Below, piece after piece: positions 1 through 64,000 of a stretch of DNA of 64,000 nucleotides. How positions within the stretch are numbered: the stretch's first letter is position 1; each line of letters starts with the position of its first letter. The notes below the pieces were generated by a model. The model was not told the origin of the DNA. It was given only the letters and a program-made list of their open reading frames with translations, and did no database searches. Source of the DNA: Paramecium tetraurelia (taxonomy: Eukaryota); assembly GCA_000165425.1 (NCBI GenBank), contig CT868060.1, positions 124,001 through 188,000 of the forward strand, read 5' to 3'. The position numbers and the translations under genes were made by a program.

Positions 1-1680
1 TCAGATTATTAATTAGTTTCACCTTTTGTTTGTTAAATGCTCTCAGATTATGCTTGTATTCATGATACAGATACATTTAGTTGTATTACAACTGATCAAG
101 ATAATTAAATGATAGGTCTATCTAAATTGGCATGTCTTCAAAATAATTAAAAACCTGTGTATTGGAACGAAACTAATTATTGTGAAGACTTGAAAATATA
201 AATAACTTGTGATTCTAAATTGTAAGTTAACTCAATTGCTTGTTAAAGCATTTCTGACACCCCTTGTTTATACAATAATAAATTAAATTAATGCATTAGC
301 TAATTTAATGTATGGTCACTCACATGTGACGCAGCTGGTTTAAATCTACATGCATGCAGCATGGTCCTTTAAGAACCATGTATCTTTAGGAATAATAAGT
401 GTTAGAAATTTAATGATTATTAGTCATCTTGTATCACTGTAAAGAATGTAAATGCTTTGGCTTGTGCATCGATAATTAATGAAAATTGTATATATGATTC
501 TGTAAAACTATAATGTAATGTTCCTATCTATCAATCTAATACTTGTAATGTTTCTGGCAAAAATAAAATGTTTTGTGAAACAAATTCTCTATGCAATTGG
601 AGTTAAGAAAAGTTAATGTGTACATGTATTGAATTCCAATCAGAAATTTGCAAATTTGATAAAATTAATGAATGCAAAGCAAACTCAAATTGTTATTTCA
701 ATGGTAATTAATGCACCAGAAAATAGTGTTATCATTTAAAATCAGAAGATTGCAATTCCATTTTAGATGATAAATAATGCTACTTAAATAATTTAAATGA
801 TTGTCAATCAGCAAGTAGATGTGAAGATATTATTGATTCAAAGTTACCATGTTCTAACTATGTTATCAATTCTATTCAATGCAGTTAAGCAGGGAATCAA
901 TGTGCTTCATCTAATAATCTAGATCTATATTGTCCATACTCTGATTGCTCAAATCCTAAATGCAAATATCAATTTGGTATTTGTAAAGTTAGAACTTGCT
1001 CTGATTACAGTATCAAAGATTGCAATGGTGTAGGTGGTTGCTATTTAGATTCAAATAAGATATGCTAAATACTAAGTTCGTGCTCTTTGGTAAATAATTA
1101 TGGAGAGTCTGCTATGAATATTTGCAATCAATTATCAGTATAAGGTTTTAGATGCAATTGGCAGAAAATGTCTCTATTAGATTCTATTGAAGTGTGTACA
1201 AGTCAACCATGTCAATTATATGGATCATCAAAAAGTTTATGCCATGGAAATGAAATAAATGGCTATTCATGCATTCTTTCTAATTCATTGATTTGTTCAT
1301 AATGTGAACAAATTGTAGAGAAGTGCCAATGTGAAAATTAATAATAGATCTGTTCTTATGCTAATGGTAAATGTGTTTCAATCTTATGTTCTTCCTTCCT
1401 GACAAAGGTTGAATGTTTATAGGCATAAGACCGTTGTTATTGGAGTGCTCAATTGAAAGAGGATAATTCTATTGTTGAGAAATGTGTAAAAGAATGCATT
1501 AAAATTATTGATTCAGATGAATGTACTTCTAGATCGAAGGAATGTTACTATGAACCTTTGCAGATGAAGTGTATGAAGGGTCAAAAACAGGTCATAGATT
1601 TAAGCACTGATATCATTATTGAAGAATTCTATTCCCATGTCATGTCAACTTTGATCCTAATTTTTATTTTATTGTCATGA
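1..1680 (+). CDS. Cysteine-rich surface protein with Paramecium surface-antigen-like repeats, 5'-truncated by the window; C-terminal hydrophobic (GPI-signal-like) tail
   Basis: Frame 1 reads as protein under code 6 from base 1 (SDYQLVSPFVCQMLSDYAC...) to TGA 1678-1680; periodic Cys, C-x-W/C-x-Y motifs; ends ...HVMSTLILIFILLS*. Confidence 0.85.
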
Positions 1681-2078
1681 ATTAAAATAATTATTTTAAC
1701 AATTCTCATCTATTCTCTCTGATCAATTTGATTTATAATTGATTATTTAAATATATATTATATTTATTACTGTTGAATAATACTTACATCATAAGAACAG
1801 ATTAGGAGTGTATTTAATAGAAATTACCAGGATGAGATATCATATAATAAGTATGGTTTTAAATTAAATAGATTTGTTATAATGAATAATTAGAATAGTA
1901 TTCCAACTTAACTAGTTAATTTGTCAATAATTGAGAGTATTAAAGATGAGAATAGACAGAATAATAAATATCAATCGTATTTAATATGTGCATATGAGAA
2001 ATATTTCTTTATGATTTACTCATCTATTTAGCTTAGTGAGATTATGAATTTTAATTAATTATTTTAATATATAATAAA

Positions 2079-2314
2079 ATGGCAGACGTGAGAGAATAGA
2101 GAATTTATTGTGCTGAATAGATTGTTGTACCTCCTGAATTGCCAGTGATTTTGAAACATTATGCAAAGGAAGTTATTAGAAACAAGCCAGGAGATATCGT
2201 CGACTTCTCTGCAAAATATTTTAGATCATTATTAGAAAAAAGAGGTAACTGTTTTGTTTAATTTGAATTTACTTAGCCAAAGAACACGAATTTTCTGAAA
2301 TAGTAAAACAATGA
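2079..2314 (+). CDS. 67-aa RIIa dimerisation/docking-domain protein (ropporin/RSP11-like, probable ciliary radial-spoke component)
   Basis: MADVREQRIYCAEQIVVPPELPVILKHYAKEVIRNKPGDIVDFSAKYFRSLLEKRAKEHEFSEIVKQ*; 32-nt intron 2245-2276; QI.vPPEL..ILK.YaK.vIR..P.D....sa.YF is the ROPN1/RSP11 RIIa signature. Confidence 0.85.
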
Positions 2315-2349
2315 ATCCAATATTAATTATTATTAGAATATAAATTATC

Positions 2350-3400
2350 TCATTTTTTAGTTTTCATATCACTTGCTTATTGTGAATCATGTTAGGCTTT
2401 AAGTTTTTTGATTTTATCTTCCAAATATCTTTTATCTTATTCTCTTCTCTTTTGTAATCTCTGCTAACTCAATACACCCAATTAGAGTTTACGTAGATTG
2501 CAGAACAACTCTTCGATTTCTTGATTCAAAGCTAATTTAGTATTTTAAAGCACTTCCTTTAGTTGCCTATCCAATTTATCCTTGATTGAAGTTGGTAATG
2601 GTAATGCCTCATTAATCCATTTATTTCTTAAATACACAATTCTCTCAGTAGTTGTCTTTTTAACTTCTTCATTTCTTGACGACATGTCTATAAGGTAATT
2701 GATAGACTTGTCGTCAATGTCCTAAATGACAAATACTAGTTACATCATATTCTTATAGATTAATAGATTTGCATAGACTTTTATGTTCTCTCTCTTGCTT
2801 TTTTATTTATTGATCAACCTTCCTTAAATCTTCTTGCAACTTCTTTTCTTCATCACAAATTTACTTTGTTCTTTTTAAATACTTTTCAAGTTCCATATTT
2901 CTAAATCGATCATACTCTTCATCGTAAACATAATTGTATAGAAAATGCTATGTTTCATTCCTCTTCTGCAAGACCTCATTAACAACGCCATAATATCTGT
3001 CTTTCAATTCATAAATATCTCTGTTTTTATTTTTATATGAATATCGATCAGAAAGCACAATGAAATTGTAATTGTAATTCCTCAATTGATTGAATAAATA
3101 TTAAGTCTCTTCAAAACTCCAATCATCATCAACACTTACTTCTCCTTCTTTAAACTCAAGGTATTCTGGATCTTAATTGACCTTCTCCCCAGTGAACACT
3201 TTTCCCCTTTCTTATTCAGGCACCCATGCCTTTACTTTTTCAATTTACTAATTCGATAACAATATCTCCTCTTGAGCCCATTTCTAATGGTTTTGAGGTT
3301 TTGTTTATGAGAAAAGAGCAAACGGATAGAGACCACCAGTCAGATTGAGTACTTCTTTGTCTACGTAGGAATTAAGCTTTCTCAATTCTTTTTTATTCAT
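2350..3400 (-). CDS. DMAP1: DNA methyltransferase 1-associated protein 1 / Swc4-Eaf2 (SANT-domain subunit of NuA4/SWR1)
   Basis: N-term DKEVLNLTGG (cf. REVYALTGG); SANT WSFEETQYLFNQLRNYNYNFIVLSDRY...ELKDRYY; YDEEYDRFRNMELEKYLKRT; one 22-nt intron restores frame. Confidence 0.85.
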
Positions 3401-4806
3401 AATTATTAATATTATATCAATAATTTACATCCTGATCCTTTGTGAGTATTCTTATTCTAAAATGCTGGGAATACAGGACCTATTATGTTTTGGAATCTCT
3501 CTCCATTTGGATGCATCTTCGAAGTTATAGTCATGCACTTATTGTCCATATCAACCAAGACTTTAATAACTAAGGAGTCTCGTTGATAACCATAATTCAA
3601 CGTAGTTCCAACTATCTTTCTCTACTTATTGGCTACTCCGACAACCAAGCTGGCTGTCAAGTCTTCAATTATGCCATTGATTATTAATTTGATTTCCCAA
3701 GACCACACTCCAAAATTTAATGGATTTGTGCCCAACACTAACCCAGGCTTCTCAAATTACACCTAGATATCATTATTAATTATTTTCTTAGAAATGATTA
3801 GACTATCTTCAACGGATTATTGTTGAGATGTGGTCAAATTCAGGATCTCACTGAATTCACTTGTTCTATTTTCGAAGATACTTTACACTCTGAATTTATA
3901 ATTTGTTTTTGTTTATAATCCATTGATTGTAAATTAAGGGTCCGTACCTTTATAAACCTACTTAAACTACTCAACTCCTTTGATTTTCATCCCAATCCCC
4001 ATTTCTAAATTATAATCAACCTTTTATTTGGAGTGAGTCCATTATAACTAAATAGAATTTGATTAGCACAACTATTTAATAAATTTCCGCTTTTCAAAAG
4101 TTTCACAAACTTCAACAATTTTTTCTTGACTTTCCAATTTTCGAGAACTTGCACTTCTTCTCACACTAGACTGAGTGTGAATTCTACGTGGACTAACTGT
4201 ACTTGATTCTAGGTTTTTTTAAAAATCGATATTTAAAATAAACTCGATAAACTATTCTTTGGAGGTTAAATTAAATGTTTCCTTCTAATAATTGAGACAC
4301 TCTGGGATTTCAAAAGATTGTTCTGAATTGATTTTGACAGCTGCTTCAATTACATTTCTTCTTTATTTAAGCATTTTCATTTATTAACCCTGATAATTAG
4401 AGATGGTATCAATCAACTATTTTTTTTTCCTATCTAAAACTTCCTAAATCTAATCAAAATATCTCAAAACAAAAGCCATTTGATCTTATGAGTATTATTC
4501 GAATTCTGCAATGATCGACAATTATTTCACTATTTACTAGTGTAGTTCTTAATTAATTGCAATTTTGATATGATTAGAGAATTTTCCTATATTGTGAACA
4601 GATTGATAACATTCTTCACAGAATTGAAATTTGCACTATTCACATCTTAATTAGGCGGAGGTTTAATCACACCTTGAGCAAAGCGCATTTAAATCATTGT
4701 CTGGTAAATTTATTTTTTTTGGATCACTACAACAATTACATTTTTCACAGATTATTTATTGACAACCAATACAAAATGATTATTTTCCTTTGTGTTCACA
4801 AAACAT
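3397..4806 (-). CDS. B-box / coiled-coil / fibronectin-III / SPRY-like protein (RING-less TRIM-like architecture), 469 aa, no intron needed
   Basis: CSRCDQTSAQLRCEQCKFQFCEECYQSVHNIGKFSNH (B-box); LQWTH...QVYKGTDPQFTINGLQTKTNYKFRV (FN3); WSWEIK...VVGV...VLVDMD...GPVFPAF (SPRY-like); 1410 nt = 470 codons. Confidence 0.8.
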
Positions 4807-4914
4807 GATGTAGAATTCTGGTCTTTTTTTAATTATTGTTAAATTATATGTTATAACTGCATTTTTTATTTATATACACAAATATATAAAGTATACCAAA
4901 AAGTCAGACAACAA

Positions 4915-7900
4915 TCAATAATATTATTCCAGAAATGAATTGTACTAAAAGTAGTAAATTTCAATACCTATTGCAATCCAGAATCAATTAACTAGTCATA
5001 TATATCCATTTTATTTAGCAACCTCAATTCCATCATTTCTTTGTCATCTTAAGTGGTTGATGAAATGAAATTATCTTCAAAATCGATGTCATCGACATTC
5101 TTCAACAATTGCAACTATTAATTGTCTACTTTAGACTTTAAGATAGATTTCTTTAATTCTTCTACTCCAATACTTTCAAGCACTATAAATTTATATTCAT
5201 AAGGGTACATGATTAAGTTGAGATATTTTAACAAATCGGACAATATTTGTTTTCCAGGCAAAATGGATGCATTGTGTGACCACACTTTAGCAGAATAGCC
5301 TAGTCTTGAGTGTATGGTTATTAACACTCTATACATATTATTTCATATAGATTTGACTTGTTCATCAAAGAATACAGTAACTTAAGCAATTTGATGTTAT
5401 CATTTCTAATTATCTTAGATATCTTTTCAACTAATTGTTTTTCATATCCAAATTCCTTAAAAACTGTAATAAAACTACTCTTCAAATGAACTTGGTTGAA
5501 TGTCTCATGATTTATCTCTATGATTTTAATTAATTCTGTAGGAGAGTAACGGAATAAATTCATAAAGAGCTAACTAAATTGCTGATTGAAAACAAAGGAT
5601 CGCTTGAGTTTACACCAATGAGTTTAATGCATCGAAGGATTGAAGATTTGATGTGCTATATACAAGTACAAATCTTAGTGATAATCATCAGATTAGACAG
5701 CAATCTTAGTTGCTCTCATAAGGTTCTGGAACAATTAGGATACTCGATCTTAGTTCCTAAATGACAAAATGTAATTCCTAGATTCCTCTTTATAGACTTA
5801 AAGGTAGTTATCAATAGCCTATTGATAGAGTCCTTTTTATTCCATAATGTATCCCAATCCTTCGATATTGTTGGTTTAATGGAAAATTTGTTCGACGTCT
5901 TCCAATTAGTATTATCTGTTCTTCAACCATGGAATGGTGTTTTCAGGTTCATGTATACTAATCAATTCAATCAATTTCAATTGGAGAAATGGCGAAAGAT
6001 CAATGGACAGATATTTGAATACGTGCAACAATTCCTTTTTTGGTTGATAAATGATGAGTTTTTGTAAGGTCTCAATAGGCCAACTTTGAAAGACTTTAGC
6101 ACACTTCTCAGGATCTAATTCAAGTAGCTTATCCAGATGATCCAACATCAACGGATCATAGGATTGGTATTCAAGCCATTTGTAGACTCGAAGTTTGAAT
6201 TCTTCATAATCAAAGAATATTTTGATGGCTTCGTTGAACTGATTTTGGGATAAGAAGTAATAAGCAATATAATCAACACACTTGCTTTCGTATGCCTACT
6301 CGATTAATGAGGTGTGAGGCATCAAATAATAAATCATTTGTAAGATCTGATCTAAATCTTCAGGCATGGCTACATAGTTATCAATATATGATTTATTAAT
6401 TTCAAAGATCTGTAATAATAATTTCTCTGAGTCTTTGACTTTGATCTAATCAATTATCTTACTGATAAACAATAGATATTAAAGTAAATACTATTATTTG
6501 ATGCTGCTTACTTATTCAAAGATCTTGGTTGCCAATAAGTTCTCTTAAGTGATGTTGAAATAAGAGTACACTGATTCATGATGCAATGCACCAAAACAAG
6601 GTTATTTAAGATAAGTGGTTAGGATTTGGAACAATTTGTCACTTTAGAACACGTCTAACACTTCCATCAACCACAACATCTATTATCTAACAGCTTTCTT
6701 CCAAATTTCCAATGGTATCTGATCGTTAGGAAACAGAATTTACTTCTATGTGATTTCTATAAACCATAAACATTTTTCATATAGTTCCTATTTATGTTTC
6801 TCGAACATTTTATTCAAGGGCGTTAGAAAATCTTCCTCTTTTCTTGGACAAATGTACAATAATGGAGTGTAAATCTCTTTACTCAGACAGACATCGTATG
6901 TATATCCGATATCAATTGAATTTAAATCCAAATTGATTACCAATTATTGGAATGACTCAGGAGAGAATTTGTTTGCCAAATCAAAGAATATTTCTTTGGG
7001 CAATTAAGTGATCTTCTTTAGATGTAGTTCTAACACTCTGTAATAGTCATCCAAAATCTATTATTTCTCACATCCTTATCTTACGATAATTAAATGCTAC
7101 GGGATTTAACAAAGAAGAATAAACTACACGACTGCTGATATCAACTCTCTATTCATCTTCGAATTAGTAATACTAGTAATTAGAGTAGGAGCCAAAGTTT
7201 GGATTGCACTTCTATCTTCATCCAATTCCAGATTGGGCATGCCTTTAACCTTGCCTCTGTAGACTTGGATAAGAAATTTCAATGCCACTGACCATTGTGG
7301 AGTATCATTTTGTATTAGCGATTTCAGATATTGTAACCAACTCAATGCGTGCAATGAATACAACTTATTTTCTGATATGAAGTAGACTACATTGCTTATT
7401 ACTCTTAGACAATATATGTTTTGATGGAAGTGGGTGTTAGAAATCTTAGCCTTGCTGTCAGATTTAAAACAATATTTGCCTTTTGAGAAATAAGGTATGT
7501 AAAGGACTTGAAATTACCCTTCGGTGGCAGCAAGGATTAGGTTTTCGGAGATGAATTTAGCTCCGATTAGAGGAGTATCAGCAGAATAGAATGAAAAATA
7601 CCATGGGGAATTTTCCAAGAAGGTGATCAATTAAATAAATGAGTTCCATTGGATGGATAGCAATTATATTTGATTGCCTTCATGATGGCATTTACCCCAA
7701 TGGAGGTCATTGTTTGATTTCTGTTTATCAAAAACATGTACTACCCTCACTTCAGGATTGATGGAGAGTGTTATAACCATGTTGCTGTTTGCCAGAGTTA
7801 ATAATAAACTGGTTTTATCGGTATCTGAGTATTTGAATTGCTATGATATTAGTTAGGTGACTGGGTACTCAAACTTATTCAATATGGTATTGGTTACAAT

Positions 7901-8476
7901 TTTACTTCTGAATAAGTTCTGACCGACTCTAATCAATTTGACATTGCCATCCAGATCCGACGATGCAATCACTACTTCATTGGCTTGCACATCGACTATA
8001 TTCAAACCTATTATTGTGGTTTGATGTTCTTGTATTTTATATAACAATTTTAATTGACTTCCTTCATAGATGTGAATTAGGCCAGTCTCAAATCCGACAG
8101 CTATAATTTGTCCCTTGACTGAAATGTATGATACATCCTAAATTTGAATGGTTTTGCAATTCTTGTTATTGGAAAACAATGCAAGCTAGGGTTCCCAATA
8201 ATTGATCAGATAATTCGTTGAGATGCCAAAGGTTTTGGATTGGTGTCCCAGAGTCATAATTTGAATTGGGGAAATGAATTCCTCTTGATCGCAAATGAAT
8301 GATTCATTGTTCTGATTATTGCATTCCAGAGTCTGGGAATCGCTATTCAAATGATTGAGTTGTTCTCTCATCTCGTCATCCTCTTGGAGAATATCTTCCA
8401 AATCGACTTGACTGGCATCCTCACAAAACGTGATCTCTCCATTGTCTCCTTCTAGTATTTAACTTAAGTTAATCAT
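4915..8476 (-). CDS. VPS8: Vacuolar protein sorting 8 (CORVET subunit): N-terminal beta-propeller, alpha-solenoid, C-terminal RING-H2
   Basis: Acidic N-term, WD-like region, DLNSIDIGYIYDVCLSKEIYTPLLYI...EDFLTPL (Vps8 domain), C-terminal CIEC...CGHTMHPFC...CPIC; introns of 26 and 23 nt near the 3' end give 1171 codons. Confidence 0.8.
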
Positions 8477-8638
8477 TTTTATTATATACGAACAATTATA
8501 TACAAATGAAAAATTCATTTTAATGTTCCCTCTTTGATTTTTGATCGTGATGCTCATTTCAGACATCTGATGCCAACAAGATTCAGTATTTCACTCATTC
8601 CAAGATATATTATCTTAAAACAACTGATAATTTATTCA

Positions 8639-11600
8639 ATGAAGTAATAATAATTACCTTCTTTCACAGAAACTGGTTTGAAATTTTAAACTCTATCTCA
8701 TACGAATTCCTTATTAAAGCAAATCAGTAGTCAATAGATATCGACCAGGAGCAACAACTCCACAGTCACCTAAAATAATTTTCATATAGCAGAATAATTG
8801 AAATTGGCCAAGGCAGAACAGAAGAGCCATCAAAATAGTTTCCTTTTCAATTCGGTCTTCCAGAACAGTAAGAAGCAATTGCCCCATAAAAACACTTCTC
8901 GCAATCAACTGGATCTTGAAGACTTCGTCAAGTTTACTAGGAGTAAGAAACAAGCCAATCTACTGTTGGAGAAGGACAAGAAGGAACAGGTCTCAGTTAT
9001 GTCTCGAGTTCGGGAGGATCTCAGTCATTATTATGATCCGATCAAAGGGGAAAGGAAGAAGTCTGATAATTTATTGGATGAGAAAAAGAGATTGGATAGG
9101 AAGAAACCACAAATCAGTAGGAGATAGATATCGCAGATGAGTTCGCCTCAACTATCCCTTTTGGACATGAATGAGTACTTGAAGTTGGAGACTTCTCTGA
9201 ATTCAGAAATTCGGAATTTGCAAACAGATGCTCCCATGGGCAGGGTCTAGGCGATCAAATTAAGGGAATGGTTTGACAAGTAGAAGCAAGTGGATCAATC
9301 TGATACTTTAAACTTGTTATCAGTTACCATTAAGGAATTGATAAAGTAAATTAAATTCGAATGTTTGGAAAGAGGATTATTGATTGAAGAAATTTGGACC
9401 AAAGTGGTTAATATCGTTAATGATATGAAATTTTAAACAGAGATATTCATTTCCAAAGGCAAAGTTTAGATGTTGGATGAATATGCAATTTAATCCAAAA
9501 TATTCGGTCATGAAATTGACAGTCTCAAGGCAGAACTCAAAAAACAAACAGAACAATTGACTGCTGAAAACAAGAAGAACAATATCCTCAAAGATGATTA
9601 TAAGGAATTAGAAGATTAATTCGGAAAAATGAGATTGCAATCCAATGACCTCAAAAAAATTGTCGCCTATTTGACCAAAAAATTAAAGTAGGCCAATAGC
9701 GAAATAGAACTCTTGACAAAAAAATTGCAGAATGAAAAAAAACATCGATTCTCTTAAGTGGCTGTTCCACATACTGAAATCATAGTCAATCAATCAGAAA
9801 AACATCTACTGAGCAAATAAAACAGTATCTATAATGCTCCCTCAGTTTTTTATTTGAAATAAGGTCGCAACTCCATCATCCCCCAAAAATCAGATTCCCT
9901 ATAAAACTCTGTGCAATCCCAACAAGTGAAACAAGACTCCTCTTCAGAAGAAGATCACGATGAAGTTATCGAAGAACTTATGGATGATAAGAATATTATT
10001 GAAATGGACAACATGGTCATGAGTATGGATAAGATCATCACCGTTGCTTGTTTTGGTTAAATCACAGGGCTAGACTTCCTTGAATATGCCACTAGAGAAA
10101 AAGCATGTCAAACATTGATCTCCATGCAAAGGTCAGATTTCAATTAATTTACACAATCTCAAGAAAAATTCGATTAGGTTTTCGAGTAGTAGAAAATTAA
10201 ACACAACATCGAGGAAATAGTTAAGGTTTATGAAGGTAAGAATGAGTTAAATTTATAATTTAGATAAATTCAAAAATCAACCCTCAAGCAGATAATTGAA
10301 TTCCTTGATCGAGAAGAAGTTTTTCACTTAAAAAGATCCTGACATACCGTCTTTGACCGACAAAAACCTTATGTTGGACTCTGAGGTTTTCGATGAGAAT
10401 AAAAGGATAATTCACACTTAGGTTGATATTTAATTATAGAAATAACACAATGTGTAGCAAGTAGATGTAGAGAAAGTGAAGACTCTAATAGAATTGTTGT
10501 CTGGAGCTGAAATGCAGAACAAATCAAAGGATCACAAACTGATGGAAATGCAAAACCATATCAAATCGTTGAATGAGCAAATTGAGGAATTGAAAAGAAA
10601 GTTATCATTGTTTACAGAAGCTGATATGTATAATGTGGCATGTGGCAAGGAATAAATAAAGAAAGAACAGAAATAAATAGAACAGTTCTTAGAAAGTTAA
10701 AACTTAAAATCTGAATAGAAGATTGCAGTCAGAAAGCGAGATGCTAAAAAGATGACATAGGCTAAATTGATCTTCAAGGGACCTTAATTGGGACAGAAAG
10801 TCACTGTGGTCTATGAATTCTAGAAGCAGAATGCAGGACCCCTGCTTATCGAAAAAATCAAGTCAAAACAATTACCTAAAATAAAACATTTTATGCCTCT
10901 TAAATTGTTAATAAAATAGATCAATGTGATATATGCAGATAGAATTACATAATAAAAGGAGAATAGCAACATTAAAGACTAAGATTTGGCCTCATTTGTT
11001 TATTCTTATTTTCTATCCCAATTTGGTATTAAAAAGATTGCTGAACAAAAATTCTTAATTTTGGTTGTTTCAGTTAAGCACTATAAAAGTATTGTGAGAA
11101 TCAATAATTTTGCGAAATTCCTGAATCTCTTCGACACTTATGTTAATTTTAACTTAGACGAACTCAAACGATACTTAGAAGCCCATGATTATATAACGAA
11201 TATCTCCTAATTGGGTATTCTGAACTCTGATCAAGATTAAGAAATTAGATATATGGTTCCATACTTGAGAGTAGTTTAATATATAGGGATCTTTGCAGAT
11301 TCAAGAATGACAGCAGAAGAGAAAGAGGAGTTGAGAAGGGAGTTAGACTTGCTTAAGGAGAATGACCCCAAGTAAGCGAATAAATAGCATTTAATCGATT
11401 TTGATTAATTTATGATACAGCTGTTTGCCAAATATAAGATCCTTGTAAGCAGAGCAAAGGAGTATGTTATTAATGCCTTTGCAGCCTGCGATTTAGGTAT
11501 AATGGAGTATATTTAATTATAGATGGAAATGGGATGTGCAACTTTGAAGAATGGTTCCTATTGCTTAGACACATTGAGCCTGATCGTTTAAGTAGTGAAT

Positions 11601-12119
11601 AGATTTCTGAAATATTCTTTGCGAATGCGGACTTACTAGTTAAAGGAGAGTAGAACTTCTCGTTTGAAAAGTTTGCAGTCGTTTGTGTTGAGTTTGGTCT
11701 ATTCTCAGAGGAAGCTTAAAATTAGTTCTTATAAATCAAGGGGTAGAAGACTGAAATCATGATATAAGTATGAATTTTGACATCGTAATAAGTTTTCGAA
11801 GTTGCTGGAATCGTGGCCGAGTATTAGAGGAGTTATAGAATAAAGGTTTGATTAGATCGTGCTACTGGATGCTGATCGATTGGATTAGTGGAGACAAATT
11901 ATAGACACTTTACAAAAGAAAATTCAAGAGTTGTCTTCCCATCTGTAGTAATCTGGCATAGAGAAGAAAGTGAAGCCTTTGTTGATAGCAAGTCTCCTCT
12001 TGCAAAAGGAATCTGCGATGTTGTTGGAACTGTAAAATGACTACGAGGATGAGAGTGTCGGATCTCAGATGCAATCCAATCAATCCATTAGATTAGCCGA
12101 AGACCAAATCAAGGAGTGA
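8639..12119 (+). CDS. Large coiled-coil protein with an axonemal-dynein-light-chain (p28/AXDND1)-like motif and a C-terminal EF-hand
   Basis: ELIKQIKFECLERGLLIEEIW resembles p28 ELIRQVTINCAERGLLL; long heptad regions; FAACDLDGNGMCNFEEW EF-hand loop after intron removal; three small introns; start could also be the in-frame ATG at 8570. Confidence 0.65.
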
Positions 12120-12272
12120 GTTACTATTATTGTATTATTCTTAATATTTAATATTTGTTATATAAAATAATCAAGAGGGATCTTTCCGACCTTAGTTAAG
12201 TGTATATGTAGAACAAACCATTATGAAATTTTAATATATATTTAATTATCAACCGAAATTCAAAATTAAATT

Positions 12273-14666
12273 ATGCATCACCGAGATGATAATGATCCAT
12301 ATAGTACGGCCATCGTAGAAGATCTGCTGTAGGTAGAATGCATTATAGTAAACCTTAGTCTTAATCTGAATGGAAAAATATCAATGATATTATCAGATTG
12401 ACATTTAAGGCTTTAACGGATGTTGTAAAATCTCAAGGAGAAAGTATTCGAGAAATCGAGAAGCAACTTTCAACAAGAGCATCTAAAAACGAACTTCATT
12501 CGGGATTAGCACTAAAAGCCAATATTAATGACATCTCAAGAACCATAGCAGAGATAGCTGCCAATCTTGATACCAAAATTACATACGAAGATTCTCAAGT
12601 TTTATTGAAGGATTACGTGTTGAAAGCAGACATGCAGTATTTGTTGAGCAAGTATAATGTTTGAAAGATGATTTTCTTAGCAAAATTGATGTCGACGAGA
12701 TGAAGCAATTGTTAGAAAAATAATAAGCAGGAGAATTCAAAGGAGAAATGTAAAATATGAAACACAAAATCGAAGAACTACAAACACAGATCTCCAAGAA
12801 ATTCTAACAAGTTCCAAGCATGAAAGATTTTTCACAATTGTCTTAACATGTAGAACTTAAAGCCAATCTATAAGAAATGAATGAATTACTAGAAACCAAG
12901 GCTAGCAAACATTAAGTGCAATAAGCAGTAAATAAAAAAATCAGCAAATAAGAATTAGATCAGATTTTGTAAAATTACTCATCTCTAGAAGACCTATAAC
13001 CAATCATCTAAAATCTAGATTAGAAGGCATCCTTAGATTAAATTGACAAGATTGCCTCAATTTTAGAAGTCAAAGTGGATAGATAAGATTTCTCAATCCT
13101 GATCAATTCATTACAAAACAAGGCTGAAACACATCAATTAGAAGTGATTAAAGAACAATAATAAGAATTAAAAAATGTTGTGGAATCCAGATTACAAGAC
13201 AACAATTCTATTATGATTGAAATGAAACAATAAGTTGATGGAGTAACTAAACAATTAAACAAGAAAGCTGATAATAAGGAATTCGATAAATACATGCAAT
13301 CCATAAACTCACTTTAGGGAGAATTGGATGGCTATTCTTAAAGATTTAATAAGTTTTCTCAAGAGATCATCTCAGACCTTGATCGATTGAGGAATGAGAT
13401 CTTAGAATCTAAATAATTCACAAGTGAACAGATGCAAACTACTATAATGAAATCTACTCATTTATCTGAGAAATTGACAGAGGAATTGTACAACTTGTCT
13501 GAGAATATTAAACAAATGGATGATGACAAGAGAGAAGAATTAGATGATCTCAAAAAAATAGTTAATAATCTGAGGTTACAAAAAAAAGATATTTAATAAA
13601 AAGTAGACTAAATGCAAGAGTATCTAGACGAATTTAAATCCGATCAAGTGTTTAAACAATTATAAAGATAAGTTCAATAGATGAATAAAGTATTTTATTA
13701 TTATAATAAATAAAGGAAATAAGCGAAGTTAAAGCCAAGTAATTATCATATGAAGACGAATAACATATCTAAGTCTAAATTGAATAATAACTATAGAGGA
13801 GAGTTAATGAGATCAAGAAAACAGGTTCCAATCAAGATGGGGTTAAGAATATCAAATAAGAAGTCTCGTAAATTGTCACTAAAAAGATATCTTCATTTGA
13901 ATAACAATTAAATCAATTAGAGATTAATTTAAAATAGAGGGTCCTTTACTAAGACTTTGAAGAATTAAAAAATATTATCTAAAAATTATGTATTGATCAA
14001 GATGAAAGAGCTTATCAGAAGGATTTAACCAAACATATTTAGTTGACCAAATATACATTGGATTTAATATAAAAGGACATGATGCTCAAAGCTGGAATAT
14101 AAGACATGATTACCATCCTAGACACTAAAGCAAGTATTATATTAGTAACACTTAGACATTCCTGAAATCAATCAAGCCTTTGAAGCTATACATAATGATT
14201 TATAAACCAAAGTATCAGCAGATGATTTATCTAATTATCTCAAAAGCTAAAATTAAATCTATGAATCACTTTGCTAAGAAAACATTGTGGCTAGATTTTA
14301 GTGGAGATCAGGTGAAACACAAAATCATCTAATCCCTTGGGAATATGAAGTTATCAACACTTTACCAGAGAACTTTGTGTGGGAAAAAGGAAAAAGCTCT
14401 ATTTTAATTGTTGCCCCTGGGGTCTATCACATTGCCTACGCATTTTTCTCTAAAGAAAAATAAACTGTCTCAGTGCTTATCAATGGAGAGAACATTGCCA
14501 CCTTAGATCAAAAGAAGAAATCTTCAGAATATACTGGTATCGGCTTTTTAGTAATCCATAGGTTTAAATGCTCAAGACTTTATAGTTTTGCCAAATAGAG
14601 CTAGACTCTAAGTTAGTTATAGTGGAGGAAAAGGGGGAAGGGTTCCTTAGTTTAAAGAGACTGTGA
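12273..14666 (+). CDS. Coiled-coil protein with C-terminal C1q-like beta domain; terminal codons appear frameshifted by one extra G
   Basis: EWKNINDIIRLTFKALTDVVKSQG N-term; repeated KA-x-x-x-E/D coiled-coil; ARFQWRSG...IPWEYEVINTLPENFVWEKG...APGVYHI...VLINGE...LPNRARLQVSY; five small introns; family-like end GEGFLSLKRL* needs +1 shift at G-run 14633-14637 (otherwise stop at 14789-14791). Confidence 0.7.
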
Positions 14667-15572
14667 AAACCAATTCATATATTTAAGTCATTAATGTTAC
14701 ATTTTAATATTAATTTAATTTCAACTATGATTCATCATTTTCTGTTCGAAAATTGAAGTGGTAATGCAAACATCGAAATGATATCAAATGAATTAAGATA
14801 ACATATTATCCATATGTTAATTTGAAAATCAGTTGATATTTATGTTGGCAATAAATTGAAAATATAATTTAATCGTTTTTAAAAAATATAAATATTTGAA
14901 AACTATCTTTTCTTTTCTTGTTACCTTATTTTTATCAAAGAATTAGTTAATATTTATTTAGTTCCACTTAGTTTGATAATTTACTGTTGATTGGCCAAGC
15001 ATTCCTCACTCTGGAGTCATAGATGACATATTATTTACTATTATTTTTGAAACTGTTTTACCAATTAAATTTTAAAATATCCTTGTACTAATAAATAAAA
15101 GGCGAATGATATTTATATTTTGAAAAAGGAGATCAATAGAAGTTATAGCTATCCAAGTTGTAATATTATTGAGATAAATAATGCGAGAATTACACTCCTT
15201 CAAAGATGATGGTTCTTTAATACAATGTAGTAAAAAGAGGGTAGATTTCGCTTAATTGTCATGTTCAACTCAATTCTACATGAATATTCAATTTAAAATA
15301 ATTAAATTTCGCAAGCTTGGATATATAGAATTAGATTTGGGTATGAATATTGATAAAGGCACGACTATTGCGAATTCTCATCTTTGATTAGTTTATAAAG
15401 AAAGGTATTTAATTAGTAAATGTGTCTCTTCAAGGGGGGAATTAATTTTTAGTATTAAACACATTTTAATTTTTATGCTTTATAAATTAAATCACATCCG
15501 ATTAAACGCATTTTTCTAGTACAACTTGATTTTTAAATATGACAAACAAAATACACCAAATGATTTATAAAC

Positions 15573-16108
15573 TCAATGCAAAAATTAATTTATCACTGTT
15601 TGGATCTAGGATAACATAGGGATCAAAATGTTGGATAGGTCTTGGTGCATTTATGAATTTGCAACTAGAGTATCGAAGTATGATTCTTCCTTCTTGACAT
15701 TAAGATGAATATATTCTCTATAACTTTATATAAAAATGTATACTTTCCCAAGACATCATCCCATCTATATCTAAGATCCCTGTAGTATCTATTTTTGATT
15801 ACATTGATAGATTTTCCAGTGATTTTCTTGGCAATCTACTTGAATTTGGGTCCGAGAGTTAGAACAAGGTGTAATATTTTTTGATCTTCACTTAGTGTGA
15901 AATTTCTGGTTTTCCTCTTGATTTGATGTGATTTTTTGAGCTATTTGGAATTGTGTTTATGTAAGATTTGATGTGAGTGACATTCATTGGTTGAAAATGT
16001 AAGTTCGTCAGGTGCATGGAAGTAGGTTTTTTCAACGGATGCTGAGGGATTAGTAAGTTGGTTGGGTTTGTTTTTGGTTAATGTTGTTTTTTTACTTTGA
16101 CTATTCAT
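15573..16108 (-). CDS. Single-repeat Myb/SANT-domain protein
   Basis: RNFTLSEDQKILHLVLTLGPKFKQIAKKITGKSINVIKNRYYRDLRYRWDDVLG; 26-nt intron after VLG. Confidence 0.85.
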
Positions 16109-16212
16109 ATTTAATGCAGTTTACTATGAGATGGAATTACTTATTTTTTATGTATTTTTTAATTTGACTATATCGGTTGTGACAAAATTTAAATGCAATT
16201 AATTTAACTGAT

Positions 16213-16220
16213 GCGCCAAA
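16213..16220 (-). promoter_or_regulatory. Candidate E2F-type site TTTGGCGC ~105 bp upstream of the Myb gene
   Basis: Plus strand gcgccaaa = exact TTTSSCGC consensus on the minus strand, in AT-rich intergenic DNA; function untested. Confidence 0.25.
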
Positions 16221-16325
16221 GAGGAGATAGAGGAGATGACACAGATGAGGAATCATATGATTAAGAAAGTAGAACGAAAAAAGAAAGTCAAAATAATGAT
16301 TTTATTGTGAAATTGATTAATACTC

Positions 16326-19300
16326 TCAAATTAATAGGAGGAGGATCGTAATTAGAAGAATGTTTATAATGGTTTAGAAGCACTGTTTACACTAGTTTTC
16401 AACGTTGTGATAGACATGGCCTGTGTTGACAAAGCATTAAGTGGGAGTCTGATTATAGGACGCTGCATCTGATAAGGGAGCACCTCTACACTCATTATAG
16501 TTGAAATCCCAGTAACAAAGAGCGATATTGATAGGTGAATAGGAGGTGTATACATAGGTGCAGTCAGATTGACTAGTATAGGAGTTGCAAGATTGGGTGA
16601 TACAGGAATTCAGGACAACACTCCATTGACACCTGTTTGTTTATAGGCTACAAAGAGCTACATCAGTAATCTGGTTGCAATTGTCAATAGTCTTGCACTT
16701 TTTATTGTTCTCATTCCAAACACAGACTTCTGAATTATACTCTTGGCATTCAGTTTGATTCAAGTAACTGCATTAGGTGGGGGCACTACAATTATTAGTA
16801 GAATTTGAATTATGGGAAGCATTTAGAGTTAATACTGGACAATTGATTGAGGTAGTGTAGCAATCGAGAGCAGATTTGGGATTGGTGATGTTCTTGCATC
16901 CAGCAGCAGTTGAACTAGGTTTTGATGAATATTTATAGCAAGTGGATCCAATATAAATACAATTTTGGTTAACGACGCATTAATATTTAGAGGTAATTGA
17001 CGAGCAATCTTATATAGCACATTTAGAGGAAGTAAAATTGTAAGAGCATTGAGGGGAAGCCTATTGGCACTCGGCTTCGGACAATTCTGCACATGAGCAA
17101 ACGGAATCGAATGATAGTGATGTAGCATATTGATTACAGGTTGTACAATGACCACTGTCTGCTGAGGTGGATATCCATCGTGACATCATAAAGGTATTGG
17201 TGTAGCAATTGGTTGAATTTAAAGTAGTAAAGATATTTTTAGCTGTTTGACATCCTACAGTTGGTGACCATTAACATTAAATTACGCTCGAAGGTGATGG
17301 AGTAGATAAGGTAGTCAAGACATAAGTGCATTCTAATTGATTGTTAATGATATTGCATTAAGTAGTAATACATGAGCCTTGGGTTGCTTGTCCTGTTGGT
17401 TATTACCAGTAGCAATAATGAATGAGTTCTTGACATCTAGTTTATGATTTAATATCTGAACAAATAGTGGCTAAAGTGCATTGTTAAGTGGTAGTATTAA
17501 ATAAACAAATACCATTTTAAGTAATAGTGTTTTCACATTTTGAAGCAGAGGGTGTTTCTGAAACAGTACTACATTGAGTTGCTGTTTGGGCACAAAAATA
17601 CTTATCTTTAAGTGATGTCTTTGCATTAGCAGTTGCTGCACAAAATTAAGAATAACTAGCACATTCTCCAGAATTGATACCTACTAGATCTGAACATTTT
17701 GTAAATGGTTGACATAGTTCTTAAGTTGCTGACCATGAGCATCTAGGATTGGTACTACAAATTTCCTGTAAAACAATTTCAGAACATGGCTTATTATAGC
17801 AACTTGGTGTATACTATGCAGTTGAATAAGAGCAAGTAGGATTTGATAAACAATCATTCTTGTAGATCAATTAATTACAAGCACATTGTCCAGGAACATA
17901 AAGAGAATTCAACAAACATTTAGTACAATAACCATCACTATTACTACCTTGAACCCATCTATATGTGTATCCTGTATTGACTGAACAAGTCATTGAATTC
18001 AATAATGAAGATGTAATCATATTAATGCAACTTTGTGACACTGTTGACCATTGACATAATTAGAGCTCCCCTGTCAAGAAAGAGGAAATCACATACTTGC
18101 ATGATGCTGGACTTTTGAAATAATCACACGTAAGTTACTAGCATTAGTCATCTACAAGTACACACAGATTTTTGTAGTAACTGCAAATTTTGGGAATAAA
18201 TATATCAGAACATATTGATATTGCCTAACATGATGCTTTCCCAGCCAAATTCCATAGGCAAGGACCATCAGATCCAAAGTTGCCATTACAAGTGCTTGGA
18301 CTCTATTATGCAGTACAAGTATAAGTGGGATATTAAGTGCATGTTTATCCATTGTAACCTTTGCATTAGATTGAATAACTCAGACAATTTTCTAGGTTAA
18401 TTCCTAATCCAGATATCGAATTGCATGAAGTGAAATTTTCACAAACACCATTTCTCCATCCACAACCTACAGTTTGAGCACATGCTTGATTAGTGTAAAT
18501 GTTGGCACAAGTTTGTACATTGCATGTACCGTTGTTCCAAACACATGATCGTGGTGAGTCTGAACATTCATTTTAGGTCATGTATTAATAACATTAACAG
18601 ATGGTAGGTGAGTATAATGGAACCATGTTTGCAGAACAAGAATAGCAAATTCCTCCATCTCTATTCTAATTTGGCATCCATCTTGCTGTTTTGTTGGTAT
18701 TTCTAAAACATTGGTTTGAAGGCAAAGCAAACGGATCTTGTATTGGAGCACATTGATTATTAATCAATTAGCAAATCTATAAATTGTTGATGAATGTTAA
18801 GCTCATAACATAAGTGCAATATCCAAATTATTAGTAGAGTGTGCCACATGTTAAAGCTTAGCAAATTGTCTAATCCCAATAACAAGACGTTGAGCTGAAT
18901 CTGCACTCAGATTCTGACAGTTGGTTACAAGCTTAGTAAGCAATGCATTTCATCTATTGATTATTCCAAAAGCAAACTCCATCCCGTCCTTTAGCTGTAG
19001 AGATACATGAAGCTTATTAGGTATTCTCTTAGCAATTATTTAATGATTTGGTGCATTAGGTTCCATTGCTACCAATGCAATAAATATTTTGTGCCATACA
19101 TTAATATTGAGAGCTGCCTTGTAAATTACTACATTGTCCATTGAATACTTGGCACTAATTGTTGTTCCACATACAACCTATTTGAGATGCACATACAGTT
19201 TTCTATAATATTTATGGACATTCTAATTGTTGGCAAAAGGAATTATTCCAGTAACATTCCAAGGCTTAAAAACAATCATATTAACTTAGAAATGTGCAAT

Positions 19301-21611
19301 CGCACTAATTGGGAAGAGTGACTTACTTCTAACATTTCACACAATATCCTTACGAAATTGACACCCAACTATACGTATTATAAGTATTTAATGAGCATGT
19401 ATTTTAATTTAATGTAGTTAAAATATCATCAGCTATCAAGCATGTATTATTACTGGTATTCCAGTAACATGGGATGATTTCAGATGAGAGTGGGCTGGGT
19501 AGATAGAATTTGCAATTTAACTCTGTTAGGAATGATGCACAAGTAATTTATAAACACTGATTATTTATAGTGTTCCATTAACAAGAGAATTGATTTCTTA
19601 AACACAGAGTCGCATTCTAAGCAAGAGCACATTAAGAGAATCCAAAGCACTAGGTAGTTTAACCAGTAGTGCTCAAGAAACACACTCCATCAGTACCTAT
19701 GTTATTATAACAACTGCCATCGGCTGTGTACATGGCTGAACAAGTGGAGGTTGGGTAGGATTGACAGATCTGGTTACTGATTCCATTACATGAAGCATTC
19801 ATACTGACACACTCTAATTGATTGGCAGCTGGTGGTAAATCAGAACAACTAGTGAATGGTGCACAGTAATTGTTATTCCAATAGCAAGTACTTAATAAAG
19901 CACAAGTAATCTAATTTTCAAATGAAGTGCAAGGTGAGGGCTAACAAATATTAGATGCTTTGTTGAATGTGCAGAATCCTGAGTTGTTACAATTGTCTTA
20001 AGACTAAAACTATTAGCATTGGCACGAAGATGGTGTTTAAAATGGCAATTGATTGGTGCTACATGAAACACACATCCCTGCAGATGCATTATTGGTACTC
20101 CATCTAAAAGTGTTTCCTGTAGCATTAACACAAGTCTTTGAAGTTTACAATAGTGCAGAATAAGCATTTTCGCAAGTTCCTTGAGTTCCTATTGAACTGT
20201 TCCATCTGCACAATTAATATTGCGTTTATTAGAATTGTGTGAGAACATAGGTACAATTGTTTTGGTTTGTGATCATTGCACAGGTCATTTATTAGCATTA
20301 TGAAATTGATGCATTCCAAGTGCATTAATTCTACCAACTTCCACAAATTGGAGCATCAGTTATCTGACTACAGTATTATAATAGTGAACATGAACTATTT
20401 GAAACATTCCAAACACATAGACCCTAATTGCTTATGAATTATGAGCAAGTTTCTTGATTCGGTTAATTACTGCAAGTAGGAACTATGGCTGATGTACTGT
20501 TACAAATTCCTCCTGTATAACCAGCACATTATAAACTTTAAGCTGCACATCCAATTGCACTCACTTTAAATGTTAGATCAGTGCAATTATTCAAAGTTTG
20601 GCATGAATAGCCATTAAAGTTCCAATAACAACCAGAGATTGTTATGCAAATATTTTAAGTTAATATTTTGGAACAGGTATTAAATGTGCAAGTTTGAGTT
20701 TATGTATTCCAATAGCATAAACTCTGTTGTGAATTGCAATCAGTTTCTAGGACATAGTCAGTACAAGTACATTAGGTTCTAGTTATTAATTACACTTGTT
20801 TGCAGGGACCACAGAAACCTTAAGTAGGGTTATTTTATTATCCATACCATCTAAAGAGTAGACCTGTATTCGACAAGCAATTCTATTAATTCAAATTATT
20901 AAGGTAGGTCACAGGAACACATGAGGGGGGAGTGGTATTTTAAGACCAATAACAGACATTCAATATGATTGAGTTCAAACTTGTAAAATAGTGTTTGCAA
21001 GTGTCTTCACTATTGAATTGATTACAACTTGAAATAGCTTGGCATTACATAGTAGCTGAGTTCCATTGGCATACCATTCCTTAGGGATATTCGGATTTGA
21101 AATAATTGAGTTAATAGCATTAATCTTGTTAAGTAGCCATGGAACAATTATTGATTACTTGACATTTATTATCAGTCCAATAACAGGGTCCATCTTTACC
21201 AAAGTTGTAGGAGCAAATAGCTTATGGGAATTCAATGCATTTGGAAGTAATTTGATTATAGTATAAACACTATTTGGATTTAGAATTAAATCCTAGGCAG
21301 CGAACATTTTATTAGAGACATTGCTAATTATCAGTAGCTACTAAATTTTCACATGATTGAAATGATGAACATGAAGGAGTGTCTGCTGTGAAGTTCCATT
21401 GGCAATATTACGAAGCCTTTAAACATGAAGATTGATTTAGCGATAAGCAACTCTATTACGAGCATGAGTTGTTTGCCCATTAACAACCTGGTAATGTGTT
21501 ACAATCATGTTGATTTGTTAATTGCGTACAACCACAGATGGTTTATGATGTGACCTAAACTTAAGATGTTCCTAAGCCTATCAAAATAGCTATTAGGATA
21601 TATGCTTTCAT
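16326..21611 (-). CDS. 1761-aa GPI-type Cys-rich surface protein made of 7 tandem mini-antigen-like modules
   Basis: Signal peptide MKAYILIAILIGLGTS; 5286 nt divisible by 3; module starts CxC...C near 21536, 20771, 20024, 19304, 18599, 17885, 17099; recurrent G-x-D-G-x-C-x-W; ends CKQCFQTIINILLITILLLLI*. Confidence 0.85.
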
Positions 21612-21855
21612 TAATTATAATAATGATAAATCCAATTCATATTTTATTAAATCTAATTTCTACTTTCACTACTTAAAATAAATAATTATAACCAAATTCC
21701 CAATTCCCAATTCTCTATTTGAACCCTCTCTTAAATCAAACAAACTGCTCCAATCACCCTTAGTACTAAGTATTCTCATCCACTCCTCTATCTTTTCATA
21801 ACCAGAATTATATAATAATATTTATATTGTCATCCAATTATATATATAAAATTAA

Positions 21856-22815
21856 TCATTTAGAATCTGTAGGAAGCAACACCACTTTGGTTGATCCCTA
21901 CTATCCCAAGGTTGTTATAGTATCTAAATATCTGATTTGCATAGCTGCCTTCGAATCCAACAACTCTGCTGCCTACCTCATCAATTTGGCTGATTGCACA
22001 TCTCCTTAAGCTGAAATCACCTTGGCTTAAGCAGCTCTCTGTTCCTTGGCTGCCATGGACAAAGTATTCTGTAGATCAGCATTCAATTGAATATCCTTGA
22101 TTAACATGTTTTCTATGTCTATTCCCCATTCCCACACATGCTCATCCACAAAGCCCTCTATTTATTGTTGCACTTCTGCTCTCTTCTCCAAGAGATCCTA
22201 CAAAGTGTGTGATCCTGCAATGCTCTTTATTGTAGCCAATGTTAATTAAGTCACTGCTTAATGCAAATCGTTGATGTAGAAGATGGATCTCCTAGGTATG
22301 ACTATTCGATAGTAAACCGTTGCATCGATGCTAACTAGAATGTTATCTTTTGTCATCACTTGTTATCTTGGGCAATCGATCATCTAAACCTTGCAATCCA
22401 CCTTCTATATTGTGTCAGTGCATGGATTTATGTATATCAATCCCGGTTAAACTATGCTATTCGAATTTGTATACCTGTCTTTATGTACTTACCAAAACGT
22501 AAATACACTCCGACAAAGCTCTACTCAACTTGAACATACGGGTATTCAACACATGGATTGCATGGACAAACTGCCTTACAATTACCACAGCATTCCCCAC
22601 AATTATACAGGTAACTCTAATATGAACCACCCAAATCCAAATTCTGCTCTTGATTCTCAGGCAACTCTTCTCTGGGATACCTTGGTGCTTTGTAACCTTA
22701 AATATTAATGGATCCTAGTAATACCTGGGGGAGGAATATTGTAATCCCGATGCTATGGTGCCTGGATTTATTAATTTGGTTGTTACTGATACATTACCTA
22801 GTTTTGTTAATACAT
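21856..22815 (-). CDS. Stomatin-like SPFH/Band-7 protein with Cys-rich N-terminus
   Basis: RFGKYIKTVQPGLIYINP...QQVMTKDNILVSIDATVYYRI...EWGIDIENMLIKDIQL...AAKEQRAAQAKVISAQGDVQSAKLMRQAAELLDSKAAMQIRYLD; two introns. Confidence 0.92.
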
Positions 22816-22987
22816 AAATTTAATATTGAGATTATTTGGAATAAAGAGAATACTCTAATACTAGAATTATCAATGGATTGGCGTCTACTCCTTATATAAA
22901 TTGATTCTCAATTAACCTAGATTTGCAGTTTTCTGTATTTAAAATACCCATTATTTAATATATACATTTAACGAATATTATTTTCAA

Positions 22988-24409
22988 ATGATCAATTCTC
23001 AAACCAAAAAGAAATTGCTTAAACTCTTCAACAAATTGGAAGAATTCGAAGTTCATTCAGAATCTATGAGACAAATCCTCTGTCAATAGGATGAATTCGA
23101 ACCCTACTCAGTTTTCAAGAAAATCTCCAATGCTGGACACATCGGCTCATCAGAGATCTACTAATTATTGCAATAGAATGGATTGATAGTACAACTGGAA
23201 CAAGTCAATCCAATAGTCAAATGGTATTCACAGAAATGTGACAACCGACTCACCTATGCTGACTTCTTGCAGATAGTCCTCCCAGCAAATAATCTCGAGT
23301 TAAGAAAACTAGTCTCACAAAAACCCACCTTTGCTAAGGATATCTCCTACGAAATAGAGTATGGAGTATGCAGAATATTCTACAAAGAAATTCAAATCGC
23401 CGATGAAATTCAGGCTTACAAACAAGACCTCGTCCAGTCTCCTGATTTTGATTATCGAATAGCCTTCCAAACCATAGATTAATTCAACTCAGGATTCATA
23501 CAATTGGATCTATTAGAACACTTCGTCGATCGGGATTGCAGTGCCTTAATGAGAAGACTAGATTAGAATCGAGATAGTTAGATCGACCTTGAGGATTTCA
23601 GAATTGCACTTGAACCTCAATATGGAAATGTGTATTCTCAGAAATCATCAGCCTCAGCTGTGACTTCAGTCAAGCAGATCGAAACTCAAAATCAGTTTCC
23701 AAATAGAAGAGCCAAGCAGAGTGTGGCCAAACACATTGATAGAAACAAAAAGATTGTGCAATAGAAGAAAGTTTAGTGTTACGATATGGATTATTTGGCA
23801 GAGGCCTTGAAGATCATTTCAGAATTAGAATATGAGAATGAATTTAGGAAGGAGGAGTTGGGATATCTGTAATATGACTTTCTGGAATTGTTCTCATTCT
23901 TCGATTAAGATAAGACTGGCAAGTTGGCTCCAGGAGATGTCAAAGCAGCCTTAGAGGAATTGGAAATATACCCAACCTAATCATAGTTATATTTGTGGAT
24001 GAAAAGATACGACATCGACAGAGATGGCAAATGGAATGTCAGGGAATTCTTGGGTGCTTTCAAACCAATAAACTACTAGAAAATCAACATCAGACAGTTG
24101 GATAAGGAAATACTGAATGCAGTTAAGAATGTCATCAAAACTGAAATTGAGAATGAAGTTGCCATCGAATGTATCAGAAAGAAGTTATCACAAAGACCAA
24201 ACTTTAATCTCAAATCCTTGTTTGCTGTGATCACTTCCAATCAAATTATAGTTGAATAGGAATTAAGGACCTTCCTTGAGAATCACGGAGTCTATTTGGA
24301 CGAAAAAAACAGGGAACTATTAATGAGAAGATTTGATAGAAATGAACAATAGTACATTACTTATAGTGACTTCCTTAATGAAATGCAGCCAAAATAACCT
24401 AAACACTGA
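22988..24409 (+). CDS. Multi-EF-hand calcium-binding protein (ciliate family), 473 aa, no intron needed
   Basis: EF loops DQFNSGFITI, DQNRDSQIDLEDF, DQDKTGKLAPGD, DIDRDGKWNVREF, DRNEQQYITYSDF; repeated E..RQ.L...FEPY motif. Confidence 0.85.
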
Positions 24410-25590
24410 TTTATCTGTATTTTCATTTTTCATTTTATTATGAAATTTATTATAATTTATAAATATAAATACTCCAAAAAAATAAACGTTATTTTTTCAT
24501 ATCAATTCTATATTTTGGCTTTGTTTACTATTCTAAGAAATGTACGACTTCTTAAAAAGATCACCCGAATTGCAAAATTATCTCAGCAATTCAAGACAAG
24601 GAACTAAGAAACCATTTTAAGTATTGATATACGTTATTTACATTTATGATTTTGCTAATGTATCTATTTATTTTCTAAAAGTCTATGGGAACTATGGTAA
24701 CCACTCTTTATCGACCTCAATTTGTTGAAAAACCTTTTGCTTGCTAATCAATTGCGGGAAATGGAGATGCTTGAATTAATAAATAAATAATATTAATTAA
24801 ATATAAATTCATAATTTTACAACAAGCTATGTTTTGAATTGCAAATGCCATCAAAATCAAATACTCTCGAGTTTACTAAATCTAGGAGTCTCACTTATCC
24901 ATGCACAACCCAGTCTTTTAAAGGTAACTTCATTAATAGACAAGAAAAAAAAGAAGAAAAGCAAAAGATATAGAATTTATTTACTTAGTTTGATACAATT
25001 AAAGCTTCACCATAGCTATCACCCAACTGATGGCTTTCATCTCACAGTGTTGTTTTAACAAAATGGTAGAAAATAAAAAAGTAATTATATAAGTAAATGC
25101 CAGATAAGTTTACACTAAGTTTAAATTCTGAAAACCATCATAGTTATATGGTTATTCGTATTTGGATACGGAGGAACTCTAACTTGGATAAAATTATTAA
25201 AGCAAAACAAAGTTAGCAAATAAATTGTGACCACTACGACGTTTATTAATTACGTATATTAAGTCAATATAATTATTTAGTTATTAAATTCATTTATGAA
25301 AGCTAATAAACTCCTTTTGATAATAATGACAATTTTTAGAAGAATACTCAATTATTAAAAGGATGTAAATATCATTCTCATATATAATACATTATAATAA
25401 ATTAATAATATAACTTGTTACCGGCCTAGTAATATGTAGTAATTGTAAATACCTTTACTAACTGAACAATTAATTAATCTTAAATAAATAATACTTAGAC
25501 TGTATTAATATGTCTTAATTCAAAAGATATTATGAATTTTCTTTATATATATCCCTAGTGAGTACAAAGCTAAATTTCATATTAATTTTA

Positions 25591-26180
25591 ATGTAAGTTT
25601 GCGCCACAGAGCAAAGTTTCATCGATTTCTTGCAACTGGAAAATGACGGGAGTTAGTTTGAAGAAAATTCTTCTCAATTAATTATCTCAAATCAAGAGAA
25701 TCCTTCGTTAACTTAGATAGCTGATTTAAATCTTAGGCCTTCCAGTCATCAAGCCAAAAAGATAAAGAGAAGGAAGCGAGTTGACTTCCACTATAAAAGA
25801 AAGAGAAGAAGCAATAAAAATTCTGAATTGAATAACACTGCTCCGTTTAACTTCAATGAAGATCAAAAAATATTGTCCCTCGTACTTGAGCACGGGCCGA
25901 AGTTCTCAGTTGTTTCGAGGTACTTTAATGATAGAAATCAAAATGCCATCAAGAACAGGTATTATAAATACCTTCGATTCAGGTGGGATCAAGTACTAGG
26001 AAAGTAAGAAGAGTATTCTATATTATTTCTAGTGACTATCTACATCTTAATTGTCGTAAAGAAGGGGAGCAATATCCTAACCAGGACATCGAATAAACTA
26101 TATAGGAGATGAATTTCTTCCCTGAAGTTACAGACATTTTGTCATCCTTCGTTCAACGAGTCCATTCTTATTTTAATTGA
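25591..26180 (+). CDS. Single-repeat Myb/SANT-domain protein, paralog of 15573-16108
   Basis: PFNFNEDQKILSLVLEHGPKFSVVSRYFNDRNQNAIKNRYYKYLRFRWDQVLG; basic NLS-like stretch; intron at the same position and phase as in the paralog. Confidence 0.85.
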
Positions 26181-27021
26181 TAGTATATTCTCATATGTTT
26201 AATTTTATGTAAATGGGACAACTATGCTTAATGACATTTTTATGATTCAAAATATTCAGATCACCCATTTTTTTGAATGCACTCAAATCTTATTAGATGT
26301 TACAGCAACGAATAAACGTAACGTATTAGAAAAATTAAATTAAAGTAGCCTAACAATTAGATTGCTACTTTTTAAATTTTCTATCATCGAAATTCGAAGA
26401 TCAGAAAGATAAAAATAGCCTTTTTGTTTGATGGTATTTATGTACGCAAAGCCATTTTTTTTCAATTTGACGATCTCTTTGCTATGGGAGAAGGTAAATA
26501 ATGATGATAAACAAAAAATTGGAAAGGTAAGACCGAATGAAATTTATTGATATTTCTTAATATTCGATAATTAAAATCAATAAATGTAACTAGAATAATC
26601 CCCTGCTGGAAGAAAATAATACAGTCCCAACTATATTGTACTTTCACAGTCACACTATTTCTAAATAGGAGATTGGCTATTCAGAAAATAAATATTCTTA
26701 AAAATCATAAGAATCCTCTTTTGACTAATGTCTTTGAGAAAATGAAAAGTTAAGACAGTAAATCTACCATTCATCATCATATTATAGTAAGTATTTGATT
26801 AATTCATTCTGAATGTTTACTAGAAATTAGTTATTAATTATGTTTATAGCAAATATATAGTAAGTATAGAATCAACATCATTAGACAACATATGGGAGGT
26901 TTAATATTCTAGGAGTCATATAAGTTCTTCATTATTATTAAGAAATTCAATATAATAACAAAGTAAATTATTTATTTAATACGAGAATGGGTTTAATTAA
27001 TTAATTTTTGTAATTAAATTA

Positions 27022-28345
27022 TCAATATAAACTCTTATCAACTTCTTTTGGAAATGGTTTAATGTCAGTGTCTAGCTCTTGTTCAATTTAAACCAAAGTG
27101 TCTTTATCTGTTTCGGTTATAAAGTTGACGGCCAAACCTAAGTGACCAAATCTAAATTTAGAATGAACAATTACCTTCCTGATCTGCCTATACGATGTAA
27201 ATAGGTTTCAGCAGTTCTTGGGAAGTCGAAATTTATGACAACGTTGACAGATTAAATATCAATTCCTCTAGTGAAGAGATCTGTAGAGACGAGACATCTA
27301 CCTACAGCTTTTCTAAAACTATGGAATACTTTATTTCTATCCTTCTAATTCATTTTTGCATGAATGTAGCTAATAGAATGAATGAAAATGCATACAAACA
27401 CGAATACCCAAATTCAGTGATTTTTTGAGTCAATAATTCTACTCTTCTTGCTGAATTGCAAAATATGATAGCTTTAATTAATTTCAAGTTTGCTGAAAAT
27501 GAAATTCAAACAATTGACTTTCTATTTCTCATCGATATAAAGATAGTATTAGGTGACACCCTTCAATGTCAATTCCTCCATCAAATTAATTTCTTGGATC
27601 TGAGGGACATGTTCATTAATGAAACCTTTAACATCAACAGGGAACGTTGCAGAAAACATCATGATTTGTACTTCTGGAGGAGCAAATTGAAGTATTTTAA
27701 CAATGAGTGGTTGGAAATCAACTGACAGGAGTTTATCAGCCTCATCCAAAACGAAATGTTTCAATTTCGACAAATCAGCTAGTTTCCTTTGGGCCAAATC
27801 CAGAATCCTTCCAGGTGTTCCAACCAATACATGAACCACCTACAATGATTTAACTCTCTACTTGTTTCAATCTATAGATATCCTCTTTAAAATCAGTGCC
27901 TCCTGTTGATACCATGCATTCCACCTTCATGTACTTACCAATATCCTTCACGAGACTTGACACTTGGAGAGCCAATTCTCTTGTAGGCACCAAGATCAGA
28001 CTCTGGATCTGACCTTCCATCTCCAACATTTCTAGAATTGGAATGATGTATGCCCCAGTCTTGCCTGTGCCATTTTTAGCTCTTGCTATAATATTAGATC
28101 CCGCCAAAGCAAATGGAATAGACTCTTCTTAAATAGGAGAGGGCTTCTCGTAATTTGCAGCTGCTAATCCTTGCATTAATTCTTATTTCAAATCGAACTC
28201 CTCAAACTCTACTCCCTTTGTCTTGGTGACATCCTTACAATTTAGGCAAAGACCTTACACTCGTCTTATATCGTGTGTCCTTCGGTTTCGGTTGTTCATC
28301 TATTGTTTGTGTTGTTTGTGGCTATTATGAATCACTTTGTTGCAT
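27022..28345 (-). CDS. DDX6: DEAD-box RNA helicase DDX6/Dhh1/Me31B
   Basis: [79 protein letters not shown]; four tiny introns; ends VDKSLY*. Confidence 0.97.
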
Positions 28346-28382
28346 ATTAATTATTTAAATAATATATATATATATAATAGTA

Positions 28383-29423
28383 TCATTCCAGCAATTTTCC
28401 AAAACATCTGCTCAATTAAGGTGTTTGCAATACCTTCCTGCTGAATAGTTTAATGTCCTGTTTGTTTGCAGACAAACTTTTGAATTGCTTCTACAACCCT
28501 TCCAAATACAACACATCCTCTGGTTTCGCATTCTGCACCCTATTGATCCAAATTCGTTTGTCCTATCTAAATATGCTTTACAACAAGTCATTCACTATCA
28601 ATTTGACCTGATCGAACAATTGCTCAGTGCACTCCTCAACTTCTTAATAAAAGAATTTCTATAACTCATTTATAACTTGCTCACCAATTAATATCTTCTT
28701 ATCTTATGGTTTACGATCATTATTGTACTTCTCTAATGCCAAAGCCATGAAATCAAATGCACTGATTCTATTGTTTTCGAAATGATTCATAAAATAATCC
28801 AGTAACTCCTAAACCTCATCTACTTGGTTCTCATACACTGTAGATATTATACTTTAAACTTGACCAACACTTAAGTATTATTTTTATAAATCTAGACTTT
28901 TCTTTGATTAATATATTGATTGTCCAATTTCCTTTTCCACTATCGCCCTCAAAAACAGATAATACATCAGGTCTTCTTCTTCGTATTCTTTTTGTAAGAA
29001 TTTCTTAAATAGAAACACATTCTCATCCTAAATCTGCATACAATCTTTTATGTCAATTTATTTGTTCTGAGCAAATCTCATCACATAAACACCAAAGTCT
29101 TCATTGACCACATTCTTTAATTTTAATTGCTTTGAAGCATCATCGAATTTCTTTGAGTATATCTCTTAAATCAAATTTATTGCATCTTCCCTTGTAAATT
29201 TCCTTCTCAAAGGCGACACTGATCTTGTTGGGGTTCTTAAATAAGATGATGCTCGTTTGATCTATTCTATCGACTTTCTACTCGGATCCACATTTTCTTT
29301 ATTTTACACTTTGAAACTAGCAGTGAATCCCTAATCAGATTGTTGGAATTCAATCTTGTTATCCACCAAAAATTTGATATATTTCTCTTTCTCCTATTTT
29401 GATAATTTGGCAAACTCAATCAT
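28383..29423 (-). CDS. Hypothetical protein, 346 aa, no intron needed
   Basis: Reads as protein under code 6, 1041 nt; LIQEIYSKK...FVLFKKFL-like and EEDLMYYLFLRA motifs resembling ciliate helical proteins; no family assigned. Confidence 0.75.
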
Positions 29424-29496
29424 AACTATTCGTTAGAAATTATTAAATACTATATTCCTGTTAATAAATAATAACAATTACATATATCCAATATTA

Positions 29497-29516
29497 ATAT
29501 ATATATATATATATAT
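29497..29516. repeat. (TA)n microsatellite in the divergent promoter between 28383-29423 and 29628-33434
   Basis: aatatatatatatatatata. Confidence 0.7.
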
Positions 29517-29627
29517 AGCTCATTAGCACAAATTCCACCCTCTTTTATAAATATATAAATCACTTGTAAATATCATTTTGCCATTATTATATGCTTCCTT
29601 AAAAGTATTAAAAATTTATTATTGATT

Positions 29628-32600
29628 ATGAATTTTATATTCTTTTTTAACATATTACTCCGGTAAAGCATTTCCCTTGAAATTACATCTGAAGTATAGA
29701 CTCTTTACTATTATCCAGGGGAAAACAAATACACTCCAGAACTTAGATATTACGTTCCATTTGAGTAACATTTATTAGACTCAAAAGATGCTCAATTTAA
29801 TATAGAATTAATGCAAGAAGTTAAAGTGGAGAAACATCATTTACCTTTTATTTCGGATTAAACTTAATTATACTACTTTCAAAATATAACAAGTGAATAG
29901 GACAACATGATAATGGTGTTGGATAACTCAAACTTGTATTGCTTATATTTAATTAAAAATTATTTTTTGAATTAATAATTAGTCATTATCCCACACTTTT
30001 GTAACATTACCTTACCATACCAATCATGCAGCAACCTATTATAAATAAAGAATTAAATTATTATTAGTAATTGCTAACTTAATTCAAACTAGGTAGCCAT
30101 TTCTATTATTAATTTTGATGGTAAAGTATTGGATGAAAAGGTCTTTGAAATTGAATCTACTTGTAAATTGCAAATCTCCTATGGGGATTCGATCTTATTT
30201 ATCTATTATTAAAATTGTAATTCTGATAATTTCTATAAAATGGAAATCGATTAAGTATCATATTAATATACCTCATTCAAAATTTATGACATTTCAAACA
30301 AGAATGATGATAAAGTAAACTCTACTTACAATTAAATAGAGTATATCAATATCTGCAATAAGTGGAGACATAATATTCTTTATAGCGATAAAATTGTGTA
30401 TTACAACTAGGAAATTTTGAGTTAGCCTTACTTCTTGGATTAGGTTAATTCAACAATATTGAAGGAATTTTTATTTTGCAAAGGACATCAATTTATTTTG
30501 TATATAGATAATGATAGATAGTAATTGAAATTTGATGACTTTGATTTAAATGTTAATTTTAGTCATTATATAAATTCTTTTTGGATAGACAAAATTTTAG
30601 TTTTGCATCGTAAAGATTAAATAATTGCTATAATAAATGATTAAATACAACAGAAAATAGACATAACCATTTCTTAATTGGTGCCAATAATTAATTCTAC
30701 TTATATCTTTGGACTTTACTAAGGACAATTAAGGCTATTTAAAATGTAACCTCCAACGCATTACCATTCATTTAATGTTTCATAGAAAATAATATATTTG
30801 ATTTTTTAAAGACTTTACAACCTATTTTAATTCAACTTAGGGTAATTGAACATAGAAGTACTAAATGAAAGTGAGCCTAGAATAATGGTTAATAAATAAG
30901 ATATTAATATTTTTTAACTCACAACTGAAGAAATCTGCTTGGAATAAGCTTAAATATCAAAAAATTTGCCGATAAATATAAAGGCTATTAAAGAAGGTGG
31001 AAAATCTTATTCAATTAAGTCTCAAAACACAGAGGCATACTTCATGAATTTTGATGAAGACTCAAAAATATTGCATTTTTAGAAATTAAATGATTTAACA
31101 AACGTTTTGATATCAATTTAATCCAATAATTTAGTCAATTTAGTGTTTTGCAAATTTGGTAAAGTTATATAAAAATATAAAATAAAAATACTGCCAAATT
31201 ATATTGATATTAGCATATTTTAAAAAACAAATATCCTGATCTTTAGTGAGGATTGCATTCAATATTATAAGATTGAAAATCCAGCATAAATTTTATAAAA
31301 ATAGATTCCATAAATAAAGAAAATAATAAAAGTGAATAATTATCACAACGAAATTGTTATTTTGTATGATGATTGTAGCAAATCAAACCTACTCTGGATT
31401 TTTGAAAATAACCTTATAATAAGAGAATAAAAATATTAATCCTATAATTGTACTTAAACATAATTAATTAATTTGTTTAGTTTTGAAAATGAAATTATCT
31501 ATAGATCTACTTGGATAGAGAAGTATGTGTAGGAAGGGAAAGTGGTGAAGATTTTGGAAGATGTAGAGTAGAGTCTATATCTAGTAATTGTAGAAGTAGG
31601 AAATAGATTGATACTCAAATTTTTTCGCTATTTTAAAAATGACTTCACTTTTATGTACAATGTTCCTGCCTACAATTTTATATTTGAACTTTCTGCCACT
31701 TATAAATTCCAAAGCGGTTATTTGATGCTAAATGCCAAAAATTAAGGTAAAACGTTTTTGCTAGTATATTATTTAAAAAATTAAGCCATTAATTCTCTAA
31801 TATATGTTACTGAAATTGATTCGTCGCCCTAATTTTTTTCATACTATGATATAGGCAGCAAAAAAATAGCATTTTTAAGAGATAGAAAATTCTAATTTAG
31901 TATTTTACATTAGATTTGTATGAATTACACTTTTACTCAATAAGGTAGCATCATATAGGTTAAATAAGTCTCGTTGGTTTTAAACACACTTATCAATAAT
32001 TTGACTACCTTCCTAGACGTGATGATTTTTAGTTTATATAGAGATTACTCGCTTAGTTTATTGAATTAGAAGATGAGAATTATAAAAAATTAAGATCTTA
32101 TTGATTGGAATTCGATCACAGGAAATATTGTAAATTTTAAAGTTTAATCATCTTAAAATATTACCATAAATGTACCTCTGAATATTACATAAGAGTACTT
32201 TTCATGTTTATATTTTGAATCTAATATTTGTTTAAGAGATAAATATACAATTGAAATAAAATCTCTTAACATAAAAAATTGTTTTACGTTTTAAATTACT
32301 GATAGCTAAATTAAAAAGATTGTTTTTAATTAAGAATCTCTCACCTATTCAATCTTTTCGAATGAAATTAATTTTGTCTAAAAATTTATAGTATAAGTGA
32401 ACAAAGATAAGCCAGATGAATTTACACTAATCAAATTGGAACTATCTACACAATTAATTGATTAGGTTTGGAAGATAAAAGGGATCAAGGAAATTGATGT
32501 AATTTTTATGTCAAACAAATTAGATGTATTCATGTATTACAACAACTGCTAAATATTTGGTTTGTTTAACAATCTTGCTGTTTATTACCTATTTGATGGA

Positions 32601-33434
32601 GCTTAGCTATCAAATAATATATATTTATTTTTACATTGGAACTACTCATATATTTAAATATCAGTTGTTTCATTTAATAATATTTAATTAGGTTCATAAT
32701 GTTAATTGAAGTGGGATATTATATAGTATCATGATATTAAAATTTAAAAAAAAATCGAAAAAATATACTCACATCATTTTCATAAGGAATTAAAGTAGCT
32801 ATAGATCATTAATTTAGAAAAAAGGGAAGACTTATTTTTCATTAAGATTGCTTTGATTTATAAGCATTACTTTACTTTATTATATGAAGTTTCCTTCAAT
32901 CAAGTTAGTTATGATAATCTAGTAATTGAATCATATCGATTTCTAAGATATGAATTCAACACTCTATTTTTGGATTTACTTTACGCAGATAATAATTTCT
33001 TAGTTTTGACACTCTAAAAGGACTCCTAAGAATATATTCATGTGTATGATATCAAAGGGGATATGAAGTATAAAGATTACTTGGATAGTATTTAGAGAAT
33101 AGAATCATTTAAGTATAAAAAGATAGAGAAATTTAACGAATCTCATTATGTTATTTATAGTGCGAATAGTGGTGGAGTCTACTTTATGACTTTAAATCCA
33201 TTTAAAATAGAGTGTTAAGGTCAATGCAATGAAACAGCAAATTTAATACTCACTAATGATGTATCAAGCTTAAGTTTAGAAATATAATTTAAAAATTCGT
33301 CACTTTTTAATGTTGAATTTACAATCAAATCAGAAATCCTTCTAGCTAATCTGATATTTATCTTGATTATGTTGAAACTAGAAAAAAGAGCAAAAGAAAT
33401 TTAAGTAAACCAGTATAAGATAGGAATTGAATGA
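29628..33434 (+). CDS. ~1268-aa single-pass membrane protein (signal peptide, large beta-rich ectodomain, C-terminal TM); family member C
   Basis: MNFIFFFNILLRQSIS; 3807 nt divisible by 3; CLYLIKNY, LPAY/NFIF-like, DSIQRIE...FNESHY, IECQGQCNETANLILTNDVSSLSLEI then hydrophobic LLANLIFILIML; motifs shared with 52876 and 56902 genes. Confidence 0.8.
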
Positions 33435-33567
33435 TATATATATATAATATATATTTTTAGTTAGCATTTTAAATGCTTGTATATATATTCCAGTTATTGT
33501 ATATTATTTCTGAATTGATCACAAATATTTTACTATATTATAGGAAAATCAATAATAAAAAATCTAA

Positions 33568-36500
33568 ATGTTTGGAGATACATTTGAAACAGTGGAGGAG
33601 TTATTGAATCCAACAATTACTAATTATCAAACAAGAATGGCCAGAAATTGTGCAGATTATATGGAGCTGCCAGAGCTTCCAAGACTGAAACATTTTGCAG
33701 GTCTAAAAAATTAAGGTGCCACATGCTACTTGAACAGCTTAATACAATCCTTTTATATGTGTCCTGAGTTTAGAAAAGTCATTCTGTCACTGCCATTATG
33801 CAAAGAAACAATTGAGGACTCATCTAACTTGGCTAAGAATGAGAGCAGAAATAGATTCCTATTGGAATTTTAAAAGCTATTTATTTAATTGCAGAGTTTG
33901 TAATCTAAAGCGACATCAACAGAAGCCCTAACTTCAAGTTTTGGTTGGAATGAAGGTCAGCAAATGTGGCAACAAGATGTGTCGGATGCAAATAAGTAAA
34001 AATGACATAAATTTATATTTAAGAGTACTATTTGAGACCCTTGATCGATCTTTATATGGCACTCCTTATATAATTGCACCATTTTACAAGGGAGTGGTAT
34101 TTCATCATATAACATGTTTGAATTGCAAGAATTCTCATGGAAATGAAGAAATCATGTATGACTTGAACATTTAAGTGGAAGGCAATAAAAATTTATCTGA
34201 AGGATTATTCAGTTACATCAATCCTTTTTTGTTGGATGGTAACAATTAGTATTTTTGTGATCTTTGCGGCATTAAGGTATTATTATTCAATATTTTAAAA
34301 GGTAGATGCATTGAAAGGGGACAAGATCAGAAAATTGCCACCTATCTTGACTGTGACTTTGAATAGATACACATTTGATTATGAGAAGATGCAAAGAGTG
34401 AAATTAAATGATAGATTTGAGTTTCCTTTGGAGATCGAGATGGGAGTATATTTGGAAAATCCAGTCGATAATTTAGTCTATGAATTATAAGGGGTAATAA
34501 TTCATAGAGGGAATGCTCATGGAGGACATTATTTTGCTTACTTTAGAGATCTATTGGATGAAGGAGATTGGCTATCTCACATTCCAGAATATTGGTAAGA
34601 AAAGGAAGAGATCTAATAGTAATAAAAGAAACAGAACGCAGATGAAATTGACTATGATGAAGTGAAATTGCCATTCGAGATTAGCAATCCTAAAGTTGCC
34701 CAAGGATGGTACGATTTTAATGATAGCTCTGTTATTCCCATTCCTGTCAATAAGATATAATAACAATATCAGGGTTCAGAGAGTGCCTACATTCTGATTT
34801 ATAGAGATAGGAATTTAGTACCATCCAAATTATCAAATGAGGAAATACCTAAATATTTATTTGATTATGTGAACAAATTAAATGAAAAGATTGAGTAGGA
34901 CAGATAAGCATATGAGGAAGCCAAACAACACATTATTATCTCAGTAGCAGATGCCTCAGTTGTTGATATATAAGATCATAAATTACTTAATGAGAAGTAT
35001 GAGAAGGGGACATACAAATTAAAATTGTCAACAACAGTCAAATAGTTGTATGAATAAATTAATAAGGATGAATATTGGTTATTGGAATTTTAAGAAAATT
35101 ATTAAACTAAGTTATTGCATTTCCCAAGATATTTGAAGAATTTAGAAAGTACATTAGAAGAAGAGAAAGTTGGACACGAATCTACTTGGATATTGGTAAA
35201 GAAAGACTAAGACATCCCTTAGGTGGGATAGCAGAAAGTGCCTTACCGTCTTAATTTTATCATTAACAAGCAACCCTAATCTTTTCTATTGTATACCTCT
35301 ACAACGTTGTTGGAATTAAAATAATTAGTATTCGCTCTCTCTGGAATTCCTGAAAACGAATAAGAATTAAGAAATACTCAGAATTAGAAAGTAGTATCAG
35401 AATTGGCTGATGAAACATAATTAGGAGAAATGTAATTAACTTTGGAGACTTAAATCTTGGTTAAAAAGAAGAATCAGGTTTAGACTGCTAGTAAGAACCA
35501 GAAGGATTAAAACTAATAATTAGGAGAGGAAATTATATCAATTCTGGTTGAATAGGATGATAAAGTTGGAGTTTCAAAATTTTGTAAAAATCCTTATTAT
35601 ATATTTAGATGTGAATATCAATTAGACTATCTAGGAATTGATAGAATTTATTAAAGAGTAATTTGGATTGACAGAAGCTCATCGATTAAGAAACCTCAAT
35701 GGAAAGATTCTATTCTGTAAATCAGACCTTTCAGTATAATTAAAGGAATTCTAAGATTTTAGAGAAGGGTAATTTTGAATTTTAATAATATCTTAGGGGA
35801 GCGAGATTGCAAATCGAAAAGGGAGAAGTTCCTGAAACTGGAAAGATTTCAATTGTGGTTTAATATAAAGAGTAGAATTTTGAAATACATGTTGACCCTA
35901 GGTAAGATAAGATTGAACAGATCAAACTTGAATCTTGTAAATCTTTTAATTTAGATCCTGCTTAACACAGACTCTATAAGGTAGATTGGTTACAAGTACC
36001 TTCTGAAGGATTGACTGATGAGGCAAAAACAATTTCTTAATGTTATCTAAGAGATAGGGATTTAATCATACTATGTGAAAGGACAGCATAAATTGATTGT
36101 GAATTGATAAGATTTTAGCTCTATTCAACAACTACTGGCTATCCTGATGATTGCGTCTTTTAAAAGCACGAAACCATGAGAAAGGATGCCACTGTGAATG
36201 ACTTGAAATAAATGATTATTTCTAGTTTTGGATTGAATGTCAATATTGATCAATTGAGAGTCAGAGACATCAATAAAAACAGATTCTTTGGATAAGTGTT
36301 TAGAAAATTAGAATTACCTCTATAGAAAATTTAATTCTCCACTAATGATATTGTGTATTAGGTATTAGAAAATCCAGAGAATCTACAAGAGGATGAAATG
36401 CTATTATTAATAAAGGAGAGAGACCCCATAAATAAAGTATATATCAAACCATAAGAATTTGTCTTTAAGGTATCCAAAACTCCGACTCTTTTGGAATTGA

Positions 36501-36990
36501 AAGATTAAATTTCAAAGTTTGTGGGAATTTAAGAAGGAACTTAATTAGAATTAGCTAAATTTGTAATCTACGAATTTTAATGGTTGCATATAGATCCTGA
36601 TGTTATAGAGAAATAACTATAGGGTAAAGGTAAATAGGGTAACTAAGGAAATTAAAATAATAAGAAAAAAGGTTAATAGGGTAAGAATTAATAATAATAA
36701 TAACAATAACAATAATAAAATCCTTGCTAAAATTTAAGAAAAAATCCAATCAACTTAAGTGAAGGAGGTATTTATTTCTAATTATATCTATATAGACTTT
36801 ATTGGGTACAGATTAGGTGATCATCCTAAAGATGACTTCCAAACAAAAGAAGATAATGAGGTAATTATAACCTTTATAATAAATTAATTAGCTCAGGGAA
36901 AGAATGATCGCTGCTCGTAAAAATAAGCATAATGCCTTGGGACCAATGAGGCGACAGCAGGAATAAGGATTTGCTGTAGCTATTGAATGA
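33568..36990 (+). CDS. Ubiquitin-specific protease, USP40/USP47-like, with C-terminal ubiquitin-like regions
   Basis: Cys box GLKNQGATCYLNSLIQ; SFGWNEGQQMWQQDVSDANRVLF; His box IIHRGNAHGGHYFAYFRD; WYDFNDS...YQGSESAYILIYR; several small introns. Confidence 0.92.
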
Positions 36991-37033
36991 GGAATTCTAT
37001 AAATTTATCATATTCTATATGTTTATTAAATTA

Positions 37034-37798
37034 TCAAATGATCAAAGCTCCCAATACAATTAACCCTGATAATAAGAGGTCGAAACAACTCATGCAATAG
37101 CCTTTGAAATTTCCTTGATCGTCCACATTATTTGAGCTGAATGTGTATGTTCCTAAAGTATTCAAGAAGCATGTATTGTACGAATATTTGGAAACTTGGG
37201 CTGTTGTAGCGGGTATGCAGTTTCCATTTTACCATGTACATAATTATAAACTCTTATATGCGGTAGTTGTAGCATAATAGAGGCAATCTTCCTAGGTTCT
37301 CAAATTTGGACATCCAATAGGTTAGCAAGTACCTGACCCACCTGTAGCTGATTCCCACTTGCATGCCAAACCATTCTTAACACATTCAACACTTGTGGTA
37401 CAAGAAGCACAGTTAACAGTTGTTGAGCTTCTTGTAATGCAAGTGGTAGCACTTTTAGGGTCAGGGGCACAAAATATATTTGCTTCTTAGCATGAAGTGA
37501 GACCATTCTGAGCATTTAATTAGATCGATCCACAGTTAAAGTGTTTCAATTCTGTGCACGCTAATCCAGTCCAATAGCACTAGGAGTTCAATGCGCAGCT
37601 ATATTGATCTGAAACTTTTGAGCAATTGATAGATTCACATGAAGATGATTAGAAACTCCATTAGCATCTATTCGCCAAAGTGCAATCCAATTAAGAAGAA
37701 ATTTAGCTACATTGACACACATCTGAAGGAATGTTCACGATAGCATTTTATGCTCCATATGCTGCTATTATCAAGAGTGATAAGCCTATAAATATCAT
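37034..37798 (-). CDS. Mini-antigen-type GPI-anchored Cys-rich surface protein, 254 aa
   Basis: MIFIGLSLLIIAAYG signal; VCQCSQISSQLDC...CQW...CYW...CTW...TCFLNT...YCMSCFDLLLSGLIVLGALII*; 765 nt, no intron. Confidence 0.88.
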
Positions 37799-38297
37799 AA
37801 TTTATTGAATTAAATGATTCCTGCCAGATTATTTTCGTATTTTAATGATGTTATCATCTAATAATCCATAAAAGAAATTTATTATATGTAATTTTCTAGT
37901 AATTATACAAATTTTATATAGAATGCATAAATTTCCTAAATTTCCCTTATTACATCATCTATCCTCTCATTTAATGAAATTTTTAATATAATAACAATTT
38001 GATTTTCCTAATTATTCTTAAATTAAGCTGTAATTTATCTATATTGATTTAATCTTGTTATTTTATAGATTGAAAGATATTAATTAAGAGCATGCAGGAC
38101 TTTCCTCAGTTTTTGGAAAGCTATCATTTAATTTTTGTTAATCCTGCTTTCTTACTGAAATGGACAGATGACAGAAATAGTGATTAAGTTTGGTTTGTAA
38201 TTTAAAGGAATTGGAGACTGATTAAATATGATAAATTTAAATCATTAAATGAATGAATAGAACTATGTGTTAAATTATTATAATTATCTTTACTATA

Positions 38298-39440
38298 ATG
38301 ATAGATGCGAATCAAACAGAAATAATAATCAATGGGCCATAAAACCCACAAGTTTAACCCTAATATATCGAACTTAATGAAACGACGGAGACAACACAGG
38401 TGAGATAAAACTAAACAGTTAATCTAAAATCTAGAAAGGAGTTCCTTGTTTAATACTACAGAAAAATCTAACTTTAATTTGCCTACTTAATACTGTTTTT
38501 CCAGCTGGGATCAGTGGAATGGATAGGTCAAACAGTTGTTGATATAGGACATCATTCAACGGAATTTAGATGGACATTCTATATAGTTGTGATTTTGCTC
38601 ATTTTGCTTGGATTAGGATTACCGATTATTCGACAAAATCGATTGATAGTAAAAACTCTTATGTAAACTAGGTGTAACACTAGAGTCACATTTTTAGGGT
38701 TTAATCTGTTCTATTAGGGTTTTTGTTGATTGGGGTTAGTAATTATTAGATTTATAATCAACATTTTAATTCCACATCATTTTGGATAGAGACTTCCTTA
38801 TTTATATTTATGTTTAATAATTTGGTTTAGATTTTTGTGGTGAGACGCAATCTAACTCACTATGGGTATGCTTATATAAAGTGGACAGTCATTGGATTTG
38901 TGAGTTTGAATGCTTGTGTAGCATTGAGTGGATTTGAATTAGATCGATCTTTTGCAATCGCTTAAGCAATCATTCTTTATTCACTCTATTATTTTAATCA
39001 ACTGAATGCGACACTCTTGAAATTGCCTCATGAATTACCTGAGGAGGAATCTATTTTAGATAAAATTTAAAATATCAGAAAAATATCTTAAATATGGAAT
39101 GAAGAAGGGCCATAAAAGGAAAGTATCTAATAATTAAACACTACACATTACGTCGTGAATCGAAAAATAGCTACTCTTGTAGCAGGAAGCATATTCTACC
39201 TTTTAGTTCTAAATTTGTGCATTTTATTTGACAATACTTTGTTTTTGGTTATATTTATAGTACTTTCTTTGTCATTACTAAGTTTGGTTTTGAACATTTA
39301 GATTGCTTCAAAAGTAATGTTATTTATAAATCATTTAGTCATTACAATAAAATGACGTTGAATTTGCTGTGTGTTTGACCTACATGGATCTATTGAGTCC
39401 ATTCAAGAATATTATCAAAAAAAGTACAACGCTATAATGA
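38298..39440 (+). CDS. Multi-pass membrane protein, divergent Bax-inhibitor-1/TMBIM-like
   Basis: RKEFLVQYYRKIQLQF at start of TM region; multiple hydrophobic segments; C-terminal NDVEFAVCLTYMDL resembling TMBIM D/E-Y-x-x-A...Y-x-D; start may be 38253. Confidence 0.55.
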
Positions 39441-39697
39441 TTTATAAATAACAAATAAAGAAAAACAAAACAAAACATATCTATATATTCATAGAAAAAA
39501 ATTATCTAAATTGTGTTCACATATGGTCTATTGGTTAGAAATCTTACTTATATTATTCAAGATATGTTTATTTCTGCATGATGCTCCTCAGTTTAATACT
39601 GTTTAGTTCAATACTAAGCATAGGAAAGGAATAGAATTCATCTCATATTTATTTTATGTTACTGATAGATAATAAAACATGATATAATTATAAATAG

Positions 39698-41517
39698 TCA
39701 AAATTCAGTATTGATGGTTTCTCCTTGAGTTTGAATAATAAGGGTGAGAATGAGTGTTGCTATACCAGAAACCTTCTTTATAGAGACACCAGAGAATCTT
39801 GATTATATAATGTTGACCATTTCACTTTGTCCAAGATCACCATTCTTTTTAAAAGCCTATAAGCACGCCTTAAGGACTTCATCAAAATGTCTACCTAATT
39901 TTTAAATCAATCTTGCTTTTAGATTCTAATTTATTAATTAATGATATCATACTCTAATCTATTCATTAATTGGTGAAGTGTCAAAATCATCTTCAACTAT
40001 TTCTTGTAATTGTGAAATCATTTGACTCATTTCATCATCTTTTTTAAAAGGGTCTTTGTAGATAATTTTGTTTTTCTTCCTTCTGTCTTCAATGGAATTA
40101 TTGAAATCCTAAAAATCAATATTGGATTTGGTCAGTGTCAAAGGAGTACTGTCAGCCTCTTCAATAGGATCCAATACTTTCTCTTCTTCTTCTTAGAGCT
40201 TTCTTTTAGGACTAAAAAATAAATTGCTCTAATGATTGTTCACTATTTGTCTACCACTCTATTATCGATCAAATGACTTGATTTGTTTCTTTAATTAAAT
40301 GTGTTTGTCTGTGAGCTATTTGCCACTCTAAATGCGAATGTTTAGGGAAGGGGATTTGATTATTTTATTGGGTGTTTCAGGACCTTCTGAAAATTGATTT
40401 TTTCTTTTTGGAGATTACTTTTTAGGAGATTAGATAGGAAGAAATGATTGATTATGTTTCAATTGCACTCTCCTACTAAAATCGGGAGTGTCTATGGTTC
40501 TCTTGATTTCAGGTAGTTTGTGAACACTAGGACTGGCTCTTTGTTTTGGAGTAGCCATTCTTTTTTTCAATTGAGGTAATTACTGGACAGATCTTTTGGC
40601 TTTTGTTGTTTGATCGATCACCTGCTATTCTTTCTAGAGTGTCTCACTCAGAAATGACTTGATTCTATCTCTGATTAATTACTCTCTTAAAATCTCATTG
40701 ATAGCTGGTCGTCTATGTTCTTTACCAGAGAGAAGCTTCCCTATTAAACTGTACTAGAAGTGAATGCAATTGCATACTTTCTTAATTTGGTTGAATAACA
40801 CTCCAAAGTAGGAGTTATTTCACATCTGACAACTTTCAAAGCCAGCTGAGCGATGTTGTCACCTTCAAATGGGGGTCGTTTGTTGCACATTTCATAAAGA
40901 ACTACTCCCAAACACCATATATCCTATTTAAATCCATATGGTTGATTCTCAAACATCTCAGGAGCCATGTAATATGGAGTACCGATAACTGATTTTGCAC
41001 ATGGAGATGTTGTTGATAAAATCTTGGCAATGCCAAAATCTCCCAACTTAACCATTCCTTCTTTTGTTAGAAACACATTTGATGTCTTGATGTCTCTGTG
41101 AAGGATCTTTCGATCATGACAATACTTGACAGCCAAACTCAATTGAGTGAACCAATCAAGTACTTGAGATTCTGACAAAGAACCTTGTGTTTGTTTTATC
41201 TTTTGAGCCAAATCGCCATCATTAGCATAATCCATAACAATACACAATTTACCCTTTTTGGTTTTATAAACTTCCCTGAAATTAATAATATTAGGATGCT
41301 TCAAAGTCGACATTATTTTTGCCTCTCTATATGCTTACTATAATAATCAAAGCGATACTCTTACTGCAATTTCATCCTACTTCATATAAGACACATCGAT
41401 CTATTTAATCACACATAACTGCCTGTCTCTTATACTCTCAGCCAGGTATGCTTTTCCATAGGCTCCTGATCCAAGGAGTTTGATGCGTTTATATACTTCT
41501 GACTCTTAGACTTACAT
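39698..41517 (-). CDS. NIMA-related (NEK) Ser/Thr protein kinase
   Basis: [65 protein letters not shown]...[10 protein letters not shown]; long basic C-tail. Confidence 0.95.
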
Positions 41518-41729
41518 AATTTAAAAATAAATTGGTATAAAAATGAATAAAATATAGTTATTAATGACAATTAACTTTCATAATTTAGATGGAGTTGTCA
41601 CTCCAAATAGTTTACTTTTTTAACTGCTAATATTTTATTATATATCCAGATTATATTTTTTTGATTTTATAACATCGCTATATTGATAATTCACAAATAC
41701 AAAAACTATTAATAATATTCTAAAAAATA

Positions 41730-42915
41730 ATGAACGATTTGCAAGAAGTTAATCCATATCCTTAATTTGATGAACAACAAGAATCAAATCACTAGATTGA
41801 AGAACCCACAGCCTCCTAGGCAATTCCAGTCATTCAATAAAATATTGTTATAGACAATAACACTTAAGCAAGAACCATCGGAGAAGCTTCAAGTGAAGAG
41901 AGAAAGCAATTTCTTACTCAGAGTCTGAGAGCCTTGTTGGTGTAACAGATGTTCCAATTATCACTGGCCATGAGTTTTGCTTTTGTCGAAGAGTGGGGAT
42001 TCTGTAGTAATTTCTTCCTTTTCCTCTTCTTCACATTGAGTCTACATTTATTTATAGCCACATACAAAGCAAGGGGGTTGAAGAAAGAAGTATCTATAAA
42101 ATTTGAATAATAATAGGAAGGAGTGATGAAGTTGTAATGGCTGGGCTGGATGGTATGCTATTCGTTTGCAACAACTCTATTTTCGACTTTGTTGAATGTA
42201 TTGTACTTGGGATGGTTCTTTTATTTGCCATTCCTTACGATGGCCTTCTTATTTCCTATGATAACCCTGGGAATGATTATCCATCTTTCATCTGGGAGTG
42301 CATGCATAAGTGTGAAATGTAAAGAGCATATCGTATCAATATAGAATACTCAATAATATTCTTTGTGGCAATCTTCTTTATAGACCTAAGTATTTCAGTA
42401 TTTGACGACGGATTCATTCATTTTGGATACCTGTTAGGAGAAGTTGTTGCATATCTTTATGGATTATATTTAGCATTCATAAATGTTTAAATTTAATATG
42501 TAAGAATTCAACATAACCATAATTTAAGCCAGTCAATGACTTGTCTCTCAACATTCAATAGGAGGAAACCAAGTTGGATCAAATGATTAACTTCCTTGAC
42601 AGAGGAACATAAAAATTTGAATTGGGTGCTATTCCAGCTGAGGCTCAGGAGATCACAATGGAAGAGATCAAGAAATAGAGTAATGCTGAGAGATTGCTTA
42701 AATTGGCCATCTTGTAATCCTTCTGCATAGTGTTCTATTTGTTCCCATGGTTGTATTTTACTTTGGTGATTTGGGTGATGATGGTGGCTCACAAGGCAGA
42801 CACAAAGTTTGTGCAGATTGGCAAGAAACAAGAGGTCAAATTGAATGAACAATTTGTTGCACCAATATTAATCAACCTAGACATATTGGGAGGATTGAAA
42901 CATGCAATAGAATGA
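41730..42915 (+). CDS. Multi-pass membrane protein, divergent TMBIM-like, distant paralog of 38298-39440
   Basis: ERKQFLTQSLRALLVQ; many TM segments; hydrophilic insert; ends LNEQFVAPILINLDILGGLKHAIE*; three small introns. Confidence 0.55.
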
Positions 42916-42966
42916 ATATGTATAAAAATATAAAAAGTCACTGTTATTCGTAGAAAATTAATAATA

Positions 42967-43551
42967 ATGCAGAATTATGTGTATGACATAGATTCGATCA
43001 GGGGACTCAATCTCTCCTTAAAGGTGCCATTGAGTCTCTTCGCATACATGGTGGATGAGATTTACAAATTCACACTCTCCTACTAAAGTGCCTTTTCACT
43101 CTAATCAATGCTTCAGATATTTTAGCGTGAATCTGTACCTTTGGATACTTCAGAGTCCGAATTCTGCATCAATAGTTATGTGTACTTGATTAGATTTGTG
43201 CAAAAGAATAATATCTCTGCAGAACATTTAAGTAAATGGTTGAATGAGAACACACTTGTTTAGGATGATCATAGGGAATACTTAGTCAAGGTGTTGTAAG
43301 GCTTTGATCCAGAGACAGTCAAGAAGGTATTGAGTCTAGGCAAGTTGAAAGAGTTGAAATGGACAGTCAATTAATACAATGGAGATGTCAAATACCCTAA
43401 TTTGAAAAAGCTGTATATTTTATTAGAATTCCATATCCAAGATGAGAAGGGCAATCTGCAAAAACAAATTATCAATCTAACCATCCAAGAATTCAAAATG
43501 TTACAAATGGAATTCAAGGAAATTGGTGAGATTTTGAGAAGTTTTATGTGA
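42967..43551 (+). CDS. COMM-domain protein (COMMD family), 194 aa
   Basis: C-terminal SLGKLKELKWTVN...PNLKKLYILLEFHI...INLTIQEFKMLQMEFKEI = COMM domain pattern; intron-free. Confidence 0.8.
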
Positions 43552-44591
43552 ATTTATATGATATTTTTACACTAATCATGGAAGTATAAGATGTATATCT
43601 AATTAATCACAACAATCACTCAAGCAACTATTATATCACCTACCAATATATGATATAAATCATCTTTGAATTGTAGTTACATGAATCTTTATGTATTCAC
43701 AAAGCAACTTATTTATTTACAAGATCAATTCGTATTCCATCTATATCTTCAATCGTCTTATTTCACACTAGAAACCAAAAATTTCACAAATCATTATCAC
43801 AAATGCAATCATGACTTACTAAGACAACTGGAAAATATATGATCCCACTCAACAATTTGTTTCCTATCCATGTTTCTATTTTCTTGTTGTTCTCTTGCCT
43901 TGTTTATCTATATCCTTTTATCATGCTATCCAATTTCATTTGATCAAGTAGTGCTTGATGTTGAATCCAAAATAATTATCAAACACTCCTTAAGTTACTC
44001 GGACTCTTTATTGTCATATACTCAAACCATTAAATTTATTGTTAATTCAGATATAATGCTATCTCAAATGCTCTTCTACTCTATTCAATCATCCTACCTA
44101 GTCTCCCTTTGTTTGCATATAATCTAAGTCCCTCCCTACGCTGATCATCCCCCCCTATGTTGAATTCAATCTCCTAACTTTCTTACTCACTTCTACATTA
44201 TAAATGAATTAGAATTACACTTTTTGTTTAAATAATTAATAATATTATTAAAATTCCCTAATAAATTTATACATCATTAGTGATAAATTAAATTATTCTG
44301 CAACATATGCAGATATTGCATACTTTATCAATTTTCTTTGAATCTTAGAATAATATTACACCCTTTGGAAGAATGGTTTTATTTAACTTCCAGCTATATG
44401 ATATGAATAAATATAGAGTCCAATTCTTGAGGTTTTATTAAAAAATAACTATCATGAACTTATAAACTTTGTCTTAGGTTCTTTATCTTTAATATTTGAT
44501 AGTATATAAATTCTGGATACATTATATCAATATTGAAGTTTGAAATTATTAAGTTGATAATAATGCTAATAATAATTTATTAAAAATAAGA

Positions 44592-47500
44592 TCATTATAT
44601 ATCTCCAGATATTTCTAATAAGGAATGTTAATGATGCATTCTATACACTTTGGAGGCTAGGGATTAAATGGATAAGTTTACTTTCTTATTATTTCTAAAA
44701 GGCCTTTAGGAATGACTAAGGTGATTGAGGCAATAATTTTCTATCTATTTTTGTGTTCAAATTTTATGCTGAAGATGTAGGTTAATTTTCCTTTTATCTG
44801 ACATAATTATTTTATATGGGAACTTCTTCATATTTCTAATCCCTTGAAGTAGAGGCTCCAATGGCGATTTATTGAGTGGATTACTTCCAGAAAGGCTTAG
44901 GCATAACTGACAGAGAATCTCTTCCATAATCTCTAGACGACTAAAGTCCTTCATTTTTAGGTGATCCCACTAATTTTAAGCATAAGTCTTACTTTATGAC
45001 ATGCTTCTGCTAGGTTATTCAACTTGATCGATTGTGTCCAATTCTAAGAATTTGCGATAAGCTGTGCAATTTCTAACAGGATCTAGTTTAGCCAAATCTC
45101 TTATATATGATTGCAAAGCTCTTCTTCTATCTTCTATGACTGTGGGTCGTTTAGCATTAAAGACACTGCCAATATCAGCTGTATTGATGATGGCACAACT
45201 AGATTCTGGCATTTTCAAATTGGGATATTGTTGAATGATTGCTTAATGTAATTCACAGAAGTTTTTATATCTCCTGGAAATAGTCCATTTCTTTAAGTTA
45301 TATTGAACTCTTATCATATACTCAGTATATGGTTTATTATCAGGAGTTTCTCTAACCATAGTTTGATTGATTGAAATTTATAATTAACTTAAATCAATTG
45401 GAGGTGGTAGAGGATGAGTTTGAGATTGATTATGTGTTTATTAATGAGTTTAAGCTTATTATTATGATTACTATTATAACTATTACTATGATTATTATTA
45501 TTAAGTTGGAACAATAGGATTACATGGAGTATTATCAATACAAGTTGATAAATGTTAACTAAATCCATTACTTTAATATTGTCTATTACAATGTATACAA
45601 ACAATACTGGAACTATTTTTGAAGATCCTTTTGAATTTCTTAAGTTTGGTGACTTTTTCTTCTAATTACTTGCATCTCATTTCCATTTTATCCATTGCAG
45701 CTGATAGATTTCTGTTTGTCTCTAAAAGTTCAAGAGTGGACTCTTAATAATCGTTACTAGGATTGTTTTAAGCTTGAAATTAGAGAGTAATACATACATT
45801 ATAAAGCAATTAAAAGAGCATCATGCAATCTTTTGTTTTCATCTAACTAACTCTTCAAGAATGTTACTTGGTTTTCTAAATAAGACTTTTCTACCATCCA
45901 TTCACTCTATTGCCTAGCTGTTTATTTCTTAGAATCAATATCATTATTTAACTCTTGAATTTTCTTTTCGAATTCCAATTGCAACTTTTGAATCTCCTGA
46001 GCTCTCCCGTAATCTAAAGAGTGACACTTTTATTATAACTATTCATTGCCTGCTTTTGATGTGATCAATTCTTATCTGAGTTTCTTGTTTTCATTTTCTA
46101 ACTGAGATGATTTATCACTCAATGCTTATATTTCCTTTTAAAGATACACATTTTCTTAACTAATCAATGCCAATTATTTATCATGCTATTGTATTTGATG
46201 CTGACTCTATTATTAAACTTATTATGTTTGTTATTAGATTTATTGAAACTATGTTTTGAGATGTAATTCACTTTTCGATAATAATTCATTCTCTTTAAAT
46301 AATTGCTCTAATTTGCTATTAGATTATAGTTCTAACTAATGCTTTTCATCTTACAAGGCCTTCAACTCCTTTTCCAAATTCTAAACTTTGTATTGCAACT
46401 ACTTATTCTCCTAATTAGTTTATTGAGAAGCCTTTCTGGTCAGTTTTTCTGCTGCCTATTAATAAATTTGTAAGCTCATTTCATCAAACAACTAAGAAAC
46501 CTATTGATTTCTACCAACTTCCTTTTGAAACTGATCTCTAATCTTAAACATTTCAGATTATAATTCATAATAGTTAGAAAATTCGTCATTTTTTAATTTA
46601 TCAAGAATGTTTTCAATATGAGGTTATAACACTTTTGATTGATGATTCTAAGATAAGGTTGCAATAATACCTTGAGATTTCTTTTATTGCTTTATTTGAG
46701 TTCTTTGAATTTCTCTTCAAATTGCTCTGATAACTTCTCTGTGAATTATTTCAGATCATCCTCAGATCCTATGGCTTTCAATTTGAACTATTTCCTAACC
46801 TAATCGATCAATTGCTATTTCACAGCAGGTAAATCCTAAATCACCTAAGTCTTTAGCTTTTCAATTTGTTGTTCAGCCATGTTAATGCATTCTCTGAGTG
46901 CCCTCTCTCCTTCTGCCTTGCACACATAACCCCATGCAGATTCAACATTTGGTACCTTACCTCCATTTATCAAATCGACATAAGCCTTTGCCAATTACAG
47001 TAATTACATTCCATTCACCATGCTTCCTTAAACAGACTTAGGTCTAACTCGTTTGAAAATCTTAGATCTCGCCTCTTTCAATTGCTAAACGAATTCCCCT
47101 CTGAAATCACTATCATGTAGCGAATCCAAATTTTAGAGATCTAACTCTTTCTCGACTGGCCTAACCATTGTCATGCAATCCCGCTCTCGAAAGAAGTGTT
47201 TGATCATTCTTCTGATACGGTTCTTCTATTCCACAGAATCAGACAATCCCTTCTGCAATTCTAAGGCGTTTTCGAGATATTGCTTTGGATTGATGGAGTT
47301 TCCCTGTGGATCCACCATTTGAAGTGAAAAATCCCTAACAATCCATAAGAATTGTGGAAACGTATTCTCGGTATTTTATTAAATGTCCTAATTGTTACTG
47401 TTTTCATATTACCTTAGCAAGATTGACAATCAAATTCAAAGTGTTTAAGGCATTCTCATCGATGTTGCCAACAGAATTGTAAATAAAGTAACTACTTAGT

Positions 47501-47868
47501 AGAAGACTGAACAGAAAGATTCTTGTATCATGATTAACATTCTCGTCCATACCTCCGAAACCTTCGGTGTCAATGATAATGGCCTTCATATCAGGGAATT
47601 CAGCATTTTAAGCTGTGATTGTTTGACTCCAGATCCACAATCCCTTTGTGCAAGGATTTATCGTGGGACCTACTGAAAAACCTCCTGCTTGTTGATTCAG
47701 GAGAACTCGATTGACAAAGAAACTTTTGCCGGTTCTATATTTTCCTACAATGGAGACAACTCCCAATTTTTCAGAACCCAGGGAAGCCAGAAACTATTCA
47801 GCTTGAGGATCCACCTGAAATTGATTGTTGATGTATTTTATGAAAGGAATGGCTTTGGGTGCATTCAT
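44592..47868 (-). CDS. Guanylate-binding-protein (GBP/atlastin-class) large GTPase fused to coiled coil, C2HC zinc finger, poly-Q linker and PX domain
   Basis: VSIVGKYRTGKSF (G1), PCTKGLWIW (G2), IDTEGFG (G3), WIVRDF (G4); CIHCNRQYQSNGFSQHLSTC; KPYTEYMIRV...WTISRRYKNFCELH...IEDRRRALQSYI (PX); 3' end depends on two predicted introns. Confidence 0.88.
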
Positions 47869-48059
47869 TTTTTGAATTTTTAATTTAACGATTTATTTAA
47901 CATAAAACGAAAAGGAAGTAACAATATCAAAAAATGTGTTTTAGCACATCTGCTCAACACCAGAATTTGGGATTATAATAATCATCTCTCTAATATTTTA
48001 GATTAAATTGATATTTTGCAATTCTTGTGTGTTATTTCTAAGTAAAAATAGATTAATCA

Positions 48060-49520
48060 TCATTCAATTATCAGTGGACGTTCAAATTGTATTCCCACAT
48101 TCGAATTCAATAGTCCTCAATACATAGGCAAATTCATCTTGTAGATTTATTAATTTTTATTTGGATCTTCCTCCATTATTAAAGATTACTCTATTGAGAA
48201 TTGCTAACTCAATGTACAAGAAATTTTTGATCTGCGATTTTCTGAAATTATTCAATCCGAACCATTCACAGGCTACTTAATATTTGGTTACGAATCCCTT
48301 GTTGAATATTATATGTATTTGCAATACTTGGGTTACTATGCTAAGTTAATCCTATTTGATTTATTCAATCAAACCTGGCTTATCTAATTCAATAAAATAC
48401 AGGAAATAGAGAGGAACTTAAGTGGCAAAATAGAAGATCTTTTAATTCATTTCATAGTTTTTGGACTCAATACTCATTTACAGTAAGTAAAACTAATTGT
48501 TAAATGCATCAATAACTTATGAGTCTGTATGATTGACTCTTACTAAGGCTGCCTGCTACTAATACAATAACAGATTTTGATATGAGACATTAGGTATTTA
48601 AAACTGTCATTCAATTCTTGAACATTACAAGTAGACCAAAACTCGAAGATTGCTTCCAGATCTTTAAATGGATATGAATCTTAAGTGAATTACAGGTCCT
48701 CGTTAGTTTTTATCACCTTCTTGCATAATTGGCAAGGTGATATTATTTTTACCTGAGAAACCTGGGGATCCTGCATGGTCTATGTCTAAATGTTAATAAG
48801 ATTACTTGCCCAGATTCAGAGGTTTCTATTCAGTTATCTATTTATCAAAGTCTTCCTAAAGATCAATCATCCTATCTATGTATTTCTTATTCATCTTTGT
48901 GTTTTAGGAGATGATCGTGCAATTGTTCATCATCTCCTCATTTTTAATCCCTCATATTGGGATGATGATTTTGTATAATTTTGTCATCCTCTATTATTTA
49001 ATGCAAGTAATCATGATCCTTGATTTTCCAAATATAATTGTAATCCAACTTAGAATTAAGAGAGTTTTTCCACTTCATATGGAATTCAATGAGATTTAAG
49101 GTAAGTTTGTGTAGATAATATATATATTTTGAGATGATTTTTAGAAAATCCGAAAAGTTCGCTAACTTGCTCTGGATATTCCTTTAACACATCTTTCTCT
49201 TCTGACCGTCAGTTGATGCAATATATTGACCATACTTTTATTATTAGTAATGCTATCAATTTCAATTCTCATTAATTCATCAGCCAATTGCTAATGTTCC
49301 AATAACGCATTATAATAGTACTTCTGATGACATTCAGGTATATCATCATCTTTCCACACTTGCAATAATGAGTTCAATCTAACATTATTGAATTAATTTG
49401 TTTGACTACCAATCAAAATTCAAATTGCATACTTTCCAATTAATCCAATCTCCGATCACCATTTCCAATTCGAATATCTTAAACATCCTAATTATTCGAG
49501 ATAAACCATTTTTATTATTT
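48060..49520 (-). pseudogene. Decayed protein-coding gene (fragments separated by TGA stops and frameshifts); boundaries approximate
   Basis: Protein-like fragments NSLLQVWKDDDIPECHQKYYYNALLEHQQLADELMRIEID and KYIYYLHKLTLNLIEFHMKWKNSLNSKLDYNYIWKIKDHDYLHQIIEDD in different frames, with TGA codons not removable by canonical short introns. Confidence 0.45.
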
Positions 49521-49811
49521 ATATTTTTAATTTGTTGGTATATTAATTTAGTAGTAATTAGTAGTGATGAGAATTTACACTTAATCAACCCTTTTTTGAT
49601 CTAACTTTAAAATTAATTGAATATGTGGTATTTAAATAAAGTAGATATCATGATAACTATTGAAATTAAGATGATCTTGATAGAAATATACCCAATTTCT
49701 ATGTACTTGATTCACTCTCTATTTCCTCTCATCTGAAAATCATTGGATTTTACAAATATATCATCATTATTCCAATATTATTTTGATAAGCAATTATATA
49801 TATTAATATAA

Positions 49812-51019
49812 ATGGGAACTTGTTGTGGTACCTAAGGACCACATACTGGGAGTCTTTTTGAATTCTCCACTCTCACATATTACTCTCGTAATGCGATTAT
49901 TATTTAGAGAGCATATCGAAGTATTCGTTTGATTAATCTCTTAGAGTGGAAACACAAAAAAGAAGAATAGGAGAATCGTCTAATCATCACCATTGATAGT
50001 CAGCATAGCAATGAACCTCCTCCATAAGAAACTGTTGTAATTGATAAACCAGTCGAAGTTGTTGAATAGATTGTATTTTCAATAATCATCCTAGATTGAT
50101 CATTCCCCTTAAAATGCTATTAAGGTAGATCGCAAATGTAGTGAATATTCAACAATCGTAAGTAATCTCATCTTTAGAATTGGTAATTTTAATTACAAGG
50201 AATATGCAAAATAACTGAGTTACACAGACGAAGAACTCGCATTGCCTCATCTGGATCCCTTTCAACTATAAGATGGCACTGTGTATGTTGGTTAATGGAA
50301 ATTGGGATTGCGTCATTGTAAAGGTAGAGCAATCTTCCAGGATAAGAGCATCTACGAGGGCTTCTGGAAAGATGATTAGATGTGGGGATATGGCAGACTT
50401 ATTTTAGGAACAGGAGACTATTATGAAGGTGAATTTTTAAGGAATATGGCCAATGGGAAAGGCAAACAAGTTACTACCTTAGGATATATGTATGAGGGTG
50501 ATTGGGTGAATGACAAACAGTAGGGTGAAGGCATCGAACAATATCCGGATGGTACGAATTTCAAAGGAAAGTTCGTTGATGGTATGAAGACGGGTTTTGG
50601 AGAATTTCACTTTTAAGATGGGTCAAGGTTATTAATTAGATCAATATGTTTAGTTATGTTGGACAAATCATAGAAAATAAATTTAATGGGAAAGGTGTCT
50701 TTAAATTTGCTGATGGTAGACAATATGAAGGACAATGGAAGAATAATCAGATGGATGGGTATGGTACATTCACATGGCCTGATGGGAGATAGTATGATGG
50801 ATATGTAACTGTTTCTGATATCCCTCTTAGTATGTCAAGGATAAGAAACAAGGCTTTGGAGACTTTACTTACCAGGATGGGTCTATGTACAAGGGGAATT
50901 GGTTTGAAGGGAGGGAACATGGAAATGGCACATTTTATTCGAAAAGCGGACTGTGTAGAGAGGGGGAGTGGTTGAATGGCAAACGAGTGAAATGGCTGGG
51001 CCAGTATTAGACAGCTTGA
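49812..51019 (+). CDS. MORN-repeat protein with N-terminal dual-acylation motif and IQ-like motif
   Basis: MGTCCG; IIIQRAYRKWK; repeated YxGxWxxGxxxGxG MORN units; four small introns. Confidence 0.92.
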
Positions 51020-51068
51020 GGATTTTGATACTTAATTAATATATATTTATAATTTTGCTGTTAAAATT

Positions 51069-52087
51069 ATGTGGCAAAATGCTAATTCTGTGCTGTCAAA
51101 TATTACAAATAGTTATGAAAACACTAGAGGTTTTGATTGTTTAGAGAAGAGGAAGCCAATGGAGGAGTGTATTGAAGAAGAGACAAGAAATAATTACAGT
51201 GAGGAGGAAGACATGAGCAAGGACTAGACCAAGGAATTCGATCCTACTTAATGGAGTTTGGGTAGGTTTGAGATGGGTCGATACTTAGGTAATGGTAAAT
51301 TTGGACATGTGTATTTGGCGAGGTAAACACTTTTGTTTATATCCAATTAGAGAGCGTGAGAGCAAATTCATCTTAGCTTTAAAGGTAATCAGCAAAAGAC
51401 AATTGAACCTATGCCAATTAACAGGTTCCTTGACCAGAGAAGTCGAAATTCTAAGTCATTTGAAACATCCAAATATTATTGGGTTTTATGGTTTTTTTTA
51501 GACGGAAAAAAGAGTGTATTTGATGTTGGAATGGGCTCCCTTGGGAGATCTGTATGGATTGATGAAGAAGTAGACAAATAGAAGATTCACTGAAGAGATG
51601 GCATCAAAAATTATTAGGTAAATCACTGAGGCTATTGGATACATGCATTCGATGAATGTGATCCATCGGGATCTGAAGCCAGAAAATATCCTATGTTTCA
51701 ATAATGAGATCTTCAAGATATCTGATTTCGGATGGAGTGTGCACACTCCCTCGAATAGAAGGAAGACGTTATGTGGCACTCTAGATTATTTGTGTCCAGA
51801 GATGATCAATTACCAATCCCATGACAATCGGGTGGATGTGTGGACTATTGGCGTGTTGGCTTATGAGTTGGTAGTAGGTATTGACTCTATCTCATTATTC
51901 AGGCAGACCTCCCTTTGAGTCTCACAATGAACAAGATACAAAAAAGAAGATCATGAATCTGATGTTCTAGTTTCCCAATTGGAGCAGCAAAGACTTCCAA
52001 AATTTCGTGAAGGGGATTCTCTAGCATGATTGCAATAAGAGACCTTCAATCACTCAAATATTGAATCATCCTTGGATCACCAAATGA
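51069..52087 (+). CDS. Aurora-family Ser/Thr kinase
   Basis: [77 protein letters not shown]; two introns. Confidence 0.93.
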
Positions 52088-52135
52088 CTTTTATAAATAA
52101 TTAATATATAAATTTAATTATTATATATAAATCTA

Positions 52136-52638
52136 ATGGTACTATTGTGCAATATTATTTGTAGATCAGATTTATTTTACTTTAGAATAGACAGGGCAAA
52201 ACCAGATTATCCAAGTGGTATGTCTACTATGACGATGCTGAAAAAGTTAAATTACAAAACGAAGTCCATCGATTGATTGTTTGCAGAGACACCAAGCACA
52301 CTAATTTTCTTGAAGTACGCATCCCTATTCATTGCCATAGTTCAGGAATTACAAGATCATTTATAAGAGATATGCTGGCTTGTTTTTTGCTTTGTGTGTT
52401 GATGTCTCAGACAATGAACTCACCATGCTTGAATTAATACACCTTTACGTTGAAGTCCTTGACAAATACTTTGGAAACGTATGCGAATTGGACATCGTCT
52501 TCAACTTTAACAAAGTAACAATTATCATAATCCAAGGCATACTCTATTATTGATGAGATGATTGTTGGTGGGGAAATTATCGAAACCTCTAAGTAAGTCA
52601 TAATTAATGCTGTCAAGAATATTGAATTATTAGATTGA
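52136..52638 (+). CDS. AP2S1: AP-2 clathrin adaptor complex small (sigma) subunit
   Basis: [20 protein letters not shown]...[34 protein letters not shown]...[16 protein letters not shown]|; three introns, first directly after ATG. Confidence 0.92.
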
Positions 52639-52875
52639 TACATTTTAAGTCATTTATTCTTTCTCCATCATCCTCTATCCTTTCAAATTCTGCCCTCGCA
52701 TTATATGTTTCCGAAACAAATCAAATATTTTTTGATTTTTTATAATATAATATGTAATATTGGCTCTTACTTTTACGTCTATTGAAATAATTTAACTACT
52801 TATAGACTTAGGATTAGTGTACATAATATATAGTGATTGTACTTATCAACATCAATTATAATACTAAATTAATTA

Positions 52876-55800
52876 ATGAAAATCATCCTGTTATTTGCTG
52901 AATTAGTTATACTGTCGAAATAGGCTATAAAAGATGATTTAATAAACAATAGTTAGGCTGGGGTACTTTATTTAGAAAATGAAAATGTATTCTAATTTGA
53001 TAAAACATATGCAATATATGTAAATGGTGAGGATTTTAACGATATGAAAAATTATAGTGTTGATATATTAGAGGAGATTAGTATAGAAAAGAGGTAATTT
53101 AATGATTTAAATGGAAATGAGAAGATATTTAGTTTGAATAAGAATGGTGATGATGATATTGATATTATGTTATTAAAGAATGGAAGTATTGAATGTTTAT
53201 ATTAAATTAAGAATTACATTTAGGATGATCAAATAATTATGAAATCAAAAGAGTGTTAAATATTGTTAAATCACTAAGATTGCAATCAATTATATAAATT
53301 AGATTAAGACATCTATATAATTTAATGTAATTACAATTCAACTAATACTCTTATTTAAATTATCAATCAAACATAAATATTAGATCAAATTATACTTCCA
53401 ATTCAATCTAATTGTTAATCTGATTCCATATTCAATAATCATCAAACATTAATCATATTTAATAAATTATGTTAAACTACCATATTCCATTCCATCTCCA
53501 TCTCAAATCTATTAACCTTTTATAATCTTACTCAATATGACTTAAAAGATGATAATTCAATATAAGACTTTACTCCAAGTGCTTTGTTTAGTATGCACTT
53601 TTGTTCAAATGACTTAATCGATATCAACTTTCATAATCTTTTTATCACTTATATTTTACCTTAGAAGATAATTTCAAAAAAAAAGTATTTCACAAATGCA
53701 CATAAAATTGTGTAAAGGTTCTAGTCTTGTGAAAGTCATAGCAACTATGTCGAACTAAATGAGAACAGCAATTAACTTTTAGTTAGGAAAAAGACACTAA
53801 ATATAAGTACCTCATTTTATATCTAATCATACTGGATTAATTACTTGATGGTTTTTCATAAACAAGATGAATTAGTAGTACTTTTTAATAATAAAGTAAA
53901 ATAACACATAACCAATTCTTTTTAATACGTATTAGCTTTGACAGAGTTGCCCGTAATTTTTGCAATTAAGGAAAAATTAATGATCATATATAAGGTGAAT
54001 TATCCTTAACAATTTTTTACAGTATCTCAAGATTAGCACCTTTTAAAGAAAATAAGAATAAATACAGATTATGTTTTTCCTCCATCAGATTTATTTTATA
54101 GTACGATTGAAGTCTCGGCTAAATAAAATCTAAAATTTTTACTTCTAACTTCGAAAGCTACATATTTTATTCCAAAAATCAACAGTACAGTTTGCATTCA
54201 TCACAACATATTACAAAAAACAGATGCTTTTGAAATACTCGTTAGTTAAGAACAATCAAATTTTAACATCATTGAATAGAATGATAATATAAATTTCTGC
54301 ATGGTGCAATTAATCTCTAAAGGGAAAGCTTTTGTTTTTGAAAATAAATATTAGAATATTGATATTATAATAACGTAACAAGATCAAATTTTATCAATAT
54401 ATACTTGTGAGAAGAATAAACTAAAACATTTTAATAAAATATTGATTTAAAAGAATTACAGAGATATTTTATCATTTCCCCATTCTTTTTAACTGGTTAT
54501 CATTTACTATTATAAAATTGAATTCATAGAATTTTAAAACTTATAAGTTATTTAATCTACACAACACTTTGATAAAAAGATTTTAAATTATTATTAAAAT
54601 TATGAATAAATAAATATCTTATTCGAAGATTGTACAAAGGCCGATGCAAATATCAGAGTTAGAGATATATAGGCCATTTTTTAAGATAAGTATCCGTTTG
54701 ATTGTAAGCTCAGTCTTTAGTTTATATTTAATGAAATATTTATCACTTAAGATAAAATGCTATGTTTCCCAATTAAGGGCTTTAGGAGAAAGCTGGTTAA
54801 TTTGGAAGGTTAGAAAAATATCATGACAATTGTACTCAGACAATTTTTGATTTTAGTAAAGTAGGTGGAAGATGAATACTAATTGAATTTATTTCACATA
54901 AGCAAGACGGAGGCAATTTTCTTATATAATCTACCGACTTATGATTTCCAAATCAAAGATTAAATATCATATTAAATTTTTGAATACTTCCTTATTATCA
55001 GGGCTTAGAAGTAAGATAAAAATTATTTATTGACTTATGATGTAAGTAAAACAGCTTTGTTATCTCTTATTCGAATTACATAGATTGATCAATATGAAAC
55101 CTTTTTTTAAATCATATCTTCAGATTCGTTCCTGTATTATTTTTAAGACAAATTTAGAATCAAAAACATAGCCATTAGTTGTTTCAATAATATTCCTAAA
55201 GTTATAAATGGCACGTTTATATTAAATTAAGAATTTCAATTTTAAATTATTTCTTAAATTAATAAAGAAATTTTACCCTTTAAACTTGAACTCATTTCTA
55301 TTAGTGATGATTACAATTTAAGGATACTTAAATAAGAACAAACCATAATCTCCAAAAATACAATCAATTTAAGGAACATACATGGTAACATAGAGAAGAT
55401 TGAAATTTTACCATTAGACGATTATTAAATAATATATCCAATAACATTTACTGATGTGCATAAAGATTTTACTTTTTACGAATAAGGAATATGTTATGAT
55501 TAGTCAAAAAGACTTATCATTAATTGTTTTGATGACCATCAATACTATATATAAGATAATACCATAGAAGTAATCCTCAATGTTGGTTATGCTAAGGATA
55601 AAACTTTTTATCAAGTTTTTTATTAATCAATAACAGGAAATATTAATTTTATGACAATTAATATCAAATTAGATGAAGTTTATTATGAAATCAAACAAAC
55701 CGCAATCCCAGATAATTATTACAAAGACTTATACAGTATTAATTTATTATTATTAAGATTCTAAAATTAAAAAAATCTAAACAACATAAAATCTATCAAC

Positions 55801-56698
55801 TTTTGAGCTCTTTTATTAAAATAATTTGTTTACATACAACAACATTTATGCCGAATAATTAAGAGAAGCTTTTAAAGATAATACTCTTTTGGAGGTAGCT
55901 TATTTAATTGATTCTACATTTCTTTTTCTTTCCAAATAATCACCACAAAATATAATTATGAAGTTTATTGTAATTACTGAAGAGAATGAAAAAGAAATTA
56001 AATGTGATATTAGATTATAGTATCAAGTAAAATTAAATGAAATAATTCCAGAAAGTTTAATAAACATGTTATATTATTAAACAACGAGTTTAAAAATATT
56101 TGAAGTTCAAATTGAATAAGAAGTAATTCATTTTCAAATCGGTGTTTTTTTTCTTGAGTATTTTTCTATTTTGATTTCATATGAAATGGATATCAATTTT
56201 TAATCAATGCCGAAAGTAGAAAATACTGCAATATTGAGATATTAGAAGGATTTTTCATTAGAAAGGCCGCTCTTTGTTGATAATAATATTACCCTGTTGA
56301 TTTTGGATTTCAATAAAATTGAGTTTGTTTATGTATATGATACTCGTAGAAAACAAGCCTAAAACAATATTGATAGTATTTAGAGATTTGAAAATAACCA
56401 TTTTACAGGAATGGAAAGGTTTAATTAATCTCACTATTTACTTAAATCTATGGTTAGAATCTAATTTATCACTCTTGATGAACTGAAATTCACTTGTTAA
56501 AATGAGTGCAAACCTATTCAATCTATATAACTTAGTAATTAAGTATCAAAAATCTCAATAGAAATTTCAAATTTTGAGTATAACAAAATATCTAGTCTAG
56601 AAGTAAGGAAAGTAGAAGTTTGCATTATTATAACTATATTTATACTTATTTTACTAATTCTAAGGTTTTCAAGGAGAAAAAATGTATAAAAGAGTTGA
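52876..56698 (+). CDS. ~1266-aa single-pass membrane protein, family member A
   Basis: MKIILLFAELVILS signal; open in frame 1 to a 22-nt intron 55736-55757, then frame 2; LYNLPTYDF, IDSIQRFE, FTCQNEC...LSNQVSKISIEI, TM VCIIITIFILILLIL followed by RFSRRK. Confidence 0.85.
53050..53528 (+). repeat. Copy 1 of a 479-bp perfect direct repeat (508 bp with 2 mismatches: 53042-53549) inside gene A
   Basis: Line-by-line identity with 57070-57548 at a constant offset of 4020. Confidence 0.95.
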
Positions 56699-56901
56699 AT
56701 TATGAATTTATATATTTTATTTGCTTAAAGCTAATTTTGTATATCTAATAGATTTATTATTGTATATCTGAATGCATTGACATTGTTTTGAATGAAATAA
56801 CTATAATATTAAATTAAGTTATAACCTAAACATAGAAATCTCAAAAATTACAATAACTACTTAAGTTAATTTTTATTCAGTATTAAATAAACAAGTTTTA
56901 T

Positions 56902-59900
56902 ATGTTCTTAAAAATATTTTTGCTTATAAAGATAACTTTATGTTAGAGTGTAACCACCTTATTAAAGGAGATGAACTATAATATTTTTCCTGACGAGAAG
57001 ATCTTTGTAAAAAATGAATAGTATGCAATAAATATTAATGATGATAATCTAGAAAAAATTCATATGAATAATTATAGTGTTGATATATTAGAGGAGATTA
57101 GTATAGAAAAGAGGTAATTTAATGATTTAAATGGAAATGAGAAGATATTTAGTTTGAATAAGAATGGTGATGATGATATTGATATTATGTTATTAAAGAA
57201 TGGAAGTATTGAATGTTTATATTAAATTAAGAATTACATTTAGGATGATCAAATAATTATGAAATCAAAAGAGTGTTAAATATTGTTAAATCACTAAGAT
57301 TGCAATCAATTATATAAATTAGATTAAGACATCTATATAATTTAATGTAATTACAATTCAACTAATACTCTTATTTAAATTATCAATCAAACATAAATAT
57401 TAGATCAAATTATACTTCCAATTCAATCTAATTGTTAATCTGATTCCATATTCAATAATCATCAAACATTAATCATATTTAATAAATTATGTTAAACTAC
57501 CATATTCCATTCCATCTCCATCTCAAATCTATTAACCTTTTATAATCTAACTCAATATGACTTAAAAGAGGGGGAAGGACTTACTCAAACTACTTAATAA
57601 TTGATAGATATTTAGTTTATCTCTCAATTCGAATTAGCTATAGGGTACACTAATTGTATAGTTTTTTTTTTTCTCAAAGCACAGGGTTTGTCATTTGACA
57701 TTAAAAATCAGTAGTTTTAAATTAAAGCATTTTACGTAACCAATAAACCATCCATCAAAATATTGGTTGAAATAGATCAGAACAATTAATAATTGTATTT
57801 GAATAAACAATAATTGAATTTCAGTAGTATTGGATTTTAAAAGGTTCTTTTAGTTAAAAAATATTTTTATTTGTTTCACTTTACAGATAAAATATTTGTT
57901 TAATTCAAAAAAATGTATTCAAATACAATATCCATCAATACCAAAAACTTGGTTTAAATTGGTGAGTTACCCTATTTTATTGCATTATCAAATAAATAGT
58001 TAAGATTAATTAAATTGATCATGCCTAAATCTGTTGTATCTTATAAAAATTCTGATAAATTGTTAGTAATTTAAACTTTGTAAACATAATTTCCTAGTTT
58101 CATCCTTAATCTAAAATTATTTGATCGACATAATCCAATCTAATACTTTCCAACAAAAAAATTATATCTTGATTTAATTAATTATTACAGGGATAATTAA
58201 TTAATATGCTTATCATATATGAAATTTCAAAGAACTCTTCCAATATAAATAACATAGATAATGGAGATGGATAATAGATAAATAGCTGCAGATGATTACT
58301 CAATAGAAATTACATCGAGTTTGAATTTAAATGGAATCCCAACGAATTATAAATTTCTTTTTCTACACAAGTTTTAAAAGGATTAATTGGTTTATGTAAT
58401 AATTGAAGAAAATACTATTATTCAATTTATATTTTATGATAATGGAAAGTCTTTCAAAACACATAAATTTGTTTTACTTGCTAATTTGATAGACATTTTT
58501 ATTAATAGATAATAAATATTAATAACAATAGTTTATGAAAAGTCAATTGAAATTTATTAATTAACATTTGGTGACATACAAAGGAAACTGCATTAAACAA
58601 AAATGAAGATAATTGCAGCAAGATAACTAAATTATTTTGTATATTATTTACTTGAAAATTGTAATAAGGTTGCAATAAGATTGTAATCAAATGATATCAA
58701 CTTTGAAATGTTAAAGTATATTTTTGATTGTAAAAGTTCTCTTTAATTTATAAAAGAAGATGTTTATATAGATAGTCATTCTATAAGTTTGAAACATAGG
58801 ATGTCTTTTTACGTTCAAAAATTAACTTTAAAAGAGCAGGTAATTGAAGTAAGAAATATACTAACAGATCATCTTCTGCTGTTCACTTGTTATAAAAATA
58901 AATAGTATGTTAAATTATATCAAGTTAATTTGGATGAAGTTTTCTAACTTTACACTCTACCCACATATAATTATTCTATCGAGTTCCCATTTTACTATCG
59001 AATAGAGAAGTCAATTTTAATGATTAAAGCAAGAAATTCTAGCTAAGCTTTCTTTATATTGATTTATGATGTCTAAAAAACAGCAGTTGAATGCTTGATT
59101 TAAATTACGGAAATTGATGAGGAAGAAAGATTTCCATTTGATTTTGTTAACGAGGGCGAATATTTTTTTTAATTTTAGGAATAACTTAAAATACAACCTT
59201 TGCATCAACCATGTTTTTACTTCAAACCAGTTTAAGATAGTTTAGACTTTATTTATGATAAACCTCTAAAAATTATAACTTACTCATAAATTAGCAATTA
59301 ATATGTAGATCTAGAATTCCATCTTATTATTATTAACAAGAATTATACATTATAATAATTGAATTTGAGTAAGAAGATATTAACAGGGAATATTGTTAAC
59401 GTAGATAATATTTTTGGAACTGTTGAAAAAGTTGAGATTATTGGAACAGAAAATATATTAGTAAATTTACCACTTACGTTTAACAATTGTTCCAAGATTT
59501 GTCTTTATTATGGATATGGCGTTTGTGTTAATAGATCATCTATTATAAAAAATATATTTGATTAAAGCATATCTATATCACGCTCTTAATATACAGAATC
59601 TCCCATTTTCTATGTTGGATTTAATCCAGATGATTGCATTCATGCAATTTACATAAAGGGTAATGATTCTCTATTACTGAATCAATTTAATTTTTGCAAT
59701 TAGAATTAATCGTTACTTTAGAATTACAAAGTCTTAACCAACATTGAAAGTAATATTACAATATATTTTAGCATTAAGAAATTTCAGATAAATTTAAGAT
59801 TTACAGATAGCTGGTCATTTCTTCGATAATTCCTATTTTAGTTTTAAATAAAAGAAATTGCTTGATAACAAACTCTAAGATTCATTCAGATAAGTTACCT

Positions 59901-60730
59901 TTGATTTTTTTGACGCCATCAAGATCAATAATTCCACTTACTTAACTCTAAATGTAAAGTTATAGTTGTTTGAACTCAGACTCATAGATTTTATTCTAAT
60001 AGGAGACCAAGCTTAATCTGATATCATTTTCTATAAATATTATGTATTGAATGACATGATTGATGATACTCATCTGAAATTCCATTAAGTGGTCTTTAAA
60101 ACAATTTACATCTATTAAATTATCAACAACATTAATCAAATTGAAATCCTGTTTATTGTTTTTTTTAAACACCATCTGGCTTATTTAATGAAATTAACAT
60201 TTGATTAGAATAATTTAGATCAGATGAAATTAGTCTAATAGGGAATGATAAGATACAATTAGGATGCAATATTTGAGAAGTTACTCTTTATTGATAATGA
60301 TTACATTGTTGCAGCCTTTAAATTTGATGAAGATACATTTATTAATGTATTTGATATCAGTGTTTTATCAAAAACTAAAAATATAGACAGTATTTAAAAG
60401 TTGAGAGATAATAATTATACCCATATTGAAAGATACAACGCAACACATTTTGTAATTGTTGAGAGTGTAAGCTAATCTTATCATTAAGTTCATTTAATTA
60501 GAATTAATAAGTTAGGACTTGAATGTTAGGAATAATGCAATGGAACTGCTTATTTAAAGTTAAGTAATAAAGTATCACAACTTTTAATTGAAATTAATTT
60601 TTCGCCTGAATAAAATATTCAAAAGGGTTCTTTAATCATTATCCTTCTCATTATTAATTTTATTTCTATCTTGAATAGATTGTGGTGTAAAAAAAAGGAT
60701 AAAAAGAAGAAGGTAATCTTGAGTAATTGA
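56902..60730 (+). CDS. ~1268-aa single-pass membrane protein, family member B (tandem paralog of A)
   Basis: MFLKIFLLIKITLC signal; 22-nt intron 59750-59771 at a position equivalent to A's intron; LYTLPTYNY, IDSIQKL, LECQEQCNGTAYLKLSNKVSQLLIEI, TM LIIILLIINFISIL followed by KKKDKKKK. Confidence 0.85.
57070..57548 (+). repeat. Copy 2 of the 479-bp perfect direct repeat inside gene B
   Basis: Identical to 53050-53528, same reading frame. Confidence 0.95.
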
Positions 60731-60965
60731 AAATATATTATTAATGATTAAATCATATTTTAAAATAATATTAATCATTTATTATATGAAAATGAAACTA
60801 ATACACTTTAGTTTATTACACCATCAATTTAAAAAGATCAATATAAATTCAACTAAAATATTATTTATATTAGACAACAAGAATGAAAGAATTTAATTAG
60901 GAACAACAATTTATCAAGTGTGTTTATTATATTTAATTTTAATTTATAATTTTAACGACAAACAA

Positions 60966-61638
60966 ATGAGTTCTGATGAAGAATAGGATAATTCAAATGA
61001 AGATTAGATCATCAATTTAATTTCTACCTTGCAACAGAAAAGTAACTAGTAATGAATATAAGGTTAGTAAAAACAAATCGAACAAATAATGGTTTAATGA
61101 AAACCAATAGAATAGGTGAATCAGAGAATTGGAATGAGATGAGAGAGACCTAAAAGGAAAAACGGAAGATAAACAATTTTGGGAATTCCAATGAATTTAG
61201 TTTACAAAGAGAATAGTCAAAGCACTCTAGTATATCAGAGAATTTGAGTGATTTCACAGTGAGAACTGATAAACCTGTAAAAGAATCCTAGTAGAAAACT
61301 TAATAAGCTTAAGTTCTTGAGAATAATGATATAGTAAGTGAATTTATTAATATAAGTTGGAATTGAAATAGAAGATGGACTATCTACTAAGTCAGAGGGA
61401 AAAGGATTAGGAGATGTTGGAGTAGATTAATGCGGGGTTAATGTTTCTGATCAGTCAGATTCCAAAGCCAAAACAGACAAATTCAATTGGAGTTTAGACT
61501 GTTAGTTAAAGGGAGAATTCTTAGAATTAATCTACACCTAAGGTGAAGAAAACAGCCCAATAAACTGTTTAACAAATGTTCTAAGAGCCAGATAGATATG
61601 CATTTCAAGAGATCAGAAACTTTTGCTTTAAGCGTTGA
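60966..61638 (+). CDS. Hypothetical low-complexity / short coiled-coil protein
   Basis: MSSDEEQDNSNEDQIINLISTLQQK...; two predicted 21-23 nt introns give a continuous frame to TGA 61636-61638. Confidence 0.65.
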
Positions 61639-61705
61639 TTTATGTTTAATTAAAGTATTTTATAAATTATCTTATGTGAATATATATATTAAAATATATT
61701 AAAAT

Positions 61706-62144
61706 ATGTCTTAGAAAAGTAAATTTTTTTAGTGGATTGATTACAGAGTTCGTATTACTTTAGGTGATGGACGTATGTTGGTTGGAACCTTTTTAGCTTT
61801 TGACAAGCATTTGAATGTGATTCTGAGTGAATGCGAAGAATACAGAATAAGAAAGCAAGGTAGAAGTTATTTGTAAGGTAGGAATCCACGAAATCGAAAC
61901 CAAAAGAACTTTGGGAATGATCATCGTAAGAGGCGATAATATAATATCATTATCAGCTGAAGCCCCTCCTCATCAACCTCCAAAGAAACAAGAATTATAA
62001 CCAGGACCAGGAAAAGCCCAACCAATAACAAGACAGGGAGTGACAGGAGCACCAAATATTGGTTTGATTTCATAACCTAAGGGAATGGGTTTACCTGGGT
62101 AATAAACTATGATGCCTGCAGGAATGAGTATGCCTCCGATGTGA
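61706..62144 (+). CDS. SNRPB: Small nuclear ribonucleoprotein SmB
   Basis: [43 protein letters not shown]...[23 protein letters not shown]; Pro/Gly/Met-rich tail; 22-nt intron. Confidence 0.95.
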
Positions 62145-62162
62145 AATAAAATAAAATTTAAA

Positions 62163-63337
62163 TCATTATCTTCTTACACCACCTCTTTGCAAAACAGTTA
62201 TAGTTTAAGCTATAAGTGCTTATTCTTTCTCATATTCTGCTAACAATGCTGCATGTTAAGCCTTTCTTTTAACCCATCTATCTTCAATAAATTGCAAGGT
62301 TTCTTTTGCTTCATCCAAATTGGTTTAGGCATTGTTCAACAATTCTGTCTTCACCTTAATTTATTCTATAAGATTTAATCGACAAATTACATACCAATTG
62401 TATTGGCAATTAAATCTTATAACATTGGAATCACTTCATTAACAAGAGCATCAATCTTCTTAGTGTAAGACTCCAACAACTCCAAATTAGAGGCTCTTTC
62501 ACTATTGTAGTTACTGGTTAATGCATTTCTGCCTCCATCTAATGAGTTTCTGAGTCCATTCAACATACTAAGCACCTTCTTGAGGAGATCTTAATTAGCC
62601 AAACTAATTTTAATTTATGCTCATACTTATTTTATGCAAGTTACATGAACATATCAACTATTGGTTAGTATAAGACTCTGTGATTCTTCAAATTGATAGA
62701 ACTTAATTTAGTAGCCAATGTTTTGAGTTAATCTTATTCAGTTTATATCAAGACAGGATCTAATCAAATATATACGGTTTTTATTTACTTCTCAAACCAG
62801 ACAACAATTAAATAGCTTGATCTAAAACATCTATTGCTGTATTGAAATCGCTGATTTATTTATTGTAGGTGATTTCATTTTGTCTGATGGTCTCTTCTAA
62901 TTAGGCTTTTTGTTTCTGAGTTCTATCCAATTCCTCTTGTCTCTATGTCAATTATTATTGATATGATTCCAAATGGTTATTCAAAGATCTTAGATCCTCT
63001 GTGTGTTAGGCAACTTCTGCTGTGTAGAAAGTAACTAAATCTGTGTAAAAGGCCTAATCCTCGACATATTAAGCAAAGTCAGCATCAAACAGATTGTTCT
63101 CGTCTACTTCAGATTGCTATCAGTATGACTACACAATGGTACTTTTAATTAAGCACTCAATTAGTCAATTGCATCGAAAAGCTTGTTAAAGTTGAATTGT
63201 GTGCTCATTTCGCTTAATTGCATGAACTTGGTCATTATTCTTTCCACTCGTGATGTTGGATTTGTTAAAGTGCCCTAATTACTAATGGTCACTGCGAAGG
63301 TGAGGGACAATAATCCTAATAAGACAAATGTTCTCAT
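62163..63337 (-). CDS. Trichocyst-matrix / granule-lattice-like secreted coiled-coil proprotein
   Basis: Signal peptide MRTFVLLGLLSLTFA; two acidic helical halves; AIDVLDQAIQLLSGL..VLIQ, YQPIVDMFMQLA..ANQDLLKKVLSMLNGLRNSL typical of TMP/GRL; four introns. Confidence 0.7.
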
Positions 63338-63539
63338 TATCCGTTTCTCAATATATATATGAAAATTAATATAATATAATTCGATTTCCTCATTGCAATA
63401 ATTTACATCTGCATTTACGAATTTAATTGTCACTCTTTTTAATTAATAAAAGTAACCATTTAAATAAGCAAAATATAACATTGATTATTTACAAATATAT
63501 CAAATCCTTAATGGTGAACCCAATCAATATAAAATATTA

Positions 63540-64000
63540 ATGGTGCATTCAAATGATTAGAAATTTCAACTCAGATTTATTGATCCATATAGAAGAGTCA
63601 AGGGAAAACAGTATGAATATCAACACATTATGACTCCAGAAGGCATATGCATTGTTGGATAAGCAGATCAACACTTCATTATGCTAATAGAACACAACAA
63701 CAAAACTGAAGTCATGGGAATCAAAATTATCGTGGATGGTTACACTTTGCCTGGAAGGAAAACCTTCAAGGGAAAGTGCAGAATACAAGGTTTCCCTAAT
63801 TCTGATGGAAATATCAATTGTTTTAAATTTGCAAAACCAAAGGCAGATCCTGATTCTACCAATATTTTTAAAAGAAATCTCTATAGACCCCCATGGGATC
63901 TAGAATAAAATGATATGCGCAATTACACTGGAGGTCCAGGAGAGATTATTGTAAAGATCTATGAAACTGTTTAGAAATAGAATAAGTATTATAACTTTGG
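63540..64000 (+). CDS. Hypothetical protein, 3'-truncated by the window; start uncertain
   Basis: Frame 3 open under code 6 from 63363 to the window end; GIKIIVDGYTLPG...FKFAKP...GEIIVKIYE. Confidence 0.65.

Follow-up and report, generated by a model that had tools for sequence, protein, structure and literature searches.

Gene conversion between Paramecium paralogs is documented, and in P. tetraurelia the median longest identical stretch of WGD paralogs is given as 108 bp (PMC4199370). The accounts of non-allelic conversion in the P. aurelia complex (McGrath et al. 2014, PMC4199370; Gout et al. 2023, PMC10195154) concern WGD pairs that lie on different chromosomes and are still fairly similar. 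The two genes described here, A and B, belong to the same organism group and would share with those cases both the process and identity at synonymous sites, but they differ in being tandem neighbours with about 24% protein identity outside the affected tract, and in that identity spans 479-508 nt in one gene segment. A search of the literature on gene conversion in Paramecium generally, not aimed at this pair or its family, found no paper on A and B.

Surface-protein families such as the trypanosome VSGs and the Paramecium surface antigens offer a second likeness, as part of one member is copied into another to give a chimeric surface protein. For the Paramecium surface antigens, segmental conversion is proposed by Baranasic et al. 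(2014, PMC4235209), in whose view nearby intrachromosomal duplicates favour conversion. A and B differ from VSG-type systems in having no expression site, no silent-copy archive and no sign of repeated switching. The third comparison is mating-type gene assembly in Tetrahymena thermophila, also a ciliate. There, according to Cervantes et al. (2013, PMC3608545), the germline carries incomplete gene pairs arranged in an array, of which the soma keeps one assembled pair and deletes the others, and the shared segment is the C-terminal transmembrane exon. Both loci have tandem membrane-protein genes with a shared segment where joining could occur, but A and B are complete in the window sequence, which is of the somatic type, and both are kept at equal depth.

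We describe here a tract of near identity between A and B, and we regard it as quite likely the product of a single, evolutionarily recent non-allelic (interlocus) germline gene conversion from A to B in a species of the P. aurelia complex, probably P. tetraurelia itself.

Two complete genes and a diverged paralog

A and B, which are very old duplicates, lie in tandem on the + strand of the window (the whole 64-kb stretch of DNA analysed). Gene A, the putative donor, begins with an open reading frame under NCBI table 6 (exon 1, 52876..55735) that encodes a signal-like N-terminus, a predicted beta-propeller and the ectodomain. It is followed by a predicted 22-nt intron (GTA...AAG, 55736..55757) and by exon 2 (55758..56698), with a C-terminal hydrophobic segment at about 56603-56659 and a short basic tail. 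This intron is one of two GT..AG candidates that restore a single open reading frame, the other being 34 nt long; by sequence reading, the 22-nt candidate preserves the spacing found in the P. primaurelia orthologue. In run X16, guessed to be RNA, one contig passes unspliced through the A intron. A spacer of 203 nt in the gene models (56699..56901) separates A from gene B, the putative recipient. B consists of exon 1 (56902..59749, open under the ciliate code), a predicted 22-nt intron (GTA...TAG, 59750..59771) that lies 6 nt from the site homologous to the A intron at an offset of 4020, and exon 2 (59772..60730), which encodes a C-terminal hydrophobic stretch and a Lys-rich tail. Both genes therefore have one 22-nt intron in nearly the same place in these models. 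The spliced models are open under the ciliate code over 1266 aa for A and 1268 aa for B, and neither lacks a start, a signal-like N-terminus, a C-terminal hydrophobic segment or a stop of its own, as expected of complete type-I membrane-protein genes.

A third family member, paralog C (29628..33434, + strand), is an intronless open reading frame of 1268 aa that is identical to database protein P0014 and took no part in the conversion. The preliminary description had held that C carries a homologous but diverged version of the block shared by A and B, making the block native to the family and not an insertion, and both points stand: C is 26.2% identical to the tract region over 168 aligned columns and 23% identical elsewhere. 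Searches of Pfam assigned no family to A or B at E<=1 and none to C at E<=0.001. Membership of the Paramecium surface antigens was considered for A, B and C and rejected, as PF01508 (Paramecium_SA, Cys-periodic repeats) is absent and there is no Pfam match; a neighbouring open reading frame on the minus strand (16329-21611) does match PF01508.

A 508-nt tract of near identity

Base-by-base comparison at offset 4020 gave a longest exact run of 479 nt, in which 53050-53528 equals 57070-57548. Self-BLASTN of the 64-kb window extended this core to a tract of 508 nt (53042..53549 in A, 57062..57569 in B, both + strand) with 99.606% identity, 2 mismatches and 0 gaps, in which the core is bordered on its left by 7 identical nt (53042-53048) and on its right by 20 (53530-53549), each set off from it by a single mismatch. 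Mismatch 1 (A at 53049 in gene A, T at 57069 in gene B) is base 8 of the tract and is nonsynonymous, giving Lys in A and Asn in B. Mismatch 2 (T at 53529 in gene A, A at 57549 in gene B) is the 21st base from the right end of the tract and is synonymous within a Leu codon. The tract encodes residues 56-225 of A and 54-223 of B. Beyond it, 60-nt windows at the same offset agree at 13-30 of 60 positions, the level expected by chance in AT-rich DNA. A repeat search of the window returned the same pair (at least 300 nt, spacing 4020), and self-BLASTN of the whole window at E<=1e-5 gave no further non-self match. The tract (53195-53215) and the body of A (55215-55235) also have 21 nt exactly in common, but out of frame, and this was judged to be due to chance. 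By eye, an IES-end-like TATAG lies close to the left tract border.

Protein identity between A and B is 20% upstream of the tract, 98% inside it and 23.8% downstream. Among codons for the same residue, 166/167 are identical inside the tract compared with 152/274 outside, where third positions agree in 40.4% of cases and chance alone would give 32.9%. The base-for-base identity of the core, synonymous sites included, is thereby upheld, and the contrast between inside and outside supports the proposal of a very recent conversion tract. The earlier statement that the copies share a reading frame and lie a multiple of three apart is correct in its first part, since codon phase at the tract start is equal ((53042-52876) mod 3 = (57062-56902) mod 3 = 1); the spacing of 4020 carries no meaning by itself, because an intron and a spacer separate the copies. 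Relative to B-type relatives, neither edge of the tract has a gap and length is unchanged, so that the replacement is in register. GC content is 20.7% in the tract and 23-27% in the flanks, giving no signature of GC-biased conversion; a single conversion event would leave no such signature anyway.

Both genes are present at equal contig depth

Any perfect repeat raises the a priori possibility of an assembly, collapse or polishing artefact in which one copy is truly diverged. The stretch or part of it was found in 20 of the 24 listed runs (11 studies), with at least half of the sampled words in 16. Contigs were examined for two independent, DNA-like public runs from different studies, X10 and X12, neither of them flagged as a potential source, with Logan contig depth serving as a rough measure of copy number. 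In both, a single 479-nt unitig represents the core, and its depth (53.1 in X10 and 146.6 in X12) is double that of the junction contigs. The contig of A's left junction (460 nt) has a depth of 26.4 in X10 and 75.9 in X12, the contig running from A's right junction through the spacer to B's left junction (3601 nt) 25.2 and 76.3, and the contig of B's right junction (3913 nt) 27.6 and 74.8. Both B junctions lie on contigs that extend 30 nt into the core, and across the stretch the contigs of the two runs show no deviating letters and no alternative path out of the B flanks. A candidate joint from 57569 back to 53600 (50 letters between) proved to be A's own right junction placed on the B copy and no rearrangement. 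Both copies are thus real, the check for a collapsed or chimeric assembly having been made on contigs of X10 and X12, and the chance that an artefact explains the identity is negligible. Doubled depth and the lack of extra branches further indicate that the core exists in two copies only; additional identical copies in other family members, a prospect raised in the preliminary description, appeared neither in unitig depth and branching nor in the BLASTN of the window.

The same measurements bear on the suggestion that the repeat is a maintained recombination substrate, acting as a cassette or expression-site switch. Here programmed or frequent somatic recombination between the direct repeats would delete 4020 bp and place the body of B behind the promoter, signal peptide and first blades of A. 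The repeats are direct, exact over 479 nt and share a codon phase, which means that a crossover at any point would give an in-frame A/B chimera; moreover, the ciliate macronucleus is highly polyploid, and rare recombinants could exist within it. Against a switch, A and B are both complete and both retained in somatic (macronuclear) DNA, only two copies of the block exist, what defines the Tetrahymena system is missing, and the 3601-nt contig, which covers most of the 4020-bp stretch, is as deep as its flanks (76.3 compared with 75.9 and 74.8; 25.2 compared with 26.4 and 27.6). From these depths the fraction deleted would be -1% to 7%, which does not exceed noise, although contigs are unable to bridge the 479-nt repeat and miss rare chimeras, so that a low-level crossover product could still exist. 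None of the indexed runs carrying the stretch was listed as RNA. One poly-A RNA run placed 4 reads on the stretch among 19.2 million records, too few to reveal chimeric transcripts. A cassette or expression-site switch has no support in these data, and we consider programmed or frequent recombination at this repeat highly improbable.

The tract is of A type

A protein search returned 12 relatives, 11 of them Paramecium-named and the twelfth being paralog C (P0014). Among them are A orthologues from P. primaurelia (P0004) and P. pentaurelia (P0005) and B orthologues from P. octaurelia (P0006) and P. primaurelia (P0007). The tract protein is 76.3% identical to the A orthologue of P. pentaurelia (169 columns) and 83.0% identical to that of P. 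primaurelia (53 columns), compared with 52-58% for five B-type proteins. A one-residue insertion typical of A is also found in the tract (NN[HN]QT against K-ET), and in the A orthologues of these two other species the tract sequence type is joined to A-type flanks on both sides.

Trees of the tract and of the body are in conflict. In the tract tree, A and B pair (97/100) within the A clade (85/98), and grouping B with the B-type proteins is rejected (AU p 0.019). In the body tree, B groups with its P. octaurelia and P. primaurelia orthologues (100/100), and grouping B with A is rejected (AU p 2.5e-5). These AU tests establish incongruence and not direction as such. Taken with the identities and the indel, the tract reads as A-type sequence, with A as donor and B as recipient.

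Transfer in the reverse direction, with B as donor and A as recipient, would draw on two circumstances: none of the 12 relatives shows the native B block, and the placement of the tract pair within the A clade has a support of 85/98, below maximal. The N-terminus of a true B orthologue was not found among these relatives; of the three B-orthologue models, P0006 and P0007 are without an N-terminus and the third is split (P0011/P0012). A search for short models yielded only a P. sonneborni fragment, and the protein collection contains no second species with the N-termini of both A and B. Nevertheless, the closer identity of the tract to A orthologues than to B-type proteins, the shared A-type indel and the A-type flanks around the tract type in two other species all argue against a B donor, which we judge very unlikely.

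The tract coincides with an island of A/B similarity

The extent of the tract was compared with similarity in pairs unaffected by the conversion. When the A orthologue of P. pentaurelia is set against four B-type proteins, columns 61-240 alone reach about 33-89% identity (mostly 50-89%) per 20 columns, compared with 0-45%, mostly under 30%, on both sides. The borders of this island are the tract borders, and the tract fills the sole pre-existing island of A/B similarity.

Structure prediction places the same segment within a fold. A residues about 83-385 are predicted to form roughly seven four-stranded blades, a beta-propeller, in a model of moderate confidence (mean pLDDT 67, pTM 0.67, 9-row alignment). 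A structure search gave at least 500 PDB matches at E<=1e-3; those at the top are all propellers, and TM, scored on the target, reaches 0.59. Beta-propeller (WD40-like) folds such as the Vps18 propeller (4uuy_A), BamB (4imm_A) and COPB2 (8d41_B) share the predicted fold with the N-terminal region of A, but the resemblance is one of fold only, with sequence identity of 6-14% and no Pfam match for A. On this model the tract would comprise roughly blades 1-3 of an N-terminal propeller whose position is presumably extracellular.

These observations can also be read as segmental concerted evolution, in which A and B exchanged their first blades repeatedly, perhaps under selection for a common N-terminal surface, and the present tract is the latest round. 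Recurrence would account for a sharp-bordered island of A/B-type similarity in other species that coincides with the tract, and for a right border that lies, in the predicted model, inside the propeller and short of the fold end. In addition, paralog C is equally far from A and B in the segment (26%) and elsewhere (23%), though A orthologues have diverged from one another about 3 times more slowly in the segment, and the ML tract tree puts the A clade beside P. sonneborni B-group proteins and not outside all B-type proteins (58/65). However, AU testing rejects neither an ancient exchange nor the ordinary topology with all B-type proteins together (p 0.247), and scaling of rates, with the segment at about 0.3x the body, roughly predicts the distance from A to the B-type proteins with no old exchange needed (0.82-0.86 observed, about 1.1 expected). 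Within its own species, the P. pentaurelia A protein is no closer to B2 (59.6%) than it is to the B-type proteins found in other species (55.4-62.5%). The P. pentaurelia B2 copy sits on another scaffold than P. pentaurelia A. On balance we find recurrent exchange unlikely.

A stronger form of this idea is a hot segment, in which A and B have exchanged exactly the first three blades repeatedly since before the aurelia radiation, with occasional macronuclear somatic crossovers giving an A/B chimeric receptor under the A promoter. If true, it would account for the island of similarity, sharp at its edges, that every species shows, and eukaryotes would offer an example of segmental concerted evolution that is long-lasting, keeps its borders constant and may have a somatic read-out; we think it somewhat more doubtful still. 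A single event is the reading we favour as the probable one.

A probable single recent conversion from A to B

In the favoured reading, that of a single conversion, a break in gene B would have been repaired with paralog A, its neighbour 4 kb upstream, serving as template, and about 508 nt of B (residues 54-223) would have been replaced in register by A sequence. The copied stretch may have been the only portion of A and B similar enough to pair, and for that reason the tract would end where A/B similarity ends. The outcome would be a protein with A's first propeller blades on B's own body. Before conversion, A and B were probably about 55-60% identical at the protein level in this segment, which is low for ordinary homologous repair, and a route by microhomology or template switching is therefore indistinguishable.

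Several measurements suggest that the event is young. Nucleotide differences in the tract amount to 2/508 (0.39%), a level comparable in order of magnitude with the 3.0 SNPs per kb reported to separate two P. tetraurelia strains (PMC13085455). The protein path between A and B in the tract is 0.017, and that from B to its P. octaurelia orthologue in the body is 0.35. Neither mismatch is more than 21 nt away from an end of the tract, a placement with P of about 0.007 for two random mutations; patchy repair at the ends of a heteroduplex fits it better than two mutations acquired later. An age estimate from the mismatches is therefore soft.

Implications

The tract records an ordinary evolutionary event, and there is no evidence of a dedicated mechanism. 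Its value lies in being a clean, datable case of non-allelic conversion between adjacent genes that have diverged to saturation elsewhere. The P. tetraurelia germline has the highest recombination rate reported, 420 cM/Mb, as stated in the same study (PMC13085455).

There are practical consequences for work on these genes. Short reads, RNA-seq counts and RNAi constructs that fall on this 0.5 kb cannot separate A from B, and RNAi in Paramecium acts on short identical stretches. Divergence-based dating is likewise misleading for the A/B pair. For the biology of the family, the locus suggests that protein similarity of about 55-60% over a short island is still enough for a repair template over 4 kb and, if the predicted fold is correct, that a beta-propeller tolerates the swap of three of its about seven blades.

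A near-identical tract in two diverged tandem genes

The preliminary description had reported a block shared base for base by two tandem membrane-protein genes, A (52876-56698) and B (56902-60730), and this was confirmed: an exact core of 479 nt (53050-53528 and 57070-57548) agrees at every base at a constant offset of 4020 nt. Left of the core, a mismatch at 53049 (Lys to Asn) is followed by 7 further identical bases, and right of it a mismatch at 53529 (synonymous, Leu) is followed by 20 more, such that the full tract comprises 508 nt (53042-53549 and 57062-57569) with two mismatches and no gaps. Beyond the tract, 60-nt windows at offset 4020 shared 13-30 of their 60 bases, the level expected by chance in AT-rich DNA. 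As proteins, A and B are 98.2% identical over the 170 aligned columns of the tract; identity drops to 20% in the 50 columns upstream and to 23.8% in the 1012 columns downstream. When the 64-kb window was compared with itself by BLASTN, no further repeat appeared at E ≤ 1e-5. A 34-nt match (85%, with a 21-nt exact core) between 53188-53221 in the tract and 55208-55241 in the body of A, 2020 nt downstream, is out of frame relative to the tract reading and was judged to reflect chance in AT-rich DNA.

The genes and their family

A and B read as open frames only when TAA and TAG are translated as Gln, as in the ciliate code. Gene A (52876-55735 joined to 55758-56698) encodes 1266 aa and gene B (56902-59749 joined to 59772-60730) encodes 1268 aa, while a third paralog, C (29628-33434), is an uninterrupted open reading frame. 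A and B each contain one 22-nt intron, and the two intron positions are homologous to within 6 nt. A single frame is restored by just two candidate GT..AG introns per gene; for A, the candidate keeping the spacing of the P. primaurelia orthologue, read from the sequences, was chosen. The best model for A (55736-55757) ends in AAG and the intron of B ends in TAG; one contig of run X16, a run of uncertain nature, traverses the A intron unspliced.

All three proteins have a hydrophobic N-terminus and, at the C-terminus, a hydrophobic stretch that precedes a short basic tail. Each contains 21-22 Cys and 12-20 N-x-S/T sites; of the three C-terminal segments, only that of A passed the hydropathy cut-off. 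A search of Pfam assigned no family to A, B or C, and relatives carry the UniRef name "Transmembrane protein". Twelve relatives were found, 11 from Paramecium and the remaining one a database protein (P0014) to which C is identical letter for letter. B is closest to a P. octaurelia protein (80% by BLASTP, 75.6% in our own alignment). Neighbouring open reading frames encode Paramecium_SA-domain, Vps8-like, EF-hand, UCH, PX and MORN proteins. Relatives and neighbours alike fit macronuclear DNA of the P. aurelia complex, probably P. tetraurelia. A large Cys-rich frame on the reverse strand (16329-21611, 1761 aa) matches the Paramecium surface antigen domain PF01508 with 23 bits, so a true surface-antigen-type gene accompanies the A/B/C family in the window; another large frame on the forward strand (37-1677) has a similar Cys-rich make-up and no Pfam match.

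Several orthologue models are irregular. The P. primaurelia and P. octaurelia models all lack N-terminal sequence: the A orthologue P0004 begins inside the block, and the B orthologues P0006 and P0007 begin hundreds of residues downstream. A repeated block in these species too may have misled the annotation, or the genes may really be disrupted. In P. sonneborni, a B-group gene has been split in the annotation into two proteins (P0011 and P0012: N-terminal 291 aa and C-terminal 831 aa) that share a 10,272-nt contig. In the P. pentaurelia A orthologue (P0005), a run of about 20 Asn (one Ser) is inserted in the region of the block, and the gene model stops early, after 734 aa. In P. primaurelia the A and B orthologues lie on contigs that are both 327,340 long, presumably one contig, so the tandem arrangement is probably old.

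Two real copies of the tract

The stretch or part of it was contained in 20 of the 24 listed public sequencing runs (11 studies), 16 of which contain at least half of its sampled words. Contigs of four runs were placed on 53600-60900, a stretch including the tract copy of B only, where reads from the A copy would appear as extra depth and loose junctions. Runs X10 and X12, both DNA-like, come from two different studies, neither flagged as a possible source. In these runs the core formed a unitig of 479 nt covering exactly 57070-57548, with a depth of 53.1 in X10 and 146.6 in X12. The left flank of A, ending 30 nt inside the core, was a 460-nt contig (depth 26.4 and 75.9, respectively); a 3601-nt contig ran from the core at the right edge of A (30 nt) through the A body and the spacer to the core at the left edge of B (30 nt; 25.2 and 76.3); and a 3913-nt contig ran from 30 nt inside the core at its right edge in B on through B (27.6 and 74.8). 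This is the topology expected of two true copies; the sole joint listed was the right junction of A itself, and the contigs of X10 and X12 had no differing letters, no indels and no alternative paths. These contigs and depths indicate that both junctions of the B tract are real and that the core occurs twice, not more often, thereby excluding the collapsed or chimeric assembly against which the preliminary description had cautioned. The X10 and X12 cultures were sequenced years apart (2019 and 2023 by listing). Since each sexual cycle builds a new macronucleus from the germline, the tract is most likely germline-encoded.

Direction of the probable conversion

The A orthologues of P. pentaurelia and P. 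primaurelia carry the tract sequence type joined to A-type flanks, with protein identities to the tract of 76.3% (169 columns) and 83.0% (53 columns), respectively. Identity to five B-type proteins (from P. tetraurelia, P. pentaurelia, P. primaurelia and P. sonneborni) is 52-58%, and to paralog C 26%. Additionally, a one-residue A-type insertion is present in the tract. The maximum-likelihood tree of the tract pairs A with B (97/100) within the A clade (85/98), and constraining B to join the B-type proteins lowers the log-likelihood by 22.1 units (AU p 0.019). When the tree is built from the other 1056 columns, B falls with its P. octaurelia and P. primaurelia orthologues (100/100), and constraining it to join the A clade lowers the log-likelihood by 82.4 units (AU p 2.5e-5). 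The identities, the indel and the conflicting trees support gene conversion, one of two readings previously proposed, with A as donor and B as recipient.

Position of the tract and a possible mechanism

Similarity along the genes was assessed with proteins untouched by the event, comparing the P. pentaurelia A protein with four B-type proteins. Across columns 61-240 identity per 20 columns was ~33-89% (mostly 50-89%), versus 0-45% (mostly <30%) on both sides. The borders of this island are those of the tract, indicating that the tract occupies the one region in which A and B had retained similarity, the outcome expected of homology-dependent repair. Such an event would have begun with a break in B, repaired from A 4 kb away, in meiosis or germline mitoses. 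Neither mismatch is more than 21 nt from an end of the tract, a placement that two random later mutations would produce with P ~0.007 and that is suggestive of patchy repair where a heteroduplex ended. Native nucleotide similarity between A and B in the tract region was probably low, so microhomology or template switching may have operated instead.

AlphaFold models were built from a 9-row alignment for A residues 1-300 (mean pLDDT 62) and 51-500 (mean pLDDT 67, pTM 0.67); in the latter, block means over residues 81-380 were mostly 74-92, with three 10-residue blocks at 58-69. The predicted fold is a beta-propeller of approximately seven four-stranded blades (residues 83-385). Foldseek returned 141 matches for the first model and at least 500 for the second (E ≤ 1e-3), and the top matches were all propellers, for example Vps18, BamB and WD40 domains. 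The tract corresponds to A residues 56-225, i.e. an N-terminal lead-in plus about blades 1-3 as predicted, and its right end falls between predicted blades yet inside the propeller. On these moderate-confidence models, B carries a predicted hybrid propeller.

There is a hint that the segment may have been exchanged between A and B before: the similarity island is sharply bordered, with its right border inside a fold, C is as distant in the segment as elsewhere, and the A clade is placed weakly (58/65) beside the P. sonneborni B proteins. However, the AU test fails to reject the ordinary topology (p 0.247), and the distance from A to the B-type proteins is roughly explained by simple rate scaling.

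Age of the event

Divergence within the tract (2/508 nt, 0.39%) is comparable in magnitude to the 3.0 SNPs per kb reported for two P. tetraurelia strains (PMC13085455). In protein trees, the path between A and B in the tract is 0.017, compared with a distance of 0.35 in the body between B and its P. octaurelia orthologue, and the tract evolves at ~0.3 times the body rate among A orthologues (0.28-0.32 versus about 1.02). Together, these values roughly place the conversion, on few changes, as much younger than the split from P. octaurelia.

A programmed switch is not supported

The preliminary description had also proposed a cassette or expression-site switch through crossover in the repeat. 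Such a crossover would indeed yield an in-frame A/B chimera, although 4020 being a multiple of three, to which attention had been drawn, plays no part in this. The switch is not supported, as A and B are both complete genes that persist at equal depth, and the tract is present in two copies only. DNA between the repeats, part of the 4020-bp stretch lost on crossover, was undepleted: the implied deleted share of -1% to 7% was taken as noise, contig depth being a rough copy measure that is blind to rare recombinants. The defining features of Tetrahymena mating-type assembly are likewise absent. According to PMC3608545, germline genes there are incomplete, one assembled pair is kept and the rest are deleted from the soma, in contrast to the complete and equally persisting A and B. 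In the poly-A RNA run X24, 4 reads fell on 53600-60900 among 19.2 million records read (~1/3 of the run), indicating that A and B were close to silent in that sample.

Relation to known conversion

Our literature searches, not aimed at this gene pair or its family, returned nothing on either. Conversion between Paramecium paralogs is well documented for whole-genome-duplication pairs (PMC4199370, PMC10195154) and has been proposed for surface-antigen duplicates (PMC4235209). The A/B tract is a new instance of this known process and stands out only in that its 479-nt core is perfect although protein identity elsewhere is ~24%.
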